A DNA stretch of 60,396 nt from a bacterium (GTDB taxonomy: Bacteria > CLD3 > SB21), in NCBI GenBank assembly GCA_016787925.1, contig JAEUSK010000175.1:1-60396 (forward strand), read 5' to 3'. The notes beneath the pieces were generated by a model that ran no database searches, was not told the DNA's origin, and saw only the letters and a program-made list of their open reading frames with translations. This document shows positions 1 through 60,396 of the stretch, piece after piece. Position 1 is the first letter of the stretch. Every line of letters begins with the position of its first letter. A program made the position numbers and the translations under genes.

Positions 1-1169
1 TCTCCATAGCGCCGATAAATATACTCCAGCATCCGGTCTCTGAATCGCCAATTGAAATCCAGATCGATGTCAGGCGGTTTACCGCGGGAATAATTCAGAA
101 ACCGCTCGAAATAGAGATTATAACGGATCGGGTCCACTTCCGTAAGTCCGATGCAGTAACTGACGAGGCTATTGGCGGCAGAACCTCGTCCTACATGCCA
201 ATAACCTTGGCTGTGCGCATACGTGATCATGTCCCAGCATATCAAAAAATAATCGCAGAAATTGAGATTTGATATTACTTCTAATTCGTAGTTTAAACGT
301 TGGATCAATACCTCATAATTGAACGGTTTGCTCTTTTCGGTAATTTGGTACCGGGTTCTCAAACCGTCATGGGATAATTGGCGAAGCATCTCTGGGCTTG
401 AATCCACGACTTTTCCGTCAATGGTTCGGTATCTCGCGCAGTGGTATTTCTTTAATTCAAATTCAAACTGACACGCTTTGACTATTTTTTGCACATTAGC
501 CACCGGTTCTTTCATAGCGCCGGTAATTGTCCTCATCTCCTCAGGTGATTTGAGATACTGTTCCGATATAACCTCATCCTGTAGATCATAAACTGTTGTG
601 AGTTGTTTGATTGAAGCAAGAATGCGGTAAGTCTCATGTTTTTCCGGAGTATCGAAATACACGTCGTTGGTGATTACCAATGGAATTTCATTCTTTGAAG
701 CGTATTCGTACATGAGGCGGTTTCGTTTTTTTAGCGACGGAAGCAGAATGAGTTCTCCGTAAAGATCACGTATGTGTCCTTTCAAGCTGCGTAAGACATC
801 CAGGGAATCGGTTATGACAAAGAGTCCTTCGGAATGCTGTTTTAGTTCGGCAACCATGTCAAAATCTGTTTTTAATTGTCGGTTTGACACAATCTCACAT
901 AAATGATAGTAACCACTTATATTACGACAGATAACGGCTGCCCTATGATCTGCATTTTTTGGGGCGTCAATTTCGCATCCGATTAATGCAAAAAGGCCGT
1001 ATTCTTTGCACATGGAATAAAATTCCACTACTCCCGCCATCGTATTCAGGTCGGTTAGTGCCAATGTTTCGTAACCGCATTCTTTAGCTCTGACCACAAG
1101 ACTTTCAATACTGCAACTGCCTTTGCCGTAGGTGTAATAGGAATGGACACGTAAATGAGTGAACGACAT
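1..1169 (-). CDS. dnaE2: DNA polymerase III alpha subunit, error-prone DnaE2 type (5' part; runs off window edge)
   Basis: Not in the ORF track. Manual translation from ATG at 1169 gives MSFTHLRVHSYY..LALTDLNTMAGVVEF..GRGSAANSLVSYCIGLTEVDP..LYFERFL..PPDIDLDF. PHP domain plus catalytic PDIDLD; GRGSAANS and the position after dinB/lexA indicate DnaE2. Confidence 0.9.
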   Translation of the reverse strand, partial: MSFTHLRVHSYYTYGKGSCSIESLVVRAKECGYETLALTDLNTMAGVVEFYSMCKEYGLFALIGCEIDAPKNADHRAAVICRNISGYYHLCEIVSNRQLKTDFDMVAELKQHSEGLFVITDSLDVLRSLKGHIRDLYGELILLPSLKKRNRLMYEYASKNEIPLVITNDVYFDTPEKHETYRILASIKQLTTVYDLQDEVISEQYLKSPEEMRTITGAMKEPVANVQKIVKACQFEFELKKYHCARYRTIDGKVVDSSPEMLRQLSHDGLRTRYQITEKSKPFNYEVLIQRLNYELEVISNLNFCDYFLICWDMITYAHSQGYWHVGRGSAANSLVSYCIGLTEVDPIRYNLYFERFLNYSRGKPPDIDLDFNWRFRDRMLEYIYRRYG

Positions 1170-1177
1170 ATATCCTT

Positions 1178-1224
1178 AAAATAAAAAACCCGATTCCCGC
1201 AGAATTTCTTCTGCAGAAATCGAG
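1178..1224 (-). terminator. Intrinsic terminator-like hairpin between dinB and dnaE2
   Basis: Minus strand CTCGATTTCTGCAGAA-GAAA-TTCTGCGGGAATCGGG (16-bp stem including G-U pairs) followed by TTTTTTATTTT. Confidence 0.7.
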
Positions 1225-1242
1225 CTTGGTGCTCCCAACGAC

Positions 1243-2409
1243 TCAATTATTTATTAATGCTACTGACCCTACTCGCACAGCGCTATTGCCGTATCTATGA
1301 TTGATAATGTCTACGGCTTTGAGTAACCATTCTCTACGCTCCTCATTTTGCCTTAGGAGATCGATAGTAAATCTGTCTTGTGTGAATTTTGTTATCCCAA
1401 CTCCAATTAAACGTATGGTGACGCGTCGGTCATCCGCCTTATGGAACAGAGATAATGCCGTTTTGTAGATCACGATAGGATCGTTGGTCGGCTCTACAGT
1501 GATCTGTCGTGTATGGTCTACCCAGTCGGAATAGCGAAGTTTTATCCTAATGCACCGTGCCCTGAGATCCATGGAGCGCAATTCCTCTGAGATTTCCAAT
1601 GACATATCGTGAATCATATTCGATAGGAACCCGGCGTCTCTTGTGTCCGTTGCGAATGTTTCTTCGCGAGAAATTTGTTTTTGTTCTATGGCCGTGATCA
1701 GATATTGCTCACCGTAACCCTTTGCATACGATTGAATAGCCAGCCCCGATTTACCAAACGCCTTGCCGACATAGTCGGAATCGAGCTTGGCAAATTGCCC
1801 GCAGGTTCTGATTCCTCTGGAATTAAGCCTTTCTAACATCACTGCGCCCACGCCGCTAAGGACGCTTACGCTTAAGGGCTCCAGAAATTGAGCCTCTTTG
1901 CCCGGAACGATTTCAATTACGCCGTCCGGCTTGGCCTGATCGCATGCCACCTTTGCAGCCATCTTATTTGAAGCAATGCCGATGGCGCAGGGCAACCCGA
2001 AATTCGACAGGATCGTCTTTTGCAATCGTAATGCAAATTTATATAAGTCCCCGCCAAATATTCTTTCACATCCTGTCCAATCCAGATAAAATTCGTCAAT
2101 GCTGGCCGATTCAAAACGAGGAGCATAATACTTGATCAACGCCTGAATTTTTTCGGAATATTCCTGATAAACCGAAAAGTGTCCGTCGATACGGATCGCA
2201 ACGGGACATTTTTTTTCCGCCATGGCCGTGGACATACCGGCGCGGACGCCGTATTTGCGAACTTCATACGACGCACAGGTCACAACGCCCCGGCTTGACG
2301 AGGGTCCGGCAACCATGATAGGCTTTCCGACCAGACTTGGATTGAGGATCCGCTCCACCGAAACAAAAAACGCCGTAAGGTCGATATGAACTATTCGTAT
2401 AATAGGCAT
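1243..2409 (-). CDS. dinB: DNA polymerase IV (Y-family)
   Basis: HIDLTAFFVSVE, ASYEVRKYGVRAGM, SIDEFYLD, AKPDG; catalytic acidic residues retained. Confidence 0.92.
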   Translation of the reverse strand: MPIIRIVHIDLTAFFVSVERILNPSLVGKPIMVAGPSSSRGVVTCASYEVRKYGVRAGMSTAMAEKKCPVAIRIDGHFSVYQEYSEKIQALIKYYAPRFESASIDEFYLDWTGCERIFGGDLYKFALRLQKTILSNFGLPCAIGIASNKMAAKVACDQAKPDGVIEIVPGKEAQFLEPLSVSVLSGVGAVMLERLNSRGIRTCGQFAKLDSDYVGKAFGKSGLAIQSYAKGYGEQYLITAIEQKQISREETFATDTRDAGFLSNMIHDMSLEISEELRSMDLRARCIRIKLRYSDWVDHTRQITVEPTNDPIVIYKTALSLFHKADDRRVTIRLIGVGITKFTQDRFTIDLLRQNEERREWLLKAVDIINHRYGNSAVRVGSVALINN

Positions 2410-2411
2410 TG

Positions 2412-2810
2412 TCAGTTCATCTGATTTTTAAAAATACTTTGAATTTTAATAAACACGTTCTTTATTCTCATTTTTCGTTCAGGTTCAAATTCACATACAA
2501 TCTCCATGTTTCCAAATAGATCACTCGGCGTTTGCATATTTAGCGTTCTTAAAATACCGAAAGCGTTCTGCTTTATTTTTTCTTTATCCAAATGACTTAA
2601 AGGCGGCATGATGCAGTTGATGTTTCCTAAACTGGAAGAATTTGCTCTGTAGAAATTCAATTGAGAATTAACGACTTTACCGTTTTGAAAGGATATTTCG
2701 ACTCCAATGCGATCCGTGAAAAATTGGAATATATTATAGGTCGATAATATATTATGCAGGTTTCCCGATATTAATTCTTCCTCAGTCACTGTGAAATTGG
2801 ATTTATCCAT
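2412..2810 (-). CDS. Hypothetical protein inside the SOS cassette
   Basis: About 132 aa ORF filling the gap between lexA and dinB on the same strand; ATG at 2810 (track start TTG 2816); no recognised family. Confidence 0.7.
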   Translation of the reverse strand: MDKSNFTVTEEELISGNLHNILSTYNIFQFFTDRIGVEISFQNGKVVNSQLNFYRANSSSLGNINCIMPPLSHLDKEKIKQNAFGILRTLNMQTPSDLFGNMEIVCEFEPERKMRIKNVFIKIQSIFKNQMN

Positions 2811-2820
2811 TAACAACCTT

Positions 2821-3387
2821 TCAATATTTTCGACGTGATTCGATCACTTTTCCAATTAGGGTAAACTCTTTTTCGATGGGCTCATACTTCTCATTAGCCG
2901 CTTCCAGAAATATCTTCCCCCGTTTTCTTCGAAATCGTTTTACCGTAACTTCATCGTCCAACAATGCGATCACAATGTCTTTGTCCTCAGCTGTTTCCTG
3001 CTTATGAACGATCAGAACATCGCGATCAAGAATACCTGCGTCGATCATGCTGTCACCGGTTACTTTAAGAGCAAATACTCCTTCTGTTTTTTTATAGCTG
3101 TCCTGAACGTAACCTTCGATGTTTTCGATAGCAAAGATCGGCTTTCCAGCTGCAACTTTACCGTATACAGGAATGCCGTGAGAAACGGGCTCATAACCTC
3201 TTGCCGTATTTGGCTTCACTTTCAGGTATCCTTTAGCTTTCAATAAGGAAATATGATCCTGGATCGTTCCTAAGGATAATGAAAACTTATTCCCGATTTC
3301 CCTCAAAGTCGGTGGAAATCCATTTTTTTTAATACTTTGGAGAATAAATTGATAGACAGCATCCTGTTTCTTAGTGAGTTCCTCCAT
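2821..3387 (-). CDS. lexA: SOS repressor LexA
   Basis: N-terminal wHTH (GFPPTLREIG), Ala-Gly cleavage site VAAGKP, catalytic GDSM and TVKR. Confidence 0.96.
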   Translation of the reverse strand: MEELTKKQDAVYQFILQSIKKNGFPPTLREIGNKFSLSLGTIQDHISLLKAKGYLKVKPNTARGYEPVSHGIPVYGKVAAGKPIFAIENIEGYVQDSYKKTEGVFALKVTGDSMIDAGILDRDVLIVHKQETAEDKDIVIALLDDEVTVKRFRRKRGKIFLEAANEKYEPIEKEFTLIGKVIESRRKY

Positions 3388-3426
3388 GACATAATCCCAA
3401 CGTAAAGTTTAAAGAACGATGTTTTC

Positions 3427-3455
3427 AATATACCATACAAATGTATGGTAGTCAA
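3427..3455 (-). promoter_or_regulatory. sigma70-type promoter of the lexA operon
   Basis: Minus strand TTGACT-17 nt-TATATT with TG extended -10. Confidence 0.75.
3431..3450. promoter_or_regulatory. Candidate LexA operator (SOS box)
   Basis: Perfect 9-bp inverted repeat TACCATACA-AA-TGTATGGTA between the -35 and -10 of lexA. Confidence 0.7.
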
Positions 3456-3479
3456 GAAAATTATGAAAAAACAAAATAT

Positions 3480-3508
3480 TTGATTTTACGTAACCCATAC
3501 CTTATAGT
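3480..3508 (+). promoter_or_regulatory. sigma70-type promoter of the SRAP gene
   Basis: TTGATT-17 nt-TATAGT; spacer contains a CCATAC half-site; AGGAGG RBS before ATG 3535. Confidence 0.55.
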
Positions 3509-3534
3509 TTAGAATTAACAACAAGGAGGTCGCT

Positions 3535-4242
3535 ATGTGCGGGCGGTATACTCTGACAGCTACTCTTCGCGTCATTCAGGAGCAGTTTGATCTTGCAAAT
3601 GACGACATCAAAGAGATTATTGACAACTACAGACCAAATTATAACGTTGCACCAACGCACAAAATGCCTATTGTAATTCAGGTAGAAGGAAAAAGGAGTC
3701 TTAAACTAATGCAATGGGGGCTACTGCCAAGCTGGAGCAAGACTGATAAACCCCAATTCAACACGATAAATGCCAAGGGTGAGGAAATTGCACAGAAACC
3801 TACTTACCGCAATCGCATAAAGAATGGACGTTGTCTTGTAATAGCCGACGGATTTTATGAATTTGAAAAACACGGGCAGGATAAATGGGCAGTAAGATTC
3901 ATTATGAAAGATAAAAAACCGTTCGCATTCGCCGGGTTGTATGATAATTGGCACGGAACCACCTCAAAAGGTGAAAAGAAATCCATTTCTTCATTTACAA
4001 TAATTACAACCTCCCCCAATAAAATTGTTGAGCCTGTACACACACGCATGCCGGTCATACTTTCCAGGGCGGACGAAAAAGAATGGCTCAATCCAGACTA
4101 CCAGAAATACGATGATGTGTCACACCTTTTGAAACCCTTCAGCGACAAAAGCATGATGCGGTATTATGCCAATCCGGGAGTAAACAGGGCTGGAAATAAT
4201 TCTGCCGACCTTATTGAGGAGTTTGACAGGAGCGAAGGGTGA
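3535..4242 (+). CDS. SOS response-associated peptidase (SRAP/YedK/HMCES family; abasic-site crosslinking)
   Basis: MCGRY N-terminus, YNVAPT, WGLLPSW, RCLVIADGFYE, HTRMPVIL. Confidence 0.93.
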   Translation: MCGRYTLTATLRVIQEQFDLANDDIKEIIDNYRPNYNVAPTHKMPIVIQVEGKRSLKLMQWGLLPSWSKTDKPQFNTINAKGEEIAQKPTYRNRIKNGRCLVIADGFYEFEKHGQDKWAVRFIMKDKKPFAFAGLYDNWHGTTSKGEKKSISSFTIITTSPNKIVEPVHTRMPVILSRADEKEWLNPDYQKYDDVSHLLKPFSDKSMMRYYANPGVNRAGNNSADLIEEFDRSEG

Positions 4243-4378
4243 ACTTTTCGGTAATTATTCTTCGGGTAATTATCCGAGACATTGTACTTAGTATTGACGG
4301 CTTTTGCGATATTGTCGCTTTATACAAGTGTTTCGCCAATCTGAAAACGCTGGGTGACCTAGAATCTCTCTTTTCATT

Positions 4379-5011
4379 TCAATGCTTTTTAAGTTCAAAT
4401 TTTTTCTCGCCCGCCAGAACTGAAATAAGCAGATGATTTTCCTTCGGCGGATAGGGGCAGTTATAATTATCGCTGTAAGCACACCACGGATTATAAGCGG
4501 AATTGAAATCAAGAATATAGTCATCGGTTGACTCATTCAATGTCAATTCTATGTATCGGCCCGCCGAATACGTTTCATTTCCATTCGTTGAATCTTTAAA
4601 TGGGACAAAAAGATAGTCCGCGTGGCCTTCAATTGCTGGTTTTGGCCGGTAAACGTTCAATTTCTGTCGCCCGTCAAAATCAAATTTAAAATATCCATAT
4701 TCAATATAGTGTTTGATCTTGCCTTTGGAAGTAATCATGTCCAATTCACGCGGCTTGTCATACTTATGCAGTTCGACATTGAATACATATAGTGAATCGA
4801 ATGCGTAATAATTCAGACCATGAAATAGCGCTTTCAAAGTGTCATTTAATGGCGACTCTGCAGATGCAAAGTACTTATCCTTTTCAACCCGATCCTGGTT
4901 TATCGAGAATTCGATCTTTTGTAATTCATTCGTAGAAAGCATCTTATTTGGCAATTTTCCACATGCCGCCAAGAAGACTGTTCCAAGTAACAAGACGATG
5001 TAGCGATTCAT
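4379..5011 (-). CDS. DUF1684 family lipoprotein
   Basis: Lipobox LAAC; LFVPFKDSTNGNETYSAGRY and LDFNSAYNPWCAY..YNCP.PP motifs. Confidence 0.85.
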   Translation of the reverse strand: MNRYIVLLLGTVFLAACGKLPNKMLSTNELQKIEFSINQDRVEKDKYFASAESPLNDTLKALFHGLNYYAFDSLYVFNVELHKYDKPRELDMITSKGKIKHYIEYGYFKFDFDGRQKLNVYRPKPAIEGHADYLFVPFKDSTNGNETYSAGRYIELTLNESTDDYILDFNSAYNPWCAYSDNYNCPYPPKENHLLISVLAGEKKFELKKH

Positions 5012-5014
5012 TAA

Positions 5015-6058
5015 TTACTCCAGTATAATTTGTCCAGCCCCTTCTGTTACAAAACCAATAATACGAGTCGACAGATAGCCGCACTTCCGCAGGCAGGCAA
5101 CCAACTCATCGGCCAGAGATTTTTGAACTGCAATCAACAGCCCTCCGGATGTTTGGGGATCGAATAGGAGCCTTTTCGAGCTCTGATCTACAACATTAGA
5201 TTGAGTTAGGTTATCTCCAATTAATAGACGGTTTACCTTGTTTCCTTTGGTTAAATACTTTTTATGCAGAGCAAACTTCCTTGCGTTTCTGAAAAATGGA
5301 ACCTGGCTCACCACGATAATTAAATTGACCCTACCGGCGGCTGCCATTTCAAATGCGTGTCCCAGCAATCCAAAACCTGAAACATCGGTTGCTGCGTTTG
5401 CCTTGAATTGTCGTATCAGATCTGCCGCACCGCCATTCAGCTGGATCATCGACTGCACAATCTCTTTCACGTCCGAGGGCGACGCATCGCCCTTTTTTAA
5501 TGCAGTAGCTATGATACCCGTTCCAATCGGCTTGGTTAAAATCAGAACATCGCCTGGTTTTGCATTAGCATTTGTTATAATATTATTAGGAGAGATAATT
5601 CCGGTAACCGATAGGCCATATTTGATTTCTTTATCCTCAATCGAATGACCGCCTACTAATACCGCGCCGGCTGCTTTAATTCGCTCTGCTCCTCCCTCCA
5701 GGATTTTCTGTAAAACATCGATGGGCAATTCTTTGGTTGGAAAGCACACTATATTCATAGCCGTAAGCGGCTTGCCTCCCATTGCATAAATATCCGACAG
5801 CGCATTCGAGGCGGATATTTGGCCAAAGGCGTATGGATCATCCACTATCGGAGTGAAAAAATCCACCGTTTGGATAAGGGCGGTTTGTCCATTGAGGCGA
5901 TACACGCCGGCGTCGTCGGATGTTTCCAGCCCAACCAATAAATTATCATCTGTGAATTTCGGCAGACCTGCCAAAGCGGTCCTCAAATCGAGAGGACTCA
6001 TTTTGCTGGCTCAACCGGCGCATTCAACAGTTTGGGTAAGGCGAATTTTCTTTTTCAT
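5015..6058 (-). CDS. selD: Selenide, water dikinase SelD, selenocysteine-containing (UGA at 6013-6011 = Sec16)
   Basis: ATG 6058 reads MKKKIRLTQTVECAG-UGA-ASK in frame into the tracked ORF; DDAGVY, TVDFFTPIVDDP, NALSDIYAMGG, GGHS, DPQTSGGLL. Confidence 0.92.
5957..5997 (-). promoter_or_regulatory. Putative bacterial SECIS element in selD
   Basis: 3' of the UGA the mRNA forms GUCCUC-7nt-GAGGAC, then UUUGGCA-GGUC-UGCCGAA; GCAGGUCUGC matches the E. coli fdhF SECIS apical loop as recalled. Confidence 0.6.
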
Positions 6059-6080
6059 GTTTTCCAGTATGTGGATTACT

Positions 6081-7784
6081 CTATGCGCTAAGACTTGAAA
6101 TAAGCTCTTTTGCGTTCTCTAAAGATGCTTCCGTGACCTGTTCGCCACCCAGTAATTTAGCAACTTCATGTAGTTTATCGTCTTGTGAAAGTCTGTTGAT
6201 TGCGGTAACCGTCTTGTTCTTACTAAAGCGTTTTTCAACGGAATAATGCGATTGTGAAAAGCCGGCAATTTGAGGCAAATGTGTAATGCAAATAGTTTGG
6301 TGAGATTGTGCAAGGTGGTATAATGATTTGCCAACCGCCTGCGCAATGCGTCCGGAAATGCCGACATCGATTTCATCGAAAACCAAAGTAGGAATCTGAT
6401 CCGACCCTGCCAGCACGGATTTAAGACTTAACATGATGCGCGATACTTCACCGCCCGATGCCACCTTGGCCAAAGGTTTTGGCGATTCTCCTAAATTTGT
6501 GGAGATCATGAATTCAACGAAGTCCAGGCCAGATGATGACGCGTTAACATGAATGCCGTTCACGGTGATGAAACTTTCCGGGTTTTCACTGTATTTAATT
6601 TCAGTTCTAAATTGGGCGTGTTCCATACCCAAATTCCGCATTACCAAAACGACTTTTTTGTCGAGGTCAACGGCAAATTTACGTCGTTGCGAAGTTAATT
6701 CAGCACAGATTCTGGTGTAATTCTCAACTTCCACGTCAAGTTGCTTTTGCATGTTACTTAATTCAAAATCAAAGTTATCCGATATATTAATAGCTTCTTC
6801 GATTTGAGCTTTCTTTTCAAGAATTTCGTCGATCGATCCGTATTTCTTTTTCAATCGTTGGATGGCCGCAATTCTCATCCTAATTTCTTCAAGCCGCTCC
6901 GGTTCAAAGGTTATTTTCTGATGGTAATCACCGACCCATCGCGACACTTCTTCCAGTGTGATTTTTGCCGTGACAAATTGGGAAATTATGTCATTCAGCC
7001 GCTCGTCAACTTTTTTAATTTCTTCAAAATCACGAAACGTTTCGCCTAATATTTCCACGACCGATCTCTCTGTGTCATATAGGGCATCATATATTTTTTT
7101 TGTCAGCTCAAAAAGTTTTTCAGAATTAGAAAAGATCTTTTCTTCCCGTATTAATCTAACGTCCTCATCGATGTCCGGCGAAATATCCTTAATCTCCTTT
7201 AATTGATGCTGAAAGAATTCACGCTTGTCAAGATAGGTTAGTTTATGGTCTTCAAGCTCTCTAATTTTATTCTTGATTTCGCTGATCCTTTTGAATCTCT
7301 GTCTGACTTCGTTTCTCACAGGCTCAAGACAACCGTAAGAATCCAGGATATCGACATGAATTTCCTGATGCAGCAGAGACTGATGGTCATGTTGCCCGTG
7401 CAGATCAACAAGGAGGTCACCTATTGACTTAAGAAGTGAAGTCGTAATGAGTGTATCATTGACAAAACATCGATTCTGACCTTTAAGAGAAATTTCGCGA
7501 CGAATCAAAATCTCATTGTCATTAATCTCGATATCGTTTTCTTGCAGTAAACTTCGTAAGCCGCTGTTATTGTCAATTGTAAACGTACCTTCAATTACTG
7601 ATCGGTCTGCGCCGGTGCGGATATTATCAGTTGCTGCCCGTTCTCCAAGGATCATGGATAACGCGCCAAGGAGAATAGATTTTCCTGCGCCTGTTTCGCC
7701 GGTAATGATGTTTAAACCAAGTTCAAATTGAATTTCGGCGTCTTCAATCAGGGCGAAGTTCTTTATACTAAGCGTTCTAAGCAT
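6081..7784 (-). CDS. recN: DNA repair protein RecN
   Basis: TGETGAGKS Walker A, HGQHDHQSLL, ASGGEVSR, FDEID, ITHLPQIA. Confidence 0.96.
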   Translation of the reverse strand: MLRTLSIKNFALIEDAEIQFELGLNIITGETGAGKSILLGALSMILGERAATDNIRTGADRSVIEGTFTIDNNSGLRSLLQENDIEINDNEILIRREISLKGQNRCFVNDTLITTSLLKSIGDLLVDLHGQHDHQSLLHQEIHVDILDSYGCLEPVRNEVRQRFKRISEIKNKIRELEDHKLTYLDKREFFQHQLKEIKDISPDIDEDVRLIREEKIFSNSEKLFELTKKIYDALYDTERSVVEILGETFRDFEEIKKVDERLNDIISQFVTAKITLEEVSRWVGDYHQKITFEPERLEEIRMRIAAIQRLKKKYGSIDEILEKKAQIEEAINISDNFDFELSNMQKQLDVEVENYTRICAELTSQRRKFAVDLDKKVVLVMRNLGMEHAQFRTEIKYSENPESFITVNGIHVNASSSGLDFVEFMISTNLGESPKPLAKVASGGEVSRIMLSLKSVLAGSDQIPTLVFDEIDVGISGRIAQAVGKSLYHLAQSHQTICITHLPQIAGFSQSHYSVEKRFSKNKTVTAINRLSQDDKLHEVAKLLGGEQVTEASLENAKELISSLSA

Positions 7785-7832
7785 CTCAATGGAACGTTTT
7801 GTTTACGGAATAGTATGGAAAAGGCCACAATG

Positions 7833-8294
7833 TCATTTTAATTGTTTCAACAAATTTACCATTTCAATAGCCGTCAATGCCGCATCCCAGCCCTTATTCC
7901 CGCTTTTAGAACCGGCGCGCTCAATTGCCTCTTCCAGTGTATCGCATGTAAGAACGCCAAAAATGGTTGGGATACCCGTTTGAAGTGCGACTTGCCCGAT
8001 GCCTTTTGCGGCTTCCCCTGCAACATAGTCGAAATGGGATGTCTTGCCGCGAATAACCGCGCCCAGGCAAATTACGGCATCATATTTTTTCGATTGCGCG
8101 GTCCTTAGCGCAGCGAGCGGAATTTCGAATGATCCTGGAACTCTGACGATGTCGATATTTTCTTCGTTTCCGTCATGACGTCGGATGCAATCCGTTGCAC
8201 CCTCTAGTAGCTTATCCGTTATGAAGCTATTAAAACGGCTTACGATGACTGCATATTTGTGATTCTGCGCTGATATCTTTCCCTCGAATTTCAT
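7833..8294 (-). CDS. ribH: 6,7-dimethyl-8-ribityllumazine synthase
   Basis: [35 protein letters not shown]; ATG 8294 follows a GAGGA RBS. Confidence 0.95.
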
Positions 8295-8312
8295 AAAAAT
8301 CCTCAATGTTTC

Positions 8313-9290
8313 TTAATATGTAAATCGTATAGTAGAAAATGTGATTAGTTCATTTTGATGCAGCTTCTGTTCGAGCCTCATAGATAAACTTAGTTTAGCT
8401 GATTCCTCCCTATTCTTTCGTTTTACAGTCCAGACGGCGTCTGTCATGCTTAAAAGGTGATTGATCATAATTAGACCGGTCATTCCGCGAGCCGTGCTCA
8501 GGTATTCATTGCTCTTGATACGCATTCCTCGGTAGTCTATCATCAATGGCGTGAGGTTATTTCTTGTATACCCAGTATACGGATATGTGTTCTGATTATT
8601 TATAGCATCACTCCAGCCAAGCCCAAATTGTTCGGGATATTTGTAAATCATCTCGTAATACTGCTGACGGGAATTTTCATAAAGATGATGAACTGAAACT
8701 CCGGTGTTAGCCCCCCATTCGTTTTCAGCAGACTCCAATAATGCAAAATTAATTCCGCTGTCTTTTCGGCCTAAGTCGCCGGGTCCTATTGTAAAATTCG
8801 GATCATTTTGCAGTGACGTTTCCAAAAATTGAAGATACTTATCAACATCCCAATGATTGTCGGCAAAGTTCTCATATCTTCTCTCGAACTTCTTTCCCTT
8901 ATTTTTGTTATGAAAATAAAGCACCCATCCCGTAATTTCCAAGACTAAAAAGGAGGCGCCCTTTATCACGCTTTCCCGGCCTTTTTGGGAATAAATCTGG
9001 CCTGTGCCCGGTAGAAGTGCAGACATGCTCATGGCAAAAAAGGCAGATTTCTTTTGATGGCCTGAACCGGAATTACTCAAGTAGGATTCCTGAAAATCCG
9101 TATGCTTTTGTGATACATAAAAAGGCCGACGCAAGGAGTCAATGTGAAAGCGGTTCACATGATGGAAAGCAACAAGCGTTTTGGTTGGAACCACTTTTCC
9201 ATCTGAAGCCAAAACATCCTGCCACATCAGAAAAATAATAAGACTGTAAAGTGCTGGTTTCAATTCACCGTGGTTGATGTTTAACGTCAC
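8313..9290 (-). CDS. Hypothetical secreted/membrane protein (DUF5683-like SALLPG.GQ.Y segment)
   Basis: 325 aa ORF; possible signal peptide, SALLPGTGQIY, QQYYEMIYKY, C-terminal aromatic residue. Confidence 0.65.
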   Translation of the reverse strand: MTLNINHGELKPALYSLIIFLMWQDVLASDGKVVPTKTLVAFHHVNRFHIDSLRRPFYVSQKHTDFQESYLSNSGSGHQKKSAFFAMSMSALLPGTGQIYSQKGRESVIKGASFLVLEITGWVLYFHNKNKGKKFERRYENFADNHWDVDKYLQFLETSLQNDPNFTIGPGDLGRKDSGINFALLESAENEWGANTGVSVHHLYENSRQQYYEMIYKYPEQFGLGWSDAINNQNTYPYTGYTRNNLTPLMIDYRGMRIKSNEYLSTARGMTGLIMINHLLSMTDAVWTVKRKNREESAKLSLSMRLEQKLHQNELITFSTIRFTY

Positions 9291-9293
9291 CTT

Positions 9294-11450
9294 TTACTTC
9301 TGAATGGTCTCTTCTCTTTTCTTTTCTTCGTCTAGAATAGTTAAGTTGATAACGCTGCTTGATTCCTTTGAAGAATTCAGATCCTTAACTTTAACTTCGA
9401 GCGTCGCCACTCCGGTTGGCAATTCGCTTATGTCGAAGCCGATATATTCCTTTTCACTCGTGGATTTGCCTTCTTTTGTTGTAATAGATGAGGTGGAGGC
9501 CTCTTGTTTATTGCCAAATACTCCTGTGATCGCTTTTAGAAAACCCTGTCCGCCTTCAGACATTTTGATAGAATATGAAATTTGATACAGACTCTTTCCG
9601 TCATTATTCAATGTCAGGTTATAAATTTCATAATATACCGTTAATGGTTTATTTCTTAGAAGACCGGCGGCAGGATTAGGTACTACTTTAAGAGTTGACT
9701 TGGGTTTGACAAACTTTTCTTTTGTTATCGTGTTATCGACGTATTGTGCTATCTCTATATCGCTCACCGTGAGTGTATCTGAGGAATAATCACGAACAGA
9801 AACCACGAATTGGTATATCCCGACACGGTCTTTTTCATTATTTCTTATTTCAAGTGCGGCGACATATTTTCCGGGTGGAATTTCATTGTCGAGCTGGTCG
9901 ATATAAAAGTGAGAAGTTATCTCGTTTCCTCCCGCCGTAATATTATAATCCCGATCCAGTTTCATTATTTCATCATATTTCAGATCAAACAATGCAAAAT
10001 TAAGCTTAAGACTGGTTGAGAACTTGTTCGTCTCCGAAATACTGGGGACAAAATTCAGTTGATTAAAGGGAACGACGTAATAAAACTCTAATCTCGAATC
10101 TTTTTTGTTGCCTTTAAATGAGGCGAAATTGCAATTGATCGGCAGGTGCGGCGCACCAACGTCGAAAATGAAATTTTGTTTGTTCGTGTAACTGAGGTTC
10201 AAACTATTGTCTTGAAGATTTTGATTTGTTTGCAGAGCACCGGCTGCGCTCTGTATCCTATTCATTCGTTCCAGATATCCCACACTGGGCATGCCCGTAA
10301 CATTTTGCATTTGTTCTTCAACCCGTTGCTGTTCCACATCTGCCTGAGTCTTTATTTTTAATGCGATTTTTTGATAGTACATGTTGTAACTCGATCTCTC
10401 ATTGAATAATTCTACGATGTCCTGAACAGTGGCACTATGATCCACAGCGTCAAAAAGAGAAGTGAGTTGATAGGATCCATGAAAGTCCACAAAATCGTAG
10501 AATAGTCCGGCTCTAATGTTATCGTAAAACCAGGATTCGTTTTCTTTTATATTCTGTCGAGGTCTTCCGTAGTATACCCTGTCTGGTTTGCCAAGTTTGA
10601 TATATAGCGCTCCCCTGTCATCATACCATGGTTTGAAGGCCTTACTGTAAGCTTGTCGGGCATAATTCAGTCGCTTGTAATGCTCAATAAGACGCTGATT
10701 GACTGGGTCTATCGGATTTGGATCACGACGTTTCCAAAAAGTTTTCAAAAATACCAGTTTTTCAGTACTGGACTTTAGCGCATCCCATTGTTTCGTTTCG
10801 TCATTGGTAGCGATCTCTTTGGCGTCGATAAAGACTTTTTCAATTGCATTTACATCTCTAATGTCATTTAGTCCGCCATAAAACGCTTCGCAGGCCTCTT
10901 CATCTTTGCCAATGTCCATAAAGACCAGTGAAAGCTGGATGAGAGGAAACGTATCTTCAAGGTTTATGAGAGCGCCCTGTTTGTAGGCATCAATAGCAAG
11001 ATCATATTCTCCCATTTCACGGTAGGTTGAACCTAATTGGAGCCAAACATTAGGCAAATCAAACGCTACAAACCTGTCGTCCTTGGAAATTACCTTCTTA
11101 AATGAGGCTTCAGATTCTCTAAATTTCCCTTCAAATCTTTGCAGCATGCCTTTCAAGAAGATCCCTTCCGTATCTTCATCGTTGTTCCTAAGAATATTGG
11201 AAATATATTGAGAAGAACGCTTGAGATTATCGCCAAAAAATTTTGAAAAAATTCGAAGTGCCCCGGACATGTTTTCGTAGTTTTTTAACTCTGTCAATGC
11301 CAATCTCTTATAATAGACTGAAGAATCCTGTACATTGATTTGCGCATTACTCGCTTTTTCCCTCACAATCTCATTTGATTGAGCATCGGTTTGCGCGAAC
11401 CCGAATTGTAAAAGCAAAAATACCGCCAGGCACCAAGAAAACAAACGCAT
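9294..11450 (-). CDS. TPR + GWxTD domain-containing secreted protein
   Basis: Signal peptide, TPR-like helices, FWKRRDPNP...EHYKRLNYA...WYDDRGALYIKLGKPD, beta-rich C-terminus. Confidence 0.82.
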   Translation of the reverse strand: MRLFSWCLAVFLLLQFGFAQTDAQSNEIVREKASNAQINVQDSSVYYKRLALTELKNYENMSGALRIFSKFFGDNLKRSSQYISNILRNNDEDTEGIFLKGMLQRFEGKFRESEASFKKVISKDDRFVAFDLPNVWLQLGSTYREMGEYDLAIDAYKQGALINLEDTFPLIQLSLVFMDIGKDEEACEAFYGGLNDIRDVNAIEKVFIDAKEIATNDETKQWDALKSSTEKLVFLKTFWKRRDPNPIDPVNQRLIEHYKRLNYARQAYSKAFKPWYDDRGALYIKLGKPDRVYYGRPRQNIKENESWFYDNIRAGLFYDFVDFHGSYQLTSLFDAVDHSATVQDIVELFNERSSYNMYYQKIALKIKTQADVEQQRVEEQMQNVTGMPSVGYLERMNRIQSAAGALQTNQNLQDNSLNLSYTNKQNFIFDVGAPHLPINCNFASFKGNKKDSRLEFYYVVPFNQLNFVPSISETNKFSTSLKLNFALFDLKYDEIMKLDRDYNITAGGNEITSHFYIDQLDNEIPPGKYVAALEIRNNEKDRVGIYQFVVSVRDYSSDTLTVSDIEIAQYVDNTITKEKFVKPKSTLKVVPNPAAGLLRNKPLTVYYEIYNLTLNNDGKSLYQISYSIKMSEGGQGFLKAITGVFGNKQEASTSSITTKEGKSTSEKEYIGFDISELPTGVATLEVKVKDLNSSKESSSVINLTILDEEKKREETIQK

Positions 11451-11476
11451 AATAACTCCTTTTTTTTGACTAAAAG

Positions 11477-11505
11477 AATATAAACTTAGAATTGTAATAA
11501 AGCAA
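11477..11505 (-). promoter_or_regulatory. sigma70-type promoter of the GWxTD operon
   Basis: Minus strand TTGCTT-17 nt-TATATT. Confidence 0.5.
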
Positions 11506-11606
11506 ATAATTTTGTCACCGACGTTAAGTTCAACGATTATAATATCTTTACGATTACTTTTTTATTTGTTTCATCAAAAAAATTTGCCTTAACACCAAGT
11601 TTAAAC

Positions 11607-11635
11607 TTGATTTTTGAAATAGCATTAAATATATT
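11607..11635 (+). promoter_or_regulatory. sigma70-type promoter of the mtnA operon
   Basis: TTGATT-17 nt-TATATT. Confidence 0.5.
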
Positions 11636-11684
11636 TTCCAGATTCTTTTGATTTTGTTTTTTTTGAATTTAAAAAAGATCTGTT

Positions 11685-12707
11685 ATGATTGAAACTATTC
11701 GATGGGTTAATAATTCCATACGAATAATCGATCAAACCGAACTTCCGAGTAAAGAGGTTTACCTTAACATATCAAGAGTAGATGAACTCATAGGAGCGAT
11801 AACGAAGTTACAAGTTCGCGGCGCTCCCGCCTTGGGAATTGCCGGCGCCTACGGTATGGTTTTGGGTTTGCAGGAATTAATAACATCAAACGAATTTGTT
11901 TCCGGCAAGAAAGTAGATGAAATTGCAGCAAGTTTGATTGGAAGCCGTCCAACAGCTGTAAATTTGAAATGGGGCGTATTAAGAATTAAAGGATTGATTG
12001 ATTTGACAAAAAATAAAAAAACAAGTGAAATGATGAGCAGCATGATATCAGAGGCTCATGCAATTTTGGTGGAGGATATTGAATCTTGTGTTGCACTGGG
12101 ATTACATGGGGCTCAGCTGGTTAGTGATAAATTTTCGATCTTAACTCATTGTAACACAGGTGGACTGGCAACCGGCGGTTTCGGTACGGGTTTGGGTATT
12201 ATTGTGACGGCGCACCAGCAGCATAAGCGTATTCATGTATATGTGGATGAAACCAGGCCGCTTCTGCAAGGCGCCCGACTAACCTCATGGGAGTTAACAA
12301 AAGAAGGAATTGATCACACGATAATTGCCGATAACATGGCGGGTTATTTAATGGCTCAGAAGAAGGTGGATTGTGTCATTGTTGGCGCAGACAGAATTGC
12401 CAAGAATGGAGACGCTGCTAATAAAATCGGCACATATTCGCTGGCCGTTCTGTGTGAAAAGCACAAGGTTCCGTTTTACGTAGCAGCCCCTACTTCAACT
12501 ATTGATTCGGCGGCGAAAAACGGCAATGACATACCGATTGAAGAACGTAATCACGATGAAATCACTCATTATCATGGGAATCGCATCGCACCTGCTGGCG
12601 CCAGAGCGTATAACCCTGCATTTGACGTAACGCCGGCATCAATGATAACGGCAATCATAACGGAAAAGAAAATATATAAAGGGCCGCATTATAATTTCGC
12701 GGACTGA
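11685..12707 (+). CDS. mtnA: S-methyl-5-thioribose-1-phosphate isomerase
   Basis: VRGAPALG, SRPTAVNL, LTHCNTGGLAT, ETRPLLQGARLT, NKIGTY, NPAFDVTP. Confidence 0.95.
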   Translation: MIETIRWVNNSIRIIDQTELPSKEVYLNISRVDELIGAITKLQVRGAPALGIAGAYGMVLGLQELITSNEFVSGKKVDEIAASLIGSRPTAVNLKWGVLRIKGLIDLTKNKKTSEMMSSMISEAHAILVEDIESCVALGLHGAQLVSDKFSILTHCNTGGLATGGFGTGLGIIVTAHQQHKRIHVYVDETRPLLQGARLTSWELTKEGIDHTIIADNMAGYLMAQKKVDCVIVGADRIAKNGDAANKIGTYSLAVLCEKHKVPFYVAAPTSTIDSAAKNGNDIPIEERNHDEITHYHGNRIAPAGARAYNPAFDVTPASMITAIITEKKIYKGPHYNFAD

Positions 12708-12737
12708 TTAGTTAAAATGAATAATTCGGAGGAAATA

Positions 12738-14246
12738 ATGCATTCTTCAAGACTCAAAATATCAGTGACATTGGTCGGATTTATTACAATGTGTTTGTTG
12801 CTTTTTATGGCCGACTTGGCGGTATCCCAAAACAAAAGTCACTCAGCTGTAATTGGCGGGGTAAAAGTTAGATTCAAGAACGCGGTTAGTCAGCCGGCCG
12901 ACGCACAAAAGTACTACGAAGAATCGATCGATCTCTTATTGAAAAATAACGTCGTTAGAGATGAGCGTGAAAAAGACAAAGAAGAGACGTATTTCTATTT
13001 AGGTTCTGTCTACTACTATATGCGAGAATATAAACTGGCTTACGATGCTTTTCAAAATTCATTGAGTCACGGGAAGAAATTTCTTGAAAAAGGTGAACAT
13101 ATTACTGGCGGTATTGAATTATTTTCGATCAAGGAATGTATCAACGATATGAAATTGAAGACATTTAATCAAGGTAACAAAGCATTTAACACCGCGTTAA
13201 CTATGTCTGCCGGGGATAGCTCCCGGACACTGTATTATCAAGCCATTGATAAATATAATCTCATTCTGGCCTGGGATCCTCAGTCGGTTATTAACGGAAC
13301 CAGCTATGCAGCGACCGTATATAATTTATTGGCCAATTCTTATATTCAATTGATGAACTCTGAAAAGGACGAAGCCAACAAGAAAATTCTCCGCGAGAAG
13401 GTGTTGGAAAACTTGCTGAAATTGTCAGATGCGGACAAATCCAATCTGACGGTCATGTACAATATTTTCATCCAGTATTACGATGAGAAGAATTATGATA
13501 AATCGATTGAGTGGATAAATAAAGCGTTGACGGTTGAAACAAATGACAGTCTGGCAAAGGTTATTAAGTCCACTTTGGTGCAACAGAAGGCCTATATTTA
13601 CGACAATATTCTAGGCAAAACAGATGAGGCTTTTAAGACATATGAAGAGCTTATTAAATCGGATCCCAACAACCCAGATTGGCATTTCAATTTAGCACGC
13701 CTATATTTCGGCAAGAATCAGAATGACAAAGCCATCGAAGAACTGAAAATAGTAAAGAGACTGAAGCCGTCAGACGAAGAATCTAATTTTCAGGTTGCAG
13801 ACGAGATGTTTTTTGCCTACCAAAAGCAACGCAGTAGTGAAATTGAAAAACACGGCGGGGTTGCAAAAGCGGACATGAAGATAGTTACGGAGATCCTTAA
13901 GCCTGATATTGAGGCATGCAAAAAAAACATAATGGAAGCTATAGACGTGATGGGTAAAAACCTTGAAACATCATCTGACAGAGCGGAATCGCACTATCGC
14001 ATTGGTAAGTTTTACAATCTCCTTGCAGAATTAGAAGGAAACTTAGCCTACAATCTCGAAAACAAAGAAAAAGTTAAGCTTCAAAAGCCGTACTTTGAGA
14101 AGGCGGTAAATAGTTTGAAAGAGACAATCAAAATAAATCCAACGCACAAGAATGCGTGGCAGAATCTGTTCGTGGCATACACTAACCTGCAATTGGTTAA
14201 AGAACGTGATGAAGCCTTGAAAAAATTTAATGAGCTTGGCAAATAA
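12738..14246 (+). CDS. Secreted tetratricopeptide-repeat protein
   Basis: Signal peptide and multiple TPR-like repeats; ATG 12738 after GGAGG (track start 12717); stop overlaps the purB start. Confidence 0.75.
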   Translation: MHSSRLKISVTLVGFITMCLLLFMADLAVSQNKSHSAVIGGVKVRFKNAVSQPADAQKYYEESIDLLLKNNVVRDEREKDKEETYFYLGSVYYYMREYKLAYDAFQNSLSHGKKFLEKGEHITGGIELFSIKECINDMKLKTFNQGNKAFNTALTMSAGDSSRTLYYQAIDKYNLILAWDPQSVINGTSYAATVYNLLANSYIQLMNSEKDEANKKILREKVLENLLKLSDADKSNLTVMYNIFIQYYDEKNYDKSIEWINKALTVETNDSLAKVIKSTLVQQKAYIYDNILGKTDEAFKTYEELIKSDPNNPDWHFNLARLYFGKNQNDKAIEELKIVKRLKPSDEESNFQVADEMFFAYQKQRSSEIEKHGGVAKADMKIVTEILKPDIEACKKNIMEAIDVMGKNLETSSDRAESHYRIGKFYNLLAELEGNLAYNLENKEKVKLQKPYFEKAVNSLKETIKINPTHKNAWQNLFVAYTNLQLVKERDEALKKFNELGK

Positions 14247-15541
14247 TGATAACGAGGTATACGCGTCCTGCATTCGCAAAAATATGGTCTGACGAGAATA
14301 AATTTCAGAAATGGCTCGAGGTAGAAATCGCTGTTTGCGCGGCACAAGCTGAATTGGGTTATATTCCCCAGAGTGCTATAGATTCGATCAGGAACAAAGC
14401 CAAATTTGATACTTCTCGTGTGTTAGAAATTGAGTCTGAAGTTAAACATGACGTTATTGCATTTCTGACGAATGTAGCTGAATATGTGGGCGAAGATGCA
14501 AGATACATTCACTTAGGTATGACATCCAATGACGTTCTCGATACGTCCCTGTCATTACTTCTTCGTGAAGCTGGAGAAATTCTTGTCGCTGATTTGAGAA
14601 TGCTCCGGGATGTTGTGCGGAACCGTGCGATAGAATTCAAGTATACACCATGTATTGGAAGAACGCACGGGGTTCACGCTGAACCTATTACATTTGGTCT
14701 AAAGCTGGCGCTTTGGCATGATGAGATCGTAAGAAACTTGGTGCGTCTTGAAGAAGTTATTGACGGTATTTCGGTTATAAAGATCTCCGGAGCGGTTGGA
14801 ACTTTTCAACATTTAGATCCCCGCGTGGAAGAAAAAACAGGGCGCATGTTGGGGTTAAAGCCTGTCAACGCTACCCAAGTCGTCCCGAGAGATCTGCATG
14901 CCGATTTCTTAACGACATTAGCTGTAATCGGGGCATCGATTGAAAAATTTGCTACGGAAATTCGCAGTTTGCAACGCACGGAAATACTGGAGGCTGAAGA
15001 ATATTTTTCCAAGGGGCAAAAAGGTTCCTCCGCCATGCCGCATAAACGAAACCCAATCACGTGCGAGCGCGTAGCCGGATTAGCCCGGCTTCTGAGGTCG
15101 AATGCTATGGCTGCGCTAGAGAATGTTGCGCTCTGGCATGAGAGGGATATTACGCACTCCTCCGTTGAACGTGTTATATTGCCGGACAGCACCGTTTTGC
15201 TGGATTACATGCTAACCCAATTTACGAGTGTCATTCAAAGTCTTATAGTTTATCCTGACAACATGTTAAGAAATATTAATAAAACCCGAGGATTGATTTT
15301 CAGCCAGCCTGTTCTGTTGGCTCTAACGAGCAAGGGTATGCGTCGTGAAGACGCATATAAAGCTGTTCAGGAAAGTGCAATGTCCGTTTGGCAATCGGAA
15401 AATGAAAACTTCACAGAAGTTATTTCTAAGAACGAGATTGTCAGAAAATTACTGAGCGAACACGACCTTAGTCAGTGTTTCGACATGTCAAGAAGTTTGC
15501 AGCATATTGACTATTTATTTGAACGATCCGGAATAAAATGA
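14246..15541 (+). CDS. purB: Adenylosuccinate lyase
   Basis: KHDVIAF, GRTHGVHAEP, GSSAMPHKRNP, WHERDITHSSVER. Confidence 0.97.
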   Translation: MITRYTRPAFAKIWSDENKFQKWLEVEIAVCAAQAELGYIPQSAIDSIRNKAKFDTSRVLEIESEVKHDVIAFLTNVAEYVGEDARYIHLGMTSNDVLDTSLSLLLREAGEILVADLRMLRDVVRNRAIEFKYTPCIGRTHGVHAEPITFGLKLALWHDEIVRNLVRLEEVIDGISVIKISGAVGTFQHLDPRVEEKTGRMLGLKPVNATQVVPRDLHADFLTTLAVIGASIEKFATEIRSLQRTEILEAEEYFSKGQKGSSAMPHKRNPITCERVAGLARLLRSNAMAALENVALWHERDITHSSVERVILPDSTVLLDYMLTQFTSVIQSLIVYPDNMLRNINKTRGLIFSQPVLLALTSKGMRREDAYKAVQESAMSVWQSENENFTEVISKNEIVRKLLSEHDLSQCFDMSRSLQHIDYLFERSGIK

Positions 15542-15575
15542 ACTAAACGTTATTAAGGCATCGCAGGAGGCTACC

Positions 15576-16337
15576 TTGGAAGTCAACATTAAGAAATTAG
15601 AAAAAGAGCAGCTGTATTATGACGGCAGCATGAAAAAGCTTTACAGCACCAGCAATCCCGACTACTTGTTTATGGAATTCAAAAATGAGGTGGTTGCTAT
15701 TGACAGCAAGAAAGCTAAGAAAGTGAGGGGTAAGGGCCAAACCAATACTGAAACATCCTCATATATATTTCAATTTCTTGACAGCTATCATATCCCGACT
15801 CACTATATCGGGAAGCTCAATGAAAAATGGCTGGTAGTCCGTAAATTAGAAATGGTTCCAATCAATGTTATCGTGCGCAATGTTTCTGCTGGAACTTTTG
15901 CAAAAAATTTCAGAATGGAAGAGGGCCAGGTACTCCCCGCTCCCATTATTGAGTTTTATTTCAAGAATGAAAAGATGGGAAACCCGATGGTTAATGAATA
16001 CCATCTGTATGCTTTTGGATCTGCTAATCAGGATGAAATCAGAATGATCCAGCGTCTCTCGGCTAAAGTAAATGCAGTAATGAAAAACTTTTTTGAGCGC
16101 CGAAATTATCAACTGGTGGATATAAAATTGGAATTTGGCCGTTCTAAAGGAAAAATCTATCTTGGCGATGAAGTCACGCTTGACACATGCCGAATTTGGG
16201 ATAACGGAAATAATTCAAAGTTAGAAAAAGAGATCGCGCATGGCAAAGATAATGAAATAGGCAAAATATATAATGAAGTGAAACAACGAATTTTACATCC
16301 GCGCGCCAAGGACGAAAAACTTAATTTGGTCGGCTAA
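15576..16337 (+). CDS. purC: SAICAR synthetase-like protein (short type, degenerate active site)
   Basis: LVDIKLEFG, GDEV..DTCRIWD and overall PurC fold, but GSMK, INVIVRN, MGNPM and EKEIAH replace conserved motifs. Confidence 0.75.
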   Translation: MEVNIKKLEKEQLYYDGSMKKLYSTSNPDYLFMEFKNEVVAIDSKKAKKVRGKGQTNTETSSYIFQFLDSYHIPTHYIGKLNEKWLVVRKLEMVPINVIVRNVSAGTFAKNFRMEEGQVLPAPIIEFYFKNEKMGNPMVNEYHLYAFGSANQDEIRMIQRLSAKVNAVMKNFFERRNYQLVDIKLEFGRSKGKIYLGDEVTLDTCRIWDNGNNSKLEKEIAHGKDNEIGKIYNEVKQRILHPRAKDEKLNLVG

Positions 16338-16379
16338 GGCGTAAACGCATTTGATTTATTAACATGGAGTAAAAAGAAC

Positions 16380-17027
16380 TTGAAAATATCGAAAGAAGGA
16401 ACGGTCACGATTGTTTTAGTTAATATTTTTGTTTCGATGGTCATAATTTTTCTTATTTTTTTTGGTAATCCGGTTCTGTACTGGTTGCTTATTCCGTTAT
16501 TAATCGTAGAATTCTTGGTCGTTTATTTCTTCCGTGATCCTGAGCGTAATATTCCATTAGCCGCCGGCGTGATAGTTTCTCCGGCCGACGGGAAAGTCGT
16601 GCTGATTAAGGATGTTTATGAAGATCAGTTTTTGAAATCAGACGCTGTGCAGATCAGTATTTTTCTGTCTGTTTTCAATGTTCATGTAAATCGAATTCCC
16701 GTCAGCGGAACGATTAAGTATTTCCGTTACATGCGTGGCGCTTTTTTGGCCGCCTTTAATCACGATGCATCGGTCAAGAATGAACAAACAGTCATTGGTA
16801 TTGAAATGGGTAACGGTAAGTTATTGTTCAAACAAATAGCAGGATTGTTAGCACGCCGAATCGTGTTTGATCCAAAAGAAAACGACAGCGTAGTTGCAGG
16901 TGAGCGCTGTGGCATAATTAAATTTGGATCACGCGTTGATGTGATCGTACAGAAAAACGTTGACATAAAAATCAAGGTTGGCGACAAAGTAACCGGCGGA
17001 GAGAGCATTATCGGAGTCATTCGATAG
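16380..17027 (+). CDS. psd: Phosphatidylserine decarboxylase proenzyme
   Basis: FFRDPER, SPADGKV, IFLSVFNVHVNR, KFGSRVD self-cleavage motif. Confidence 0.93.
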   Translation: MKISKEGTVTIVLVNIFVSMVIIFLIFFGNPVLYWLLIPLLIVEFLVVYFFRDPERNIPLAAGVIVSPADGKVVLIKDVYEDQFLKSDAVQISIFLSVFNVHVNRIPVSGTIKYFRYMRGAFLAAFNHDASVKNEQTVIGIEMGNGKLLFKQIAGLLARRIVFDPKENDSVVAGERCGIIKFGSRVDVIVQKNVDIKIKVGDKVTGGESIIGVIR

Positions 17028-17057
17028 ACTTAGTCACAAAAAATTGGAGATTTCTGT

Positions 17058-17804
17058 TTGAGACCATCGCCTAAAAGACACCTTCCGTCATTGGTAACTG
17101 CATTGAATCTCTTTGCGGGATTCTTGTCAGTGGTGTACTCAATAAATGGCGATTATGTTACGGCAGCCTGGCTGATCGTTGTCGCAGCTGTCATGGACGT
17201 ACTTGACGGCAAGGTTGCGCGCCTGGTTAAGTCCAGCTCTGACTTCGGCGTAGAGCTCGATTCTTTGGCTGATGTATCTAGTTTTGGTTTTGCGCCAGCT
17301 ATTCTGATCTACCAGTCCTATTTTGCGTCATGGGGTTTTTTTGGAATATTTCTCAGTTTTTTGCCTCTTGTTTTCGGCGGGATTCGGCTTGCGCGATTTA
17401 ATACGCAGGCTACTGAACTTGGTGAAAAGGACGCGTTTTTCAAGGGTTTACCCATTCCCTCATCAGCCATTTCGCTTGTAGGATTTGTTGTTTTCGAGAA
17501 ATCTATATTTGGGGGATTCAAGCACCCGGAAATTCTCACCGGCTTGACCATCCTCGTATCCGTGTTAATGGTTAGTAAGATTCGCTATGACGCCATGCCT
17601 AATTTTTCATTTAAGCGGCAGCAAGACGTTATTAAAATCATTTTGATGATCGTCATTCTTCCCCTACTTGCGCTATTTCCATCAAAAATAATATTTCCGG
17701 GAATGATGATGTTTATCTTGAGCGGTCTATTGCGGGCACTAATTGAGCATTTTAAGAGGGCTGATGATGATGATGAAATTTCAGATATCCCTGCCGTAGA
17801 ATAA
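17058..17804 (+). CDS. pssA: CDP-diacylglycerol--serine O-phosphatidyltransferase
   Basis: DVLDGKVAR..SSDFGVELDSLAD, RLARFN, FKGLP; follows psd. Confidence 0.92.
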   Translation: MRPSPKRHLPSLVTALNLFAGFLSVVYSINGDYVTAAWLIVVAAVMDVLDGKVARLVKSSSDFGVELDSLADVSSFGFAPAILIYQSYFASWGFFGIFLSFLPLVFGGIRLARFNTQATELGEKDAFFKGLPIPSSAISLVGFVVFEKSIFGGFKHPEILTGLTILVSVLMVSKIRYDAMPNFSFKRQQDVIKIILMIVILPLLALFPSKIIFPGMMMFILSGLLRALIEHFKRADDDDEISDIPAVE

Positions 17805-17807
17805 CTC

Positions 17808-19022
17808 TTATGTCTTCTTGACAATTTTCAGAAATTTTCTTTTGCCTACCTTTAAAATCAAATCGCCATCCAGTTTCACATTTAGCCTGTCATCTGTTAT
17901 TTTTTGGCCGTTTAAGCTGACCGCGCCTTGTTGTATCTGTCTTCGGGCTTCATTTCCGGAATCAACCAGTTTCGTTAATGTTAACAATTTTACCATAGTC
18001 ATTTCGTCTGCCGTCACGCTAAAAATGGGGACGTCTTCCGGGACATCTTTCTTTTTGAAAATCAAATCAAATTCCTCTTCTGCTCTTTCGGCGGATAATT
18101 TATCATGATATAATGCAATAATTTCCATTGCCAGTTTTCGCTTAAGCAGTGAGGGATTCACCGACTTGTTTTCAAGATCCTTTTTTACTGTTTCTAATTC
18201 CGCAATCGAAATGTTTGTCGTTAACTCAAAGTATTTATATATCAAAGAGTCCGGTATAGACATGATTCTTCCGAACATCTCTTTCGGGGCATCGTCAATT
18301 CCGACATAGTTGTTCAGAGATTTGCTCATCTTCTGAACCCCATCGGTTCCTTCAAGCAAAGGCATGGTGATGATGACCTGTGGTTCCTGGCCGTATTCTT
18401 TTTGTAGGTCTCTTCCAACCAGCAAGTTAAATCGTTGGTCCGTCCCGCCCAACTCAACGTCAGACGCAAGTGCAACCGAATCCATCGCTTGGGCAAGCGG
18501 GTACAAGAATTCATGCACGCTGATGGGTTCGCTATTTCTATAGCGGTTCTGGAAATCATCACGCTCCAGCATTCGGGCAACGGTATACATACTTGCCATT
18601 TTCACCACGTCAGCAAAGGTCATTGGTGCTAGCCATTCTGAATTATATACAATTTTAGTTTTTGCAGGATCCAGAATCTTAGAAGCCTGTTCAAAATAAC
18701 TCTTGCCATTATGACGTGTTTCTTCCAACGATAAAGAAGGCCGTGTCTTGTTCTTGCCAGTCGGATCCCCTATCATACCCGTAAAGTCGCCGATCACCAA
18801 TATGGCTTCATGTCCAATGTCCTGGAATTGTCTTAATTTCCGAAGAACAACTGAGTGGCCAATGTGCAAATCCGGCCGCGACGGGTCACAACCCAATTTA
18901 ATTTTTAGAGGCTTATTTTCTTCTATTGAACGTTCCAGTTTCCTTAAGAGTTCATCTTCCGGTATGATATCAACCGTTCCGCGTCGAATTATCAGAAGTT
19001 GTTCTTCGATAGAATGAAGCAT
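17808..19022 (-). CDS. tyrS: Tyrosine--tRNA ligase
   Basis: [18 protein letters not shown]-terminal S4 domain. Confidence 0.97.
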
Positions 19023-20170
19023 TAATTCTCCAATATAATGGGTTTAAGTGGAAATTTTATAGTCACCGTGGTTCCGATGTTTTCGCGGCTGTGAACTTGA
19101 ATTGTACCGCCGTGTCTCTCGACCAGCATTTTTACTATGGACATACCCAAACCAATTCCTTTGGGCTTTGTTGTATACAATGGCTCAAACATCTTTTCAA
19201 GGTCGCTTTGCGGGATGCCGCAACCGGTATCTTTGATTGTGAGATCAACAAATTCCTTATTCAGCATGGTCTTCACATATATCTTGCCGGAATCATCAAT
19301 GGACTGTATTGAATTTAGAATTAAGTTAACTAATATCTGCTGAATTTGGCCATCATCAAGATACAGTTCTGGAATGGTTTCGTCCAATTCTTGTTCAACG
19401 TGTATATAGTCAGGGAATCTAAGTCGAGTAAGTGTACCGTTTATGATCTCATTGAGAATGCACGGTTTCAGACTTGGTTTTCGTTCCCTGGAGAAATCGA
19501 GTAAATCGTTTATGATCTTTGTGGAAATCATAACTTCATTGTCAACTATCTTCAACAATTCGTCGGTTTCTGAGGTTGCCTCTCTGATTTCATTTTTCAT
19601 CAAAGCGGCGGCAGTCTTGATCCGTGAGAGAGGGTTACGCAGTTCATGCCCGATGCTCGCCGTTAATTGACCTACAACTGCCAGCTTTTCAGTTCGCACG
19701 AGTTTATCTTGAGTTTCTTTTAATTCGAGTATATTCCGCTCAAGTTCTCGATTCTTGCTCAGCAATTCTTCCGTCAGGTTCTTATTATCATTGAGCAAAT
19801 CGAATCTCTCAAAAGCCTGTCGTATGGTAATTCGTAATTCATCCGTATCCCATGGTTTTACAAGGTATCGGTAAACAATACCGCTATTAATAGCGTCGAT
19901 AGCAACCGACAGATCTGTATATGCTGTAAGAATGATATTTACTGTGTGTGGAATTATCAGTTTGGCCTCTTTCAAAAATGCCATACCACTCATTTTTGGC
20001 ATACGTTCATCGGTAATTATGACTTTCACCGGCGAATGTCTTAATATTTCAAGAGCATCAAATCCATTGTTTGCAGAAAGCACTACATAATCCGACTCAA
20101 ATGTCTTAATCAGTACGTCCAATACGCGGATTTCATCATCAACTATGAGCAATGGTTGGATGTTTTTCAT
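19022..20170 (-). CDS. Hybrid receiver-histidine kinase
   Basis: N-terminal REC (IVDDE, TDERMP, KPW), H-box HELRNPL, N-box NLILNS, DTGCG, GIGLGM. Confidence 0.9.
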
Positions 20171-22203
20171 TAGACCTCTATTGGTTTGGACAGTTTTAGT
20201 GATCCATCGACTGCGTCCAGAAGATCAATCAGATTGAAGGGTTTTGACAATATAAAATCAACCTGAGGGTTCTCTGCTTTTATCTTGTCCATTTCTGAAG
20301 TCCATCCCGTGACCATAATAACTGGAACTTCAGGGCTCATTTCTTTCACTCTTGACGCGAGTTCTAACCCGCTAATTTTCGGCAAACTTAGATCTGTAAT
20401 AACCAAATCGAATTTTTCTTTCTTGAATTCTTCAATCGCCGACGCTGCATCGTGATGACAGGAAACTAGAAGATTCCGTGATTCGAGTATGGCGACCATC
20501 AGTTCGCTCAAGGCTTCGTCATCATCAACTACAAGTATATTAATTGACTCATTTTCAATTTTAATATCATTCCGCAGTCCTATTTCCGGACGTAATAAGG
20601 GCGCTGAATTTGCCTGGTCAAAAATGAATTCACAGGTGTAACTGCAGTCGGAAGACAAGTCAAATCTGAAATCTATACCAGTCAGACTCAGGAGCATTTT
20701 TGTTGTTCTGAATACAAGTTCCGATCTTTTCTGATATTCCTGAATCTTTTCAGGATGCCGGCCGTCGGACAAATCGTTTTGGAGGTTTTTTAGCGTTATA
20801 TGCGTTCGGCCCTTGCGCTCGCGACTTTCAAAATAAATTGTACTATTCGGATGTGATCTGGTAATTAAGACGGACAACAAATTGTTCAATATCTGGTCAA
20901 ATTCATTTTTGTCCAGCTCTGTAAATCCACATGAAACGGTTTGGTTACTAAGAAGGACATTGTTGACGGCCAAGCTGTTTTTGATGACGCTTTCTTCTAT
21001 TCCGAAGAGAGCCTCATCAATCATCAATTTAATGTCAACCAAAACATGGCTGGAATTATCAAGAGCAAAACTGTTGTCCTTGATCTGGATTACCGCCTTG
21101 GTCATTTTCTCCAGAATATCCACTGTATGTGATAAGGCCACATCTGATTGTCGATTCTCGGTCTCACAGAGAATACCTACATTTCTGATGATCTGTATTA
21201 AGTGATCCCGGGCGTCTGACAATAATTCTGCTCGGGTATCTTGCAATGAATAATTATTCTTCAATATATGCAATTCTCTTTCGATTACAGTCAGTTGTTG
21301 TGTCAAGTGATCAAGACTCTTACTAATATTATCTCTGCCCATGCAAATGGATAAGTACCATGCGAGCTCCTCTACTAAATAGACGATTGATTTATTTAGC
21401 ACTGCATTGGGTTTAAATCCGACATTTAACGTCCCGATAATGTGGTCTTTGGCTATAATTGGCGCCACAATAAACGTTTGCTTGGTCTTGCTTTTGAAAG
21501 GAGAGTCCTGTATGTCAGGGAATTTGGCTGAACTGTAGACATAGGACTGGACCGTATTCTGTATGGTTTTATAAACCAAATGACCGTGTGTTAGTTTCTC
21601 GCGTTCAAAATTCTCAGCAATGATTGTCGTCTTATCAAAAGTGAATTCGGATGTAGAGAAAAAACACTCTTCTTTAGTGTCATATTCCGTGATCAATACA
21701 TGGTCAGCCGAAAACAAGTAATTTATTCTTTCAGCCAGAAAACGGCAAATGACGCCGGTCTCCATACCAATGCCAATTGCCCGCACAAGTTCGTTTCTAA
21801 ACTCGCCATCCTTTTGATTATCAACCGGCTGGCAGAATATATTAATAGTACCAATGACTTTGCCGTCTATTCCGTGTACAGGGACTGTAGTTTGTATGAG
21901 TTCAAACCCGAGTGAAGTAGAATTTTGCGTGATAACCTCATTTTTCGCGATGGCTTGATGAATTTTGAAATAATCATTGATTTTCTGTTTTTCGATGATT
22001 GGCAATTCTAAATTTTGACCGATGAGGGATGTCACAAAAACGTCCATATCCGTCACGGCTATTGAAAAATGGGGTGGTAAGAGGGTTTTGAACGAATAGC
22101 AGAATTCAACCAGCGATTCCAGAAATTTCCCATTTGGATTTATTTCGTAAAAGCGTCTTTCAAAAATAATGATGTTTTCAACTATATCTTGAAGGTTGTT
22201 CAT
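20170..22203 (-). CDS. GAF / degenerate kinase-like / C-terminal receiver domain protein
   Basis: GAF-like APIIAKDHIIGTLNVG, coiled coil, eroded HATPase (QILNNLLS), C-terminal REC (VVDDD, TDLSLP, KPF). Confidence 0.75.
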   Translation of the reverse strand: MNNLQDIVENIIIFERRFYEINPNGKFLESLVEFCYSFKTLLPPHFSIAVTDMDVFVTSLIGQNLELPIIEKQKINDYFKIHQAIAKNEVITQNSTSLGFELIQTTVPVHGIDGKVIGTINIFCQPVDNQKDGEFRNELVRAIGIGMETGVICRFLAERINYLFSADHVLITEYDTKEECFFSTSEFTFDKTTIIAENFEREKLTHGHLVYKTIQNTVQSYVYSSAKFPDIQDSPFKSKTKQTFIVAPIIAKDHIIGTLNVGFKPNAVLNKSIVYLVEELAWYLSICMGRDNISKSLDHLTQQLTVIERELHILKNNYSLQDTRAELLSDARDHLIQIIRNVGILCETENRQSDVALSHTVDILEKMTKAVIQIKDNSFALDNSSHVLVDIKLMIDEALFGIEESVIKNSLAVNNVLLSNQTVSCGFTELDKNEFDQILNNLLSVLITRSHPNSTIYFESRERKGRTHITLKNLQNDLSDGRHPEKIQEYQKRSELVFRTTKMLLSLTGIDFRFDLSSDCSYTCEFIFDQANSAPLLRPEIGLRNDIKIENESINILVVDDDEALSELMVAILESRNLLVSCHHDAASAIEEFKKEKFDLVITDLSLPKISGLELASRVKEMSPEVPVIMVTGWTSEMDKIKAENPQVDFILSKPFNLIDLLDAVDGSLKLSKPIEV

Positions 22204-22235
22204 AACTGGTGGTATAGATTAGGCAGGGTGCGCTA

Positions 22236-22793
22236 CTATTTCCATCTCATTTTTTCTGAGTCATAATTCATAAACATTCTTGAACCAACAGGCTTAACGG
22301 TTCGCTCAGAATACTTAGCCGAACTTTTCTTATTATACGGGACTTCTGTAATTCCGGATACTTCAAAGTATATGAGCTGGCCGATGGGCATTCCGGCATA
22401 TACCATTACAGGCTGCTTCACAGAAATTTCAAGAGTCCAAGTGTTGCAATACCCAACATCACCCTTGCCTGCCGTTGCATGAATGTCGATGCCGAGCCGA
22501 CCAATGCTCGATTTGCCTTCAAGAAAAGGGACGTGTTTAAGTGTCTCAGTGTATTCCTCTGTGACGCCAAGATATAATTTTGTTGGTAAAAGCAAAAATC
22601 CTTCAGGCGGTATTTCAAAATGCGAAATGGGATTATCCTTCCGGCTATCAATTATATCATCTGTATAGACGGCTAAATATTTCGCAAGGTGCACATCGTA
22701 ACTATTCGTCCCGAGGCATTCTCTTCGATAAGGTTCGATAACGATTGTCTTAGACTCAATTTCAGCCAGTATTTGTCTGTCTGTGAGAATCAT
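22236..22793 (-). CDS. dcd: dCTP deaminase
   Basis: NSYDVHL, EGKSSIGRLG, GDVGY..TLEI, IGQLIYF. Confidence 0.92.
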   Translation of the reverse strand: MILTDRQILAEIESKTIVIEPYRRECLGTNSYDVHLAKYLAVYTDDIIDSRKDNPISHFEIPPEGFLLLPTKLYLGVTEEYTETLKHVPFLEGKSSIGRLGIDIHATAGKGDVGYCNTWTLEISVKQPVMVYAGMPIGQLIYFEVSGITEVPYNKKSSAKYSERTVKPVGSRMFMNYDSEKMRWK

Positions 22794-22926
22794 CTGTTTT
22801 TTGTAGTTTTGTGTTTTGTATTATTTTTGCTAGATTGGTCAATCAAAAAATATAGATAAATGCCGTTCCAATATCAATATTATTGTTTACGGATTGTTTC
22901 AATTACGTTAAATAAAATCACAAAAG

Positions 22927-24012
22927 TTGACTGCCGACCAAAAAAAGAGACTGAAAAAGGGTTTGGTGCAACCTATCCTCAACTGGTACCGGAAAAACAA
23001 ACGGGATCTGCCATGGCGAAGCACACGCGATCCGTACAAGATTTGGATTTCTGAAATCATGCTTCAACAAACACAAGTTGAACAAGTTATTCCATATTAC
23101 AGTCGCTTCCTAAACAAGTTTCCCTCGATCAATACCCTGGCTAGATCTGATATTGACGACGTCCTGAAAGTCTGGGCCGGAATGGGATATTATCGAAGAG
23201 CACGCTATTTGCACGAAGCGGCAATAATCATGGCGGAGAGACACGACAGCAAAATTCCAAGCAATTATGAATTGTTGGCCGCCCTCCCAGGATTCGGGCC
23301 GTACACGTGCGGCTCAGTTTTGAGCATTGCGTACAACCTTCCCTATCCGGCAATTGACGGAAATGTCACTCGACTCATATCCCGACTCTTTAAAATTGAA
23401 TCGGATATCACACGGACTGCAGCAAAAAGAACGATTGAAAATATCGTTGATAATCTGATACCGATGAATAAAGCTTCCGAATTTTCACAAGCCTTGATGG
23501 AAATGGGGGCTACGGTATGCAAATCGAAAAAACCGAAGTGTCAAAGCTGTTGCTGCAGAAAGATCTGTCGAGCCTATAATGAGATGTCAAATCCAGAAAT
23601 CCTTCCAATAAAAACAAAGAAAAAACGGAACGTTCATTTTCATATTGCCGCTGGAATCGTCAGGAATGGAAACACTGTTTTGATTTCTAAACGTCCAGAG
23701 AATGTCATATTGGGTGGTCTATGGGAATTTCCCGGTGGTAAGAAGGAAAAGAAAGAATCCTTGGGTGCCGCATGTGTCAGAGAATTAGAAAGTAAAACCG
23801 GGATTAGCGCCAAAATAGTCAGGCCTCTTATGTCAATTAAGCATCATTATTCTCATTATAGTATTACAATTCATTTCTTTTGCTGTTCATACTCAAGTGG
23901 TCGAGTTGATACATCGATTTCAAAATGGGTCAAAATAGACGATCTCGACAAGTATGCGTTTTCAAAAGTGCACCAGCAGATTGCATTAAAGATCAGGGAT
24001 GGGGGTTGCTAG
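22927..24012 (+). CDS. mutY: A/G-specific adenine glycosylase
   Basis: RDLPWR, SEIMLQQTQV, WAGMGYYRRA, DGNVTR, Fe-S cysteines, C-terminal NUDIX-like GLWEFPGGK. Confidence 0.94.
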   Translation: MTADQKKRLKKGLVQPILNWYRKNKRDLPWRSTRDPYKIWISEIMLQQTQVEQVIPYYSRFLNKFPSINTLARSDIDDVLKVWAGMGYYRRARYLHEAAIIMAERHDSKIPSNYELLAALPGFGPYTCGSVLSIAYNLPYPAIDGNVTRLISRLFKIESDITRTAAKRTIENIVDNLIPMNKASEFSQALMEMGATVCKSKKPKCQSCCCRKICRAYNEMSNPEILPIKTKKKRNVHFHIAAGIVRNGNTVLISKRPENVILGGLWEFPGGKKEKKESLGAACVRELESKTGISAKIVRPLMSIKHHYSHYSITIHFFCCSYSSGRVDTSISKWVKIDDLDKYAFSKVHQQIALKIRDGGC

Positions 24013-25870
24013 TAGAGTCAATACGAGATGCTGCCGGAATGTTAAAAACAGTAGTATCCAATGATATGGGAACAAAGATACTGTCTTTTTTCTCAAGTAA
24101 ATTTTCCGGCTGGTGTTTCTTTACCAGGTCTTTATTTCTATATACTGAAATAAACTTGTCATTTTTCTCCTTCCCATCAGCAAACTCTACATATCGGTAC
24201 CATGTAACACGATAGTGCTCATTTTTTTCGCCAACGGGACCATCCTGAATTGGCCCATCGAAACGCAATCGTCTTCCATCGTTTTTACCAAATAATTTGA
24301 AGTACATCTTGGTCCTTTTGAGATCGACCAAATTTTGCATTAGGACTATATTTTTAGTGTCATTTTCAAATACCAGATCCGGGCCAAAATCGGCAACGGT
24401 TGCGTCAAGTCCGGAAGGCAAATAGTATTTAACTTCAAATGAATGATTGGCGCGTTTCAGGATTTTTAAGCCCGAAAAGAATACCGTGCGAAAAAGAGTG
24501 CTGGATACCTGACACATGCCCCCGCCATACTGCGGCTCCGTGCTGTCTCCATTTATAATAACAAGCTCCTTCTCATATCCGGTGGTACTGTCAACTTTAC
24601 CCATTTGCTTCAAAAAAGAAAATTTCTTGCCGGGTTCAATGACAACGTTTTGAAACGTTTGCGAAGCATGGTTAATGTTAAATTTTCTATTTTCAGGTGA
24701 GCCGAAAAAATCGGTTACGCCGGTTGCTAATACATCAGACACACCAAATTCATTATTTGGGTTGGCAACCCCACCCAATAAATGCGCAACCACCAGCGGT
24801 ACTGCGTAGTGACCCGAAGTGTCGAGTTCGTTAGCGATGATCGTGTTATTAATGGCTATGATCGTTTTGGGCACGTCCAGATAATATCCATCCTTGGCAA
24901 TGCCTTCGACGTGAATTTTTCCACCCTCGTTTGATATAGTAATATCTTCTTTTGCCCGATACATATAAGGCGCAATGCGTTTATTCAGATCGTTTCTCAA
25001 TTTATCTGAATTAAGGACAGGATATAATGAGTAATTTCCAAACTCCACTATCTTTCGAAATTCAATCCAGTTTCTTCTCTCGTAATTGTCGATCTTCCAC
25101 TCATCGAAGTTGTAACCGTCATAACTGTAAATCATCACGAGCCTGCGGTGGACCAGCTGATTTGCGCGGCGTTTTGCAAAATGCGCCATATCCAGCGTGA
25201 TATCGGGCGACTTTTGCTCTATATTGATCATAATTGGTTCGGGCTTTAATGAAGCTAGAATATTGTGATACTGTTCAAGTGCTGCCTTGTCATTGAATCC
25301 GAACCCCTCCTGCCCCGGCAAGGCAATAAACTCTTTTCCACTCAGTACTACTGAGGCATCAAGCACCTTGTTGTTACGCAATTTTGGAATACGTTCAATG
25401 ACATTTAATACAAATCGTGCTTCATCAAACCAAATCTCCAAATAAAGTGTCGTCGTCTTTAGGATGGAGAAAATGCGGACTTTTTGGTTATCAACAAAGT
25501 CTTGCTTGTGACCTATCTCATAAGCATCGTGCAGTACAGCATCCAAATCAAACTGAGGCTGAATCTCCTCGTTTATTATGGTGTAATTACCTTCGTTGCT
25601 TCTTAAGGTGACGGCCATGCTTTTGAATTCTCTCAAATAGTCATTTACGAGAGTACGTGCTTCGGAAATTGTTTTACCGCCTACATCAAGCGGGCCAACC
25701 CGCGAATTCCACACCAACCTCTCATCGAGGTATGCGTTGTTAATTGCAACTGCCGTAATAAGCCATCCGGCCAGCAATAAGGTTCCTGCTACGGCTTTCC
25801 TTCTTGGATTGGAATATTCTTCATGTCCCATCCAAATCTTGGAGGATATATTTTGATCTGTCTGATTCAC
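23993..25870 (-). CDS. VanW family membrane-anchored protein with YoaR/PG-binding-like region
   Basis: N-terminal TM; GGGMCQVSSTLF, RANHS, GLDATV, DLVFEN motifs. Confidence 0.85.
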   Translation of the reverse strand: MNQTDQNISSKIWMGHEEYSNPRRKAVAGTLLLAGWLITAVAINNAYLDERLVWNSRVGPLDVGGKTISEARTLVNDYLREFKSMAVTLRSNEGNYTIINEEIQPQFDLDAVLHDAYEIGHKQDFVDNQKVRIFSILKTTTLYLEIWFDEARFVLNVIERIPKLRNNKVLDASVVLSGKEFIALPGQEGFGFNDKAALEQYHNILASLKPEPIMINIEQKSPDITLDMAHFAKRRANQLVHRRLVMIYSYDGYNFDEWKIDNYERRNWIEFRKIVEFGNYSLYPVLNSDKLRNDLNKRIAPYMYRAKEDITISNEGGKIHVEGIAKDGYYLDVPKTIIAINNTIIANELDTSGHYAVPLVVAHLLGGVANPNNEFGVSDVLATGVTDFFGSPENRKFNINHASQTFQNVVIEPGKKFSFLKQMGKVDSTTGYEKELVIINGDSTEPQYGGGMCQVSSTLFRTVFFSGLKILKRANHSFEVKYYLPSGLDATVADFGPDLVFENDTKNIVLMQNLVDLKRTKMYFKLFGKNDGRRLRFDGPIQDGPVGEKNEHYRVTWYRYVEFADGKEKNDKFISVYRNKDLVKKHQPENLLEKKDSIFVPISLDTTVFNIPAASRIDSTSNPHP

Positions 25871-26137
25871 AAGGCGGTTATGTTATTGTATGCATTAATA
25901 ATACTTCGGAGGTAAAATACTTCTCGTCCTCTTGCCAATAAATTGAGCGCAGACCTTGTTGTCAATCAAATGTGCTCCAAAAGTTTGGTAAAATAATAAA
26001 ACTTCATCCACAATAACAATAGTTAGTTTAATCAATTTCTTGTGTTATCGCAGAAAATTCCCTATCTTTATTGCCCAATATATCGTTTCAAATTTGCTTT
26101 TCAACACCGTTTCTTATCCATCATTACTTGATTCAGA

Positions 26138-26797
26138 ATGATTACCAATAAAAATATTGGAATAATCTTAAAAAGAATAGAGAAAAAAACGAGACATAAT
26201 GTATTGCCCTCTGTCAGTATAATTGCGTCCGGATCTTCCTCGCCGTTTCATGTACTAATCGCCACAATATTGAGTTTACGGACTAAAGATGCCGTAACTC
26301 TGGAAGCCAGCATTCGGCTGTTTAACACAGCCGAAACACCGGAGTCTTTGATACTCCTGAGTCAAAAGGAACTTGAAAAACTAATTTACCCTGTAGCTTT
26401 TTATCGAAATAAATCAGCTCAGATTCTAGAAATCTGCCGCAGACTTATCAACGAACACAGCGGGATTGTTCCTAAAGAACTTGATGAATTGCTGAAGTTT
26501 AAAGGTGTTGGCCGAAAGACGGCAAACTTAGTGCAGATACTCGGCTTTGGAATTCCCGCCATGTGTGTCGATACGCACGTGCATAGGATTTCGAATCGTT
26601 TCGGATATATTAAAACCAAAACACCTGACGAAAGCGAACTGAAATTGAGACAGAAATTACCCATTAGATATTGGCTTAGTTATAATGATCTCTTGGTAAC
26701 ATTCGGACAAAATCAATGTAAACCCGTTTCACCAGTTTGTTCGACTTGTCCTGTTACCAAAGAGTGTCCAAAAGTCAACGTCAGCCGGCATCGTTAA
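26138..26797 (+). CDS. nth: Endonuclease III
   Basis: LIATILS, HhH GVGRKTAN, VDTHVHRI, C-x6-C-x2-C-x5-C. Confidence 0.93.
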   Translation: MITNKNIGIILKRIEKKTRHNVLPSVSIIASGSSSPFHVLIATILSLRTKDAVTLEASIRLFNTAETPESLILLSQKELEKLIYPVAFYRNKSAQILEICRRLINEHSGIVPKELDELLKFKGVGRKTANLVQILGFGIPAMCVDTHVHRISNRFGYIKTKTPDESELKLRQKLPIRYWLSYNDLLVTFGQNQCKPVSPVCSTCPVTKECPKVNVSRHR

Positions 26798-26801
26798 TCC
26801 T

Positions 26802-27404
26802 ATGATAACCCATTCACCAACACGTCAATTTGGTATTACCATATTCTTCTTGTTCAACTTTCTGATACCAAGGATTGAGATTATTCAGATTATCCCATAC
26901 CAAGACTCGGGTGAGCTAAAATGCGATGTTGTTATCAACGATCTGTTCAACTCAAAGACTCATTCAGTCCTCTTTAGCGGCATACCGATTCATGTTGTCA
27001 TAACTGCAAAACTGCAGCGTGTTGAGAGCAAAGAGGTTCTGGTCAATGAAACGAAGATTATTCTTTCTTATGATGTTTGGAATGAAGAGTTTACTTTTGA
27101 ACAATCAGGTATCAAGGAGCAAATCCATAATTTGGATTCGTTGAGAAACCGCCTTAAAACACTGAGGGGTATCCCAATATCAAATCTGTCTCTATTGACG
27201 GAGGACCAAAGATTATATATATCGATGAAGATTCATGTCTACAATGAACGATCAGGCAGCCTTATAGATTCGATTAGCCAGACGTCGTCTAACAAAAAAT
27301 TCACTCTTGGAGCTGTTATAAAGTTTTTTTTCGGCAAATCTGAACCGGATGACCATTGGTATCACTCCGGCACATTTACGTTACATGAATTGAAATCGAA
27401 TTGA
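26802..27404 (+). CDS. Hypothetical periplasmic protein (DUF4390-like)
   Basis: SGIP and LSYDVWNEEF motifs; directly upstream of an NtrY-like kinase. Confidence 0.55.
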   Translation: MITHSPTRQFGITIFFLFNFLIPRIEIIQIIPYQDSGELKCDVVINDLFNSKTHSVLFSGIPIHVVITAKLQRVESKEVLVNETKIILSYDVWNEEFTFEQSGIKEQIHNLDSLRNRLKTLRGIPISNLSLLTEDQRLYISMKIHVYNERSGSLIDSISQTSSNKKFTLGAVIKFFFGKSEPDDHWYHSGTFTLHELKSN

Positions 27405-27407
27405 CGT

Positions 27408-28994
27408 ATGCAATTTAACAAGATCAAATACAAACTCATTGCAGGCATAGGAATTATAGCGATCTTACCGGCTATTCCTCTCTCTTACCTTTTTGAGAAT
27501 ATGATTGATAAGCTGTTTAGTCTTAGGATGAATAATCGTATCGAGACGGCTTTAGAAGACGCCGTGGATATTTCTCGTTTAATGATACAAAGTGAAAAGA
27601 AAGTCAGCCTGAAGAATACCAGACAATTTGTTGAAAACCCGATGGTGCTGGCGCTGTTGAGAAAATATACTACTCGACAACTGAACGAAAATGATGTTAA
27701 TGACTTGGTAAAAATGGCGCTTTTGGAGGCAAATAAACTCGACGGAGTGGCAATTTATGATAATTCACTTCAGCCGATATTTCTAAACACCGTTTACCAA
27801 AACAAAGATATAGTGAATGGCCTGAAAGATACACTATTTGCCCGACAGCGGCTTCTTGCCAATTCAGATTATGCTGACTATCGTGAAGCAGAGCATTTGC
27901 TCATTGCAGGCATTCCGCTATCATTACCTAATCAGCAACGCGGAGTTATTGTCAGCGTGGTCGTGGTTACCCCTGGGTTTTATGGGAAAACCGAAAGTGT
28001 TCTTACCGCCTTACAATTATATAAGACATTCAATGTGGAAAGTGAAAACATAAAAGCCAGTTTCCTCTATGCGTTTCTGTCTGTATACTTCATCATCATT
28101 TGTCTATCAATCGGATTAAGCGTATTTTTTTCTGCCGTCATGACACGCCCAATCAACAAATTAGCGCTTGGAACGGAACAGATATCAAAGGGAAATCTTG
28201 ATTATCAAATTAATATAAAACCGCGAAGCGACGAGATTGGCCAGCTCATGATTTCCTTCAATCAGATGGTGCAGAATATTAAACACGAACAAGACCGTGT
28301 ACTATACCTTGAAAAGATTTCGACATGGCGTGAAATCGCGCAGCGTTTGGCGCATGAAATAAAAAACCCATTAACACCTATACAACTTACCATACAGCAG
28401 ATAAAAGACTCATACGAAGGCGACGACCCCAAATACAGAAAGATTCTTGAGGAGTGTTATGAAATTGTCGATGAAGAAATTCAGAGTCTTAGAAATTTGA
28501 CCAAAGAATTTTCCGAATTTGCACGTATGCCTAGCATGTCGTTTAAGCCCACACAGTTGAACCAGATCATACAAGATGTCGTCGCATTTTACGCAAATGT
28601 CAGATTCAAATTATTATTACAGCAAGATCTGCCGACCGCGGAATTAGATGCCGAGGCGGTCAAACGCATCATGATTAATCTGGTAGATAATTCGTTATCT
28701 GCAACCGGCGGGAAGGCGGATTCTCAAATAACGATATCAACCCGGTCGTCTGAAACGGCGATCCGGCTGATCATTTCAGATAATGGACACGGCATTCCAA
28801 AAGAAAATCTTGTAAAAATATTCGAACCTCATTTCTCAACAAAAACATCGAGCATGGGGCTCGGCCTTGCAATTGTCAAGTCAATTATTGATGAACACAA
28901 AGGACAAATTGAAGTTGACAGTATTGAGAATCTTGGCACGACTTTTACGATTGATTTCAGAATAAAGGCGCCTAATCTACTTGACAATGGGTAA
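27408..28994 (+). CDS. HAMP-domain sensor histidine kinase (NtrY-like)
   Basis: Two TMs, HAMP (DEIGQLMISFNQM), WREIAQRLAHEIKNPLTPIQL, DNGHG, GLGLAIV. Confidence 0.9.
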   Translation: MQFNKIKYKLIAGIGIIAILPAIPLSYLFENMIDKLFSLRMNNRIETALEDAVDISRLMIQSEKKVSLKNTRQFVENPMVLALLRKYTTRQLNENDVNDLVKMALLEANKLDGVAIYDNSLQPIFLNTVYQNKDIVNGLKDTLFARQRLLANSDYADYREAEHLLIAGIPLSLPNQQRGVIVSVVVVTPGFYGKTESVLTALQLYKTFNVESENIKASFLYAFLSVYFIIICLSIGLSVFFSAVMTRPINKLALGTEQISKGNLDYQINIKPRSDEIGQLMISFNQMVQNIKHEQDRVLYLEKISTWREIAQRLAHEIKNPLTPIQLTIQQIKDSYEGDDPKYRKILEECYEIVDEEIQSLRNLTKEFSEFARMPSMSFKPTQLNQIIQDVVAFYANVRFKLLLQQDLPTAELDAEAVKRIMINLVDNSLSATGGKADSQITISTRSSETAIRLIISDNGHGIPKENLVKIFEPHFSTKTSSMGLGLAIVKSIIDEHKGQIEVDSIENLGTTFTIDFRIKAPNLLDNG

Positions 28995-29007
28995 AAAGGA
29001 GGGCTGT

Positions 29008-29418
29008 ATGCCGTACTGGATTTTAAAATCAGAACCGAACACATATTCATTTGATAATTTAGTTAAGGACAAAAAGGCAACATGGGACGGGATACGTAAT
29101 CCACAGGCTCTAATACATATTCGTTCCATGAAAAAGAAAGATCTGGCTATGATTTACCACAGTAGTGAGGGTAAATGTATCGTCGGATTAGCGGAAATTG
29201 TTTCTGACCCGTATCCCGATCCGAAGCTGAATGAAAACAAATTCACTGTGATTGATCTCGTTCCAAAACGTAGGTTAAAGAAGCGCGTGACATTGTCTGA
29301 AATTAAGGCCAATCCGAAGTTGTCCGAATTAAAACTGGTAAGGCAATCGCGGCTTTCAGTGATACCTGTTCCGGAAGTGATGTGGCATGAATTGCTAAAA
29401 ATGGCAGGAGAAGAATAA
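29008..29418 (+). CDS. EVE domain-containing protein
   Basis: YWILKSEP, WDGIRN.QA, YHS, RLSV; ATG 29008 after AGGAGG. Confidence 0.9.
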   Translation: MPYWILKSEPNTYSFDNLVKDKKATWDGIRNPQALIHIRSMKKKDLAMIYHSSEGKCIVGLAEIVSDPYPDPKLNENKFTVIDLVPKRRLKKRVTLSEIKANPKLSELKLVRQSRLSVIPVPEVMWHELLKMAGEE

Positions 29419-29444
29419 TCATTGGATCGTAACTCAAGAAAGAA

Positions 29445-30323
29445 CTACTCAAGCCTTGTAAACAAACGCAATGCTTCTAAATATTTTTCGCTCGTTTTCT
29501 TGATGATGTCCTCTGGCAATACAGGTGCAGGCGTATTATTGTCCCATTTAATTGATATCAAATAATCACGCAAAAATTGCTTATCATAACTGGGTTGACT
29601 GCCGCCGGGCTTGTATTGGTCTGCCGGCCAGAATCGGGATGAATCCGGCGTTAGCAATTCATCAATGAGAATTAATTCCTCATCAAGGAGTCCAAACTCC
29701 ATTTTTGTATCGGCGATAATAATTCCCTTCTCCGATGCCAACTTTTGTGCATGCAAATAGATCTGTATACAGGTTTCCTTAATCTTATTGGCAATTGTAG
29801 TCCCGACCATATCTTTTACATTTTCAAATGAAATATTCTGATCATGCCCTTCCTCGGCCTTCGTAGAAGGTGTAAAAATCGGCTCAGGAAGTTTGTCTGA
29901 TTCTTTTAATCCATTGGGCAATTTGACCCCGCAGATTGAACCCGTTTTCAAGTACTCCTTCCAACCGGATCCGGACAGATACCCACGCACAATACACTCA
30001 ATAGGCAGCGCACGTGATTTATGAACCAACATACTGCGTTTTTCGAGTACCGAATCATAGGGTTTACATATATTCGGAAATGTCTTGACATCTGTGGAGA
30101 CAACGTGATTTCGTACAATAGTATCGGTCTGACCAAACCAAAAAGCCGAAATTTGATTCAATACCTCCCCTTTTCGCGGTATTGAGTTGGGCATTATGAC
30201 GTCGAAAGCTGATATGCGGTCTGTGACAACAATGAGCAGATAATTGTCCAGGTCGTACACATCACGTACTTTTCCGCGGCGCATGAGCGGAATTTTTTCA
30301 AAATTAGTTTGCGTCACAAGCAT
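29445..30323 (-). CDS. purC: Phosphoribosylaminoimidazole-succinocarboxamide synthase (long type, intact)
   Basis: [64 protein letters not shown]. Confidence 0.95.
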
Positions 30324-30337
30324 GTTACTTCCTCGCC

Positions 30338-33300
30338 TTATTTTCCGTGACAGTGTTTAAATTTCTTTCCGCTTCCGCACGGGCATGGGTCATTGCGGCC
30401 AACTTTTTGTTCTGCCCTGACCGGCGTGTGGCTGACTCTAGCGGGTTGCTCCTCTCCTTGCCCATCAGATGCTCCGGAAAAACCCATGCCATCAGTAGAT
30501 GCATGTACCGTGCGTAACACCCGCGCGCGTTTGATCATTTGTTTTTCCATTTCTTCGGCAGGTTCAGCCCGGAATACGAATTCAACGATTTCAGCGGTAA
30601 TACGGTCAAGAAGCTGCATGAACATATCGAATCCTTCTTTCTTATATTCGATCAAAGGATCTTTTTGCCCGTAACCCCGTAAATGGATGCCCTCCTTGAA
30701 TTCCTCCATTTCGCGCAGATGTTCTTTCCAGCGTTCATCAATAGTCTTCAGTAATGCGATACGCTCTATTCTGCGCATGTTTTCTGAAGTCCAGACAGTT
30801 TCTCTTGACTCGTAGCGCTCCATGAGGTGCTTCCGCAAATAGTCGCTAAACTCCTCGAGCCTTATGCCAAATAGTTCATCATTATTGAGCGCAATTCCGC
30901 AGGTTCTCAATAAGTATTCCGTTAGGCCTGCAATATCCCAATCTTCAGAATGCGGACGATCTCCGACATACTTTTCATTTACCATTTCAACAAATTCGTC
31001 AAGAACATCCAGAAATTCATTCTTGACATTTTCATTCAGCAATGCCCGGCGGCGGCGGCTGTAAATGATTTCACGCTGCTGGTTCATCACATCGTCATAT
31101 TCCAATAGTCTTTTTCGGATGCTAAAATTGCGCGCTTCAACCCGTTTCTGCGCACGTTCTACCGCTTTGGTGATCCAGCGATGTGAAATAACTTCTCCTT
31201 CCTCTGCGCCTAATCTGTCCATGACGCGGGCAATTCGATCCGATCCAAACAAGCGCATCAAGTCATCTTCGAGCGAAATAAAAAACACAGAGGCCCCCGG
31301 ATCACCCTGCCTGCCGCTTCGCCCGCGCAACTGTAAATCAATACGCCGCGATTCATGACGCTCTGTTCCGATAATCTGAAGACCTCCCGCCGCCTGAACG
31401 CCTGACCCAAGCTTGATATCCGTTCCGCGTCCTGCCATGTTTGTTGCGATAGTCACTGCACCTTTTTGACCGGCATTTGACACGATCTCTGCCTCGCGCT
31501 GATTTTGTTTTGCGTTGAGAACTTCGTGCTTTATTCCCTTTCGCGTAAGCATTCGGCTAATAGTTTCTGATACTTCCACGGAGGTTGTTCCGACAAGCGT
31601 TGGTTTGTCCGCTTTTTGGTTTTCCCCGATAAGATCGACCACCGCATTGTATTTCTCGCGTTTTGTTCTGTAGATCTGATCTTCGTAGTCACTTCGAACT
31701 ATGGGACGATTCGTAGGTACGACCGTTACGTCCAGCTTGTAAATTTCGAATAATTCAGTTGCTTCCGTTACCGCGGTACCGGTCATACCGGCCAACTTCT
31801 TGTAAAGTCGAAAATAGTTTTGCAGCGTAATGGTTGCGAGCGTTTGCGTGTCGCGTTCGACTTTGACTCCTTCTTTTGCCTCAATCGCCTGGTGCAGGCC
31901 GTCGCTGTAGCGGCGACCATGCAAAATACGTCCGGTAAATTCGTCCACGATTTGCACTTTTCCGTCCTGCACAACATATTCAATATCTTTTTCGTACAAC
32001 GAATATGCTAACAGAAGTTTTTCAATACTGTGTATTCTATCGCTGCGCTCCGCAAATACTTTCCCTAATTCGTCTTTCTTGATGGCCCGTTCACGCTCAC
32101 TGAGGTCGTGATTCGTATCAATCTTTATGATTTCATCCGAAAGATCCGGAATAATAAACATCTCCGGGTTTGTCGGCGACATGGTATTTCGTCCCTTTTC
32201 AGTCAGATCTATGGCATGACTCTTTTCATCGATTGCAAAATAAAGTTCTTCGTCAATTTCATGAATTTTCTTATCCCGCAAATAATTATTCTCCGTCGCC
32301 TGTATGAGTTGCGCGACACCTTCCTGCGTCATAGCTTTCATTAACCGCTTGTTCTTTGGCGCGCCGCGCAATGCCGTAAGCAGTTTGATCCCCGCCTCTA
32401 CATTATCCCCCTTCTTAAGCGCCTGATCACCATCTGCAACAAGCTGATTAACCAAACGGGTTTGCATGTCGAGCAGCTTCTTTACAAGGGGGTTACTTTC
32501 CTCATATTTTTGATTTGTAGGCGTGTCCACTGCTCCGCTGATAATCAATGGCGTTCGCGCCTCATCGACCAAAACTGAATCCACCTCATCCACAATCGCA
32601 TAGTAATGCCCACGTACCTGTACCACATCGTCCGGCGACGTTGCCATATTGTCTCGTAAATAATCAAATCCAAACTCATTGTTGGTCCCGTAAGTGATAT
32701 CGCAATTGTATGCCTCTCTCCGCTGCGCAGGATTCATGTCATTAAGAATCACACCGATAGTTAGTCCAAGAAATTCATAGACTTTTCCCATCCACTCTTT
32801 GTCGCGTAAAGCCAGATAATCGTTTACGGTTACCAGATGGACGCCTCGCCCTGCTAACGCATTTAGGTAAATTGATGCTACGGCAACTAATGTCTTGCCT
32901 TCTCCGGTTGCCATCTCTGCTATTTTGCCTTGATGTAAAACAATTCCTCCGATCAGCTGGACATCATAAGGAACCATATCCCATGTTACTTGCCGGCCGC
33001 ACACCATGTAGGAGCTCCCCTTTAGGCGTTTACAGGCTTGTTTTACATTTGCAAAGGCCTCCGGCAATATGTCATTTAGCGCAGCCTGCTGCATGTCAAA
33101 CAACCGCTTTTCAGCGTTCTTGAGTTCATCCACTAATGCTTTTGCAAGATTGTGATCGGAACTGGTCTGGACCTTTTCTTTAATTTCCTGAACGGCGGCA
33201 GCTTCTTCTTTAGTAAGTTCTTTGATTCTGTCTTTGAATTCGCCCGTTTTCTCGGCAAGCTGCTCAGCGCTCAAATCGTCATATAATGCATCGTATCGAT

Positions 33301-33385
33301 TAATTTCTTCAACAATAGGCGATATTTTTTTTACATCGCGTTCATGTTTATTACCTAATATGGCTCTTAGTACGGCTGAAATCAT
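30338..33385 (-). CDS. secA: Preprotein translocase subunit SecA
   Basis: [36 protein letters not shown]-terminal SEC-C ([13 protein letters not shown]). Confidence 0.98.
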
Positions 33386-33474
33386 GGGTTAAAGCGACTC
33401 CTTCATCTATTCAACAGTTAAATTGTATTTTCGCATTATATTTTTCTATTATTCCAGTTACATGTCTATAGTTG

Positions 33475-34185
33475 CTATCTGCCTTTAATCAAACGATCGG
33501 CCAGAAAAGGGGGCAGCCCTCTGTCTCGTATTTTTTGAGCGGTCACTTCCATGTTGTATTCAAAGCGATAAGGCTGGTAATACCATTTATCGGTATCAAA
33601 AATTCCGAAGCTCAGGCGCGGATTACCATCTCTCGGTTGTCCAATGCTTCCAACATTAATCAAATATTTGGTCTCTTTACTCAGCGAAAACGACATAACA
33701 GTGCTGGTATCGCGATAGTATATCTGAGGCACGTGAGAATGGCCGATGAAGCATACTTTTTCTTCAAAATGATCGAATTGCGTAATAGCATCATTCCAGG
33801 TAAACACATAATGCCATTCTTCAGGCTCCTGCGGCGTCGAATGAACAAAATATATGTCATTGAGCTTGTGCGTATATGGCAGTAGTGAGAGAAAGTTAAG
33901 ATTATTTGCACTGATCTGCTCGCGAGTCCATAGTACTGCTTCCTTTGCAATTGGGTTAAAATTATCTGTTGCTTCAATATGCGTTACGGCGTAATCATGA
34001 TTTCCCATGAGGACTATGCAGGAGCGCTTCCGCATTATATCTACGCACTGGTCCGGATCAGGTCCATAACCCACAACGTCTCCCAGACAAATGATCTCGT
34101 CGGGTTTTTGATCATCGATCACATTGAGCGCTTTGGTTAAGGCCTCTAAATTAGCGTGAATGTCAGAAATGATGGCTATTCGCAT
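33475..34185 (-). CDS. Metallophosphoesterase (calcineurin-like)
   Basis: SDIHAN, GDVVGYG, GNHD, GHSH, NVGSIGQPRDG. Confidence 0.9.
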   Translation of the reverse strand: MRIAIISDIHANLEALTKALNVIDDQKPDEIICLGDVVGYGPDPDQCVDIMRKRSCIVLMGNHDYAVTHIEATDNFNPIAKEAVLWTREQISANNLNFLSLLPYTHKLNDIYFVHSTPQEPEEWHYVFTWNDAITQFDHFEEKVCFIGHSHVPQIYYRDTSTVMSFSLSKETKYLINVGSIGQPRDGNPRLSFGIFDTDKWYYQPYRFEYNMEVTAQKIRDRGLPPFLADRLIKGR

Positions 34186-34206
34186 GTGGAATATTTCGTA
34201 TGTAGT

Positions 34207-34986
34207 TTATTCTTTCACTGCTCCGCTGGTGAGCCCGGATATTATTTGTTTTTGAAATAAAAGAAAAATAATGATCATCGGAATAGACGAAATACCGGCT
34301 CCTGCCATTAGGTGCGGTGTGTCAATATCCTGGTAACCGCTGAAAAAAGCCAAACCGACGGGCAATGTTCTCATAACATCAGAATCTGTGAAAAGAAATG
34401 GAAACAAAAACTGATTCCAATTATTCACAAAAATGTAAATTCCTAGAACCGCTAATGCAGGCTTTGCCATGGGCATGATGATACGAAATAATATGGTCAT
34501 TTCGGCGGCTCCGTCCATGCGCGCCGATTCTTCCACAGAAACGGGTAATTTTTCAAAGTACTGTTTCATCAAGAAAATTCCAAACGGATTTACGACCCAA
34601 GGAATAATGAGTGCCCAGTAGGTATCTAGCCAGTTGAAATGATTCATCAACATGTAGAGAGGAACCATGACAATCTGTCCGGGGATAATTAAAGTCAAAA
34701 GGACCGTAATAAAAAGTATATTTTTATAGCGAAAATTCTGTCTTGCAAAAAAGTAGCCCGCCATCGAACAAAAGATCAGATTACCTGCCGTAACCGCTAC
34801 CGAGACAATTAAACTATTAAAGAAATATCGCCCAAATAATCCTGAATTCCAAACGTCAAGATAATTTTTGAAAGAAAAAGTTTTTTCGGGATATTCAACC
34901 AAAGAGACAACTATCATCCATGCGACGGGAGCAATACAAACAAGGCTGACAGTGAATAAAAGTGAATACCTATTCCATGAAGTCAT
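34207..34986 (-). CDS. Carbohydrate ABC transporter permease
   Basis: Six TMs, EAA motif EESARMDGA, TLPVGL, C-terminal GAVKE. Confidence 0.9.
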   Translation of the reverse strand: MTSWNRYSLLFTVSLVCIAPVAWMIVVSLVEYPEKTFSFKNYLDVWNSGLFGRYFFNSLIVSVAVTAGNLIFCSMAGYFFARQNFRYKNILFITVLLTLIIPGQIVMVPLYMLMNHFNWLDTYWALIIPWVVNPFGIFLMKQYFEKLPVSVEESARMDGAAEMTILFRIIMPMAKPALAVLGIYIFVNNWNQFLFPFLFTDSDVMRTLPVGLAFFSGYQDIDTPHLMAGAGISSIPMIIIFLLFQKQIISGLTSGAVKE

Positions 34987-35133
34987 TCGTTCGTTCTTTG
35001 GAGGCTAAATGGCTGCAATACTTTGCTCAGGCTAACTTCCTAATTGACCTGCGAGATTCAAACAAGATGAGGATTAATAACTACAGACTAATTAATCGGC
35101 ATCGTGTTCACCGCGAATCGTTGTGTATGATGA

Positions 35134-37122
35134 CTATTTCATATCTGCGGCAACGGCAATATCTTCGACGTCCTTGTGCTCTTCCGGCTCAGCTAAATTA
35201 CCATTCTGGTCGGTGCCATCTGCATCCAAGGACTTCTTTGAACCTAGGATCTCCTCAATTTCCTTTTTATCCAGAACTTCTTTCTCCAGTAATTTTTTAG
35301 TCAAAGACTCTAATTTGTCGCGCTTTTCGATCAACAGGTTTCGGGTCTTTTCGTATGCCGCATCAATGATGGCTTTAACTTCCGAGTCTATCAGTTTTGC
35401 CGTTTCTTCGCTATACGGTTTCATCGTAACTCCGCCAAGAAAATTTTCACGTCCGTTCTCTATGTATGAAATATTACCCAGCTTTGTTGACATACCATAC
35501 ATCGTCACCATGCGCGTGGCAATTTCTGTAACACGCTCAAGATCATTCGATGCGCCGGTGGAGATTTGGTTAAAGACAATGTCCTCAGCGGCACGCCCGC
35601 CAAGCAAACTGCATAGTTTCTCGATCAATTCATCACGAGACAACAAATATCTGTCTTCAAGAGGAGTCTGCAGCGTATAACCAAGCGCAGCTACGCCGCG
35701 CGGAACAATGGAAACTTTATGTATAGGATCCGCATTCTCGAGATAATGTCCGACTACCGCATGGCCGGATTCATGATAGGCAACGATGTTTTTTTCTTTT
35801 GGACTAATGATCTTATTTTTCTTCTCTAGTCCGCCGATAACACGTTCAATTGCATCCTGGAAATCAGACGTATCAATTCGCTCCTTGTCTTTTCGAGAGG
35901 CCAGCAAAGACGCTTCGTTACATACATTGGCGATCTCAGCGCCCGCAAATCCGGGGGTCTGGGCTGCCAATGCCTGTAGATCCATATTATCAGCAAGAGG
36001 CATGCCTTTTGTGTGAACTTTAAATATTTCCATTCTGGCCTTAAGATCCGGTCGGTCTAATACCACCTGACGGTCAAATCGTCCGGGTCTTAATAACGCA
36101 ACATCTAAAACATCCGGCCGATTGGTCGCTCCAACGATAATCACGCCTTTGTCGGTATTAAAACCGTCCATTTCAACCAGTAATTGATTCAAAGTATTTT
36201 CACGCTCGTCATGGCCGCCCATGATCATTCCCTTTGCCCGGCTCCGGCCAATGGCATCAATTTCATCAATGAATATAATACACGGCGCTTTTGATTTTGC
36301 CTCGGCAAATAAATCTCTGACGCGTGAAGCACCGACACCAACAAACATTTCCACAAAATCAGAGCCGCTCAAATGAAAAAAAGGCACATTAGCCTCACCA
36401 GCGACCGCTTTTGCAAGCAGTGTTTTCCCTGTTCCAGGAGGACCGACTAATAGAACTCCTTTGGGCAGTTTTGCCCCGAGTTTGGTATATTTTTTTGGAT
36501 TTTGCAGGAAATCAACTATCTCACGAACCTCTTCTATCACTTCTTCAACACCGGCAACATCGTTAAACGTTACTTTTGTCTTTGAATCCGTAGCGTAAAT
36601 TTTCGCCTTACTTTTTCCGATGCTCATCACATTGCCGCCGCCGCCCATCCGTTTAAAAATAAATCCCCACAAAAGAAAAAGCAGAAGTAGCGGAAAAATC
36701 CAGTAAATTAGAATATTCTCAAGCCAATTACTGTCAATCACGCCCTTGTAATTTACACCGGCAGCTTGGAGGTCTTCAACTAGCTTATCGTCGGTTAGAG
36801 AGTTGACAATAAAAGTCTGACGGAGGTCTTTTTTAAATTGACTTTCAAAAAAATTTCCAAGTCGAATCCGTTCGGTGATATCCGTAGGCTGCTGGTTTGC
36901 TTTTTCCTGCTGAGCAACGAGACTATCGGGCAATTTAAATTTTCCGAATATCTTGTCGTTGGTGATTTGAACTTCGTCGATTTTTCCTGCGGCTAATTTA
37001 TCGCGAAACTCCTTGTATGTTATCTCTGCGTCTTGTCCGCTTGGAAATAGTATCGGATTTAGGAGAACAAATAGAAATAGAACGCCCAATATGATAGGTA
37101 TCTGCAGTTTTTGTTTATTCAT
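35134..37122 (-). CDS. ftsH: ATP-dependent zinc metalloprotease FtsH
   Basis: Two TMs, [17 protein letters not shown] region, HESGH, GASNDL. Confidence 0.97.
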
Positions 37123-37153
37123 TATATATTCCTTATGAGCCCTTTTTGAGTTG

Positions 37154-39601
37154 TTATTTTTTTGTGAGCCTTTTAGACTTTTGTTTTTTCTTACTTTTTG
37201 GTTTCATTCCGTTGTTATGGACCCGCAGGGATTTAACGATCGGTTCAAGTGCGATCTCAACAACCTTGGAAACTTCTTTAACCAGAACAAACTTGATCTC
37301 ATCGCGGATTTGTTTTGGAACTTCGTCAAGATCATTGGCATTCTTATTCGGAATAATTATGGTTCGTATTCCTGCGCGATGCGCCGCGAGTATTTTTTCT
37401 TTTACGCCCCCAATTGGCAAAACGGCGCCTCTCAGAGTAATTTCTCCGGTCATTGCGATATCATTTCGAACTAGTCTGTTCGTTAATAGCGAATAAATCG
37501 CCGTATACATCGTGATTCCTGCTGATGGCCCATCCTTCGGAATTCCTCCTGCCGGTACGTGAATATGTATGTCTATTTTGTCGAATTCATCTTTGATTCC
37601 TAGTTCTTCTGCCTGCGAACGAATTTGACTCAATGCGGCAATTGCTGATTCCTTCATGATATCACCCAGCTGCCCCGTCAGTGTCAAGCTGCCCTTTCCC
37701 CTCATTTTTGTAGCTTCAATAAACAGTATGTCCCCGCCGGCAGCAGTCCATGCCAGCCCTGTGACAATTCCAGGCTTATTGATTCGCTCGACGGCATCCG
37801 AGAAAAACTTTATCTTGCCGAGGTACGTATACACGCTTTTCTTGTCAATCGTGGTCTTCGTAATTTTTCCTTCGGCAATTTGGTGTGCCACGCCTCGGCA
37901 AATCGTCGCAATTTCCCGTTCCATATTTCTTAGCCCCGCCTCGCGTGTGTGATCGCGGATAATATGCTTGATTGTTTCACGGTCAAATTTGATTTGTTTC
38001 TCGCTTAAACCGTGTTCGCCTATCTGTTTTGGAATAATGAATTTTTGCGCAATATTTATTTTCTCTTCTTCCGTATAACCCGGAATTTCAATGATCTCCA
38101 TGCGATCACGCAGGGCGGGTATGATCGGATCTGCTAAATTAGCTGTTGCTATAAAGAGAACTTTTGAGAGATCAAACGGTACATCCAGATAATGGTCTGC
38201 AAAACTGAAATTCTGTTCAGGATCAAGCACTTCAAGCAATGCGCTCGACGGATCCCCGCGAAAATCCATTCCAACCTTATCAATCTCATCAAGCATGAAT
38301 ACAGGATTGATGGAGCCGCCTTTCTTGATACCTTGTATCACGCGCCCCGGTAATGCGCCGATGTATGTTCTGCGGTGGCCTCGAATCTCCGCTTCATCAC
38401 GAATCCCGCCTAAAGACATGCGCACGAATTTTCGTCCAAGCGCCTTCGCAATAGAACGGCCTAACGACGTTTTGCCGACGCCCGGGGGACCAACAAAACA
38501 AAGAATTGGGCCTCGCATATCGTTCTTGAGTTTACGCACTGACAGATATTCCAATATTCTTTTCTTCACCTTTTCCAAACCATAATGGTCCGACTCAAGG
38601 CTTTTTCGCGCCGCATCTATCTTCATATTGTCTTCTGTAAATATGCTCCATGGCATGTCTACAAGCCAGTCAATGTACGTGCGCGATACTGTATATTCGG
38701 CCGCCATAGGCGACATTCGGCCCAGACGCTCCAACTCCTTTTTTGTGACATCATACACTTCTTTCGGCATCTTCGCTTTTTCGATCTTTTCTTTTATCTC
38801 TGTGATTTCCGGATTGGCGGATTCCGCATCACCGAGCTCACGCTGAATTGCCTTTAACTGCTCACGCAAATAGTATTCCCGTTGCGTTTTACTGATTTCG
38901 TCCTGCACGTCGCTTTGAATTTTGTTCCCTAATTCCAGAGTCTGCAAAACCTTACTTAACATCACATGAGTTTTATCCAGCCTCTCCTTCACATTCAGAA
39001 CCTGCAGTATCTCCTGTTTTTCTTCTGTTGAAATATTCAGCGCTGAAACCGCTACGTCGGCAACTCGGCCCGGCAGTTGAACATTTAATATCATCGACGT
39101 CTGTTCTGCGGTAAGGTACGGCGCTAAACCGGCCATTTTTTGAAAAATACTCTTTATATTCATGACCAACGCATCTATCTCAAGATCATCACGTGATGGA
39201 GGAATATCAACCAATTCATCAATCTTTGCCACCCAATAGGGATCATCCTGTATAAATTCTTTGAGTCTGATCCGCTGCACACCCTGAACGATGACACTCT
39301 TGCTGCCGTCCGGCATGTCGAATACTCGCATAATCGTCGCGGCTACTCCATATTCATACATGTCTGAGTGGCTGGGATTCTCAATCGAGCTCTCCTTCTG
39401 CGCTACAACGCCAATCAACCGATTGGCGTCGGAGTATTCTGAAATCAGCTTAAGCGTCTTGTCTCTCCCGATGGACAAGGGCATGATCTGCTGGGGAAAT
39501 AGCACCGTATTGCGCAATGGAATAATCGGCAGCGACTCAGGCAACTGGCCTTTTTTCTTTTTTTCCTTGAGTGAAATCTGCTCCTCGAAAGTTTTTGTCA
39601 T
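37154..39601 (-). CDS. lon: Lon protease
   Basis: Lon N-domain, GPPGVGKTS, HRRTYIGA, PKDGPSAG, GGVKEK. Confidence 0.97.
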   Translation of the reverse strand: MTKTFEEQISLKEKKKKGQLPESLPIIPLRNTVLFPQQIMPLSIGRDKTLKLISEYSDANRLIGVVAQKESSIENPSHSDMYEYGVAATIMRVFDMPDGSKSVIVQGVQRIRLKEFIQDDPYWVAKIDELVDIPPSRDDLEIDALVMNIKSIFQKMAGLAPYLTAEQTSMILNVQLPGRVADVAVSALNISTEEKQEILQVLNVKERLDKTHVMLSKVLQTLELGNKIQSDVQDEISKTQREYYLREQLKAIQRELGDAESANPEITEIKEKIEKAKMPKEVYDVTKKELERLGRMSPMAAEYTVSRTYIDWLVDMPWSIFTEDNMKIDAARKSLESDHYGLEKVKKRILEYLSVRKLKNDMRGPILCFVGPPGVGKTSLGRSIAKALGRKFVRMSLGGIRDEAEIRGHRRTYIGALPGRVIQGIKKGGSINPVFMLDEIDKVGMDFRGDPSSALLEVLDPEQNFSFADHYLDVPFDLSKVLFIATANLADPIIPALRDRMEIIEIPGYTEEEKINIAQKFIIPKQIGEHGLSEKQIKFDRETIKHIIRDHTREAGLRNMEREIATICRGVAHQIAEGKITKTTIDKKSVYTYLGKIKFFSDAVERINKPGIVTGLAWTAAGGDILFIEATKMRGKGSLTLTGQLGDIMKESAIAALSQIRSQAEELGIKDEFDKIDIHIHVPAGGIPKDGPSAGITMYTAIYSLLTNRLVRNDIAMTGEITLRGAVLPIGGVKEKILAAHRAGIRTIIIPNKNANDLDEVPKQIRDEIKFVLVKEVSKVVEIALEPIVKSLRVHNNGMKPKSKKKQKSKRLTKK

Positions 39602-39642
39602 CTTCTATTCCTTGATAATGAACTCATGTAATAATAAATAAT

Positions 39643-39679
39643 AAAAAAGCATCAGGGACCGCAAAAGATTCCTGATGCT
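39643..39679 (-). terminator. Intrinsic terminator after degP
   Basis: Minus strand AGCATCAGG..CCTGATGCT stem followed by a T run. Confidence 0.75.
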
Positions 39680-39706
39680 AATGCACAAGAAATCGGATTG
39701 TATCGC

Positions 39707-41206
39707 CTAGTTTGGCATATTAAACGCGACAAACAATGAACTTCCTTTGCGATTTACCAGCAGCAGCACTGTTTCTCCTTTGGTCACCTTATCTACTTCA
39801 TCAATAAATTCCTTCACATTCTTAACGTCCTTCCGTCCAACACGCTGAATAATATCGCCTTGTCTAAGCCCTGCGCCAAATGCAGCACCATCCTGTTCAA
39901 TGTCCGTGATTATGACGCCCGGAATATTTGAGACGCCGAACTTACTTGCCAGATCCTTATTCATCGTGGTAACATTTATTCCCAATCGTTCAAAGCTCTT
40001 TTTAGCAGGAGCTTCCTCTTTTACAGCCATCGGCTCGCCGGGGGCTTCCGCTAATGTCACTTTTACGATTATTTCTTTGCCGTCCCGTATGAGTGTAAGA
40101 TCAACATCGGTTCCTGGTTGCTTTGGAATTATTTGTTTTCTAATCTCGACGCTATTGGCAACTTCTTTGCCGTTCACCTTGACAATTACATCGCCTTGTT
40201 TCAATTGTGCTTTATCAGCCGGACTGCCTTCCACGATTTGAGCAATGACAGCGCCTTTGGCCGACTTTAATCCAAGCGCTTTTGCCATTTGTTCATCCAC
40301 GTCCTGCATACTCACGCCAACAAAGCCGCGGACAACTTTACCAGATTTGATCAATTGATCCATAATAGATTTCGCGGTATTAGAAGGTATGGCAAAACCG
40401 ATTCCTTCATAGCCGCCGCTTCTTGACATAATTGCAGCATTTATGCCGACTAATTCTCCGCTCATATTGACCAACGCGCCGCCGCTGTTACCGGGATTAA
40501 TGGCTGCGTCCGTTTGCAGAAAATCAACGTCGGTATCAAGTCCCACGGAGGAACGCGACATGCCGCTGATAATGCCGGCAGTTACTGTATGACTAAGCGA
40601 CTTGCTGAATGGATTTCCAACAGCTATCGCCCATTGGCCGACTTTTATATTATCCGAATTGGCAACTTTGATGGCCGGTAGTCCTTTTTCATCAATTTTT
40701 ACAACGGCAAGATCTGTCCTAGGGTCTGTACCGATCAGTTTTCCTTCATACGTCTTTCCGTTTGACAGAGTGATTTTTATCTTGTCTGTTCTGTCGATCA
40801 CATGATTATTAGTTATAACATATCCGTCGGTGCTGACAATTACTCCAGATCCAAGACCAGCAACTTTTTGTTCTTGTTTTGGCTGGCTCCGTGGGTTTCC
40901 GAAGAACCGTCTAAACATATCGTCCCCGCCCATAAAATCATTGAAAGGGTCGGTATATTTTACTGTGGTTTCAGTTTCAACCGTGACCACGCTTGGTGTT
41001 ACGTATTCCGCAACAGCGGCAAACCCTTCACTCCAGTCCTTCATAGCCGCCATCTTCTCTTCTAATTGCAGTCTGAGTTCAGTATCCGATCCCGCTCGCC
41101 CTTTAAAAGTCATATCTAAGTTAGCGGTCAGCAGGATGCCGGCGACTATTCCAATAATTACTAGTACTAGTCCTATGATCAGTCTAGACGATCTCGCTGT
41201 ATGCAT
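39707..41206 (-). CDS. degP: Do/DegP/DegQ family serine endoprotease with two PDZ domains
   Basis: TNNHV, DLAVVK, QTDAAINPGNSGG, two PDZ domains. Confidence 0.9.
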   Translation of the reverse strand: MHTARSSRLIIGLVLVIIGIVAGILLTANLDMTFKGRAGSDTELRLQLEEKMAAMKDWSEGFAAVAEYVTPSVVTVETETTVKYTDPFNDFMGGDDMFRRFFGNPRSQPKQEQKVAGLGSGVIVSTDGYVITNNHVIDRTDKIKITLSNGKTYEGKLIGTDPRTDLAVVKIDEKGLPAIKVANSDNIKVGQWAIAVGNPFSKSLSHTVTAGIISGMSRSSVGLDTDVDFLQTDAAINPGNSGGALVNMSGELVGINAAIMSRSGGYEGIGFAIPSNTAKSIMDQLIKSGKVVRGFVGVSMQDVDEQMAKALGLKSAKGAVIAQIVEGSPADKAQLKQGDVIVKVNGKEVANSVEIRKQIIPKQPGTDVDLTLIRDGKEIIVKVTLAEAPGEPMAVKEEAPAKKSFERLGINVTTMNKDLASKFGVSNIPGVIITDIEQDGAAFGAGLRQGDIIQRVGRKDVKNVKEFIDEVDKVTKGETVLLLVNRKGSSLFVAFNMPN

Positions 41207-41347
41207 TGAGTGCCTCCAAAATTAGTTATAAATAAAGCTTTTTTTTTCTTACGTTATAATAGACTGAAAGTTTTGTCGATAATTCAAAAATAACTTGTCA
41301 GGTAAACATGGATACATATTATAATATTTAGAGTTAACTCATATCGG

Positions 41348-42220
41348 TTACCATTTCATACCGGTTTCATTTGCAAATGCTTCCAGCAGGTCTTTTTGTT
41401 TTCTTGTCAAGTTTTTTGGAACTAAAAGTGCCAAAGTAACGTACATGTCGCCTTTTTTTCCACTGTGACGAACGCCTAAATTTGAAAGCTTCAGCATGGT
41501 TCCGTTTTGAGTTCCGACCGGAATTTTGACTTCCACGTGGCTTCCATAAACTGTCTTAACTTTAACTGTGCTCCCAAGCGACATCTGTGCGAAATTGACA
41601 GGAATTTCGCAATAAACATCATTACCCTTTCTTGAAAAAAACGGATCGGACTGAACGCGTACCGTCAACAGTATGTCAGGGGAATTGTTTTGATGTATAC
41701 GCAATTGCTCGCCGTCGTTAATTCCCTCTGGCAATTTTACTCGTATCGTGCGCGGAACATCACTGTTTATAGCAAACTCCACGTCTCCACCATTTATCGA
41801 TTTCTGAAACGGAATAGATAATTCAACATTGATTTCCTGTTTTTGCGTAGTGTTGCCAAAGAACATGTCATCCAGTATATCTGCAAACGATTCACGCCCG
41901 CCAAATCCGTAAGATTTACCGCCTGATTTCATGTTTTTCATAAAATCATTAAGTTCCGAATCGGAAAAATTTTCAGAGTATTGATAATTTTTTCCGCTTC
42001 TCTGTCCGCCAAATCGCCGCAGGGCATCATACTCTTTACGCTTTTTCGTGTCGCTTAGGGTATTATACGCTTCAGACATCTCCTTGAATTTTTCCTCGGA
42101 CTGCTTGTTCCCGTGGTTTCTGTCAGGATGAAATTTTTTCGCCAACGTTTTGTAAGCTGTCTTTATCGCCTCTTCCGAAGCAGACTCGGAAACGCCCAAT
42201 ATTTTATAATAATCTTTCAA
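41348..42220 (-). CDS. DnaJ-class (CbpA-like, no zinc finger) co-chaperone
   Basis: J-domain KDYY..HPDRN, G/F region, C-terminal GTQNG..GDMYV; TTG start. Confidence 0.9.
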
Positions 42221-42231
42221 GCAAATCTTTC

Positions 42232-43113
42232 TTACAATGACAATCCAGATTCCTGGGCATACTGCGTGAGTCTTTCAACGCGCTCTTCCGTCGTTGGATG
42301 CGTTCTGAACAAGCCGCTCAGGCCGCCTCCTGTCAAAGGGCTAATGATGAACATATGAGCGGTCGCATTAGTTGCGTGTAATGGCAGCTGCAAATTTCCT
42401 TTTTCTAATTTAATCAAAGCGTTTGCCAGCTGCATCGGCCTGCGAGAGATTTCAGCACCTGTTCTATCCGCCAAAAACTCACGCGACCGTGATATGGCTA
42501 ACTGAATGATGGTCGCGACAATTGGAGCAAGAATTGCCATGATAAGAAATGAAAAAATGTTACCGCTGCCGCTGTCATCATCATCTGAACTTCTGTTGAA
42601 GCCGCCGAAAATGGCAGCCCACTGCGCCATGCTGGCAATATATCCGATCGCACCTGCGAAAGTTGCCACGATTGAACTGATCAATATATCGCGATTCTTA
42701 ACGTGCGCCAGTTCGTGCGCCATTACGCCCTCAAGCTCATCTTCGCTCAACCTTGACAAAATACCTTCTGTGGCTGCAACTGCAGCATGCTCCGGATCAC
42801 GTCCGGTAGCAAATGCGTTTGGTGAATCTGTCGGAATAATATAAAGCCTCGGCATTGGCAGACTTGCATTGGTTGCCAACCGCTGAACCAAATTATAAAA
42901 CTTTGGGTTATCGTTATATTGAATTTCTTTCGCGCCATACATTTTCAGCACGATTTTATCGCTAAACCAATAGCTTATAAAATTTATAATACCGGCCAAT
43001 ACCAGGGCGATAATTGCACCCGACTGACCGCCAATCATGTTTCCGATAAACACGAAGAGTAATGTCAATATCGACAGTAAAAACATCGTTTTAAATGTGT
43101 TCATGAAAAACAT
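42232..43113 (-). CDS. htpX: Membrane zinc metalloprotease HtpX
   Basis: [28 protein letters not shown]. Confidence 0.94.
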
Positions 43114-43143
43114 ACTTGAAACCCTTTCTCTGATAATTTTTGT

Positions 43144-43389
43144 CTAGTCCTTCTTCCCGGAATCAGCCTTCTTTTCTTTTTTTTCACCATTTGAGCCGTT
43201 CGATGCTCCGGTTTTCTTATAATCAGTTATGTAAAAGCCGGACCCTTTGAACATAAGGCCAGACCCCGCTCCGATCATTCGTGCTGAAGGTTTTCCGCAA
43301 GTCGGACATGTCGTTGACGGTACATCGCTGATACGTTGGAACTCTTCGAATACATGCCCTTCCGGACATTTGAAATCATAAGTTGGCAT
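43144..43389 (-). CDS. FmdB family zinc-ribbon protein
   Basis: MPTYDFKC..GH.FE, CPTCG, FKGSGFYITDY. Confidence 0.88.
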   Translation of the reverse strand: MPTYDFKCPEGHVFEEFQRISDVPSTTCPTCGKPSARMIGAGSGLMFKGSGFYITDYKKTGASNGSNGEKKEKKADSGKKD

Positions 43390-43406
43390 ACATTGTTCTT
43401 TCGTAT

Positions 43407-45317
43407 TTACTTCTTTTCTTTATCGTCAACTACTTCATAATCGGCCTCTTCCACTTTCTTGCCCTGATCACCTTCCGCGGCCTCTTGACCCGGTTGCGCC
43501 GCTTGAGCACCTGCTCCCGCCTGATACATTTTTGTGGAAATTTCATTCCACACGCTTTCCAATGATCCGGATGCAGATTTGATGTCATCGACGTTATTTG
43601 AAGCGATTGCGTCGCGTAATTTCTGCAATTCAGTTTCAAGGCGGCTCTTGGAGTCGGCGTCAATTTTATCGCCAAATTCTTTAATGTTCTTTTCCGTTTG
43701 ATACGCAAGGCTTTCACCATGATTTTTCGCATCAATTCTATCCCGACTGCGCTTGTCTTCGTCAGCGTGTTCTTTTGCCTGGTTAACCATGCGCTCGATT
43801 TCTTCAGAATTCAATCCCGACGATGATTCAATTCGAATGCTTTGTTCTTTGTTGGTCGCTTTATCCTTCGCGAGCACATGCAAAATGCCATTGGCATCAA
43901 TATCAAACGTCACTTCGATCTGAGGCACTCCGCGCGGCGCAGGAGGGATTCCGACTAATTCGAATCGTCCGATTTCCCGGTTGTCCGTAAAGAGCTGACG
44001 TTCGCCCTGCCCTACGCGAATAGTTACCGCGGTTTGGCTGTCAGCCGCAGTAGAAAATATCTCGCTTTTCTTCGTTGGGATCGTCGTATTACGCGGAATC
44101 ATTGTTGTGAATACTCCGCCGAGCGTTTCGATTCCAAGCGACAACGGCGTCACATCGAGTAACAACACATCCTTAACTTCGCCGGCCAATACGGCGCCTT
44201 GAATTGCCGCGCCGACCGCAACAACCTCGTCCGGATTGACGCCTTTATGCGGTTCTTTTTTGAAGAGGTCCTGAACCAGCTGTTGTATCTTTGGTATACG
44301 CGTCGAGCCTCCTACGAGAATCACTTCATCAATTTGCGAATACTGCAGTCCCGCGTCTTTCATAGCCTGCTCAACCGGGCGAACGGTTCGCTGTATAAGA
44401 TCTTCGCAGATTTGTTCAAATTTCGCGCGCGTCAAGACAATATCCAAGTGTTTAGGCACGGAATCCACCGCTGTAACATACGGCAAATTGATCTGTGTCT
44501 GCATCGAGCTGGATATTTCTATCTTCGCTTTTTCAGCTGCATCTTTTAACCGCTGCAGCGCCATGGCGTCTTTACGCAGATCTATACCTTCATTCTTCTT
44601 GAATTCATCTGCGAGCCAGTTTACGACGCGCTCGTCAAAATCGTCTCCGCCCAGATGCGTGTCGCCGTTTGTCGAGAGAACTTCGAACACGCCGTCTCCA
44701 ATTTCCAAAATTGAAATATCAAAAGTGCCTCCTCCTAAATCGTATACCGCTATCTTCTCATTTGATTTCTTGTCAAGTCCATATGCTAATGCAGCTGCAG
44801 TCGGTTCATTTAAAATCCGCAACACATTGAGGCCCGCTATTTTACCCGCGTCCTTCGTTGCCTGCCGTTGTGCGTCATTGAAATAGGCTGGAACCGTAAC
44901 AACAGCATCCGTCACGGCTTGTCCCAAATAATCCTCAGCTGTCTGTTTCATTTTCTGCAATACCATTGCGGAAATCTCAGGAGGTGAAAAAACCTGATCA
45001 TTAATCTTCACGCGCGCCGAATTTCCGTCGCCGCTGATAACCTCATATGGCACTTTTTGACGCTCTTCTACTACTTCATCATGGCGCCGCCCCATGAATC
45101 GTTTGATTGAAAAAATCGTATTTTTTGGATTGGTAATGGCCTGCCGTTTGGCCGGGCCGCCGATAATTCTTTCGCCAACTTTTGTGAATGCGACAACTGA
45201 CGGCGTCGTGCGTCCGCCTTCAGCATTTGCAATGACAACAGGCTGTCCGCCTTCCATAATTGCAACGCAAGAATTAGTTGTTCCAAGATCGATTCCTATG
45301 ACTTTTCCTTTGGTCAT
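43407..45317 (-). CDS. dnaK: Chaperone DnaK (Hsp70)
   Basis: [33 protein letters not shown]. Confidence 0.98.
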
Positions 45318-45410
45318 GATTCTACTCCTTTTTATGTTCTTTCTTCAATTTATTTCTTACTTATATGTAAAATTATCGCAGTTGCACAAACTTGTACAAT
45401 TACCAGTCAT

Positions 45411-45426
45411 TGCAAACCCTATACCG
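45411..45426 (-). promoter_or_regulatory. sigma54 (-24/-12) promoter upstream of dnaK
   Basis: Minus strand CGGTATAGGGTTTGCA = GG-N10-GC with TTGCA, about 95 nt before the dnaK ATG. Confidence 0.6.
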
Positions 45427-45447
45427 CGCAAAATCATGTATTTTTAC

Positions 45448-45529
45448 GCATTTATGTCCATAATTTGTCTCCTTCGTGTCAATTAATCATGCATTTATGT
45501 CAGTCAAAGCTCTTTCATGTCATTATGTC
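45448..45529. repeat. Phased TGTC repeats and GCATTTATGTC direct repeat upstream of the dnaK promoter
   Basis: TGTC at 45455, 45466, 45477, 45498, 45518, 45526; GCATTTATGTC at 45448 and 45491. Confidence 0.55.
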
Positions 45530-45629
45530 TGATTACGACGAGTATTTCATTTGAAAAATTGCTTTGAAAATGAGTGAAACTATGTTAGATTTATCATGAA
45601 TTTGATCATCAATTGACTGGAAATTTATT

Positions 45630-46949
45630 TTGCAGTACGCGACGTCAAACATTCTTTGGTTGTTGCTTTTACATGGAATTATTTGCAACGAAACCCTTGC
45701 CGCTCAGGTTCGATATAATTTAAGTCCTACCCCTGTCTTTGGTGGAAAAGGACATATCTATTTTAACGGAACCGCCGACAGCGCATACGCAAGTCCCGGA
45801 AATACTGCAAATGGAAATGAAAACCTGGAGCAACGCGTCATTGATGCGGTCAATAACGCAAGGAAGAGCATTGATCTGGCTGCTTTTGAATTAAACAGCC
45901 TAAATATTGTAGTGGCTCTTTGTCAGGCGAAAGTCAGAGGAGTAAGAGTTCGCATAATATTTGACGATGAAAGTGCACCGAATAATAACAAAGACCTTTG
46001 GAAAGTTGCCCGCAGTCTTCTTCAGAACAAATATCAAATACCCATGCTAAGCGATGCCGGCTGGCCAGCTGTAAAATCCAAAAAGAATTTCTACAAAGGG
46101 CGAAGCGCTTTCATGCATAACAAATTCTTGGTGACAGATTATCTCACAGCGGATTCGACGGATGATGTAGTGATTACCGGATCATATAATTTTACCATCA
46201 CGGGTATGGTCAGCATGCAAAACGTGATAAAAGTTCAAAACCGCGCCCTGGCAAGGGCATATACAGAAGAATTTGAAACTATGTGGGGCGGTACTGGTGA
46301 AACTCCAGATACTTTAACGGCTGCGTTTCATCAATACAAGAAAAAATCGTCAAATGCGAAAACTTTGGTTGGAGCCAAAAGCAGAGTCGAAGCTTATTTT
46401 GCTCCGATGAGCAAAGATAAGAGTCGGCCTAGTTTGCTCGAAATTGTTGCGGATCTGATTTCCAAAGAGGCCGATCATGACATTAAGATATGCGCGTTCT
46501 CTTTCAGTACCGGCGTAGAGATTGACGAGGCAATCCGTGAAAAATTTGAATTAAAAAACCTGGACCTTAAAGCGGTTTTTGACAAAACCGGCAGAACTTC
46601 CCACGGCCTCTACAGCGCAATGACATTAGATTCAATTTCACGTAACCCTTGGGCCAAAAAAGCGGAAGCCTTTCTTGCCCATGAAGATCGCCAGCTTCAC
46701 CATAAGTACATTCTCATTGACGCTGAAAATCCGGATACGGAAGATATCCCTGTCCTCATTACAGGCTCATTTAATTTCAGCAAGAATGCCAATGAGGCTA
46801 ATGACGATAATTTTCTCGTCATTTATGACAGACAGGCCGCTAATCAGTTCTTGCAGGAATTTTACGCACGTTTTAATTCGGCAAAAAAACATGCGCTGAG
46901 AAAAAGCATGTCCGCTGAGGTTGAATCAGAAAATGAAGATGTAGACTAA
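45630..46949 (+). CDS. Secreted phospholipase D-like (two HKD) protein
   Basis: Signal peptide; HNKFLVTD..ITGSYNFT and HHKYILID..ITGSFNFS. Confidence 0.85.
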   Translation: MQYATSNILWLLLLHGIICNETLAAQVRYNLSPTPVFGGKGHIYFNGTADSAYASPGNTANGNENLEQRVIDAVNNARKSIDLAAFELNSLNIVVALCQAKVRGVRVRIIFDDESAPNNNKDLWKVARSLLQNKYQIPMLSDAGWPAVKSKKNFYKGRSAFMHNKFLVTDYLTADSTDDVVITGSYNFTITGMVSMQNVIKVQNRALARAYTEEFETMWGGTGETPDTLTAAFHQYKKKSSNAKTLVGAKSRVEAYFAPMSKDKSRPSLLEIVADLISKEADHDIKICAFSFSTGVEIDEAIREKFELKNLDLKAVFDKTGRTSHGLYSAMTLDSISRNPWAKKAEAFLAHEDRQLHHKYILIDAENPDTEDIPVLITGSFNFSKNANEANDDNFLVIYDRQAANQFLQEFYARFNSAKKHALRKSMSAEVESENEDVD

Positions 46950-48508
46950 TAACGTTTCAATACGACCGGCTTACGAAACACTTCCTCAAATAGCCCCTTT
47001 TTCATATTCACGGCCCATTCTTCCAGATCTATCTTTGACGAAGCCTTGATCCTCAAAATAAAACTCCGTGGCTGAACTCTGCATTTAACGGACGACACTT
47101 TACTAATGTGGCTTCGATCAAGGCCGTCTGCCAATCGTAATATTCCTGCCAATTTCTTTACGGTCAATCTTTCATTTTCGGTTAAACGGCTGTATCCGTC
47201 ATGTTTGGGTTTCGGGTGGCTCTTTCGATGATAACGCGCGATATTTGCAATGATTTCTTTTTCGGTATCCGTAAAACCGGCCAATTCCGAATTACGTATC
47301 AAATAATAAGTATGGCGATGATGCTGAGCATGCGAAATAAAGAAACCAATCTCATGAAGTAATGCCGCATATTCAAGAAATTCTCTTTCCCGTTCTCCTA
47401 GCTTATGCAAATTCTTCGTCTGGTCAAAAATGCTCAATGATAATTTTACCGCCTGATTGGCATGATGTGTATCATAATTAAACGTCTTTGCTAATTGCGT
47501 TACGCTTTTGTATCGAATATTTGATAAATGATGATGATGGTCGACTTCATACAAACGGCTTTTCAAATAATCATAGATAATGCCCTCCCGAAGCGCAAAT
47601 TCAGAAACCGTGAGTTTTCTAATTCTTAGCAAACTAAATGATTCTTGTAATACGAGAGCGCCCGCAACAATTATGTCCACACGCTTAGGATCGAGCCCTG
47701 GAATTTGACTACGCTGGGCGTCGGTTCTTGCCCGCAATAGAATCTTCACAACCTTGTTGAGTTCATTTTTTGTAAATGAAAAATTATTAACCTGCAAACT
47801 CACGATTTCGCCGCGCATAGCCCGGATAATATTGGCTATGTTTTGTATCGTTCCTGAACTGCCAATTGCAAACTCATATCGGTATTTCTTGATCTCCCTG
47901 GCAACGGGCGAAATGAAACCAACAATGTGTTCGCGGCAAGCCTTAATATCTTTATCTTTTAAACTGGACTTAGAAAAAAATCTCTCTGTTAATCGGATAC
48001 ATCCTATTTTTAGACTATTGGCATATAACGCCTCGCCTTTTGATCCGACCAGATATTCCACGCTGCCGCCGCCGATATCGAGACATAATACTTTCTTCTC
48101 AAAAACCGGCAGAGCCTGCAAGACGCCCAGATAAATCAGACGTGCTTCTTCAAATCCGGAAACCACCTCTACCGTGATGCCGGTACGCGCATGAACTTTC
48201 TTGACAAATTCGTTTTGATTTAATGCTTCGCGTACGGCGCTGGTTGCAACCGCCCGGATAGGGGCTTTATAACTTCGCGCTATTTCAACAAAGTGCTTTA
48301 AGGCCGTAATGCCGCGCGCTGTCGCGTCCGGGGTGATAGTCTTCATATCTTTACCGCCGCTGCCGAGACGTACGTTTTCTTTAGCGCGATCCAGAATTTT
48401 GACGTTCCCATCGGGGAGGATTTCTACAATCACCAGGTGAAAGGAATTGGTGCCAATATCAATCGCGGCGAGGTAATTATTTTTTTGATCAGTCTTTTTT
48501 TTTCTCAT
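46946..48508 (-). CDS. ppx: Ppx/GppA exopolyphosphatase with HD domain
   Basis: AIDIGTNS, ATSAVREA.N, EEARL, DIGGGS.E, ALREG, LLHEIG. Confidence 0.93.
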   Translation of the reverse strand: MRKKKTDQKNNYLAAIDIGTNSFHLVIVEILPDGNVKILDRAKENVRLGSGGKDMKTITPDATARGITALKHFVEIARSYKAPIRAVATSAVREALNQNEFVKKVHARTGITVEVVSGFEEARLIYLGVLQALPVFEKKVLCLDIGGGSVEYLVGSKGEALYANSLKIGCIRLTERFFSKSSLKDKDIKACREHIVGFISPVAREIKKYRYEFAIGSSGTIQNIANIIRAMRGEIVSLQVNNFSFTKNELNKVVKILLRARTDAQRSQIPGLDPKRVDIIVAGALVLQESFSLLRIRKLTVSEFALREGIIYDYLKSRLYEVDHHHHLSNIRYKSVTQLAKTFNYDTHHANQAVKLSLSIFDQTKNLHKLGEREREFLEYAALLHEIGFFISHAQHHRHTYYLIRNSELAGFTDTEKEIIANIARYHRKSHPKPKHDGYSRLTENERLTVKKLAGILRLADGLDRSHISKVSSVKCRVQPRSFILRIKASSKIDLEEWAVNMKKGLFEEVFRKPVVLKRY

Positions 48509-48533
48509 GGCATCGTATCGGTATGGAAATCAA

Positions 48534-49034
48534 TTAAGCCTGACTAATGATCTTTAACTGACGCGGCGTCAGATACCATTTTAGATTGCCGCGGGGCGTC
48601 GGCGTAAGGCGCTCCACATCGATCTTACACAAGCTTCCCTTTTTCAGCGCAAGGAACAGCTTACTATTTCCGACAAAATATCCGGCAAGCTTTCCAAGGT
48701 CAGGCTGATGTCCAACTAAGAGAACTTTGTAGTCATTCTGAAATGACTTGAAAGACTGCATCAGATCGGCAACAGACATTGGAATCGCTAAAGCAGCGCA
48801 GTTGTGGATTTTGTTCGTGCAATCCAGCACATCGCCTACAATTTCTGCGGTCTGTTTTGAACGCACGAGCGGGCTTGTTAAGACGACGTTAAAATGCAGT
48901 CCGAGTCTCTTCATTCCCTTGGCCTCATCGCGCATTAGCCCCACTCCGTCTTCGGTCAGCGGTCTGGCTGCGTCGGATCTAATCTTACCGCCGATATCTT
49001 CGGCAACACCATGGCGCAATAAATAAATTTCCAT
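48534..49034 (-). CDS. sixA: Phosphohistidine phosphatase SixA
   Basis: LLRHG, RPLT, SPLVRSKQTA, VGHQP. Confidence 0.9.
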   Translation of the reverse strand: MEIYLLRHGVAEDIGGKIRSDAARPLTEDGVGLMRDEAKGMKRLGLHFNVVLTSPLVRSKQTAEIVGDVLDCTNKIHNCAALAIPMSVADLMQSFKSFQNDYKVLLVGHQPDLGKLAGYFVGNSKLFLALKKGSLCKIDVERLTPTPRGNLKWYLTPRQLKIISQA

Positions 49035-49040
49035 TTTTTT

Positions 49041-50270
49041 CTAAGCTCCGAATTTTTTTAATTTGCCGGCATTAGCCAGCGCCAGTTCCATAATATAAAA
49101 CGACGGGAAATTACCCAATTGTCCTTTTGAACATTCAGTTTCATTAAAACCCTGTGCATCGTCGAAACTACATACGGCTGAATTAATCATGAATGGAACC
49201 GGATGCCAACTGTGGCTTTTCATCGGCGGCGGCGTGGAGTGATCGCCCGTCACCATGATCACGTCCGGATGCAATTCCCGTAACATTGGAATATGCCTAT
49301 CCACTTCTTCAAGTATCTTCATTTTACCTTCCGGATTCCCGTCTTCACCGTACGAATCTGTTTTCTTTATGTGAATAAAAAAGAAATCGTATTTGCTCCA
49401 ATTTTCTTTCAGAGTTTGAAATTCATCTGAAATCTCCATTCCCGTATGCAAAACATCCATGCCCACAACGCTTGCGACGCCGCGGTACAAGGGATAACTC
49501 GCTATACAAACCGGTGAGATATTGAATCGTTCTGACATCGAAGGCACATTCGGCAATACTGAAAATCCGCGCATGAGGATGCTATTGGCCTTAAGCTCAC
49601 CTTTTAAAACCTGATTTGCTTTGTGAATAAATTTATTTGCGATGAGCGCCATGCGTTTTGAGGCTGCATTATTTGCAACAGCCTGAAGCGCTTTGACGCC
49701 GGTAACTTGCGGATCGGTATCTTTGATACGCCCATCCAGTTTTTTCCCGCGAAAGACTACGACAAAACGGTATTGTTCCCCCGGCCTAATGATCACTTTA
49801 ACATCATCGATTTTTTTGATCTTGTTGGACAATAATTCACATAACCGCACGCATTCTTCTGTAGGAATACGTCCGGCACGCCGGTCTGTTAATAACCCTT
49901 TTTCATCGATCGTGGCAAAATTACATCTCGTTGCCACATCGCCGGCCTGTAATTTCATATCCAATCCGAGCGCCTCCAAGACGCCGCGGCCGATCTGAAT
50001 CTGGTCGTCGGTCGGATCATAACCGAATAAAGAAAAATGAGCCGGCCCGCTGCCGGGCGTTACGCCGTATGAAACCGGCATAATTCGCCCGCAAAGTGAT
50101 TCTTTTGCAAGCCTATTCAAATTAGGTATATTCGCTAATTCTAATTCGGTTTTAGGACGTTCATTCGTTCGTATACCGCCAAGCCCGTCCATTACTAAAA
50201 GTACGATCTTGGAATCGGTTTTTTGTGAGAGCATTTTGATTAAGTCACTGTGCACCATGGTGAGCCTCAT
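49041..50270 (-). CDS. apgM: 2,3-bisphosphoglycerate-independent phosphoglycerate mutase (ApgM type)
   Basis: MDGLGG, TPGSGPAH..LFGY, GRGVLEALG, DRRAGRI, GDHSTP, HSWHPVP. Confidence 0.9.
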   Translation of the reverse strand: MRLTMVHSDLIKMLSQKTDSKIVLLVMDGLGGIRTNERPKTELELANIPNLNRLAKESLCGRIMPVSYGVTPGSGPAHFSLFGYDPTDDQIQIGRGVLEALGLDMKLQAGDVATRCNFATIDEKGLLTDRRAGRIPTEECVRLCELLSNKIKKIDDVKVIIRPGEQYRFVVVFRGKKLDGRIKDTDPQVTGVKALQAVANNAASKRMALIANKFIHKANQVLKGELKANSILMRGFSVLPNVPSMSERFNISPVCIASYPLYRGVASVVGMDVLHTGMEISDEFQTLKENWSKYDFFFIHIKKTDSYGEDGNPEGKMKILEEVDRHIPMLRELHPDVIMVTGDHSTPPPMKSHSWHPVPFMINSAVCSFDDAQGFNETECSKGQLGNFPSFYIMELALANAGKLKKFGA

Positions 50271-50290
50271 TGGGTGTGGTTAGATGAAGA

Positions 50291-50319
50291 AATATACTTT
50301 TTTTTTTGATATGATTCAA
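50291..50319 (-). promoter_or_regulatory. sigma70-type promoter of apgM-sixA-ppx with A10 tract in spacer
   Basis: Minus strand TTGAAT-CATATCAAAAAAAAAAG (17 nt)-TATATT. Confidence 0.5.
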
Positions 50320-50471
50320 TATTTATGCAATGACCTGGCTTTGCGCCAAACGAATTCCTTCATCGTTTGGCTTTATAATAGCTGGTTTATTACATTCTCA
50401 CAGAGAGTGTGATTCCATGGTGTTATTTCGTTTTCTGATCATTTCTAAATTCGTAACTTAGAACTTCTATG

Positions 50472-50500
50472 TTGCATTTTTATTATGGGTTGAATATATT
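50472..50500 (+). promoter_or_regulatory. sigma70-type promoter of tRNA-Gln
   Basis: TTGCAT-17 nt-TATATT, ending 11 nt before the tRNA. Confidence 0.6.
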
Positions 50501-50511
50501 GAGCCGTTCTT

Positions 50512-50582
50512 TGGAATGTCGTCCAATGGTAGGACCATGGACTCTGGATCCATTAATCGGGGTTCGAATCCCTGCATTCCAG
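50512..50582 (+). tRNA. tRNA-Gln (anticodon CTG)
   Basis: Acceptor TGGAATG/CATTCCA, anticodon stem ATGGA/TCCAT with loop CTCTGGA, T-loop GTTCGAATC; CCA not encoded. Confidence 0.95.
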
Positions 50583-50588
50583 CAAAAC

Positions 50589-50619
50589 AAAGAGTAGCTG
50601 CCGCTACTCTTTTTTATTT
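50589..50619 (+). terminator. Intrinsic terminator after tRNA-Gln
   Basis: AAAGAGTAGC-TGCC-GCTACTCTTT followed by a T run. Confidence 0.8.
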
Positions 50620-50620
50620 G

Positions 50621-50649
50621 TTGCATTTAATTTCACAAAACAATACATT
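50621..50649 (+). promoter_or_regulatory. sigma70-type promoter of tatA
   Basis: TTGCAT-17 nt-TACATT. Confidence 0.45.
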
Positions 50650-50697
50650 CGATTGTGTAAAAAATCGCTTTATTAACTCCCATTGGAGGTGTTTCTC

Positions 50698-50883
50698 ATG
50701 AATTTAGGTATGCCAGAGATCATTATCATTTGTATCGCAGTTTTAGTTCTTTTCGGCGCTAAGAAAATACCGGAATTTGCCCAAGGCCTGGGTAAAGGTA
50801 TCAGAGAATTCAAACGCGCGATGCATTCGACCGAAGAAGAGATCAAAAAAGGAATTACTGAAGATCCGGATAAGAAATCATAA
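50698..50883 (+). CDS. tatA: Twin-arginine translocase TatA/TatE
   Basis: MNLGMPEIIII..LFGAKKIPE...LGKGIREFK; ATG 50698 after GGAGG. Confidence 0.93.
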   Translation: MNLGMPEIIIICIAVLVLFGAKKIPEFAQGLGKGIREFKRAMHSTEEEIKKGITEDPDKKS

Positions 50884-50909
50884 TAAATTTCGGAAACTAT
50901 ATTTTTCAG

Positions 50910-50951
50910 AAATCCCGATCATCCGACTTGTCGGTGTGTCGGGATTTTTTT
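50910..50951 (+). terminator. Terminator after tatA
   Basis: AAATCCCGA..TCGGGATTT stem with inner CCGAC/GTCGG pairing, followed by a T run. Confidence 0.65.
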
Positions 50952-51017
50952 ATAGGATAACTATCGGGACGAGACGCGTTAACCAGTGACGAAAGGTTAT
51001 AAAATGACGAACGCTCT

Positions 51018-51719
51018 ATGAAAGTAGATGCGATAATTTGGGACTACGATGGTACTTTGGTAAATTCAGTGCCAAAAAACCTTGACGTTACCAAACAGAT
51101 CCTTTCTGTTGTTGCTCCTCGCCTAACTGGTGAACATTTACCGAACAGCCTGAAAAGCGAGTTCGTCTACCGCACAGCCAATCATCAAGCCAAAAATTGG
51201 CAGGATTTGTATGTTTCTTATTTTGGAATGACTGAAACTGAAATGCTTGAAGCGGGAAAATTGTGGACGGAATACCAATTGAAAAACTCGACACCTGTAG
51301 AATTGTTTCCCTTGATAAGACAAACCATTGATCAAATTGGTGTGCCGCAAGGGATTTGTTCCCAGAATTCCTCGGAAAACATAAATCGAGCGTTAAAGAA
51401 AAATAATTTATCTCATAAATTTAGTTCAATCGTCGGATACGACGACATTCCACATAATGAGCAAAAACCATCCGGATTTGGCGGAATAAAGTGTCTGGAG
51501 CAGCTATTGGACACGATAACGGAGAAATCTATACTTTATATTGGCGACCATGAGATGGATGTCGAATTTGCAAGAAACCTAAAAGAGAGATTGTCCGATA
51601 ACAGCACAGTGGTTTCAATAGTTGTCAAATATAGCGGGGCGGATACAACATCGTGGATACACAAACCTGATTTTGAAATTTCTTCGCCGCCTGAGTTATT
51701 GCATATAATCAATACTTAA
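51018..51719 (+). CDS. HAD family hydrolase
   Basis: WDYDGTL motif I, KP motif III, YIGDHEMD motif IV. Confidence 0.87.
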   Translation: MKVDAIIWDYDGTLVNSVPKNLDVTKQILSVVAPRLTGEHLPNSLKSEFVYRTANHQAKNWQDLYVSYFGMTETEMLEAGKLWTEYQLKNSTPVELFPLIRQTIDQIGVPQGICSQNSSENINRALKKNNLSHKFSSIVGYDDIPHNEQKPSGFGGIKCLEQLLDTITEKSILYIGDHEMDVEFARNLKERLSDNSTVVSIVVKYSGADTTSWIHKPDFEISSPPELLHIINT

Positions 51720-51789
51720 TGCTCTTGTGAACCGTCTACCTTTTACGAATAAATTTCTGCGGGCGTTCTGATTTGTTTTAAACAATTAA

Positions 51790-53229
51790 ATGGAGATAGA
51801 ATCGGTGAATAAGATTTTCTCTGAAATATCAATGGATTTGAAAAATGAAAAGACAACCTGTAAAGCGTTAATTGACAGTTATTTGCAAAATATTGAAAAG
51901 CAAAAGGAATTAAACGCATTTATTACGGTCTTCGATAAAGAAAAGTTGGCGAAACGTGCCGAACAAGTGGATTCAAAGATTAATTCCAAGTCTGCCGGCA
52001 AATTAGCCGGGCTGGTTGTTGCTGTGAAGGATGCTATTGTAGTAAAAGATGAACGCAGCACATCCGGTTCAAGAATTTTAGAAAACTATATTTCTCCTTA
52101 TAATGCAACCGTGATCGAGCGGTTAGAAAATGAAGACGCTATCATCATTGGCAAAGCAAACATGGATGAATTTGCTATGGGTTCGTCCAATGAAAACTCT
52201 GCTTATGGGAACGTCTTGAATCCGATAGATACGTCGCGTGTTCCAGGCGGTTCCAGCGGCGGAAGTGTAGTTGCAGTTGCTGCGGACATGAGCACGGTTG
52301 CCTTGGGTTCGGAAACAGGCGGTTCTGTGCGTTTACCGGCAAGCTTTTGCGGTGTTGTGGGTTTAAAACCAACTTATGGAAGAATATCGCGTTATGGTTT
52401 ATCTGCTTTTGCATCCTCATTTGATCAGATCGGGCCGATTGGAAATAATGTTGAAGATACAGCGCTATTGACGGAAGTTATTGCCGGTTTGGATTCACGC
52501 GATTCCACCAGCGCCAATGTGCCGGTCCCCCCTTTTACGGATCAAATTACCAAGGGCGTCAAAGGACTGCGCATTGGAATTCCGAAAGAATATTTTGGTA
52601 AGGGCCTTGACCCGGAGATCGAAAGCAGTATACGATCGGCGATGGACAAATTATCTAATGATGGAGCAGAAATTGTCGACGTTTCACTTCCAAATACTGA
52701 ATATGGGATTGCAACTTATTATATTCTCGTAACCGCTGAGGCGTCTTCTAATCTGGCGCGCTATGACGGAATTCGTTATACGCATCGCAGCCGTGAAGCC
52801 AAAACCATCGCTGAGACGTTTGTCAAAAGCCGGAGTGAAGCTTTTGGGGAAGAAGTCAAGCGGCGTATCATGTTGGGAACGTATGTGTTAAGCGCCGGAT
52901 ATTACGAAGCCTACTACAAAAAAGCGCAGAAAGCACGAACGCTCATCAAGAGGGACTTTGTAGACGTATTTTCTAATAGAATTGATTGCCTGCTTGCGCC
53001 GACGTCACCAACGGTGGCATTTAAGTTTGGTGAAAAAACTAAAGATCCCCTATCCATGTACCTGTCGGACGTTTATACCGTGAATATTAATATCGCGGGT
53101 AACCCTGCTCTCAGCGTACCCTGCGGAAAAAATTCAGAAAACATGCCGATAGGCATTCAGGTTATCGCTAAGGACTTTGATGAAGCCATGTGTTTCCGCG
53201 TCGGCCATGCAATTGAAAAATTAGTCTAA
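51790..53229 (+). CDS. gatA: Glu-tRNA(Gln)/Asp-tRNA(Asn) amidotransferase subunit A
   Basis: MDEFAMGSS, PGGSSGGS, SETGGSVR, SSNLARYDG, EVKRRIMLGTYVLSAGYY. Confidence 0.96.
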   Translation: MEIESVNKIFSEISMDLKNEKTTCKALIDSYLQNIEKQKELNAFITVFDKEKLAKRAEQVDSKINSKSAGKLAGLVVAVKDAIVVKDERSTSGSRILENYISPYNATVIERLENEDAIIIGKANMDEFAMGSSNENSAYGNVLNPIDTSRVPGGSSGGSVVAVAADMSTVALGSETGGSVRLPASFCGVVGLKPTYGRISRYGLSAFASSFDQIGPIGNNVEDTALLTEVIAGLDSRDSTSANVPVPPFTDQITKGVKGLRIGIPKEYFGKGLDPEIESSIRSAMDKLSNDGAEIVDVSLPNTEYGIATYYILVTAEASSNLARYDGIRYTHRSREAKTIAETFVKSRSEAFGEEVKRRIMLGTYVLSAGYYEAYYKKAQKARTLIKRDFVDVFSNRIDCLLAPTSPTVAFKFGEKTKDPLSMYLSDVYTVNINIAGNPALSVPCGKNSENMPIGIQVIAKDFDEAMCFRVGHAIEKLV

Positions 53230-53239
53230 AAGAATATTT

Positions 53240-54499
53240 TTGTTCTCCCGGTATCTATTACCAAGTTTAAACTTCTATCCATCTGTGAAATCAATCTTAT
53301 TTATTTCGTTTTTTTGTATCGTTTCATATTCATGTTCTTCTAAAGTTCCAGCGAACGATAGAACAGTCATAACCTGGTGGCAATTTTGGGCGGAGCCTTA
53401 TCAAAAGCCGGTTGTGAAACAACTGATAGATGAATTCGAAAAACTTCATCCCCGCATTAAAATTGAGATGACCGAATTAACCTGGTCCGGCGGGCATGAC
53501 AAAATCGTAGCTGCATTTGCCTCAGGACGCGCCCCGGATGTACTTGAATTAGGCTCCGACTGGGTCTATGAATTTGCTTCGCGTGGTGTTTTAGCGGAGG
53601 TCAGTTCAGAAGCGATCAAGATTAAAAATGATTTCTTAGGATGGGAATCCTGCCAGGAAGGCTCACAAATCTTTGGTTTTCCGTGGATGCTGGGTTCGCG
53701 CGTCATCTTCTACAACAAAGACTTAGTTAAGAACGATAGCATTCGCACGTGGGATGAATTTCTTACTGAAGCAAAAAAGGTGCATCAGCCTGAACGCGGG
53801 ACGTACGGATTTGGTAATACAAAAAAGGAACCCCATCAGTTATATAAGAAAGTCCTGCCCTTTTTTTGGACCAATGGCGGCGATGTATTGTCACTGGATA
53901 AGAAGGCCTCGGTCATTAATTCTCCTGAGAATATAGAAGCCCTCGAATATTATTTAGAGTTATGCAAATATGGGTTATTGGAAAATCAAAAAAATCTAGA
54001 TGATAAATTTGTCGAAGGACATATCGGATTTGTTTTTTCGGGTGGCTGGCTGATAAAAAAAATAATCGATCAGAACCCGGGGCTGAATTACAGCGTAATA
54101 ATGTTTCCAAAAAACAAAAATGAAAAACAACCTTTTTCGTTTCTTGGCGGTGAATACCTTGTTATTAACAAACAATCTGCAAAAAAAGATAGTGCCATCG
54201 AATTCATCCGGTTCCTGACAAAGAAGGAAAACGCATTAAAGCTCTGTTCTATATCCAAAGTAACGCTGCCGGCGGCTAAATCTGCCGGTAATGATCCCTA
54301 TTACGAGGATAAACCCATTGAAAGCATTCTTTTTGAGCAGCTGCGCTTGTCCCGCCCATCCCCTATTCATTCCCAATGGGTAAAAATAGAACACGTGATT
54401 GAGGATGAATTAGAATACGCGATTTACAAAAAGAAAACGGCTAAACAGTCTTTAGATGATGCCCATCAACGATTACAAACTATTTTGGCGCTACCATGA
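53240..54499 (+). CDS. Extracellular solute-binding lipoprotein (sugar ABC family 1)
   Basis: Lipobox-like SYSC, ITWWQFW, APDVLE, FYNKDL. Confidence 0.85.
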   Translation: MFSRYLLPSLNFYPSVKSILFISFFCIVSYSCSSKVPANDRTVITWWQFWAEPYQKPVVKQLIDEFEKLHPRIKIEMTELTWSGGHDKIVAAFASGRAPDVLELGSDWVYEFASRGVLAEVSSEAIKIKNDFLGWESCQEGSQIFGFPWMLGSRVIFYNKDLVKNDSIRTWDEFLTEAKKVHQPERGTYGFGNTKKEPHQLYKKVLPFFWTNGGDVLSLDKKASVINSPENIEALEYYLELCKYGLLENQKNLDDKFVEGHIGFVFSGGWLIKKIIDQNPGLNYSVIMFPKNKNEKQPFSFLGGEYLVINKQSAKKDSAIEFIRFLTKKENALKLCSISKVTLPAAKSAGNDPYYEDKPIESILFEQLRLSRPSPIHSQWVKIEHVIEDELEYAIYKKKTAKQSLDDAHQRLQTILALP

Positions 54500-56208
54500 A
54501 AATTATGTTCAAGTATTGTGTTGTGCTTGGAATGTTGTTCTCCAATGCCACCGTTTTTCTGTATTCCCAGATCAAGAAAGACGTAGAAAAAATATACTAC
54601 CAGCTTAACTACAGGCCGGGAGACTGGATTACGTTCTCCGCAAACCGGTACAGCACGTCGGTTGCGGTCAGTTATAAGATTGCTTATATCGGAACATTAG
54701 GTGGTGTCCTTCGCTATGATTTTATAAAAAAACAATTTGATTATCCGTTGACCACGAGCAACGGTTTAATGGATAATTACGTTAAAGTTGTCGCAGTTGA
54801 AAAGCAAAACGACTTTCTTTGGGTTGCGACAAGGGACGGCCTGCAAATATACAACCCGGTATCTCAACAATTTACGACGGCGACGTATTTTCAGATCGGC
54901 ATTCATTTGGATGAGGAAATTCACTCCATTGGGTTTGAAGGCAACAAGATTTGGCTCCAAACTAATAAAGGATATTTATCCTCCGGTAATTCATTATTCG
55001 GCTTTACAAGAGAACAAGAGTCCGAAACTGCCGTAGTCCTCTGGTACGGTTTGCGCGCGTCGCCGCAGGGCAAATTACCGCATATTTTTACAAACACCGA
55101 AACCGGTTTTCAATTTGACGACCACGAGAGAGCCTTTACGGACAACGAATTTCGTAAATTTCCTGTGACCTCATCCATATACGATCATCTCGGAAATTTA
55201 TGGCTAACAACCTATGGCGCCGGCGTCTGGAAGGCAAACAGCGTTTCCTATTTAGCAGAACCCCTGAACTATGGGCTTGCAATGCAGGATGTGTCTGCAA
55301 TGTGTTTTGACGATGTAACCATGTGGACCGGCGGAAACATTCGTTCACCAAATGACCGCGCCTATTCCACCCCGGTCTCCGGGATCACGGAATGGAATCA
55401 GGAAAAGGATGTTTTTAAATATTACGACTCCGGCTTCAAGTCGGGCCTGAGGCTTCAAAATGTAAACTGCATGATTAGTGATAATGAAAATGTGTGGATC
55501 GGAACTGATGAAGGCTTAGTCCAGCGAATAAAAAAAATGGAATATTGGACAACCTATAGTGCCTACAGCGGTTTGTATCACCCGTCAGTATACTCAATTG
55601 CACTGGATGGGAGAAGCCTCTATATCGGAACGCAGCAAGGTTTAAACATAGCCAGGCCAAAGCAAAAAGAATATGCGATCTCCAAAATTGAAATTCCCGA
55701 ATTATTTAACGTCACAATCTATAAAATATTGGTCACCAATAAGACCATGTGGCTCGGCACAAGTAACGGGATTTACGCTGTGTCGTTATCCGACAACACA
55801 TTCTCTCATTTTAACGCAGTAGGATTTAAAGTTAGTTCCTCCCAGTTTCTGGACCAGCAGATTAGGGGACTTACGGAAGATTCGACGTATATATATTTCG
55901 CATCTGAATTAAGCGTTATCAGGTATCATAAAACGAAACTGATTTGGGAGTCCATTCCCGTCAATACTCAATACTTAATACCCGGCGTTAATGATGCCGT
56001 TTGCGATGAAAATAATATATGGATCGGGACGAATAACGGTGTTCTCCGATACATCAAACGTAAGCAAAAGTGGATCTACTATGGGACCCAAGACGGATTA
56101 GCCGGCGGACGCGTAAAGAAAATACTGATTGACGGCGATTATGTATGGTTTGGCACGAACAAGGGATTAACTCAGTTTTTCTGGAATGCTCCGCACCTTA
56201 TCGAGTGA
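54496..56208 (+). CDS. Secreted beta-propeller (Reg_prop-like repeats) protein
   Basis: Signal peptide; repeated W.GT..GL blades; ATGA overlap with the solute-binding protein gene. Confidence 0.72.
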   Translation: MKIMFKYCVVLGMLFSNATVFLYSQIKKDVEKIYYQLNYRPGDWITFSANRYSTSVAVSYKIAYIGTLGGVLRYDFIKKQFDYPLTTSNGLMDNYVKVVAVEKQNDFLWVATRDGLQIYNPVSQQFTTATYFQIGIHLDEEIHSIGFEGNKIWLQTNKGYLSSGNSLFGFTREQESETAVVLWYGLRASPQGKLPHIFTNTETGFQFDDHERAFTDNEFRKFPVTSSIYDHLGNLWLTTYGAGVWKANSVSYLAEPLNYGLAMQDVSAMCFDDVTMWTGGNIRSPNDRAYSTPVSGITEWNQEKDVFKYYDSGFKSGLRLQNVNCMISDNENVWIGTDEGLVQRIKKMEYWTTYSAYSGLYHPSVYSIALDGRSLYIGTQQGLNIARPKQKEYAISKIEIPELFNVTIYKILVTNKTMWLGTSNGIYAVSLSDNTFSHFNAVGFKVSSSQFLDQQIRGLTEDSTYIYFASELSVIRYHKTKLIWESIPVNTQYLIPGVNDAVCDENNIWIGTNNGVLRYIKRKQKWIYYGTQDGLAGGRVKKILIDGDYVWFGTNKGLTQFFWNAPHLIE

Positions 56209-56293
56209 ACTTCAGCAATAATTTTTCTCCTAAATATTTAAATGGATTATTCCTGAAGCTCACCTGATTTGGCTATAAGGTGGTTCTATGATT

Positions 56294-56653
56294 TTACTGG
56301 CAGCATGCATCCAATTCGTCATATGCTTTTTTATCACGTTTTACTTCATTGGCATCATAACCGGATTTTGAAATTGCTGTTTCCAGATCTGTTACTTTCA
56401 CTTTTGACGGGTCGTATTTAACAACAGCCATTTTAGTTTTTTTGTCAACATTGACTTCTTCCACGCCTTTCAATTCTTTGAGCGCTTTCGTTACCGTTTT
56501 TACACAGGACCCGCACTTAATTGTCGGAACATTGATAGTTACCATTTTCGAAATACTATCAGTTTCGGTTGCTTGTGTTTGCTGTGCCCAAGCTTTTACA
56601 TTCAGACATAAAGTTAACGTTACAATCATTGAAAAGGTCATCATCGTTTTCAT
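56294..56653 (-). CDS. Secreted heavy-metal-associated (HMA) domain protein
   Basis: Signal peptide, IKCGSC metal motif, C-terminal DACCQ. Confidence 0.87.
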   Translation of the reverse strand: MKTMMTFSMIVTLTLCLNVKAWAQQTQATETDSISKMVTINVPTIKCGSCVKTVTKALKELKGVEEVNVDKKTKMAVVKYDPSKVKVTDLETAISKSGYDANEVKRDKKAYDELDACCQ

Positions 56654-56940
56654 AAATCGATCCTTAGTTTAATTAATGAAATTTAAGTTAAAGTTAATTT
56701 AAAAAATTATTTAAAAAATATTCAAGCTACCTCTTTTTCATGTTATGTGGACAATAAACACAGCCAAAGATTTCTTCCGGCTATTCTTCGGCTATATCTC
56801 CATCCTGCACATCTCCACTTACGATTTGAGCTGAAGCTGTGTTGGAATCCAATAGTTTTGTAATTAACACGAGACCCACCATCTTTCTGGAATGATGCGT
56901 TTCTCCCATATCATGACCGCCATGTCCGCTCCTAATTTTA

Positions 56941-57519
56941 TTATTTGTTCATTTTCATTATATTGTTACCCGTAGTAAAATTAATCATCATATCACCGTA
57001 CATCATACCGCCGGCATTACCCATCATTCCATGATTGTCGTTCGACATCATTCCGTCCCCATCCATCATGCCTGTCATTACCATCATTTCTCGCCCCATG
57101 TGCATTTGGTATTGCGCACCGGGCATCATAAGAGAATCCGGATCGAACGTGCACTGTGTCGAATCAGAATTCCACATGAAGGTACCGTGCATAGTATTGC
57201 TATCCATCATTCTCATCATGTCGTTATAAATCGTCGCTGAATCGTTGTGGGTCATCATCCCCATCATTCCCATAGAAGCCATTATAGAATCTGCAATGCC
57301 TTGCATTTTTTGCGTCGTCATCATGTGAAAATTCTTTTGAACAACCGAACGCACCAGCGGTGTATCAAAATTCAGTACGACATTTTTATTCAAGGCAACA
57401 TTGGTTTCGCCGTCGTTGGGACTAATCCTGAGCGCCTGCATCATATCGTCGTTATCGTTGCAACTCATTACCCACAGCAAACCAATAATTGCCACCGTTG
57501 AGATTTTCATCGTTTTCAT
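56941..57519 (-). CDS. Methionine-rich Ig-like (Big_5/SbsA-type) lipoprotein
   Basis: ATG 57519 after GAGGA; lipobox VMSC; SPNDGETNV..VVLNFD..GTF.W....CTFDP..L.PGAQY...INFTTG; about 20% Met by hand count. Confidence 0.75.
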   Translation of the reverse strand: MKTMKISTVAIIGLLWVMSCNDNDDMMQALRISPNDGETNVALNKNVVLNFDTPLVRSVVQKNFHMMTTQKMQGIADSIMASMGMMGMMTHNDSATIYNDMMRMMDSNTMHGTFMWNSDSTQCTFDPDSLMMPGAQYQMHMGREMMVMTGMMDGDGMMSNDNHGMMGNAGGMMYGDMMINFTTGNNIMKMNK

Positions 57520-57609
57520 AAAATAATCCTCTTTTGTTTTTTTTGAATATGGAAAACACACGTCTGCAAATTACTTTTTAAGACGCAATAATATCAATTT
57601 GAAGTCGTA

Positions 57610-58179
57610 TTAGTTATAATTACGTCCGATCATAAAGACCATCATCACCGCCATAACTGCAACGCCCAAAATAATCATGGGCGTCATAGAGCGACCGTCG
57701 TGGCCTTCTTTTATGTGCGTGACCTCCGTGGTCATAGCCAAAACAAGCGGATCAGAATTTTCAGAACGAGAAATCAGCGCTGTGATACGAATGGAGCCAT
57801 GATCCTCAAAGCGACGTTTTAGGCTATACGTACCCTTTTTTGACGTCTCCACAACTGCCAGTTCTTTACCTCCGGACGAACCGTGATTCTGGTGATCCTT
57901 CATGTTCTGTTCAGCATCAAATTGTAAAGTAATCTGAGCTCCTGATAAGTCCATTCCATGGCGGTCATAGACATTCACTACGATTTCCGACTCCTTCCCC
58001 ATGGCGAGGGTTGGCACAGTCAAAATAGCTTTTACATCGTTATTTTGTGCTTCGACAGAACGGCTCTGCTGCGTTCCGTGGTTGGAAGGCGAGTCGTGCT
58101 CCATACCCCCCATTCCCATCATCATGCAGCCATTTAATGTTAATGCTGCGCTGATGATCAATACCAAATACTTCTTCAT
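57610..58179 (-). CDS. YtkA/FixH-like lipoprotein with Met/His-rich segments and C-terminal TM
   Basis: Lipobox LNGC, CMMMGMGGMEH, beta-rich core (GAQITL..KGTY), C-terminal hydrophobic helix. Confidence 0.6.
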   Translation of the reverse strand: MKKYLVLIISAALTLNGCMMMGMGGMEHDSPSNHGTQQSRSVEAQNNDVKAILTVPTLAMGKESEIVVNVYDRHGMDLSGAQITLQFDAEQNMKDHQNHGSSGGKELAVVETSKKGTYSLKRRFEDHGSIRITALISRSENSDPLVLAMTTEVTHIKEGHDGRSMTPMIILGVAVMAVMMVFMIGRNYN

Positions 58180-58208
58180 GTTCGTTTTCTTTCTTTTTGA
58201 GTAATTAA

Positions 58209-58728
58209 TCAGTGTTTATGTTCGTGTTCGTCATGGTGCACTTCAGTTCGTGCAGAGTCTTTTTTACTTTCTTGAACGGGTTGCTCACTCTTCTTGTTTT
58301 CATGAGGCTTCAGTGCTTGTATACTTGTTCCGATTCCGAACCTGTAGACAAGTTCACCGCCTAAGTAGGAACCGTAAGTCATGAATCCGGCGCAGATGAG
58401 AGCTAACATTAATCTTAGTAATTGAATTCTTTTTTTTGACAAACAATATTAGTAATACAATGAAAACAGAACTGCCCGTTGCAATCAATTGAAATAGTTT
58501 ATGATCTTGCATAATGTGATGCGCCTCCTCGCTGTGCGGGACACTGTTTTCTGCTAAAAGTCCAGTGATAGCAGATGCAACAAATGCAATAGCGCTGAGA
58601 ATAAATAGATTGGAAGCCGTATTCTCTAAAGCTTCGTTTTTTCGAACAAAAGAAACCAACTCAAAAACCACCGCTGTTAGAAATAAAGCGATAGGAAAGT
58701 GAATTAACATAGGATGAATGTTTTGCAT
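58209..58728 (-). pseudogene. DUF2231 family membrane protein split by a frameshift at an A8 run (58430-58437)
   Basis: N-part HPMLIHFPIAL..AITGLLA..H..H and C-part GSYLGGELVYRFGIG plus His-rich tail lie in different frames; one fewer A fuses them. Confidence 0.75.
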
Positions 58729-58801
58729 AAATGTTCTTCTGTTTAAATTATCAGAAATGTTGATTTATTTAATTTTTGTAACTAGGAGCTTATATAATTG
58801 T

Positions 58802-58867
58802 TCCCCGCGGATGCCGCTGATTTACGCGAATAAAACTTTCTGCGCATATCTGCGCAATTCTGCGGGA
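58802..58867. repeat. REP-like imperfect palindrome with 10-bp periodic TCTGCG units
   Basis: CGCGGA/CGCTGA/CGCGAA facing TCTGCG x3 (58839, 58849, 58859). Confidence 0.5.
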
Positions 58868-58979
58868 GATGAATTCATAGTTTATTCACCTTCCTGATAA
58901 CGTCTTTTGTAATGTTATCATAAATGTAGCGAAGCCACATTCCGCAATTTTCCATCCTAATCTTCATCTCACTTGCTGT

Positions 58980-60275
58980 TCAGTGTTTGTGTGCTTCACT
59001 TTCTTTTAGCTCCTTTTTTGGTTCCTTGATAACCTCTTCCATTTTCATTCCTTCATGTTGATGCCCCGTAGTCTTTCCGCTGCGAAGCTGGCTTTCAGAG
59101 TCAATCAAGAATCCGCCAGTCACGGCTACTTCATCGCCTTCTTTCAGTCCGGATAACACTTGATATTTTCCGTTATTCTTAATTCCCAAATTCACTTCTT
59201 TGGACTCGAAATGGTCTTCTGCCGTTTTCACCCAAACAATCTGACGTTTTCCTGTAAACAAAACCGCGTCTTGAGAAATCACAAGTTGTTTTCCAAGATC
59301 TTTTTTGATGATAATCTCGCCATACATCTGCGGGCTGAGTTTATGGTTCATATTAGAAAATTCAGAACGAACCTTTACCGTACGCGTTTGCGAGTTAACC
59401 ACAGGATATATCAAACTCACAGTGCCGTCAAACGTATCATCCGGATATGCCGGAAGGCGAAGCTTGACCTTGTTGCCAACTTTAATCAAAGACAAATCTT
59501 TTTCATAAACTTCAGCAATACCCCATAAGGTGGACATATCGGCGATTTCGTAAAGAAGCGTGCCTTCATTTACATACGCTCCCTCCTGAATCTTTTTTTC
59601 AATAACCGTTCCGCTAATAGGCGAATAATAGGTCATAGTGTATTGCAGCACACGAGTAGAATCAAGGGTCGCAATTTGTTCATGCGTCAACCCATATAAT
59701 TCAAGCCGCTTTCGTGAAGATTTGACTAAAATGTTAGTATTGGCAGCATCATTCAATGATGCTTTGCGTATCGATGCTGTATTTTCAAGTGCAATGAGAT
59801 ATTCGTTCTGCGCTTCAAGCAAATCCGGGCTATAAATCTCAAATAACGGTTGTCCTCGGCTTACGTAGTCGCCTGTCTTATCGACTAGTAGTTTTTCAAT
59901 CCGACCGTTAAATCTTGCAGAAATAAACCTTCTATTCGGTTCTGCAAAGTCGAGATAACTATAGGACACGAGTTCTTTTGAAAACTGTTCCTTTTGAATT
60001 TTGACTGTAGAGACGTTTGCCATAACTTGTTTTTGCACAGTCAGGTTAATCATTCCTGGCATGTCTTCCATAGTCGCCTTTTTCTCATCAACCTTTTTTA
60101 CAAGATCCATGTTGCATATCGGGCAGACGCCGGGCTTTTCTGAGGTAACTTCGGGATGCATCGGGCAATAATAGACTTCTTTTGTATTCTCTTTTGCATC
60201 ACCAGTCGACTCCTTATTTGAACAGCCGTCAATCCCGAACATTATCAGTATTGATAAAGCCAAAATATATTTCAT
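58980..60275 (-). CDS. cusB: Heavy-metal efflux RND periplasmic adaptor (CusB-like)
   Basis: YYCPMHP..PGVCPICNMDLV, YSPDLLEAQNEY, IYP.V..QTRTVKVR, FLIDSES; ATG 60275 after AAGGAGG. Confidence 0.88.
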   Translation of the reverse strand: MKYILALSILIMFGIDGCSNKESTGDAKENTKEVYYCPMHPEVTSEKPGVCPICNMDLVKKVDEKKATMEDMPGMINLTVQKQVMANVSTVKIQKEQFSKELVSYSYLDFAEPNRRFISARFNGRIEKLLVDKTGDYVSRGQPLFEIYSPDLLEAQNEYLIALENTASIRKASLNDAANTNILVKSSRKRLELYGLTHEQIATLDSTRVLQYTMTYYSPISGTVIEKKIQEGAYVNEGTLLYEIADMSTLWGIAEVYEKDLSLIKVGNKVKLRLPAYPDDTFDGTVSLIYPVVNSQTRTVKVRSEFSNMNHKLSPQMYGEIIIKKDLGKQLVISQDAVLFTGKRQIVWVKTAEDHFESKEVNLGIKNNGKYQVLSGLKEGDEVAVTGGFLIDSESQLRSGKTTGHQHEGMKMEEVIKEPKKELKESEAHKH

Positions 60276-60396
60276 ATAAACTACCTCCTTAAAATGATCC
60301 ATTCATCAAGCGTAAATTCTTTATCCTTCTCTCATCCAATCCGCCATTTTGGATTTCTCGAGTATTCCTTTTTTTAGTGCGCGTTCCTTCATAATG

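Follow-up and report, generated by a model that had tools for sequence, protein, structure and literature searches.

The lexA promoter in the window (the whole 60,396-nucleotide stretch of DNA that we analysed) contains a 20-bp palindrome that, judged from its sequence and from the genes it accompanies, is very likely the operator of this organism's single canonical LexA. This reading is well supported because the palindrome is conserved before orthologous lexA genes, is present before a separate dinB gene and co-varies with the recognition helix of LexA; the same three lines of evidence support an earlier suggestion, made in an initial annotation of the window, that the site is a lineage-specific LexA box serving autoregulation. 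Repeated change of the binding motif is classically illustrated by LexA, and there is continuing debate over how a motif can shift while the regulon stays under control. By the count given in PMC8565304, 17 LexA motifs had been reported by 2021. The locus would add a further one, from an uncultured lineage. In the open literature that we searched on LexA motifs (main texts; Bacteroidetes, Ignavibacteria, Chlorobi and other groups) no description of the box was found, and it appears to be a sequence version not yet described, belonging to little-known uncultured bacteria, in which it would very probably act as the operator of LexA's own operon.

The site reads TACCATACAAATGTATGGTA, a perfect inverted repeat of 9 + 9 nt around a non-symmetric AA centre, and lies 63 to 44 nt 5' of the lexA start. 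It fills the 17-nt spacer of the predicted lexA promoter and extends into both hexamers, by 1 nt into the -35 and by 2 nt into the -10; this promoter has 10 of 12 hexamer matches in the promoter scan and an extended TG before its -10. The initial annotation had described just such a 9 + 9 bp palindrome in the spacer and edges of TTGACT/TATATT, as both the sequence and the promoter scan confirm, and it had seen no full copy before recN, mutY or nth; with up to 3 mismatches allowed, the 20-mer is indeed its own sole match in the window (mean of 0.03 matches over 100 shuffles). Across the whole genome (3,595,920 bases in 312 contigs) it is the sole match with fewer than 3 mismatches, the next best having 3. 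The coordinates of the box and its neighbours are collected in the table.

Table. Features of the lexA locus in the window, and the everted half-sites of two related loci.
Feature	Position	Strand	Basis and remarks
dinB-type Y-family polymerase (IMS + IMS_C)	1243..2409	-	Pfam; third operon gene
orf134, 134 aa, no family assigned	2412..2816	-	directly after lexA
lexA, 188 aa	2821..3387	-	Pfam LexA_DNA_bind (PF01726) and Peptidase_S24 (PF00717); NCBIfam TIGR00498
lexA promoter, predicted, sigma-70-type	3427..3455	-	promoter scan; -35 TTGACT 3455-3450, 17-nt spacer, -10 TATATT 3432-3427
LexA operator (SOS box), predicted	3431..3450	none	TACCATACA-AA-TGTATGGTA; clade consensus TACCATA-N6-TATGGTA = CCAT-N8-ATGG
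SRAP promoter, predicted	3480..3508	+	promoter scan; TTGATT-17-TATAGT
SRAP (YedK/HMCES-type) gene	3535..4242	+	Pfam; divergent from lexA
Everted half-sites, L011 (G008)	about 30-55 nt 5' of lexA		
Everted half-sites, L007 (G009)	contig positions about 11843-11885		

The lexA product has the features of a canonical LexA. It scores 173.2 bits against TIGR00498 (cut-off 110.95), matches the E. coli LexA chains of solved structures at E = 4e-30, and combines an N-terminal wHTH, in which the recognition helix is S38-L-G40-T-I-Q-D-H45, with an S24 peptidase whose Ala80-Gly81 cleavage site and Ser113/Lys150 dyad are conserved. A recA gene is present in the source genome (G000).

To compare the promoter with those of relatives, we took the 220 nt upstream of 12 lexA orthologs from the same order, most of them from one family, so that the loci are not independent of each other. 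Seven of the 12 regions contain 20-mers in which at least 8 of the 9 arm pairs match. A profile built on perfect palindromes from these very loci, and hence giving a count that is not independent of them, places a site in the same promoter frame at 10 of the 12. In all ten of these standard loci one copy lies between a TTGAC-type -35 and a TATATT or TATAAT -10, and two of the ten (G005 and G006) have two copies. The box of G004 is identical to the window's 20-mer; those of G003 and G001 read TACTATACAAATGTATAGTA, that of G010 reads AGCTATACATTTGTATAGTA, and those of G005, G006, G011, G016 and G017 take forms such as TACCATAAATATTTATGGTA. The resulting consensus is TACCATA-N6-TATGGTA, the inner AC...GT of the window's box being confined to the genus and G010. 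When the intergenic regions of the genus and G010 are aligned, CTTGACxA-CYATACAWWTGTATRGTATATT is the sole conserved block.

At the two remaining loci, G008 and G009, the same 9-nt half-sites are everted (right half, 3 nt, left half), so that a palindrome of 21 bp arises with the -10 TATAAT at its centre, and the usual left half is degenerate. These everted operators do not fit a simple model of one dimer on one palindrome. The initial annotation had named conservation upstream of orthologous lexA genes as a test of its proposal, and with standard sites at ten and everted half-sites at two of the 12 loci the proposal was not refuted.

Outside the lexA promoters, a stand-alone dinB gene in G005 has the box 51 nt upstream, in an identical TTGACT-box-TATATT frame and with neither orf134 nor SRAP alongside. 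The promoter of this gene (L135 1501-1535) holds, besides the normal box, a third half-site in the everted relation seen in G008 and G009.

The letters of the box follow those of the protein. In this clade of LexAs the recognition helix has the form x-x-[G/K/R]-[T/A]-[I/V]-Q-D-H. LexAs with Gly40 (the source, G004, G005, G006, G011, G016, G017, L034 and L035) are found with CCATA half-sites, and those with Lys40 or Arg40 (G003, G001, G010, G009 and G008) with CTATA half-sites. Residue 40 thus corresponds to box positions 4/17 (C/G for Gly, T/A for Lys/Arg) in 14/14 cases, with both half-sites changed symmetrically. The 14 LexAs form one clade with support 99/99, on whose tree the residue-40 label needs at least 2 independent changes, and the order-level co-variation rests on two events. 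In alignment, residue 40 of the window's LexA falls on Asn41 in the recognition helix of E. coli LexA, a residue that PMC5999292 describes as contacting operator bases through a water molecule; the exact base contact that residue 40 may make in the source LexA is drawn by analogy with it.

An independent set of loci came from metagenomes, in which a scan by N-terminal alignment gave 80 loci (L177-L256) with 74 unique upstream regions, and patterns were counted within 140 bp upstream of lexA. CYATA-N6-TATRG is found at 18 of the 22 loci of the Gly helix class, at 0 of the 52 loci of all other helix classes, and in 8 of 15,200 shuffled sequences. The YPA helix class has CCGWAC-N4-GTWCGG at 31/31 loci and the SPN class CTGT-N8-ACAG at 3/3; none of the three box patterns occurs at the 11 loci of the SLR class. 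Helix class therefore predicts upstream box class cleanly in this set, and the sequence of the box tracks the helix of the adjacent LexA within the order and in metagenomes alike. Distant LexAs with Lys or Arg at helix position 40, many of them encoded by a lexA inside an operon, have none of these boxes (0/16), and any residue-to-base rule is for that reason clade-specific.

These results also bear on whether some factor other than LexA might use the palindrome, for example a regulator of SRAP or the orf134 product, with its operator happening to lie within the lexA promoter. Two observations would fit such a factor: the box is about 100 nt 5' of the SRAP start in G000 and G004, and orf134, to which no function has been assigned, always adjoins lexA. 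We nevertheless regard it as very unlikely: the box accompanies lexA and dinB regardless of their neighbours, and its sequence tracks the LexA helix within the order as well as in metagenomes. Among 13 genomes, SRAP is divergent from lexA in 3 (G000, G004 and G008), nearby in G009 and unlinked in 9, and in these 9 of 13 the SRAP orthologs have no box upstream. The G005 dinB has its box with neither orf134 nor SRAP beside it, and the model of orf134 has no match to a DNA-binding fold.

Could the symmetry instead be a by-product of a conserved strong promoter with an AT-rich spacer, and no repressor be involved? The conserved block does include the promoter hexamers, the spacers are AT-rich, and the source genome has only one strong site. 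Spacers, however, are normally not conserved in sequence, whereas these half-sites are kept across LexAs of about 45% identity and change symmetrically, from C4/G17 to T4/A17. Second copies lie outside the spacer in G005 and G006, L034 and L035 have two abutting sites, and the pattern goes with a single helix class of LexA, all of which makes a bare promoter highly improbable. That the element is an RNA or DNA hairpin (an attenuator, terminator or processing site) is scarcely credible: a 40-nt stretch does fold at -11.4 kcal/mol (z = -4.2 against shuffles), but the box lies upstream of both predicted transcription starts, there is no T-run, terminator-like site or Rfam match, any stem in relatives would be almost pure A-T, and the everted versions keep the half-sites and not one particular stem.

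If the palindrome is the LexA operator, a LexA dimer would place one winged-helix domain on each TACCATA half-site of CCAT-N8-ATGG. Since the box spans the spacer and reaches into both promoter hexamers, bound LexA would be expected to keep RNA polymerase off the lexA promoter and so to repress lexA, orf134 and dinB. Upon DNA damage, RecA filaments would trigger self-cleavage of LexA at Ala80-Gly81 through Ser113 and Lys150, and the freed operator would then allow the translesion polymerase, the 134-aa protein and new LexA to be made. What we observed is the position of the box, its conservation, its link to LexA and dinB and its co-variation with the LexA helix, along with paired half-sites suited to a dimer; binding, repression and damage induction are what we infer.

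We then asked how far the regulon extends. Searched without mismatches, the 18 genomes of the order contain TACYATA-N6-TATRGTA 9 times (7 lexA, 1 dinB and 1 unrelated); by our own arithmetic, chance alone would yield about 2 matches in the roughly 64 Mb involved. Once one mismatch is tolerated, forward and control counts in these genomes are similar. An exact match in G012 between PBP2-like and TolC-like genes we read as chance, and no lexA ortholog was found in that genome. In the source genome, a profile of 9 distinct sites gives the lexA box a score of 28.4, the next site 20.9 and all others at most 17.1, with the reversed genome reaching up to 18.2. The site scoring 20.9 lies 276 nt before a TonB-receptor gene. 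With one exception, the matches ranking below the lexA box score no higher than the reversed-genome control, and the whole group (before genes for the TonB receptor, a histidine kinase, an adenylate cyclase, Band-7 and VWA proteins, an MFS transporter, a GCS2 ligase and an SMC protein, or inside ORFs) was rejected as regulon members. The one-mismatch matches on C11, C71, C132 and C293 of the source genome, which are inside ORFs or have no promoter frame, were likewise rejected.

The initial annotation had proposed looking for the motif before recA and uvrA as well. No site was found upstream of recA, uvrA or the second dinB of the source genome, where the best profile scores are below 2, and the dinB orthologs of family f2 that are located elsewhere have no site either. 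Because of these absences the regulon looks minimal, comprising lexA, orf134 and dinB, with a separate dinB included within family f1. Support for a multi-gene regulon is thin: dinB is linked through the operon, one stand-alone dinB, that of G005, has a box of its own, and the source genome has no other strong site. There the regulon seems limited to the lexA-orf134-dinB operon, perhaps with the addition of the divergent SRAP gene. This suggests that these genomes keep only a minimal damage response, made up of a self-regulated LexA, one translesion polymerase and one uncharacterised protein.

A one-mismatch box in G003 (L257 1755-1774; G003:C1:370054) lies in a TTGACT-17-TATATT promoter before OsmC-like and thioredoxin-like genes, 1.5 kb beyond the lexA operon of that genome. 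We set it aside as a regulon member, as it has no counterpart in G000 and one-mismatch counts are no higher than those of the control pattern.

It is possible, though less likely than not and not supported by the present results, that the box also controls SRAP, whose predicted promoter has a -35 beginning 30 bp beyond the box edge. The initial annotation had pointed to a CCATAC half-site in the spacer of this promoter. The hexamer is indeed there, at 3495-3500, but it is missing from the equivalent SRAP promoters of G004, G003 and G001, all three of the genus relatives that have SRAP; not being conserved even inside the genus, it was rejected as a half-site and is best read as chance.

The second gene of the operon, orf134, is probably co-transcribed with lexA. 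In the order (L144-L152, L012, L014) it lies directly downstream of lexA in 10 loci, including those of family f2, in which dinB is elsewhere; the copy in G016 has an in-frame stop. No Pfam or NCBIfam family matches the protein, and atlas matches are all below 0.9. Its AlphaFold model is confident (pLDDT 82.6) and has the order alpha-beta-beta-beta-alpha-beta-beta, a fold with only weak matches: the best PDB hit by Foldseek is EsaG/DUF600 at E = 2e-3, and VIA-align compares the two at Z = 5.8, which is below the tool's stated noise level. Modules of Y-family polymerases with a small accessory protein, such as PolY with a stand-alone ImuB-C, are described in PMC12926913, and the present operon resembles these in placing the gene for a small protein just before that of a Y-family polymerase in a damage-response operon. 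ImuB-C is a beta-barrel according to the same source, unlike the model of orf134, and searches with Pfam, NCBIfam, Foldseek and VIA-align gave no sequence or fold match between orf134 and known accessory proteins. We therefore consider orf134 a candidate for a new SOS-operon protein.

Set beside known LexA boxes, the palindrome is best seen as a derived variant in a graded series and not as an unrelated motif, because it has the E. coli spacing, shares the register of the YPA-class boxes with their TACC/GGTA flanks, and is connected to them by a hybrid site. The initial annotation had called it unlike CTGT-N8-ACAG or GAAC-N4-GTTC. For the letters this is correct; for the architecture it is not, given the 4-N8-4 spacing, the shared register and the hybrid form.

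The SOS box of E. coli and the Gammaproteobacteria is given as CTGT-N8-ACAG in PMC8565304, and PMC5999292 describes the E. coli operator as 20 bp long and bound by a dimer. The box here resembles it in several ways: it is a 20-bp dyad whose two tetrads are separated by 8 bp, its centre is AT-rich and each end is TA, and it overlaps the core promoter of a canonical LexA gene, autoregulation being predicted in the present case. The regulons differ in size, from one operon here to the over 40 genes that PMC8565304 reports for E. coli LexA. The N8 spacing is common to both boxes, whereas the tetrads are CCAT/ATGG (or CTAT/ATAG) here and CTGT/ACAG there, and the recognition helix is S-L-G-T-I-Q-D-H here and S-P-N-A-A-E-E-H in E. 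coli. A CTGT-N8-ACAG box, AACTGTAAATTTTTACAGTA, is found upstream of metagenomic LexAs whose helix likewise ends in QDH.

The Cheo-type box of Gram-positive bacteria is (C)GAAC-N4-GTTC(G). The window's box is in the same register: metagenomic YPA-class boxes, TACCG[AT]AC-N4-GT[AT]CGGTA, contain the Cheo-type core and share TACC, AC-N4-GT and GGTA with the window's TACCATAC-N4-GTATGGTA. Metagenome locus L200, whose LexA has a third class of helix, carries a hybrid site, TACCATACAAACGTACGGTA, of the form TACCATAC...GTACGGTA; in G021 and G030, which are only distantly related, GAAC-N4-GTTC takes the corresponding place in the promoter. The box here departs from the Cheo type in the first two letters of GAAC, which are exchanged for others to give ATAC-N4-GTAT in the genus, and the AC/GT is also lost in most relatives, where ATAA-N4-TTAT lies within CCATAA-N4-TTATGG; G[AT]AC-N4-GT[AT]C is found at 0 of the 22 Gly-class metagenome loci. 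Compared with the Cheo-type box, the conserved part has moved outward to CCATA/TATGG, which is presumably what the protein recognises. LexAs labelled Ignavibacteriaceae (215 aa, with a different helix) have GAAC-like boxes.

Two further systems share parts of this arrangement. For the Balneolaeota, PMC7739468 reports a LexA box that is a direct repeat, TTACACATATTTTWTACATA, and a regulon with lexA and translesion polymerases at its core, to which an SRAP peptidase and recA also belong. The present case is likewise one of a canonical LexA in a little-studied group, with a focus on lexA and a translesion polymerase and with an SRAP peptidase gene alongside. It differs from the system described there in that the box is an inverted repeat of another sequence, and in that recA has no site. 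The non-canonical Bacteroidetes repressors described in PMC8565304 are similar in being S24-peptidase proteins with palindromic operators before dinB/umuDC-type genes and SRAP. According to that source they have a CI-like N-terminal domain, are not LexA homologs and use two motifs; in contrast, the source repressor has the LexA wHTH (PF01726) and passes the lexA equivalog, and its motif is unrelated to theirs.

Among the 20 species genomes of the host phylum in the collection searched, a LexA of this type is found in 12. The closest named LexA among the matches listed belongs to an uncultured Bacteroidota bacterium (74% identity), followed by Ignavibacteria-labelled MAGs at 51-52%. A broader proposal, which in all its parts together we hold to be possible and rather doubtful, is that the box could serve an entire, hitherto undescribed lineage of LexAs as SOS operator, a lineage spanning a small candidate phylum and some Ignavibacteria-labelled MAGs; that it might bridge CGAAC-N4-GTTCG to 4-N8-4 boxes such as CTGT-N8-ACAG; that residue 40 may set base pair 4/17 (Gly with C:G, Lys/Arg with T:A); and that LexA would also work on the everted half-sites of G008 and G009. 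If true, the lineage would provide a natural, step-by-step record in which to test how the LexA motif shifts. The relatives offer graded boxes (CCGWAC, the hybrid form, CCATAC, CCATAA and CTATAC) with matching changes in the recognition helix, and the residue-to-base rule is therefore directly testable as one residue and one base pair. The consensus is also of practical use for predicting SOS regulons from these genomes.

In six of the 18 genomes (G002, G007, G012, G013, G014 and G015, 91-100% complete) the query used here picked up only short S24-domain matches and no lexA ortholog, and their dinB genes, where found, have no box. A second S24 peptidase is encoded in the source genome (G000:C121:89768-90190, minus strand); it is 140 aa long and lacks an HTH. 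Its gene has no box upstream, is not beside a Y-family polymerase, overlaps an upstream 601-aa ORF and is itself followed by a 544-aa ORF; most relatives encode similar S24 proteins of about 141-145 aa. Finally, the lexA promoters of L015 (G021), L019 (G030), L036, L042-L044, L081 and L089 have xxATAC-N4-GTATxx or GAAC-N4-GTTC between TTGAC and TATAxT, and lexA promoters with one or the other of these patterns come from uncultured phyla labelled Elusimicrobia, Omnitrophota, Nitrospirae and Bipolaricaulota.
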